A stretch of DNA of 12,369 nucleotides from IMG/VR virus record IMGVR_UViG_2698536477_000001, one strand, 5' to 3'. The translations under genes and the position numbers were made by a program. Below, piece after piece: positions 1-12,369 of this stretch. The first letter of the stretch is position 1; each line of letters begins with the position of its first letter. Below the pieces are notes generated by a model. That model worked only from the letters and a program-made list of their open reading frames with translations. It searched no databases and had not been told where the DNA came from. The stretch is from a virus (Duplodnaviria; Heunggongvirae; Uroviricota; Caudoviricetes).

Positions 1-245
1 GTGCAGTCTGTCTCGGAAAGAAAAACTTTATGTTCTTCGGCAGCGATCACGGCGGCGAGCGTGGAGCACTGTTGTACGGGCTGATCGGCACCTGCCGTCT
101 GAACGGTATCGATCCGGAAGCGTATCTGAGCCATATTCTGAGCGTACTGCCGGAATGGCCTTCCAACCGGGTTGACGAACTCCTGCCATGGAACGTAGTA
201 CTCACCAATAAATAAGCGTCAATACGGCACTCCGTTAACGCTTAC
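1..245 (+). mobile_element. IS66-family insertion sequence, right-hand end (transposase 3' end plus terminal inverted repeat); rest of element lies upstream of the window
   Basis: The reading frame open from the window edge to TAA 213-215 encodes ...KNFMFFGSDHGGERGALLYGLIGTCRLNGIDPEAYLSHILSVLPEWPSNRVDELLPWNV, which matches the conserved C-terminus of IS66-family TnpC transposases as I remember them. Thirty bp later the element ends at 239-245 (cgcttac, i.e. GTAAGCG read inward from outside), the terminal heptamer I associate with IS66-family inverted repeats. 216-245 is itself an imperfect palindrome. Confidence 0.7.
3..215 (+). CDS. IS66-family transposase TnpC, C-terminal fragment (5' end outside window; the ATG at 30 is internal, not the true start)
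   Basis: Frame is open from the first in-frame codon at position 3 with no upstream stop; C-terminal motif GSDxGGERxAxxYxLIGTCxLNGIDPEAYL...LLPWN is characteristic of the family. Confidence 0.7.
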   Translation, partial: AVCLGKKNFMFFGSDHGGERGALLYGLIGTCRLNGIDPEAYLSHILSVLPEWPSNRVDELLPWNVVLTNK

Positions 246-247
246 AT

Positions 248-1738
248 GTGATTGGCGTTTTTTCACCAGGATGGAAAGCGGCAAGGCTGCGTTCCCGTGC
301 GGTGATCCAGGCTTATGAGGCCGTAAAAACGACACGGACACACAAAGCCCGGCGGGAAAACCGAACTGCCGACCAGTTAAGCCAGTACGGGGCCGTGTCG
401 TTACGTGAGCAGGCCCGTTACCTTGATAACAACCACGATCTGGTTATTGGTGTATTTGACAAGCTGGAAGAACGGGTGGTGGGGAAAAACGGGATTATTG
501 TCGAGCCACATCCGGTATTACGCAATGGGGCCATTGCCCGTGATCTGGCAGCGGAGATACGCACCCGATGGAGTGAATGGTCTGTCAGTCCGGAAGTCAC
601 CGGGCAGTTTACCCGTCCGATGCTGGAACGTCTGATGCTGCGTACCTGGCTGCGCGATGGTGAGGTGTTTGCCCAGATGGTTTCCGGGCGCATAAACAGC
701 CTGACGCCTTCTGCCGGTGTTCATTTCTGGCTGGAGGCGCTCGAGCCGGACTTTATTCCCATGACCAGTGATGAGAGCAACAGGCTGAATCAGGGCGTGT
801 TTGTTGATGACTGGGGGCGTCCCGAAAAATATCTGGTGTATAAAAGCCGTCCCGTATCCGGGCGGCAGATGGAAACCAAAGAAGTGGATGCAGAGCGAAT
901 GCTGCATCTTAAATTTGTTCGCCGTCTGCACCAGATGCGCGGGACGTCTTTGTTGTCCGGTGTGCTGATCCGCCTCAGTGCCCTGAAAGAGTATGAAGAT
1001 TCTGAGCTGACTGCAGCAAGGATCGCCGCTGCTCTGGGGATGTACATCCGGAAAGGCGACGGGCAGAGCTATGAACCGGATGGTAATGGCAGCAAGGAGA
1101 ATGAACGCGAGCTTACCATTCAGCCAGGCATTATTTACGACGATCTGAAACCCGGCGAAGAAATCGGAATGGTGAAGTCGGATCGTCCCAATCCTAACCT
1201 TGAAACTTTTCGTAATGGTCAGTTGCGTGCCGTGGCGGCGGGCAGTCGTCTGAGTTTTTCCAGTACGGCACGCAACTATAACGGCACTTACAGCGCCCAG
1301 CGTCAGGAGCTGGTTGAATCCACTGATGGCTACCTGATCCTGCAGGACTGGTTTATTGGTGCCGTCACCCGCCCGATGTATCGTGCCTGGCTGAAACAGG
1401 CTGTGGCATCCGGTGTTATCAGGCTACCCCGCGATCTTGATCGTTCTTCACTGTATACCGCGGTGTATTCCGGACCGGTGATGCCGTGGATTGACCCTGT
1501 TAAGGAGGCTGAGGCCTGGAAAATTCAGATTCGTGGTGGAGCGGCGACAGAATCAGACTGGGTACGTGCAGGTGGTCGTAATCCGGATGATGTCAAACGT
1601 CGGCGCAAGGCCGAAATTGATGAAAACCGCAAGCTGGATCTGGTATTTGATACCGATCCGGCCAGTGATAAAGGAGGCAGCAGTGCCGCAACGAAACGAC
1701 AGGAGCCGCAGCACACCGACGACCAGTCCGAAGAATAA
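248..1738 (+). CDS. Phage portal protein (lambda gpB-type family), 496 aa as drawn from GTG 248; native start probably lost or displaced by the IS insertion
   Basis: Long + ORF at the head of a head-gene module. Segments such as LREQARYLDNNHDLVIGVF, the acidic Asp/Glu-rich C-terminus, and a size near 500 aa fit lambda-type portal proteins. The frame opens only at 239 (TAA 236-238 lies inside the IS end), with no in-frame ATG or Shine-Dalgarno near the 5' end. Confidence 0.8.
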   Translation: MIGVFSPGWKAARLRSRAVIQAYEAVKTTRTHKARRENRTADQLSQYGAVSLREQARYLDNNHDLVIGVFDKLEERVVGKNGIIVEPHPVLRNGAIARDLAAEIRTRWSEWSVSPEVTGQFTRPMLERLMLRTWLRDGEVFAQMVSGRINSLTPSAGVHFWLEALEPDFIPMTSDESNRLNQGVFVDDWGRPEKYLVYKSRPVSGRQMETKEVDAERMLHLKFVRRLHQMRGTSLLSGVLIRLSALKEYEDSELTAARIAAALGMYIRKGDGQSYEPDGNGSKENERELTIQPGIIYDDLKPGEEIGMVKSDRPNPNLETFRNGQLRAVAAGSRLSFSSTARNYNGTYSAQRQELVESTDGYLILQDWFIGAVTRPMYRAWLKQAVASGVIRLPRDLDRSSLYTAVYSGPVMPWIDPVKEAEAWKIQIRGGAATESDWVRAGGRNPDDVKRRRKAEIDENRKLDLVFDTDPASDKGGSSAATKRQEPQHTDDQSEE

Positions 1739-1751
1739 TTCCTGGTTCAGG

Positions 1752-3710
1752 ATGCAGGCAGGTCACCAGAGTGACGCGGATATTTATATTTATGACGAGA
1801 TTGGTTTCTGGGGTGTTACAGCGAAGCAGTTTATCAGTGATCTGAATGCACTGGGCGATATCACCCACATTAATCTCCATATTAATTCACCGGGTGGCGA
1901 TGTCTTTGAAGGCATCGCCATTTTTAATGCACTGAAAACACATGGTGCGTCCATTACCGTTTATGTCGACGGTGTGGCGGCGTCAATGGCGTCGGTCATT
2001 GCGATGGTGGGAAACCCGGTCATTATGCCGGAAAACTCCTTCATGATGATTCATAAACCATTTGGCTTTACGGGCGGTGATGCGGAGGACATGCGCACCT
2101 ATGCCGACCTGCTCGATAAAGTTGAGGCGGTTCTGTTACCCGCTTATGCACAGAAAACCGGGAAAACCACCGATGAAATTGCTGCCATGCTGGCGGATGA
2201 GACCTGGATGTCCGGTGCCGAATGTCTGGCACAGGGATTTGCTGATCAGGTGACACCAGCCGTTAAGGCAATGGCATGTATTCAGTCAAAACGTACAGAG
2301 GAATTTAAAAAGATGCCGGAATCCATTCGAAACATGATTACTCCGCCACGCAACAGTGCTCCACGCGTACAGGATGATGAACCTGCAGCCTCCCGGACGC
2401 CAGTGCAGGCAGCAGCACCCGTGGTGGATGAAAACAGTATCCGTGCGCAGGTACTGGCAGAGCAAAAAGCGCGTGTAAACGGTATTAATGATCTGTTTGC
2501 CATGTTTGGCGGGCGTTATCAGACGCTGCAGGCCCAGTGTCTTGCCGATCCTGAATGTTCGCTGGAGCAGGCCCGTGAAAAGCTGTTGAACGAGATGGGG
2601 CGCGAGTCCACGCCATCCAATAAAAATACCCCGGCTCATATTTATGCCGGTAACGGTAATTTTGTGGGGGACGGGATTCGCCAGGCGCTGATGGCGCGTG
2701 CCGGATTTGAAAAAACCGAACGTGATAATGTCTACAACGGGATGACCCTGCGTGAATATGCCCGTATGTCACTAACTGAACGGGGTATTGGGGTTTCCGG
2801 TTATAACCCGATGCAGATGGTCGGTGCGGCGTTCACACACAGTACGTCTGACTTCGGTAATATTCTGCTGGATGTTGCGAACAAAGCCATTCTGCAGGGC
2901 TGGGAAGATGCCCCTGAAACCTATGAACAGTGGACGCGGAAAGGTCAGTTGTCTGATTTTAAAATTGCCCATCGTGTGGGTATGGGGGGCTTCAGTGCTC
3001 TACGTCAGGTGCGTGAAGGGGCGGAATATAAATACGTCACCACCGGAGATAAACAGGCCACTATTGCACTGGCGACCTATGGCGAGCTGTTCAGTATCAC
3101 CCGTCAGGCCATTATCAATGATGATCTGAATATGCTGACCGATGTCCCGATGAAACTGGGCCGTGCGGCGAAATCCACTATTGCCGATCTGGTTTATGCC
3201 ATTCTGACGTCTAACCCGAAAATCTCCACAGATAATGTAAGTCTGTTCGATAAAGCGAAACATGCAAACGTACTGGAGAGCGCTGCAATGGACGTGGCAT
3301 CGCTGGATAAAGCCCGCCAGTTGATGCGCGTTCAGAAAGAGGGGGAGCGTCATCTGAATATTCGTCCTGCGTTCGTACTGGTACCGACGGCGATGGAGTC
3401 TGTTGCTAACCAGGTCATTCGCTCCTCAAGTGTCAAGGGGGCTGACATTAACGCCGGTATTATTAACCCGGTGAAAGATTTTGCGACCGTTATTGCAGAG
3501 CCTCGTCTTGATGATAACAGCCAGACCACCTTCTACCTGGCTGCGTCAAAAGGCTCCGATACGATTGAAGTGGCTTATCTCAACGGTGTGGATACGCCAT
3601 ATATTGATCAGATGGAGGGCTTCAGTGTGGATGGCGTGACAACGAAAGTGCGTATTGACGCCGGTGTCGCGCCAGTTGATCACCGCGGTCTGGTGAAATG
3701 TACGGCGTAA
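1752..3710 (+). CDS. Head maturation protease (ClpP/S49-like) fused to major capsid protein, 652 aa from ATG 1752; frame is open upstream to 1491
   Basis: N-terminal region DIYIYDEIGFWGVTAKQF...INSPGGDVFEGIAIFNALK...VYVDGVAASMASVIAMVG...MMIHKP has the ClpP-like serine protease fold signature (GG...S-M-A-S). A Pro/Ala-rich and coiled linker follows, then a C-terminal ~300 aa capsid-like domain. It sits directly after the portal, and I recall this fused arrangement from Gifsy-type and EHEC lambdoid prophages. ATG 1752 follows the portal stop at 1736-1738. Confidence 0.8.
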   Translation: MQAGHQSDADIYIYDEIGFWGVTAKQFISDLNALGDITHINLHINSPGGDVFEGIAIFNALKTHGASITVYVDGVAASMASVIAMVGNPVIMPENSFMMIHKPFGFTGGDAEDMRTYADLLDKVEAVLLPAYAQKTGKTTDEIAAMLADETWMSGAECLAQGFADQVTPAVKAMACIQSKRTEEFKKMPESIRNMITPPRNSAPRVQDDEPAASRTPVQAAAPVVDENSIRAQVLAEQKARVNGINDLFAMFGGRYQTLQAQCLADPECSLEQAREKLLNEMGRESTPSNKNTPAHIYAGNGNFVGDGIRQALMARAGFEKTERDNVYNGMTLREYARMSLTERGIGVSGYNPMQMVGAAFTHSTSDFGNILLDVANKAILQGWEDAPETYEQWTRKGQLSDFKIAHRVGMGGFSALRQVREGAEYKYVTTGDKQATIALATYGELFSITRQAIINDDLNMLTDVPMKLGRAAKSTIADLVYAILTSNPKISTDNVSLFDKAKHANVLESAAMDVASLDKARQLMRVQKEGERHLNIRPAFVLVPTAMESVANQVIRSSSVKGADINAGIINPVKDFATVIAEPRLDDNSQTTFYLAASKGSDTIEVAYLNGVDTPYIDQMEGFSVDGVTTKVRIDAGVAPVDHRGLVKCTA

Positions 3711-3734
3711 ACGTCGCAGACAACAACTCTGATG

Positions 3735-3753
3735 GCCCGTAAGGGCTTTTTTT
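3735..3753 (+). terminator. Candidate intrinsic terminator (partial) after the capsid gene
   Basis: GCCC-GTAA-GGGC stem-loop at 3735-3746 followed by seven T at 3747-3753, 25 nt after the capsid stop. The stem is short (4 bp), so read-through is likely. Confidence 0.45.
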
Positions 3754-3796
3754 GTACCTGAAATCAGCCCCTGAACGGGGCTGTGCGGAGACAGTT

Positions 3797-4120
3797 ATGG
3801 CAAAGAATTTTGTAGAAGAAGGAAAAACGGTGGCGATTGTTGCCAGTGCAGCCATCAGCAGCGGAGATCTGGTGCAGGTGGGCGATGTTTTTGCGGTGGC
3901 GCTGACCGATATTCCACAGGGTGAAACAGGCGACGGCATGACCGAAGGTGTGTTTATGCTGCCTAAGCTGAAAACGGATGACATGAAAACGGGTAAGAAG
4001 GTTTATCTGAAGTCCGGAAAAGTTCAGCTGACTAACAGCGGCTCTGATCCGCTGGTCGGGGTTGTCTGGGCAGATGCCGGAACCAGTGCAGAAGAAGTGC
4101 CGGTAAAACTCAATGTCTGA
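3797..4120 (+). CDS. DUF2190-family small head protein (predicted capsid decoration/cement-type protein), 107 aa
   Basis: ATG 3797 has a GGAG Shine-Dalgarno at 3787-3790. The motif pattern ...GDLVQVGDVFAVALTDIPQGETGDGMTEGVFMLPK...GKKVYLKSGKV... matches the conserved DUF2190 pattern usually encoded next to phage capsid genes. The ORF-track start at 3752 is an upstream in-frame extension without an RBS. Confidence 0.7.
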   Translation: MAKNFVEEGKTVAIVASAAISSGDLVQVGDVFAVALTDIPQGETGDGMTEGVFMLPKLKTDDMKTGKKVYLKSGKVQLTNSGSDPLVGVVWADAGTSAEEVPVKLNV

Positions 4121-4388
4121 TCCCTTTTCCCGGCTGGCAGCGCGTATGGATGCTATCACGGTCAGAAAGATGGGAAAGACAGCCTCGATTAATGATGTCG
4201 ATATGACTGTGATCCCGGGAGAAACACTGGCAGAGCTGAATGCTCTGTCCGGACCTGCGGTCTCTCTGGTGGTGTTTTCTTCGGGATACCGCCCACGGCG
4301 CGGGGATCGCGTTGTTTATGACGGACAACAATGGACGGTCACACGGCATGAACGTTTTAACGGTAAGCCAATGATCTTTATTGAGTAA
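4113..4388 (+). CDS. Small putative head-tail joining / head completion protein, 91 aa (positionally equivalent to lambda FII)
   Basis: ATG 4113 overlaps the preceding stop (ATGTCTGA), indicating translational coupling. Size and position between head and Z-U-V tail genes fit a connector protein. Function is assigned by position; family resemblance is weak. Confidence 0.5.
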   Translation: MSDPFSRLAARMDAITVRKMGKTASINDVDMTVIPGETLAELNALSGPAVSLVVFSSGYRPRRGDRVVYDGQQWTVTRHERFNGKPMIFIE

Positions 4389-4399
4389 AGAGGTGTGGG

Positions 4400-4978
4400 A
4401 TGAAGGGGCTTGAGAATGCCATCCGTAATCTGAACAGCCTTGATACCCGTATGGTGCCACAGGCCAGCGCATGGGCGATAAACCGTGTGGCACAGAAAGC
4501 GGTCTCGGTCGCCACCCGGCAGGTTGCCGGGAATACCGTTGCGGGAGATAACCAGGTGAAAGGGATCCCCCTGAAACTGGTACGTCAGCGTGTCCGGGTG
4601 TTTAAAGCCAGTCCGTCAGGAAAAATGACGGCCAGGATCCGCGTTAACCGGGGCAATCTGCCCGCTATTAAGCTGGGGACAGCCCGGGTCAGACTGGCCC
4701 GGCGTGGTGGAAAACTGCAGTACCGTGGCAGTGTGCTGAAGGTGGGTAAATATCTTTTCCGGGATGCGTTTATTCAGCAACTGGCGAATGGTCGCTGGCA
4801 TGTGATGCGGCGTATTGATGGCAAAAATCGTTACCCCATTGATGTGGTGAAAGTCCCGCTGTCCGGACCGCTGACACAGGCATTTGAAGATGCCCGCGAC
4901 CGCATTATTGCTGCGGAAATGCCGAAACAGCTGGGGTATGCACTGAAACAACAACTGAGGTTATGGCTGACCCGATGA
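4400..4978 (+). CDS. Z: Tail completion protein, lambda gpZ homologue, 192 aa
   Basis: AAGAGG Shine-Dalgarno about 6 nt upstream. The protein has the same length as lambda gpZ and shares blocks with it as remembered (KGLE.A..NL, AINRVA, IKLG.ARV, GAFIQQL.NGRWHVM.R..GKNRYPIDVVK.P, LGYAL..QLR). Confidence 0.9.
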   Translation: MKGLENAIRNLNSLDTRMVPQASAWAINRVAQKAVSVATRQVAGNTVAGDNQVKGIPLKLVRQRVRVFKASPSGKMTARIRVNRGNLPAIKLGTARVRLARRGGKLQYRGSVLKVGKYLFRDAFIQQLANGRWHVMRRIDGKNRYPIDVVKVPLSGPLTQAFEDARDRIIAAEMPKQLGYALKQQLRLWLTR

Positions 4979-5376
4979 ACCGACATACACAAATCCGCCA
5001 GGCCGTACTGGCACGCCTTCGGGAACAGTGTGGAGACAGCGCCACGTTTTTTGACGGGCTTCCGGCATTTATTGATGCGCAGGAACTGCCTGCCGTGGCG
5101 GTGTGGCTGAGTGATGCTCAGTACACCGGAAAAATGACGGATGAAGATGACTGGCAGGCTGTTCTGCATATTGCTGTCTTCATCCGGGCACAGGCACCGG
5201 ATTCAGAGCTGGATATGTGGATGGAGAGCACCATTTTCCCGGCCCTGAATGATATACCGGCACTTTCCGGACTCATCGACACCCTGATCCCTCTCGGTTT
5301 TAACTATCAACGTGATAATGAGATGGCCACCTGGGCGATGGCGGAAATCACGTACCAGATCACGTACACGAATTAA
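4963..5376 (+). CDS. U: Tail terminator protein, lambda gpU homologue (137 aa from ATG 4963; alternative start ATG 4975 gives 133 aa and an ATGA overlap with the Z stop)
   Basis: Shares blocks with lambda gpU as remembered: ATFFDG.PA, FPAVAV.L, AEYTG, WQA.LHI.VF, AQ.PDSELD.WMES, DIPALS.LI, TY.ITY. Confidence 0.9.
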   Translation: MADPMNRHTQIRQAVLARLREQCGDSATFFDGLPAFIDAQELPAVAVWLSDAQYTGKMTDEDDWQAVLHIAVFIRAQAPDSELDMWMESTIFPALNDIPALSGLIDTLIPLGFNYQRDNEMATWAMAEITYQITYTN

Positions 5377-5387
5377 AGGAGGTGGCA

Positions 5388-6131
5388 ATGACCACACCAA
5401 ATCCACTGGCAAAAACGAAAGGTGCGGGAACGACGTTCTGGATGTACACCGGCAAGGGCGATGCGTTTGCGAACCCTTTATCGGACACTGACTGGCTGCG
5501 TCTTGCGATGGTGAAGGATCTGCAACCTGGCGAAATGACCGCTGATGCAGAAGATGACACTTATCTCGATGATGAAGATGCAGACTGGAAAACGACAACC
5601 CAGGGGCAGAAATCCGTCGGTGATACTTCGGCGACGCTGGCCTGGCGTCCGGGTGACAGCGGGCAGAAAAAACTGGTTCAGTTGTTCGACTCCGGTGAAG
5701 TCTGCGCGTTTCGTATCAAATATCCCAACGGCACTGTTGATGTTTTCCGTGGCTGGCTGAGCTCACTGGGTAAAACCATTGCCTCAAAAGACGTGATGAC
5801 CCGCACAGTGAAAATCAGCGGTGTGGGGCGTCCGTATCTGGCAGAGGAAGGCACTGAAACAGTGAGCGTTACCGGGCTGACGGTGGCACCGGCATCTGCC
5901 AGTGTAAAAGTGGGAGCAACCACCACGCTGACCTTTACAGTAAAACCTGACGGAGCCAGTGACAAAGCGATCAGTGTGCATTCGACAGATCCACAGACTG
6001 CCACGGTGACCCTGAACGGGCTTGTGGCCACGGTGAAAGGCGTGAAGCAGGGCAGTGTCAGCATTGTGGGCATGACTTCTGACGGCGATTTTGTGGCAGT
6101 GGCTGCGGTGGCTGTCAGCGCCGCAGGTTAA
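5388..6131 (+). CDS. V: Major tail protein, lambda gpV homologue with C-terminal Ig-like (Big_2-type) domain, 247 aa
   Basis: AAGGAGGTG Shine-Dalgarno at 5377-5385. Shares NP...KGAGTT.W.Y.G.GD.?ANPLSD.DW.RLA.VKDL.PGE.TA...DD.YLDDEDADW..T.QGQKS.GDTS.TLAW.PG, PNGTVDVFRGW.SS.GK and the Thr/Val/Ser-rich C-terminal beta-domain with lambda gpV as remembered. Confidence 0.92.
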   Translation: MTTPNPLAKTKGAGTTFWMYTGKGDAFANPLSDTDWLRLAMVKDLQPGEMTADAEDDTYLDDEDADWKTTTQGQKSVGDTSATLAWRPGDSGQKKLVQLFDSGEVCAFRIKYPNGTVDVFRGWLSSLGKTIASKDVMTRTVKISGVGRPYLAEEGTETVSVTGLTVAPASASVKVGATTTLTFTVKPDGASDKAISVHSTDPQTATVTLNGLVATVKGVKQGSVSIVGMTSDGDFVAVAAVAVSAAG

Positions 6132-6152
6132 CAGGACGATACTCATCATTTG

Positions 6153-6175
6153 CCCCGGTTATCCGGGGCTTTTTT
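6153..6175 (+). terminator. Candidate intrinsic terminator downstream of the major tail gene
   Basis: CCCCGG-TTAT-CCGGGG perfect 6-bp GC stem at 6153-6168, followed by C and TTTTTT at 6170-6175, 22 nt after the V stop. Confidence 0.6.
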
Positions 6176-6188
6176 GCAGGTGGAGAAC

Positions 6189-6578
6189 ATGATGTTTCTG
6201 AAACAGGGCACGTTTAATTATGAAAAGCAGTCCGTGGTGCTCAGTGAGCTGTCCGGGCTGCAGAGAATTGAATATCTGGCGTTTGTTCAGCAGCGAACGG
6301 CAAAGTTTGATGCCGAAGAGGGAGAACTGCCGGAGGCTGAACGACAGATTGCTTTTCTGCGGATGGGGATGGATATCAATGCCTGGCTGGTTTCCCGCTC
6401 ACTGTGGAATGCGGAACAGTCTCAGGATGTTGAGACGCTTTGCGCATCCGTTATTACAACATGGTCGTATGATGCCCTGGGAGCGGGGGCGGAGATGGTT
6501 CTGTCGCTGAGCGGTATGGGAGTCATTGAGAATGCCGGGGATTTGGAGCATGAGGTGCTGACGCCGGAAAAGTCCTGA
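6189..6578 (+). CDS. G: Tail assembly chaperone, lambda gpG homologue (129 aa from ATG 6189; ATG 6192 equally possible)
   Basis: GGAG Shine-Dalgarno at 6183-6186. Shares MFLK...V.LSELS.LQRIE.LA..., LW and EQEVLT-type elements with lambda gpG as remembered. The ORF-track start at 6150 lies inside the terminator hairpin and is unlikely. Confidence 0.88.
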   Translation: MMFLKQGTFNYEKQSVVLSELSGLQRIEYLAFVQQRTAKFDAEEGELPEAERQIAFLRMGMDINAWLVSRSLWNAEQSQDVETLCASVITTWSYDALGAGAEMVLSLSGMGVIENAGDLEHEVLTPEKS

Positions 6579-6916
6579 CGCGGGAAATGCAGTTTGTCAT
6601 GCGGCTTGCCCGGGAGTTCCGGCGGGCAGACTGGCGGCGGATGCTGTCGGAAATGTCGGCCACTGAGCTTGGTGAGTGGGGCGATTATTTCCGGATGCAG
6701 AGCTTCAGTGATGTGTGGATGGATGCGCAGTTTGCCTCGCTGAAGGCATTGATCGTGAGAATGGTGTCCGGTAGCAGTGATGCTGCGGTGGCTGATTTCA
6801 GCCTTTTACCGGAAGAGAACGGGATACCGGAGCGAACGGACGAAGAACTGATGCATCTTGGGGAAGGTATTTCCGGAGGTGTGCGTTATGGACCAGATAG
6901 CCAACCTGGTCATTGA
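6554..6916 (+). CDS. T: T segment of the tail assembly chaperone gpGT, expressed only as a -1 frameshift extension of G (the ATG at 6587 is probably not an independent start)
   Basis: An ORF in the -1 frame begins just before the G stop and ends overlapping the start of the tape measure gene, the conserved lambda G/G-T architecture. No Shine-Dalgarno precedes ATG 6587. Confidence 0.8.
   Translation, partial: GADAGKVLTREMQFVMRLAREFRRADWRRMLSEMSATELGEWGDYFRMQSFSDVWMDAQFASLKALIVRMVSGSSDAAVADFSLLPEENGIPERTDEELMHLGEGISGGVRYGPDSQPGH
6566..6572 (+). other. Candidate -1 programmed ribosomal frameshift site linking G to T (heptamer G GAA AAG)
   Basis: The T frame is -1 relative to G and is open only from 6554 (TGA 6551-6553), so the shift must occur between 6554 and the G stop at 6576-6578. 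The only slippery-looking sequence in that interval is ccGGAAAAGtcc. Confidence 0.6.

Positions 6917-12369: not shown

What the first reader, a model, noticed from the sequence alone, without database searches (positions are those of the whole stretch)
1..320. IS66-family element ends 2 bp before the portal ORF; portal has no ATG start or RBS
The IS terminus (GTAAGCG heptamer, reverse complement at 239-245) sits directly against the portal reading frame, which opens only at 239 because of a TAA inside the IS end. The first usable start is GTG 248, with no Shine-Dalgarno and no in-frame ATG for more than 50 codons. This suggests the IS inserted into the terminase-portal junction and removed the native portal start and its translational coupling. 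The terminase gene expected upstream is not in the window and may be split or displaced. The prophage is therefore probably packaging-defective, or the portal depends on read-through from the IS.
Basis: partly seen in the sequence, partly recalled or inferred. Interest (0 to 1): 0.55.

Follow-up and report, generated by a model that had tools for sequence, protein, structure and literature searches.

The report
IS66 insertion in prophage portal gene
A common E. coli jumping gene of the IS66 family has landed in the first few codons of the portal gene of a lambda-like prophage, cutting off its start signal; this is an ordinary way for prophages to become disabled.

Summary
Window 1-245 is base-for-base identical to the right end of a 2,532-bp IS66-family element (tnpA-tnpB-tnpC, GTAAGCG termini, 8-bp target duplications). 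Window 246-12369 is base-for-base identical to the late region of a lambdoid prophage that sits at the Qin site (rspB/ydfJ) in many E. coli.

In intact copies the portal (502 aa) starts at an ATG 18 nt upstream of GTG 248. That ATG has a GAGG Shine-Dalgarno and a TGATG overlap with a 70-aa ORF in the position of lambda W. The overlap is not with the terminase gene.

The IS therefore lies inside the portal gene, at codons 6-8, not at a terminase-portal junction. Only 16 nt are missing from this side, and 246-253 (ATGTGATT) is the expected target duplication. GTG 248 has no Shine-Dalgarno, and the next in-frame ATG is 124 codons downstream.

The window is a complete draft-assembly contig that breaks inside the IS repeat. 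This explains why the terminase gene is absent, and nothing indicates it is damaged. The left junction could not be retrieved.

The junction is absent from 5,426 complete E. coli genomes, while 1,862 of them carry the intact site. The most likely result is a recent portal knock-out or strong knock-down. This is ordinary biology and of low interest.

The parts
1..245 (+). Right-hand 245 bp of an IS66-family insertion sequence. The full element is 2,532 bp in identical copies elsewhere. The contig starts inside it.
   Evidence: 245/245 identity to IS copies in 14 E. coli records. Element boundaries were defined from L002, L003 and L009.
3..215 (+). 3' end of tnpC, the IS66-family DDE transposase. 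The last 70 codons are present, with stop TAA at 213-215.
   Evidence: Translation; PF13817 DDE_Tnp_IS66_C, E=5.6e-17; annotated as tnpC in L002 and L003.
222..245 (-). Right terminal inverted repeat. Read on the minus strand it is GTAAGCGTTAACGGAGTGCCGTAT.
   Evidence: It matches the left end GTAAGCGTAAACTGACCGCCGTAT at 20 of 24 positions.
236..238 (+). TAA inside the IS end, in the portal reading frame. It blocks any in-frame read-in from the IS.
   Evidence: Sequence; the frame opens at 239.
246..253 (+). ATGTGATT, which is portal nt 17-24. This is the expected right-hand copy of the 8-bp target-site duplication. It also creates an out-of-frame ATG-TGA at 246-251.
   Evidence: Homology to the intact prophage starts at 246. 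This IS makes 8-bp duplications at three other sites. The left copy was not observable.
248..1738 (+). 5'-truncated lambda-family portal ORF. It corresponds to codons 7-502 of the intact 502-aa protein WP_000985953.1. Its only nearby start is GTG 248, which has no Shine-Dalgarno.
   Evidence: PF05136 covers residues 35-372 of the intact protein.
1683..12369 (+). The rest of the late operon. It includes the ClpP-like protease/major capsid fusion, head-tail genes, tail tube, G/T chaperones, tape measure, M, L, K, I and the first 25 nt of J. All ORFs are open.
   Evidence: Gene calls with Pfam families. Window 246-12369 is 100% identical to JNEC-KY172.

Best explanation
A 2.5-kb IS66-family element, related to ISEc23, transposed into the 5' end of the portal gene of a lambdoid prophage that in other E. 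coli occupies the Qin site between rspB and ydfJ. The IS lies in the same orientation as the late operon. Its right end abuts portal nucleotide 17. The native ATG, the GAGG Shine-Dalgarno and the TGATG stop-start overlap with the upstream 70-aa ORF (in the position of lambda W) are now separated from the portal body by the IS. They presumably sit about 2.5 kb upstream, next to a second copy of ATGTGATT. An in-frame TAA in the IS end prevents any fusion protein. The only nearby start, GTG 248, has no ribosome-binding site. The portal is therefore expected to be made at very low level or not at all, which would block prohead assembly and DNA packaging unless a co-resident prophage supplies a compatible portal. 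The event is recent, because the 12,124 bp downstream are identical to intact prophages. Shown here: the IS identity, the exact breakpoint, the missing 16 nt, the loss of the start signals and the intactness of downstream genes. Inferred: that the whole IS and the left junction exist upstream, and that portal expression is lost.
For: IS end: 245/245 identity. Full copies are 2,532 bp with tnpA-tnpB-tnpC, GTAAGCG-type inverted repeats and 8-bp duplications CAAAAAAA, CCTGTATG and CAGACATT. Breakpoint: matches to prophages start at 246 in all top hits. The intact sequence reads ATGGCAATTCTTGATG|ATGTGATTGGC, and window 246-12369 equals L007 18001-30124 exactly. Native start: ATG with GAGG 5 nt upstream and a TGATG overlap with the upstream ORF; anti-SD duplex -7.1 against +1.2 kcal/mol for GTG 248. 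The intact site is present in 1,862 of 5,426 complete genomes, and the IS-portal junction in none. No promoter-like site in 1-600 on either strand. The break coincides to the base with the IS terminus and shows no microhomology, as expected for transposition. Prophage context is given. The window is a whole contig that starts in the repeat. IS-disrupted morphogenesis and packaging genes in E. coli prophages, and their complementation by co-resident prophages, are documented (PMC2669165).
Against: The left end of the IS and the duplicated ATGTGATT were not seen, because the contig ends 245 bp into the IS. Two scans for the right and left junction sequences in species-representative genomes found nothing. 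A simple insertion therefore cannot be distinguished from an IS-mediated deletion or inversion. Loss of portal expression is inferred and not measured. The six missing residues lie outside the conserved portal domain, which starts at residue 35, so a protein started at GTG 248 might work if it were translated.
Confidence: 0.85

Rival explanations
1. The junction is the product of an IS-mediated rearrangement, either an adjacent deletion or an inversion or recombination between two IS66 copies. In that case the DNA on the other side of the IS is not the W-like ORF and terminase gene, and the prophage has lost or displaced its packaging genes.
For: The left junction is unobserved. In JNEC-KY172, whose prophage is identical over the 12,124 bp, another IS66 copy sits about 15 kb upstream on the opposite strand, and the early region has been replaced by IS1414 and IS66 sequences. 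This shows that IS-driven remodelling occurs at this locus. Genomes carrying this IS hold several copies.
Against: The break lies exactly at the IS terminus, as a fresh insertion predicts. Three other copies of this IS are simple insertions with 8-bp duplications. No positive evidence for a rearrangement was found.
Confidence: 0.1
2. The portal is still made in sufficient amounts. Late transcription antiterminated by the prophage Q protein, or tnpC transcription, reads through the IS. Ribosomes that terminate at the tnpC stop (213-215) re-initiate 33 nt downstream at GTG 248. This yields a portal lacking six N-terminal residues that still assembles, so the prophage stays functional.
For: No terminator-like site on the + strand between the tnpC stop and GTG 248. 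The IS lies in the same orientation as the late operon. The missing residues lie outside PF05136, which starts at residue 35. Only 12 portal subunits are needed per capsid (general knowledge). An antiterminator gene (ydfT) is present in intact relatives.
Against: GTG 248 has no SD (+1.2 kcal/mol), a weak start codon and a 33-nt gap from the tnpC stop. No promoter-like site was found. None of 1,862 genomes with this portal uses such an arrangement.
Confidence: 0.12
3. The IS-portal join is an assembly chimera in the draft genome and does not exist in the cell.
For: The window is a short-read draft contig that starts in a multicopy repeat. The junction is found in no other genome searched.
Against: A chimera would be expected at a shared k-mer. 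Here there is no shared sequence at the join, and the break falls exactly on the last base of the IS as defined from three independent copies. The same contig is recorded in two samples.
Confidence: 0.02

Closest known systems
IS66-family insertion sequences of E. coli, ISEc23-like
   Same: The transposase C-terminus carries the IS66 C-terminal domain. The terminal inverted repeat begins GTAAGCG. Identical copies elsewhere have tnpA-tnpB-tnpC, a length of 2,532 bp and 8-bp target duplications. The classic family architecture and GTAAGCG-type repeats are described in PMC12888890.
   Different: Over its full length the variant is only 93% identical to a copy that NCBI's pipeline labels ISEc23 family. 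Only the last 245 bp of this particular copy are visible.
IS-disrupted morphogenesis and packaging genes in E. coli lambdoid prophages, such as the IS-disrupted nu1 of Sakai prophage Sp4 (PMC2669165)
   Same: An IS interrupts a single essential late gene of an otherwise intact-looking lambdoid prophage. A defect is predicted that co-resident prophages may complement.
   Different: The gene (portal), the IS family and the prophage (Qin site) all differ. Here almost the whole coding sequence survives and only the initiation signals are removed.
Qin (Kim) cryptic prophage of E. coli K-12 and its full-length relatives at rspB/ydfJ
   Same: Identical late-gene DNA lies in prophages flanked by hokD, rem, ydfU, ydfT, cspB, cspF, essD, rrrQ, pinQ, tfaQ and ydfJ.
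   Different: From my own knowledge, not tested here, K-12 Qin lacks these head and tail genes. The chromosomal position in the source strain was not observable.
Phage lambda W-B gene junction
   Same: The gene order is the same: terminase large subunit, a small ORF of about 70 aa, then a lambda-family portal (PF05136), with stop-start overlap.
   Different: The 70-aa ORF has no Pfam match. The portal matches solved lambda-type portals only weakly by sequence (E=1e-4 to 2e-6, C-terminal part only).

Membership tests
IS66 family insertion sequence | Terminal inverted repeats of about 20-30 bp beginning GTAAGCG | tested here: met
   Window 222-245 is the reverse complement of GTAAGCGTTAACGGAGTGCCGTAT. 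It matches the left end of identical full copies at 20 of 24 positions.
IS66 family insertion sequence | DDE transposase (TnpC) with the IS66 C-terminal domain | tested here: met
   Window 3-215 hits PF13817 at E=5.6e-17, 62 bits against a cut-off of 30. Only the last 70 codons are in the window.
IS66 family insertion sequence | Three-gene organisation tnpA-tnpB-tnpC | not testable with these tools
   The contig starts 245 bp from the IS end. Copies identical over those 245 bp have all three genes.
IS66 family insertion sequence | 8-bp target-site duplication flanking the element | not testable with these tools
   The left junction lies outside the contig, and scans for it found nothing. Three other copies have 8-bp duplications. 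The predicted duplication here is ATGTGATT.
Lambda-family phage portal (PF05136) | Significant full-length match to the family profile | tested here: met
   E=6.3e-82, profile positions 3-354 of 354, residues 35-372 of the intact protein. The window ORF is recorded with PF05136.
Lambda-family phage portal (PF05136) | Complete gene with its own start codon and ribosome-binding site | tested here: not met
   The first 16 nt, the ATG and the GAGG are replaced by the IS end.
Qin-site lambdoid prophage of E. coli | Late-region DNA identical to prophages integrated between rspB and ydfJ | tested here: met
   12,124/12,124 identity to JNEC-KY172. Flanking genes are shown. The integration site in the source strain itself was not visible.

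The most novel reading that the evidence does not exclude
The IS sits in the sense orientation inside a late operon that is antiterminated by the prophage Q protein. Prophage induction would then drive strong transcription of tnpA-tnpB-tnpC, coupling IS66 transposition to phage induction. At the same time, termination-reinitiation from the tnpC stop at GTG 248 would supply just enough of a six-residue-shorter portal to keep the phage viable. The IS would then be a tolerated passenger of a functional phage rather than a knock-out.
Probability: 0.05. Interest if true: 0.35.

Novelty: already known. Interest (0 to 1): 0.08.

Why it matters
It matters mainly for annotation. The 496-aa portal called from GTG 248 should be flagged as a 5'-truncated, IS-disrupted gene and not as an intact portal. 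The missing terminase gene is an assembly-break artefact and not biology. Biologically it is one more recent example of prophage inactivation by an insertion sequence. This particular insertion was not found in any of 5,426 complete E. coli genomes, so it could serve as a strain or lineage marker.

Tried and rejected
1. I looked for the same junction elsewhere to see the upstream side. None was found in 5,426 complete E. coli genomes. Neither the right junction nor the predicted left junction was found in GTDB species representatives.

2. I looked up the 496-aa ORF by exact sequence. This identified the source contig, which equals the window, plus two other contigs (L005, L006). Reading them showed a 24-bp deletion that removes the SD and ATG, and a 2-bp deletion in codons 4-5. 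They are lesions or low-coverage errors, not natural GTG starts, so I rejected them as a refutation.

3. The GTAAGCG heptamer by itself is not significant. The case rests on the 245-bp identity.

4. The promoter scan of 1-600 found nothing, so an outward IS promoter is not supported.

5. A literature search for the assembly accession found nothing.

6. I did not try to retrieve the left-hand contig through the terminase or W-like proteins. These exact proteins occur in well over a thousand genomes, and the look-up returns at most 10 places.

Full report
**What is in the sequence**

Window 1-245 ends in ...CCGTTAACGCTTAC. Bases 3-215 translate to the last 70 residues of a protein, ending in TAA at 213-215. 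That peptide matches Pfam PF13817, the IS66 C-terminal element, at E=5.6e-17.

The whole 245 bp is 100% identical to sequences in 14 complete E. coli records annotated as tnpC of an IS66-family element. It is 98% identical to many copies that NCBI's pipeline labels ISEc23 family. I fetched two of the identical copies (L002, L003) and one ISEc23-labelled copy (L009) and compared their flanks. The element is 2,532 bp and carries tnpA, tnpB and tnpC. It begins GTAAGCGTAAACTGACCGCCGTAT and ends with the reverse complement of GTAAGCGTTAACGGAGTGCCGTAT, which match at 20 of 24 positions. It is flanked by 8-bp direct duplications: CAAAAAAA, CCTGTATG and CAGACATT.

All three copies end at exactly the base that corresponds to window 245. 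The GTAAGCG heptamer on its own would not be significant, with two matches in the window and 53 of 200 shuffles doing as well. The long identity settles the matter.

**The other side of the junction**

From 246 onward the window matches lambdoid prophages in about 1,800-1,980 complete E. coli genomes, and all top-scoring alignments start at 246. Window 246-12369 is identical at every base to strain JNEC-KY172.

In such intact prophages the gene order is:
- DUF1441 protein
- terminase large subunit
- a 70-aa hypothetical ORF
- portal (502 aa, WP_000985953.1)
- ClpP-like protease/major capsid fusion
- head-tail and tail genes

The intact sequence around the site reads ...GGCGAGGTTCTGATGGCAATTCTTGATG|ATGTGATTGGCG.... 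The portal starts at an ATG that overlaps the TGA of the 70-aa ORF. A GAGG lies five bases upstream, and the protein begins MAILDDVIGVF.

The window joins the IS end to the second base of codon 6. Sixteen nucleotides of the portal gene are absent from this side, and GTG 248 is codon 7. Because this IS makes 8-bp duplications, 246-253 (ATGTGATT) should be the right-hand copy of the target. The predicted left side is ...ATGGCAATTCTTGATGATGTGATT followed by GTAAGCG..., which would encode only a 12-residue peptide.

The following are correct:
- The IS end is at 245, two bases before GTG 248.
- The in-frame TAA is at 236-238.
- There is no Shine-Dalgarno. Best anti-SD pairing is +1.2 kcal/mol, against -7.1 for the native start and -5 to -13 for most other genes in the window.
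- There is no nearby in-frame ATG. The next is at 620, 124 codons downstream.

The first refutation criterion, intact homologues that start at the GTG, is not met. A 201-bp probe centred on the site finds the intact arrangement in 1,862 of 5,426 complete genomes. No genome has the IS-portal junction.

Two contigs initially seemed to have a 496-aa portal called from the same GTG. Both turned out to carry small deletions that destroy the native start, possibly sequencing errors at low coverage.

**Where the interpretation needs correcting**

- The insertion is inside the portal coding sequence, not in an intergenic terminase-portal junction.
- The gene translationally coupled to the portal is the 70-aa ORF in the position of lambda W, not the terminase gene.
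- The absence of the terminase gene has a simple cause. The window is the entire contig LPUM01000073.1 (12,369 bp) of draft assembly GCA_001609295.1. It starts inside the multicopy IS and ends 25 nt into the J gene. Both are typical repeat-induced assembly breaks.
- For the same reason, the second refutation criterion (left inverted repeat and duplication) cannot be tested with the window. My two scans of species-representative genomes for either junction returned nothing.

**Context**

In WP7-S17-ESBL-01 the same late genes belong to a full-length lambdoid prophage between rspB and ydfJ, the Qin site. It has integrase, excisionase, exonuclease, dicB, CI/Cro-like regulators, an antiterminator (ydfT) and lysis genes.

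In JNEC-KY172 the early region of that prophage has been replaced by IS1414 and a truncated IS66 copy. IS-driven erosion of this prophage therefore occurs independently in other strains.

All downstream ORFs in the window are open and identical to those of intact relatives. The insertion is therefore recent.

**Mechanism and consequences (inferred)**

The portal body has lost its ATG, its SD and its coupling. An in-frame stop in the IS end excludes a fusion protein. No promoter-like site is detectable in 1-600. The most likely outcome is little or no portal, and hence no proheads competent for packaging from this prophage alone.

Two caveats keep this from being certain:
- There is no terminator-like site on the + strand between the tnpC stop and GTG 248, and the IS is co-oriented with the late operon. 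Read-through transcription with weak re-initiation is therefore conceivable.
- The six lost residues lie outside the conserved portal domain, which begins at residue 35.

Other lambdoid prophages in the same cell could also supply portal in trans. This has been shown for defective prophages of E. coli O157 Sakai, where for example nu1 of Sp4 is IS-disrupted yet Sp4 DNA is still packaged (PMC2669165).

**Comparison with what is known, and verdict**

This is a textbook case of an IS66-family element (three ORFs, GTAAGCG-type inverted repeats; PMC12888890) inactivating a prophage late gene. The only unusual detail is how little of the gene is removed. The particular insertion appears unique among the genomes searched. 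It is not a new kind of feature, and the interest is low.

Noticed in passing
window 12345-12369 (L007 30100-30124): The contig ends 25 nt into the tail-tip gene J. Both contig ends therefore fall in sequences repeated in the genome (the IS66 element and a lambdoid J gene), which are typical short-read assembly breaks.
   Followed up: partly
window 6192-6916, especially 6564-6578: The tail assembly chaperone pair G (6192-6578) and T (6587-6916) has T in the -1 frame relative to G, as in lambda G/GT. The only candidate slip site before the G stop is CCG GAA AAG TCC TGA (A AAG), not lambda's canonical G GGA AAG.
   Followed up: no
L005 385-400 and L006 349-362: Two unrelated public contigs, one an ENA metagenome at about 2x coverage and one from Logan, carry small deletions at the very 5' end of the same portal gene. 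One is a 24-bp deletion that removes the SD and ATG, and the other is a 2-bp deletion in codons 4-5. Gene callers then start at the same GTG. These may be sequencing errors or independent lesions.
   Followed up: partly
window 246-251: The junction creates an out-of-frame minimal ORF, ATG-TGA, that overlaps GTG 248. It has no SD upstream and is probably meaningless.
   Followed up: no
L007 1-5206 compared with L008 12183-22786: In JNEC-KY172 the integrase-to-replication region of the otherwise identical prophage is replaced by IS1414 and a truncated IS66 copy on the opposite strand. WP7-S17-ESBL-01 keeps a full-length prophage between rspB and ydfJ. A DUF4209 gene sits next to hokD in both.
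   Followed up: partly
hit H1 (NZ_CP200247.1, 677384-680199): In strain Yu5 the same portal gene is split by a different insertion sequence, an IS3-like ISEc31. This is an independent IS hit in this gene.
   Followed up: no
window 1683-1738: The portal ORF and the ClpP-like protease/major capsid fusion gene overlap by 56 nt. The fusion gene starts at GTG 1683 and has a strong SD (AAGGAGG, -11.6 kcal/mol).
   Followed up: no

Follow-up and report, generated by a model that had tools for sequence, protein, structure and literature searches.

A ClpP-like protease/major capsid protein fusion gene of enteric prophages and a candidate internal start for a protease-free product

When a head-maturation protease, a scaffold-like segment and the major capsid protein are encoded in one uninterrupted reading frame, does every capsid subunit bring its own protease, or is a second, protease-free protein made from the same gene? 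This question is raised by a 12,369-nt stretch of DNA from a virus of the Caudoviricetes (IMG/VR record IMGVR_UViG_2698536477_000001), referred to here as the window. The initial annotation of the locus described a single polypeptide joining an N-terminal protease of the ClpP/S49 type, a middle part rich in Pro and Ala and predicted to be helical, and a C-terminal capsid domain, set this arrangement against the separate C, Nu3 and E genes of lambda, and proposed that joining the two in one polypeptide fixes the protease:capsid stoichiometry.

A curated fusion family and its 5' end

The open frame runs without interruption from position 1482 to the stop codon at 3708-3710, with a lambda-type portal gene on its 5' side and a decoration gene on its 3' side (Table 1). 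Residues are numbered with the ATG at 1752 as residue 1, which gives a count of 652 aa. Profile searches matched both halves of the protein, the N-terminal one to Pfam CLP_protease (residues 23-168, E 4.6e-36) and the C-terminal one to Pfam Phage_capsid_4 (residues 357-649, E 1.4e-54), so that the joining of protease and capsid protein in one polypeptide is confirmed. The protease domain also matched NCBIfam NF045542 (Clp_rel_HeadMat; residues 9-167, 217 bits against a cut-off of 120), and matches to solved ClpP structures extended down to E 8e-16. The catalytic triad Ser78 (TCA, 1983-1985), His101 (CAT, 2052-2054) and Asp149 (GAT, 2196-2198) is present, aligns with the active-site motifs of ClpP and is invariant in 33 homologues (alignment A1). 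The only S49-type match was to SppA, with 21.8 bits against a cut-off of 155. The protease is thus ClpP-like (S14), and the S49 part of the earlier label falls away.

The middle part has the character first ascribed to it, with a Pro/Ala-rich stretch (residues 196-225), a helical segment (226-283) and a second linker (284-296). Structure prediction of the 652 residues with the 33-sequence alignment gave a mean pLDDT of 42 and a pTM of 0.23, too poor to define a fold or domain boundaries; segment 226-283, with three predicted helices, was the only part of the model with a pLDDT of 76-85. The capsid domain was also matched by Mu-like_gpT (33.5 bits against a cut-off of 20.1) and, in profile searches of solved structures, by 8rkx/8rkc (E 1.5e-11) and 9jod (E 4e-8). 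Searched as a single sequence, the capsid part matched solved structures only weakly (E 2.5e-4). The best match among the solved structures was a distant Mu GpT-type protein, and nothing close to this capsid family was found there. The N-terminus of the mature capsid protein can be bracketed at about residues 285-365, the profile matches to solved capsids being only partial, and residue 1 of the solved Mu GpT-type proteins extrapolates to about residue 366. The maturation cleavage that would free the capsid protein probably falls within 2601..2819. Release by proteolysis is itself a reasonable expectation from the orthology with Gifsy-2.

The fusion protein belongs to a family that is already known, curated and very common. 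NCBIfam NF045540 matched with 986 bits against a cut-off of 475, residues 9-651 corresponding to positions 2-651 of the 652 in the profile, and PHROG 133 aligns with the protein from end to end. [quoted passage not shown] In RefSeq its product is called 'ClpP-like prohead protease/major capsid protein fusion protein'. Of 5426 complete E. coli genomes, 2017 contain the gene, and 16 isolated phages carry the intact ORF at 99% identity; over the fusion gene, mEp460, cdtI, phi458, Ayreon, Tritos and HannyBb are 98.7-99.4% identical in nucleotide sequence. When viral contigs were scanned with alignment A1, all matches came from nearly identical E. coli prophages and were of no use for measuring conservation; the diversity was supplied by a species-level genome collection. 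There, a single ORF was present in 81 loci from Enterobacterales, Pasteurellaceae, Shewanella and Pseudomonas. Naming of the fusion gene is inconsistent in current annotations, among the six coliphages listed above (protease, scaffold, Nu3, major head protein) and more widely (terminase as well), and many annotations also carry a wrong start.

Where does the full-length gene begin? The initial annotation had placed the start at ATG 1752. No Shine-Dalgarno (SD) sequence was found upstream of this codon, and the equivalent residue is Met in only 47 of 78 homologues and Ile or another non-Met residue in the other 31. A W[F/Y] motif encoded 5' of this position is kept in all 78. The GTG at 1683 is preceded by AAGGAGG, for which the anti-SD duplex energy is -11.6 kcal/mol, and an identical copy of the gene in RefSeq is annotated with the upstream start. 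Because of this SD, the conserved W[F/Y], the variable Met1 and the RefSeq start, GTG 1683 is most likely the start codon. The AAAGGAGGCA..GTG layout was also seen in mEp213 and in an Stx2d phage. With this start, the 5' end of the fusion gene shares 56 nt with the end of the portal gene.

The gene order on both sides is also that of relatives. The portal gene has the same place in Gifsy-2 and Pseudomonas phage MD8, as has the decoration gene, which is labelled 'head decoration protein' in MD8. In RefSeq the decoration gene starts at the equivalent of 3797 and its product is named a DUF2190 protein. The terminator-like hairpin that follows the fusion gene has a counterpart in the mEp213 record, where a rho-independent terminator is annotated at the equivalent place.

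Table 1. Features of the fusion gene and its neighbours, in coordinates of the window
Feature	Position	Strand	Details
Lambda-family portal protein gene	248..1738	+	Directly upstream; Pfam Phage_portal_2, E 6e-82
Shine-Dalgarno AAGGAGG of the long form	1671..1677	+	5 nt 5' of GTG 1683
Full-length fusion gene (ClpP-like protease, scaffold-like middle, major capsid protein)	1683..3710	+	675 aa, ~73 kDa; start most likely GTG
ATG of the initial annotation	1752..1754	+	Probably an internal Met codon
ClpP-like (S14) head-maturation protease domain	1776..2255	+	Residues 9-168
Internal Shine-Dalgarno-like motif GAGGA	2298..2302	+	10 nt 5' of ATG 2313
Proposed internally initiated scaffold-capsid product	2313..3710	+	Putative; 465 aa, 50.7 kDa, starting Met188-Pro189
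Variable Pro/Ala-rich linker	2337..2426	+	Residues 196-225; length and sequence differ among homologues
Conserved helical scaffold-like segment	2427..2600	+	Residues 226-283; kept in both clades
Second variable linker and conserved segment (IYAGNGN...)	2601..2819	+	Residues 284-296 and 297-356; alignment blocks
Major capsid protein domain	2820..3698	+	Residues 357-649
Terminator-like hairpin GGCCCGTAAGGGC followed by T7	3734..3754	+	24 nt past the stop codon; terminator scan
Head decoration/cement protein gene	3752..4120	+	Directly downstream; Pfam Phage_cement_2, E 1.4e-20

A conserved candidate initiation signal at Met188

At the sequence level, the fusion gene has the layout of a nested gene, with an in-frame ATG at 2313 (codon 188) preceded by a ribosome-binding motif of its own. 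This ATG and the Pro codon that follows it (ATG-CCN) are invariant in 81 of 81 homologues, which span 53-99% identity. An RGGA-type motif precedes the ATG in all 81, and the amino acid pairs that it encodes differ (EE, ED, QE, KD, KE, ME, GD). Among 45 representatives, the first codon of the motif was NAG in every one, against a mean NAG usage of 0.46 (p ~3e-17 when the sequences are treated as independent, a value overstated by their relatedness). The anti-SD energy was -5.5 kcal/mol or lower in all 45 representatives, compared with about 10% of other codon positions. The spacing between motif and ATG in enteric sequences (10-11 nt) is above the optimum. Five other conserved Met codons of the gene were examined in the same way and none shows the NAG or anti-SD signal.

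The surrounding mRNA is also distinctive. Identity at synonymous codons peaks at codons 176-183, just 5' of the ATG, and the ten least structured of 638 45-nt mRNA segments all lie at codons 184-194, which is also the region of lowest GC in the fusion mRNA. As a positive control, the start of lambda Nu3 was found to have an SD energy of -6.9, similar to that of ATG 2313. The Nu3 initiation region is not unstructured, so the low-structure signature is to be read as supportive and not as required. In the NF045541 family, a second type of fusion, 22 of 25 sequences have a Met at the junction with RGGA 7-9 nt upstream.

These patterns make it fairly likely that ATG 2313 is used as a start codon and yields a scaffold-capsid protein free of the protease. 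The proposal that the fusion fixes the protease:capsid stoichiometry is then probably wrong: the conserved initiation signal at Met188 implies a second, protease-free product, so that a pair of start sites probably governs the ratio, in the manner of lambda C/Nu3. No mention of an internal start in this gene was found in the literature searched (the original Gifsy-2 paper, outside that literature, may report one), and no such annotation was noticed in the records of mEp460, cdtI, phi458, Ayreon, Tritos and HannyBb. If the internal start is used, it alters the assembly model of a very common type of prophage head, including those of long-tailed phages carrying Stx2 and cdt. Protease dosage would then be set by two start sites, and not by one protease per capsid subunit.

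Could the same conservation serve the protein instead? The full-length chain may be the only product, each subunit bringing protease and scaffold in a 1:1 ratio, with Met188 and the purine motif conserved as a cleavage or docking site. The single uninterrupted ORF and its strong 5' ribosome-binding site agree with this reading, and a conserved processing site at Met188-Pro189 is conceivable. However, the motif is kept as nucleotides while the residues vary (as the uniform NAG codon illustrates), nowhere else in the mRNA are structure and GC content as low as around Met188, and NF045541, whose protease is unrelated, has the signal too. A constraint on the protein alone predicts neither the nucleotide conservation, nor the low structure and GC, nor the recurrence, and for this reason a single product is considered unlikely.

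It has been proposed that E. coli ribosomes pause at SD-like sequences inside genes, an effect that is disputed. A programmed pause at Met188, with no initiation, could slow translation at the domain boundary and assist folding of the protease, and the motif does lie precisely in the stretch that separates the protease domain from the linker. This leaves unexplained the invariant ATG-CCN that follows the motif by 10-12 nt in all 81 homologues, as well as the unstructured, AT-rich region centred on the ATG, which is typical of initiation regions. Such a pause is thus a very improbable account of the signal. The signal was also considered as a relic of an ancestral layout with two genes, and this was rejected since synonymous sites would drift across lineages of 53% identity without selection. 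Finally, that protease and capsid genes were merged by a sequencing error, a frameshift or prophage decay, the merger that the initial annotation named as grounds for doubt, has a negligible probability and is already refuted by the comparative data, namely the intact ORF in the 16 isolated phages, the 2017 E. coli genomes and the 81 loci across genera, and the existence of curated full-length profiles.

A proposed assembly pathway

Taken as a whole, the combination of Gifsy-2 orthology, gene fusion, internal start and the pathway outlined here is the best explanation of the locus, and we consider it likely. The sequence data show the domains, the catalytic triad, membership of the family, the orthology and gene order, and that both start signals are conserved; that the internal start is used, how much of each form is made, where cleavage falls and how the head assembles are inferred. 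Translation from GTG 1683 would give a 675-residue chain composed of the ClpP-like protease with its Ser-His-Asp triad, a scaffold-like middle (the Pro/Ala linker, the three-helix segment and a conserved segment of 60 residues) and a major capsid protein whose sequence is related to those of solved HK97-type (Mu GpT-like) capsids. Ribosomes would also initiate at ATG 2313 and produce a 465-residue scaffold-capsid protein without the protease. The long and short forms could then assemble together on the lambda-type portal, giving a procapsid in which their N-terminal parts point inward. As a minority component, the long form would carry the protease into the procapsid, as lambda gpC does through the sequence that it shares with Nu3. 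The protease would next cut off the protease and scaffold parts and leave a capsid protein of ~32-39 kDa. DNA packaging would be accompanied by expansion of the shell, to which the decoration protein encoded downstream would then bind.

Comparison with known systems

This type of gene was first studied in Gifsy-2 (Effantin et al. 2010, Virology 402:355). The Gifsy-2 protein (STM1033 region) is 69% identical over its full length and is built alike, from a ClpP-like protease through a central part to the capsid protein. Its neighbours are alike as well, with terminase, a small gene, a lambda-type portal, the fusion gene, a decoration-type gene and homologues of gpZ/U/V/G. Met188-Pro189 is also present in Gifsy-2, together with a GAGGAG motif. 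The two genes differ at the 5' end, where Gifsy-2 starts with ATG and not GTG, and have diverged mostly in the linkers. The Gifsy-2 capsid is reported to have T=7 geometry and to have been modelled with the HK97 capsid protein and lambda gpD.

In Pseudomonas phage MD8, the protease, scaffold and capsid protein are encoded in a single gene, gp5, and an internal start is not discussed in the paper describing it (PMC8508860). The gp5 protein is 57% identical to the fusion protein over its full length and shares the conserved Met with an AGGAG motif. It differs in belonging to another host clade and in having a longer linker, with 693 aa in total. Protease, scaffold and capsid are also joined in one gene in small-genome actinobacteriophages (PMC7302621). 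The hosts of these phages are unrelated, and their sequences are apparently unrelated as well.

The proposed internal product corresponds to HK97 gp5 with its delta domain, that is, to a scaffold-like part, cut away by the protease, followed by the capsid protein. In HK97, however, the protease is a separate gene of another family, whereas here no stop codon lies between the protease and the rest. The delta domain has 102 residues, compared with ~110-170 for the corresponding part here, and the HK97 shell is stabilised by crosslinks, whereas the phage of the window encodes a decoration protein. The module also has a relative in NF045541 (e.g. Ralstonia phage YO135_4), in which a homologous scaffold-capsid part begins at about residue 200 (residues 197-201 of the protein of the window) with 31% identity. 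The junction Met and ribosome-binding motif are alike in the two families, but the N-terminal protease of NF045541 is unrelated. The protein of the window falls outside NF045541, with 402 bits against a cut-off of 525 and a match to residues 197-649 only.

In lambda, the C gene overlaps the portal gene and begins with a GTG that has a strong SD in front of it, and the Nu3 scaffold is made from an ATG within C, in the same frame; a lambda-type portal and a decoration protein are likewise encoded beside the fusion gene of the window. The lambda protease is of the S49 type, and E is a separate gene with D between Nu3 and E, whereas the frame of the fusion gene runs on through the capsid protein. 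The contrast with separate C, Nu3 and E genes drawn in the initial annotation stands, all three functions lying in one frame. The fusion gene would resemble C/Nu3 in its working, yet it is no member of that system, with its ClpP-like protease and the capsid protein in frame. On balance the gene appears to encode a nested pair, in which the Met188 product is presumably the main building block and a smaller number of tethered proteases come from the long form started at GTG. The lambda C/Nu3 strategy would thereby be extended into the capsid gene itself, in two fusion families with unrelated proteases.

Organization of the window and the fusion gene

The head-and-tail half of a lambdoid prophage makes up the window, and every gene lies on the plus strand.

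Features of the window (fusion protein residues are numbered from ATG 1752, 652 aa, as in the initial annotation)
Feature	Position	Strand	Remarks
Small W-like gene		+	first in gene order
Lambda-family portal gene	248-1738	+	directly before fusion gene
Fusion gene, corrected (most likely start)	1683-3710	+	675 aa; SD, W[F/Y] conservation, RefSeq start
Variable Pro/Ala-rich stretch	residues 196-225		
Conserved helical segment	residues 226-283		
Second variable linker	residues 284-296		
Conserved segment	from residue 297 on		
Decoration/cement gene	3752-4120	+	directly after fusion gene
Head-tail joining genes, then gpZ, U, V, G/T homologues		+	after decoration gene
Tape measure gene	6858-9953	+	after G/T
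M, L, K and I homologues		+	after tape measure gene

The reading frame that contains the fusion gene is uninterrupted between 1482 and its stop codon at 3708-3710. The initial annotation had placed a single ORF at 1752-3710; the single ORF and its end stand, and the start is to be moved. No ribosome-binding site lies upstream of ATG 1752, and this position is Met in just 47 of 78 homologues. An AAGGAGG sequence is found five bases before GTG 1683 (anti-SD energy -11.6 kcal/mol), a W[F/Y] motif between the GTG and the ATG is kept in 78/78 homologues, and the RefSeq start on an identical copy is the upstream one. GTG 1683 is thus the most likely start, which places the first 56 nt of the gene (1683-1738) within the 3' end of the portal gene, in a different frame. 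Lambda C is laid out in the same way: it begins with GTG behind a strong SD (-12.0) and overlaps B. In many phage records, the ATG equivalent to 1752 is given as the start of the fusion gene instead. The portal start itself is uncertain. GTG 248 is the first in-frame start within the window; RefSeq starts a related copy at the equivalent of position 230, where the window has no start codon, so the two sequences differ there.

The description of the protein as a protease, a Pro/Ala-rich and helical middle part and a capsid protein is correct. In Pfam, CLP_protease covers residues 23-168 (E 4.6e-36) and Phage_capsid_4 covers residues 357-649 (E 1.4e-54), and a match to Mu-like_gpT also exceeds the Pfam cut-off. 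Residues 31-173 match solved ClpP structures (E down to 8e-16), with the AASM and IH(K/Q)P motifs inside the alignment. The catalytic residues Ser78, His101 and Asp149 are unvaried across 33 homologues from two clades. The middle part alternates variable and conserved blocks; the structure model (mean pLDDT 42) is of good confidence only at residues 226-283. The profile of the C-terminal part finds Mu GpT-type capsid proteins of solved structure (8rkx/8rkc, E 1.5e-11; 9jod, E 4e-8). If the alignment is extrapolated, their first residue falls at about residue 366, not far from 357, where the Pfam capsid match begins. No close relative of the capsid part (2640-3707) was found in the Protein Data Bank copy; the Mu GpT-type proteins, its best matches there, are distant and align in two short stretches only. 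They are also arranged differently: the Mu-type protein has about 85 extra middle residues, and the window capsid part has about 70 more C-terminal residues.

Other features were observed in the surrounding genes. Between the capsid and decoration genes, a terminator-like hairpin is followed by a T7 run (3734-3754), where a rho-independent terminator is annotated in the mEp213 record; the hairpin could reduce expression of the genes that follow the capsid gene. A lambda G/GT-type pair of tail assembly chaperones occupies 6150-6916. The G frame stops at TGA 6576-6578, and a slip in GGAAAAG (6566-6572; GGGAAAG in lambda) would reach the T frame, which is -1. In RefSeq, G and T each have a gene of their own. 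AT skew is strongly positive (0.37 and 0.22) within the tape-measure gene (8501-9500), with the rest of the window well below.

Probable start signal at the protease-linker junction

Met188-Pro189 marks exactly the point where the protease domain gives way to the linker. The pair is unvaried in 81/81 homologues, always with an RGGA-type purine motif 10-12 bases before the Met188 codon. The residue pairs encoded by this motif differ (EE, ED, QE, KD, KE, ME, GD). Codon and anti-SD statistics were obtained from 45 representatives with mutual identity below 85%. The first codon of the motif is NAG in all 45 (GAG 32, CAG 7, AAG 6), against a mean NAG usage for Glu/Lys/Gln of 0.46 in the same set; the joint probability of 3e-17 assumes independence, and hence overstates the significance. 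Phylogenetic relatedness is ignored in all of these conservation statistics. The anti-SD duplex energy at Met188 is -5.5 kcal/mol or better in 45/45, a value reached at about 10% of other codon positions and at none of five other conserved Met codons in these representatives. In a smaller set, synonymous-codon identity over 8-codon windows peaks at codons 176-183 (0.77, vs 0.47 for the whole gene). The ten least structured 45-nt mRNA windows, of 638, all fall at codons 184-194, which are also the lowest-GC region (z = -2.2). As a control, the lambda Nu3 start, which is established by experiment, gave an SD energy of -6.9, similar to that at Met188 (-6.0). Translation probably also starts internally at Met188, as judged from these sequence features.

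The same signal is found in a second fusion family, NF045541, in which an unrelated protease is joined to a homologous scaffold-capsid module (compared sequences L089, at 1829-3922, and L170-L198). In 22 of 25 sequences, RGGA precedes a Met at the corresponding junction by 7-9 nt; in Ralstonia phage YO135_4, for example, the junction reads GAGAGAGGAAAACACC-ATG. A metagenomic viral contig (L196, 58-1911) is mosaic, with a ClpP-type protease fused to an NF045541-type scaffold-capsid module. The junction is therefore a recombination boundary at which protease and capsid modules have been exchanged.

Proposed products of the fusion gene

Most likely, two products would be made from the fusion gene: a long form of about 73 kDa (652 residues with a computed mass of 70.7 kDa, and 23 more) and a scaffold-capsid form of 465 residues (50.7 kDa). 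Sequence comparison establishes the domains, the place in the family and the fact that both start signals are conserved. We infer that the internal start is used, as well as the ratio of the two forms, the cleavage sites and the following pathway. Both forms would assemble together on the portal, N-terminal parts inward, and the tethered ClpP-like protease would then cut off the protease and scaffold parts. The remaining capsid protein, of about 32 kDa (start near residue 357) or 39 kDa (start near 297), would form the shell; once this has expanded, the decoration protein would attach to it.

The main alternative, proposed in the initial annotation, is a single-product fusion that fixes protease and capsid at 1:1. 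This would agree with the intact ORF, but it fails to account for the conservation of the RGGA-type motif as nucleotides, the unstructured mRNA window and the recurrence of the signal in NF045541. The initial observation is thus confirmed with a corrected start, and its interpretation is partly supported.

Relatives of the fusion gene

An artefact, in which a frameshift or the assembly had merged two genes, is rejected, since the same intact ORF occurs in several independent collections: at about 99% identity in 16 isolated phages (including mEp460, cdtI, phi458 and Ayreon), in 2017 of 5426 complete E. coli genomes (RefSeq product name 'ClpP-like prohead protease/major capsid protein fusion protein'), and at 81 loci from Enterobacterales, Pasteurellaceae, Shewanella, Ferrimonas, Psychromonas and Pseudomonas. 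The VT1-Sakai copy is interrupted by IS629. Phage records name it variously as protease, head-tail preconnector protease C, Nu3, scaffold protein, major head protein and even terminase.

The fusion gene as such is already known and very common. It matches the Gifsy-2-type family NF045540 end to end (NCBIfam, 986 bits vs a cut-off of 475), as well as PHROG 133. The nested start would be a modest, testable addition to this family, and may have been reported before in the original Gifsy-2 paper (Effantin et al., 2010). Effantin et al. are cited in a later paper (PMC8538268) as the source for a decoration protein that sits as a trimer at the threefold axes. Along its whole length, the Gifsy-2 gene shares 69% identity with the window gene, and its neighbours are the same. 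The gene of Pseudomonas phage MD8, 57% identical to the window gene, has been described as specifying all three of protease, scaffold and capsid protein (PMC8508860), and similar fusions have been noted in small actinobacteriophages (PMC7302621).

What the first reader, a model, noticed from the sequence alone, without database searches (positions are those of the whole stretch)
6554..6578. G-T -1 frameshift probably uses a non-canonical slippery sequence (G GAA AAG)
The G/G-T arrangement is conserved and T is open in the -1 frame only from 6554, so the shift must occur within 25 nt. The lambda heptamer G GGA AAG is absent; the only candidate is ccG GAA AAG tcc at 6566-6572. The A-site Lys tRNA can re-pair on AAA, but the P-site Glu tRNA would have to re-pair on GGA with a middle-position G-U mismatch. 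Either slippage is single-tRNA (A-site only), or efficiency is set differently from lambda, which would change the G:GT ratio needed for tail assembly.
Basis: partly seen in the sequence, partly recalled or inferred. Interest (0 to 1): 0.5.

Follow-up and report, generated by a model that had tools for sequence, protein, structure and literature searches.

The report
Known N15-type G-T frameshift site
This is the ordinary tail-chaperone G/GT ribosomal frameshift of a lambda-like E. coli prophage, using the heptamer G GAA AAG, which differs from lambda's G GGA AAG but is the commonest variant among the relatives sampled here and is already annotated as the slip site in phages N15 and LLS.

Summary
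G (6192-6578) ends CTG ACG CCG GAA AAG TCC TGA. The -1 frame (T) opens at 6554 after TGA 6551-6553 and runs to 6916. The only in-register slippery candidate in the 25-nt overlap is G_GAA_AAG at 6566-6572.

It is not a sequencing error. The tail sequence is identical in 87 of 87 close relatives, and the locus occurs in 1848 of 5426 complete E. coli genomes and in 17 phage records (mEp460, cdtI, Ayreon and others).

The same heptamer sits at the homologous site in Gifsy-1, Gifsy-2, Fels-1, phi80, mEp213, HK225, mEp237, LLS and N15. The N15 and LLS GenBank records annotate GGAAAAG as the -1 slip site. Of 335 intact loci sampled, 248 have GGAAAAG and 79 have GGGAAAG.

Published dnaX mutagenesis shows that a GAA P-site codon before A_AAG still gives 20% frameshifting, against 57% for G GGA AAG.

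I found no conserved stimulatory structure or Shine-Dalgarno-like element. ATG 6587 is not conserved in relatives.

The parts
6152..6175 (+). Intrinsic terminator-like hairpin plus T-run between the major tail gene V and G
   Evidence: GCCCCGG-TTAT-CCGGGGC followed by TTTTTT. The same site is annotated as a terminator in Ayreon and mEp460, and N15 annotates a putative one after its gene 13.
6192..6578 (+). Gene G, tail assembly chaperone (zero-frame product). An alternative start lies at ATG 6189.
   Evidence: Pfam PF06894 Phage_TAC_2, E = 7.4e-40. RefSeq annotates 'phage tail assembly chaperone G' at the equivalent coordinates.
6554..6578 (+). G/T overlap: the only stretch where both the 0 frame and the -1 frame are open
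   Evidence: TGA at 6551-6553 closes the -1 frame upstream, and TGA at 6576-6578 ends G.
6566..6572 (+). Slippery heptamer G_GAA_AAG (Glu codon in the P site, Lys codon in the A site), the site of the -1 shift
   Evidence: It is the only in-register A_AAG in the overlap. It is invariant in 87 of 87 close relatives. It is present at the homologous site in 248 of 335 loci. N15 and LLS annotate it as the slip site.
6572..6916 (+). T segment read in the -1 frame after the shift. GT fusion = join(6192..6572, 6572..6916), 241 aa from ATG 6192 (242 aa from ATG 6189).
   Evidence: Pfam PF06223 Phage_tail_T, E = 5.1e-15. E133 and F136 of the fusion are invariant, and E133 is encoded upstream of ATG 6587.
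6587..6589 (+). ATG used by database annotation as an independent T start; probably not a real start
   Evidence: The equivalent codon is CTG or CTT in Gifsy-1, Fels-1, Gifsy-2 and L185. Only GGGAA lies 2 nt upstream, which is too close to act as a Shine-Dalgarno sequence.
6888..9953 (+). Gene H, tape measure protein, the partner of G/GT. Its start overlaps the end of T.
   Evidence: Pfam TMP_2, TMP_4 and Tape_meas_lam_C. RefSeq start as in L003.

Best explanation
A small fraction of ribosomes translating G shift back one nucleotide on G_GAA_AAG (6566-6572) and continue in the T frame. This makes a G-T fusion (...LTPEK-VLTREMQF...), while most ribosomes stop at UGA 6576 and make G. The driver is the single E. 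coli tRNA-Lys (anticodon mnm5s2UUU), which pairs better with AAA than with AAG. The P-site tRNA-Glu (anticodon mnm5s2UUC) re-pairs on GGA with G-C, G.U and A.U pairs, that is, one middle-position wobble and no outright mismatch. No RNA stimulator seems to be required. As in lambda, G and GT would then act together as chaperones that load the tail tube protein onto the tape measure protein. Shown here: the anatomy, the homology and the nucleotide-level conservation. Inferred: that the shift occurs, its efficiency, and that both tRNAs slip.
For: The gene order V-G-T-H-M-L-K-I and the Pfam families Phage_TAC_2, Phage_tail_T and TMP_2 match the lambda tail module. T is open only in the -1 frame from 6554, and G_GAA_AAG is the sole in-register A_AAG in the overlap. 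The heptamer is invariant in 87 of 87 relatives at 92-100% identity. It occupies the aligned Lys column (K128, invariant) in clades 34-60% identical, while the flanking linker residues vary. In the census, 248 of 335 loci have GGAAAAG and 79 have GGGAAAG, and each clade keeps its own heptamer. Heptamer position 1 is G in 76 of 78 distinct contexts, against 45-65% conservation at nearby third positions. The N15 and LLS records annotate GGAAAAG as the -1 site, and Gifsy-1 and Gifsy-2 annotate T as part of a frameshift product. Experimental precedent in E. coli, in the dnaX context: A GAA AAG 20%, G AAA AAG 20%, G GGA AAG 57%, A AAA AAG 81% (Tsuchihashi and Brown data tabulated in PMC6787027 Supplementary Table 3). 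A_AA.G is the most shift-prone tetramer (PMC4066793). Residues conserved in the -1 frame lie upstream of ATG 6587, and that ATG is not conserved.
Against: No protein-level evidence for a GT fusion exists for this phage group in anything I could retrieve. G_GAA_AAG itself was not among the measured dnaX variants; only A_GAA_AAG was. A_AAG tetramers without a stimulator were barely above background in one reporter system (0.147% against 0.112%), and I found no conserved stimulator here. The efficiency could therefore be lower than lambda's roughly 4%. Rare relatives carry G_GCA_AAG, A_GAA_AAG or G_GCA_AAA-TAG, so P-site re-pairing is not absolutely required.
Confidence: 0.85

Rival explanations
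1. Same site and same product, but only one tRNA slips. Either the A-site tRNA-Lys shifts alone on A_AAG, or tRNA-Lys shifts once it is in the P site while the next codon UCC waits for its tRNA. On this view the upstream G_GA contributes nothing.
For: The constant element across all variants is A_AAG or A_AAA. P-site codons GCA and A_GAA occur in a few relatives (L211, L230, L181-184). A_AA.G functions as a tetramer motif in E. coli and in IS elements. In the dnaX context, A ACA AAG, A AUA AAG and A GAA AAG still give 20-29%.
Against: Heptamer position 1 is G in 76 of 78 distinct contexts even though it is a synonymous third-codon base, and GAA is never GAG. That pattern is hard to explain if only A_AAG mattered. 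The variants are rare, 6 of 335, and some may be defective prophages.
Confidence: 0.25
2. T is translated on its own from ATG 6587 (initiation, or re-initiation after the UGA at 6576), as database annotation implies, and no frameshift is needed.
For: RefSeq and several phage records annotate T as a separate 109-aa CDS starting at this ATG. The ATG lies 8 nt after G's stop codon.
Against: The ATG is CTG or CTT in Gifsy-1, Fels-1, Gifsy-2 and L185. No properly spaced Shine-Dalgarno sequence is present. Conserved -1-frame residues (K128, E133) lie upstream of it. The in-register heptamer is conserved across the family. In lambda, gpT is made only as the GT fusion (PMC5009743).
Confidence: 0.04
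3. The heptamer is an artefact: either a sequencing error for GGGAAAG in a homopolymer-rich stretch, or RNA polymerase slippage on the A run rather than ribosomal slippage.
For: The A4 run is a short homopolymer. One base distinguishes this heptamer from lambda's.
Against: The sequence is identical in independent complete genomes, in 17 phage records and in 87 of 87 viral or genomic contigs. Replacing it with GGGAAAG without an indel would be a substitution, not a homopolymer length error. By established knowledge, transcriptional slippage needs runs of about 7 or more A or T, and here there are four.
Confidence: 0.01

Closest known systems
Phage N15 genes 14/15 (and phi80, LLS, HK225, mEp237, mEp213) -1 frameshift at G GAA AAG
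   Same: The heptamer is identical and in the same register at the aligned Lys codon near the 3' end of a Phage_TAC_2 gene. T lies in the -1 frame and is followed by the tape measure gene. The N15 and LLS records annotate it explicitly as the slip site.
   Different: GT protein identity to the window is only about 35-37%. In those phages the G stop lies 5 codons after the heptamer and the overlap is 37-85 nt. Here the stop lies 1 codon after it and the overlap is 25 nt.
Salmonella prophages Gifsy-1, Gifsy-2 and Fels-1 G/T
   Same: These are the closest clade outside E. coli (54-60% GT identity). They share the same ACG/ACA CCG GAA AAG YCC TGA tail, with one codon between the heptamer and the stop. 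The Gifsy records describe T as part of a frameshift hybrid.
   Different: The overlap is 31 nt rather than 25 nt, and there is no ATG at the position of window 6587.
Phage lambda G / G-T frameshift at G GGA AAG
   Same: The gene family, gene order, direction of shift (-1), A-site codon AAG and tRNA-Lys are the same, and no obvious stimulatory structure is present. The frameshift is expected to be low-level and to set a high G:GT ratio, 30:1 in lambda.
   Different: In lambda the P-site codon is GGA (tRNA-Gly), which re-pairs on GGG with only a wobble change. Here it is GAA (tRNA-Glu), which re-pairs on GGA with a middle-position G.U pair. Lambda's motif is the canonical X_XXY_YYZ form, and this one is not.
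E. coli dnaX A AAA AAG and its mutant series
   Same: The A-site Lys AAG-to-AAA slip is the same. The mutant A GAA AAG shows that tRNA-Glu in the P site is tolerated (20%).
   Different: dnaX relies on an upstream Shine-Dalgarno-like element and a downstream stem-loop for high efficiency. Nothing comparable is conserved here.

Membership tests
Lambda-type tail assembly chaperone G/GT programmed -1 frameshift | A G-family chaperone gene lies between the major tail tube gene and the tape measure gene | tested here: met
   PF06894 Phage_TAC_2 (E = 7e-40) is flanked by Phage_TTP_12 (V) and TMP_2/Tape_meas_lam_C (H). The full lambda-like module is present.
Lambda-type tail assembly chaperone G/GT programmed -1 frameshift | A T-family ORF lies in the -1 frame, overlaps the 3' end of G, and lacks a conserved start of its own | tested here: met
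   PF06223 Phage_tail_T in the -1 frame, open from 6554. ATG 6587 is not conserved in relatives.
Lambda-type tail assembly chaperone G/GT programmed -1 frameshift | A slippery sequence lies in register inside the overlap and is conserved among relatives | tested here: met
   G_GAA_AAG at 6566-6572. 87 of 87 close relatives and 248 of 335 family loci carry it.
Lambda-type tail assembly chaperone G/GT programmed -1 frameshift | A GT fusion protein is made at a few percent of G and is required for tail assembly | not testable with these tools
   This needs a western blot, mass spectrometry or a reporter assay, and phage genetics.
Canonical X_XXY_YYZ tandem-slippage heptamer | Positions 1-3 are identical and positions 4-6 are identical | tested here: not met
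   Positions 1-3 are G, G, A. Only positions 4-6 (AAA) satisfy the rule.
Z_ZZN tetramer motif (A_AA.G class; Sharma et al. 2014) | [quoted passage not shown] | tested here: met
   A_AAG at 6569-6572 is in the G register. The motif hierarchy is from PMC4066793.
N15-type G_GAA_AAG slip site | The identical heptamer at the homologous alignment column of G | tested here: met
   L009 702-708 is GGAAAAG and is annotated 'slippery sequence for -1 translational frameshift'. Lys K128 is invariant in alignment A1.
dnaX/IS-type stimulated frameshift signal | A conserved upstream Shine-Dalgarno-like element and/or a downstream stem-loop or pseudoknot at 5-9 nt | tested here: not met
   Fold z-scores are 0.01 and -0.64 against shuffles. 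The upstream 30 nt and the Shine-Dalgarno-like GAGGTG are not conserved. No covariation analysis was run, so a weak element cannot be excluded.

The most novel reading that the evidence does not exclude
Both tRNAs on G_GAA_AAG (tRNA-Glu and tRNA-Lys) carry mnm5s2U34. The most novel reading not excluded is that this heptamer makes the G:GT ratio doubly dependent on the host's tRNA thiolation state. A second part of this reading is that, in the mEp460/Gifsy clade, the stop codon one codon downstream (AAG UCC UGA C) tunes the efficiency. That would give this very widespread prophage family a host-state-sensitive tail-assembly control distinct from lambda's.
Probability: 0.12. Interest if true: 0.35.

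Novelty: already known. Interest (0 to 1): 0.15.

Why it matters
The practical value is mostly for annotation. This G/T pair is present in about a third of complete E. coli genomes (1848 of 5426). The records inspected here annotate it as two separate genes, with T starting at a non-conserved ATG, rather than as G plus a joined GT product. The data also give a clean natural example of a non-X_XXY_YYZ heptamer held under nucleotide-level selection. Frameshift predictors restricted to canonical heptamers will miss such sites. No new biology is implied beyond what is established for lambda and annotated for N15.

Tried and rejected
(1) Sequencing error: rejected, because the tail sequence is identical in 87 of 87 contigs, in 17 phage records and in independent complete genomes.

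(2) Other slip sites in the 25-nt overlap: I inspected all six in-register heptamers. Only 6566 (G_GAA_AAG), and the overlapping P-site reading A_AAG_UCC at 6569, allow any re-pairing.

(3) Downstream stimulatory structure: folds of 6573-6660 and 6520-6700 are no more stable than shuffles. An 8-bp inverted repeat, CGCCGGAA at 6562-6569 and TTCCGGCG at 6616-6623, includes the slip site itself. It is explained by the conserved EFRR codons and is absent in Fels-1 and N15.

(4) Upstream Shine-Dalgarno-like GAGGTG (6553-6558): it is not conserved. mEp460 has GAGGCG and the Gifsy phages have none.

(5) Independent T start at ATG 6587: not conserved.

(6) Literature search for 'GGAAAAG' plus frameshift found nothing relevant. 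Xu et al. 2004 and Ravin et al. 2000 are not held. The claim of prior knowledge therefore rests on the GenBank feature tables.

Full report
**What is in the sequence.** The window is the head-tail module of a lambda-like E. coli prophage. Pfam scans identify a portal, a ClpP protease-capsid fusion, a cement protein, Z, U, tail tube V, G, T, tape measure H, and M, L, K, I.

G (ATG 6189 or 6192 to TGA 6576-6578) ends CTG ACG CCG GAA AAG TCC TGA. The -1 frame carries TGA at 6551-6553 and is then open to TGA 6914-6916. The two frames therefore overlap for 25 nt, 6554-6578.

GGAAAAG lies at 6566-6572 in the register G_GAA_AAG. No other in-register heptamer in the overlap allows re-pairing. Lambda's GGGAAAG is absent from the overlap.

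**Is it more than chance, or an error?** The motif by itself is unremarkable. GGAAAAG occurs 5 times in the window against 1.9 expected. In-register A_AAG occurs 11 times in 3979 codons. That gives about a 1.6% chance (my arithmetic) that one falls in the six in-register positions of the overlap.

The stronger evidence is comparative. The 771-bp G-T segment is found at 95% identity or more in 17 phage records, including Ayreon, cdtI, mEp460 and Tritos. It is found in 1848 of 5426 complete E. coli genomes. Among 87 contigs whose GT is 92-100% identical, the tail CCG GAA AAG TCN TGA is invariant. A sequencing error is excluded.

**The same heptamer across the family.** I extracted the 3' ends of G from 18 annotated phage or genome records.
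- G_GAA_AAG sits in register inside the G/T overlap in Gifsy-1, Gifsy-2, Fels-1, phi80, LLS, mEp213, N15, HK225 and mEp237.
- Lambda, Turner and the Stx2a phages have G_GGA_AAG.
- VT1-Sakai and an Stx1 phage have A_AAA_AAG.

In the protein alignment of the predicted fusions (34-60% identity to the window), the Lys at the slip site is invariant. The preceding residue follows the heptamer (E, G or K), and the surrounding linker is variable.

Three further scans of viral contigs gave a census of 335 intact loci. My queries bias the sampling, but each clade keeps its own heptamer.

| Heptamer | Loci |
|---|---|
| GGAAAAG | 248 |
| GGGAAAG | 79 |
| GGCAAAA followed directly by TAG | 4 |
| AAAAAAG | 2 |
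| GGCAAAG | 1 |
| AGAAAAG | 1 |

Among 78 distinct 58-nt contexts, heptamer position 1 is G in 76. This base is the synonymous third base of the preceding Pro, Ala or Val codon. Third positions 3, 6 and 9 nt further upstream are only 45-65% conserved. The selection is therefore on the nucleotide heptamer, not on the protein.

**Already annotated.** The N15 record AF064539 carries a misc_feature 'slippery sequence for -1 translational frameshift' at 10027-10033, which reads GGAAAAG. The LLS record PQ299149 carries 'minus-one programmed translational frameshift site GGAAAAG' together with a joined CDS. The Gifsy-1 and Gifsy-2 records describe T as part of a frameshift hybrid.

The PRFect paper lists a 'twofour' (XXYYYY) class among motifs recurring in annotated phage frameshifts. 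It also notes that a tRNA with anticodon CUU can re-bind GGA if G:U pairing is allowed (PMC10885494).

By contrast, the Ayreon, mEp460 and RefSeq E. coli records inspected for this exact sequence annotate T as a separate gene.

**Mechanism.** In E. coli both tRNAs on this heptamer carry mnm5s2U34 ('CUS' for GAA and 'UUS' for AAG in PMC6787027 Supplementary Table 3).
- After a -1 shift the A-site tRNA-Lys moves from AAG to AAA. This change was fitted as energetically favourable (-2.9 to -4.6 kJ/mol).
- The P-site tRNA-Glu moves from GAA to GGA. It keeps G-C at position 1 and A.S at position 3, and changes A.U to G.U at position 2.

Direct experimental precedent comes from the Tsuchihashi and Brown dnaX series, as tabulated in that supplement.

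| Heptamer (dnaX context) | Frameshifting |
|---|---|
| A AAA AAG | 81% |
| G GGA AAG | 57% |
| A GAA AAG | 20% |
| G AAA AAG | 20% |

A GAA AAG suffers both a position-1 A.C and a position-2 G.U change, fitted jointly at 8.5 kJ/mol. G GAA AAG suffers only the latter. I therefore infer that its intrinsic efficiency lies between that of A GAA AAG and that of lambda's heptamer, roughly a third to about equal to lambda's. With lambda at about 4% (PMC3296357) and a G:GT ratio of 30:1 (PMC5009743), this predicts on the order of 1-4% GT. That figure is an inference, not a measurement.

**Stimulators.** Sharma et al. found A_AA.G to be the best tetramer, but barely above background without a stimulator and 5.6% with a pseudoknot (PMC4066793). 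I found no stimulator here.
- Folds downstream of and around the site are no better than shuffles (z = 0.01 and -0.64).
- The upstream 30 nt are unalignable between clades.
- The Shine-Dalgarno-like GAGGTG at 6553-6558 is lost in mEp460 and the Gifsy phages.
- An 8-bp inverted repeat that includes the slip site is accounted for by the conserved EFRR codons and is not conserved in Fels-1 or N15.

**One tRNA or two?** The few variants G_GCA_AAG, A_GAA_AAG and G_GCA_AAA-TAG show that the Lys tetramer is the irreducible core. The near-invariance of position 1 and of GAA (never GAG) argues that P-site re-pairing is also under selection. I favour tandem slippage, but I cannot exclude single-tRNA slippage. 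Both give the same protein.

**Independent translation of T.**
- ATG 6587 is replaced by CTG or CTT in Gifsy-1, Fels-1, Gifsy-2 and a more distant contig.
- It has no properly spaced Shine-Dalgarno sequence.
- Invariant -1-frame residues (the slip-site Lys, then Glu 133) are encoded upstream of it.

The database practice of starting T there is an annotation convenience.

**Comparison and verdict.** Functionally and by membership this is the lambda-type G/GT tail assembly chaperone frameshift. Its slip site is the N15-type heptamer rather than the lambda-type. It fails the formal X_XXY_YYZ definition, meets the A_AAG tetramer definition, and is identical to a site annotated decades ago.

The only clade-specific feature is geometry. 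The G stop lies one codon after the heptamer (AAG YCC TGA), not five, which gives a very short overlap. I have no evidence that this matters.

Novelty: already known. Interest is low, apart from the point that a site present in a third of complete E. coli genomes was not annotated as a frameshift in the records I inspected.

Noticed in passing
window 4172-4178 (ORF 4113-4388, Pfam Gifsy-2 family): A canonical lambda-type heptamer G_GGA_AAG lies in register inside this small head-tail gene. The -1 frame closes 6 codons later, so a shift would only truncate the protein. It is probably incidental. I did not check whether it is conserved.
   Followed up: partly
window 6152-6175: An intrinsic terminator-like hairpin (GCCCCGG TTAT CCGGGGC plus T6) lies between V and G. 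The same site is annotated as a terminator in mEp460 and Ayreon, and N15 annotates a putative one after its gene 13. It may lower G/T/H expression relative to the tail tube gene.
   Followed up: partly
window 6562-6569 and 6616-6623: A perfect 8-bp inverted repeat, CGCCGGAA / TTCCGGCG, has a 5' arm that includes the first four bases of the slip site. It is present in Gifsy-1 and Gifsy-2 but broken in Fels-1 and absent in N15. The fold is not more stable than shuffles.
   Followed up: partly
L181-L184 (IMG/VR contigs), about 796-805: A sister clade (50-53% identity to Gifsy-2 GT) ends G with CTG GCA AAA TAG. This is G_GCA_AAA abutting the stop codon, and it occurs in four distinct sequences. 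It looks like a different 'shifty stop' solution for the same frameshift.
   Followed up: no
window 6587-6916; RefSeq and GenBank records L001-L003: T is annotated as a free-standing CDS from ATG 6587, or from a later start in Ayreon, in the RefSeq E. coli, mEp460 and Ayreon records inspected. None has a joined GT feature. The locus occurs in 1848 complete E. coli genomes.
   Followed up: yes
L019 (JAEWTL010000010.1) and L025 (JAGTSE010000010.1): Metagenome-assembled genomes labelled 'Bacillota bacterium' and 'Proteobacteria bacterium' (soil) carry this E. coli prophage G-T at 98% and 93% protein identity. This suggests mis-binning or contamination.
   Followed up: no
hit H90, MW057783.1 'Campylobacter phage CJLB-4': This record matches the query with the same identity (35.6%), E-value and bit score as the lambda record and at similar coordinates, and it has a lambda-sized genome (48.4 kb). 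It may be a lambda contaminant rather than a Campylobacter phage.
   Followed up: no
window 6888-6916: The tape measure gene H start (ATG 6888, as in RefSeq) overlaps the last 29 nt of the T frame. GT termination and H initiation are therefore interleaved.
   Followed up: no
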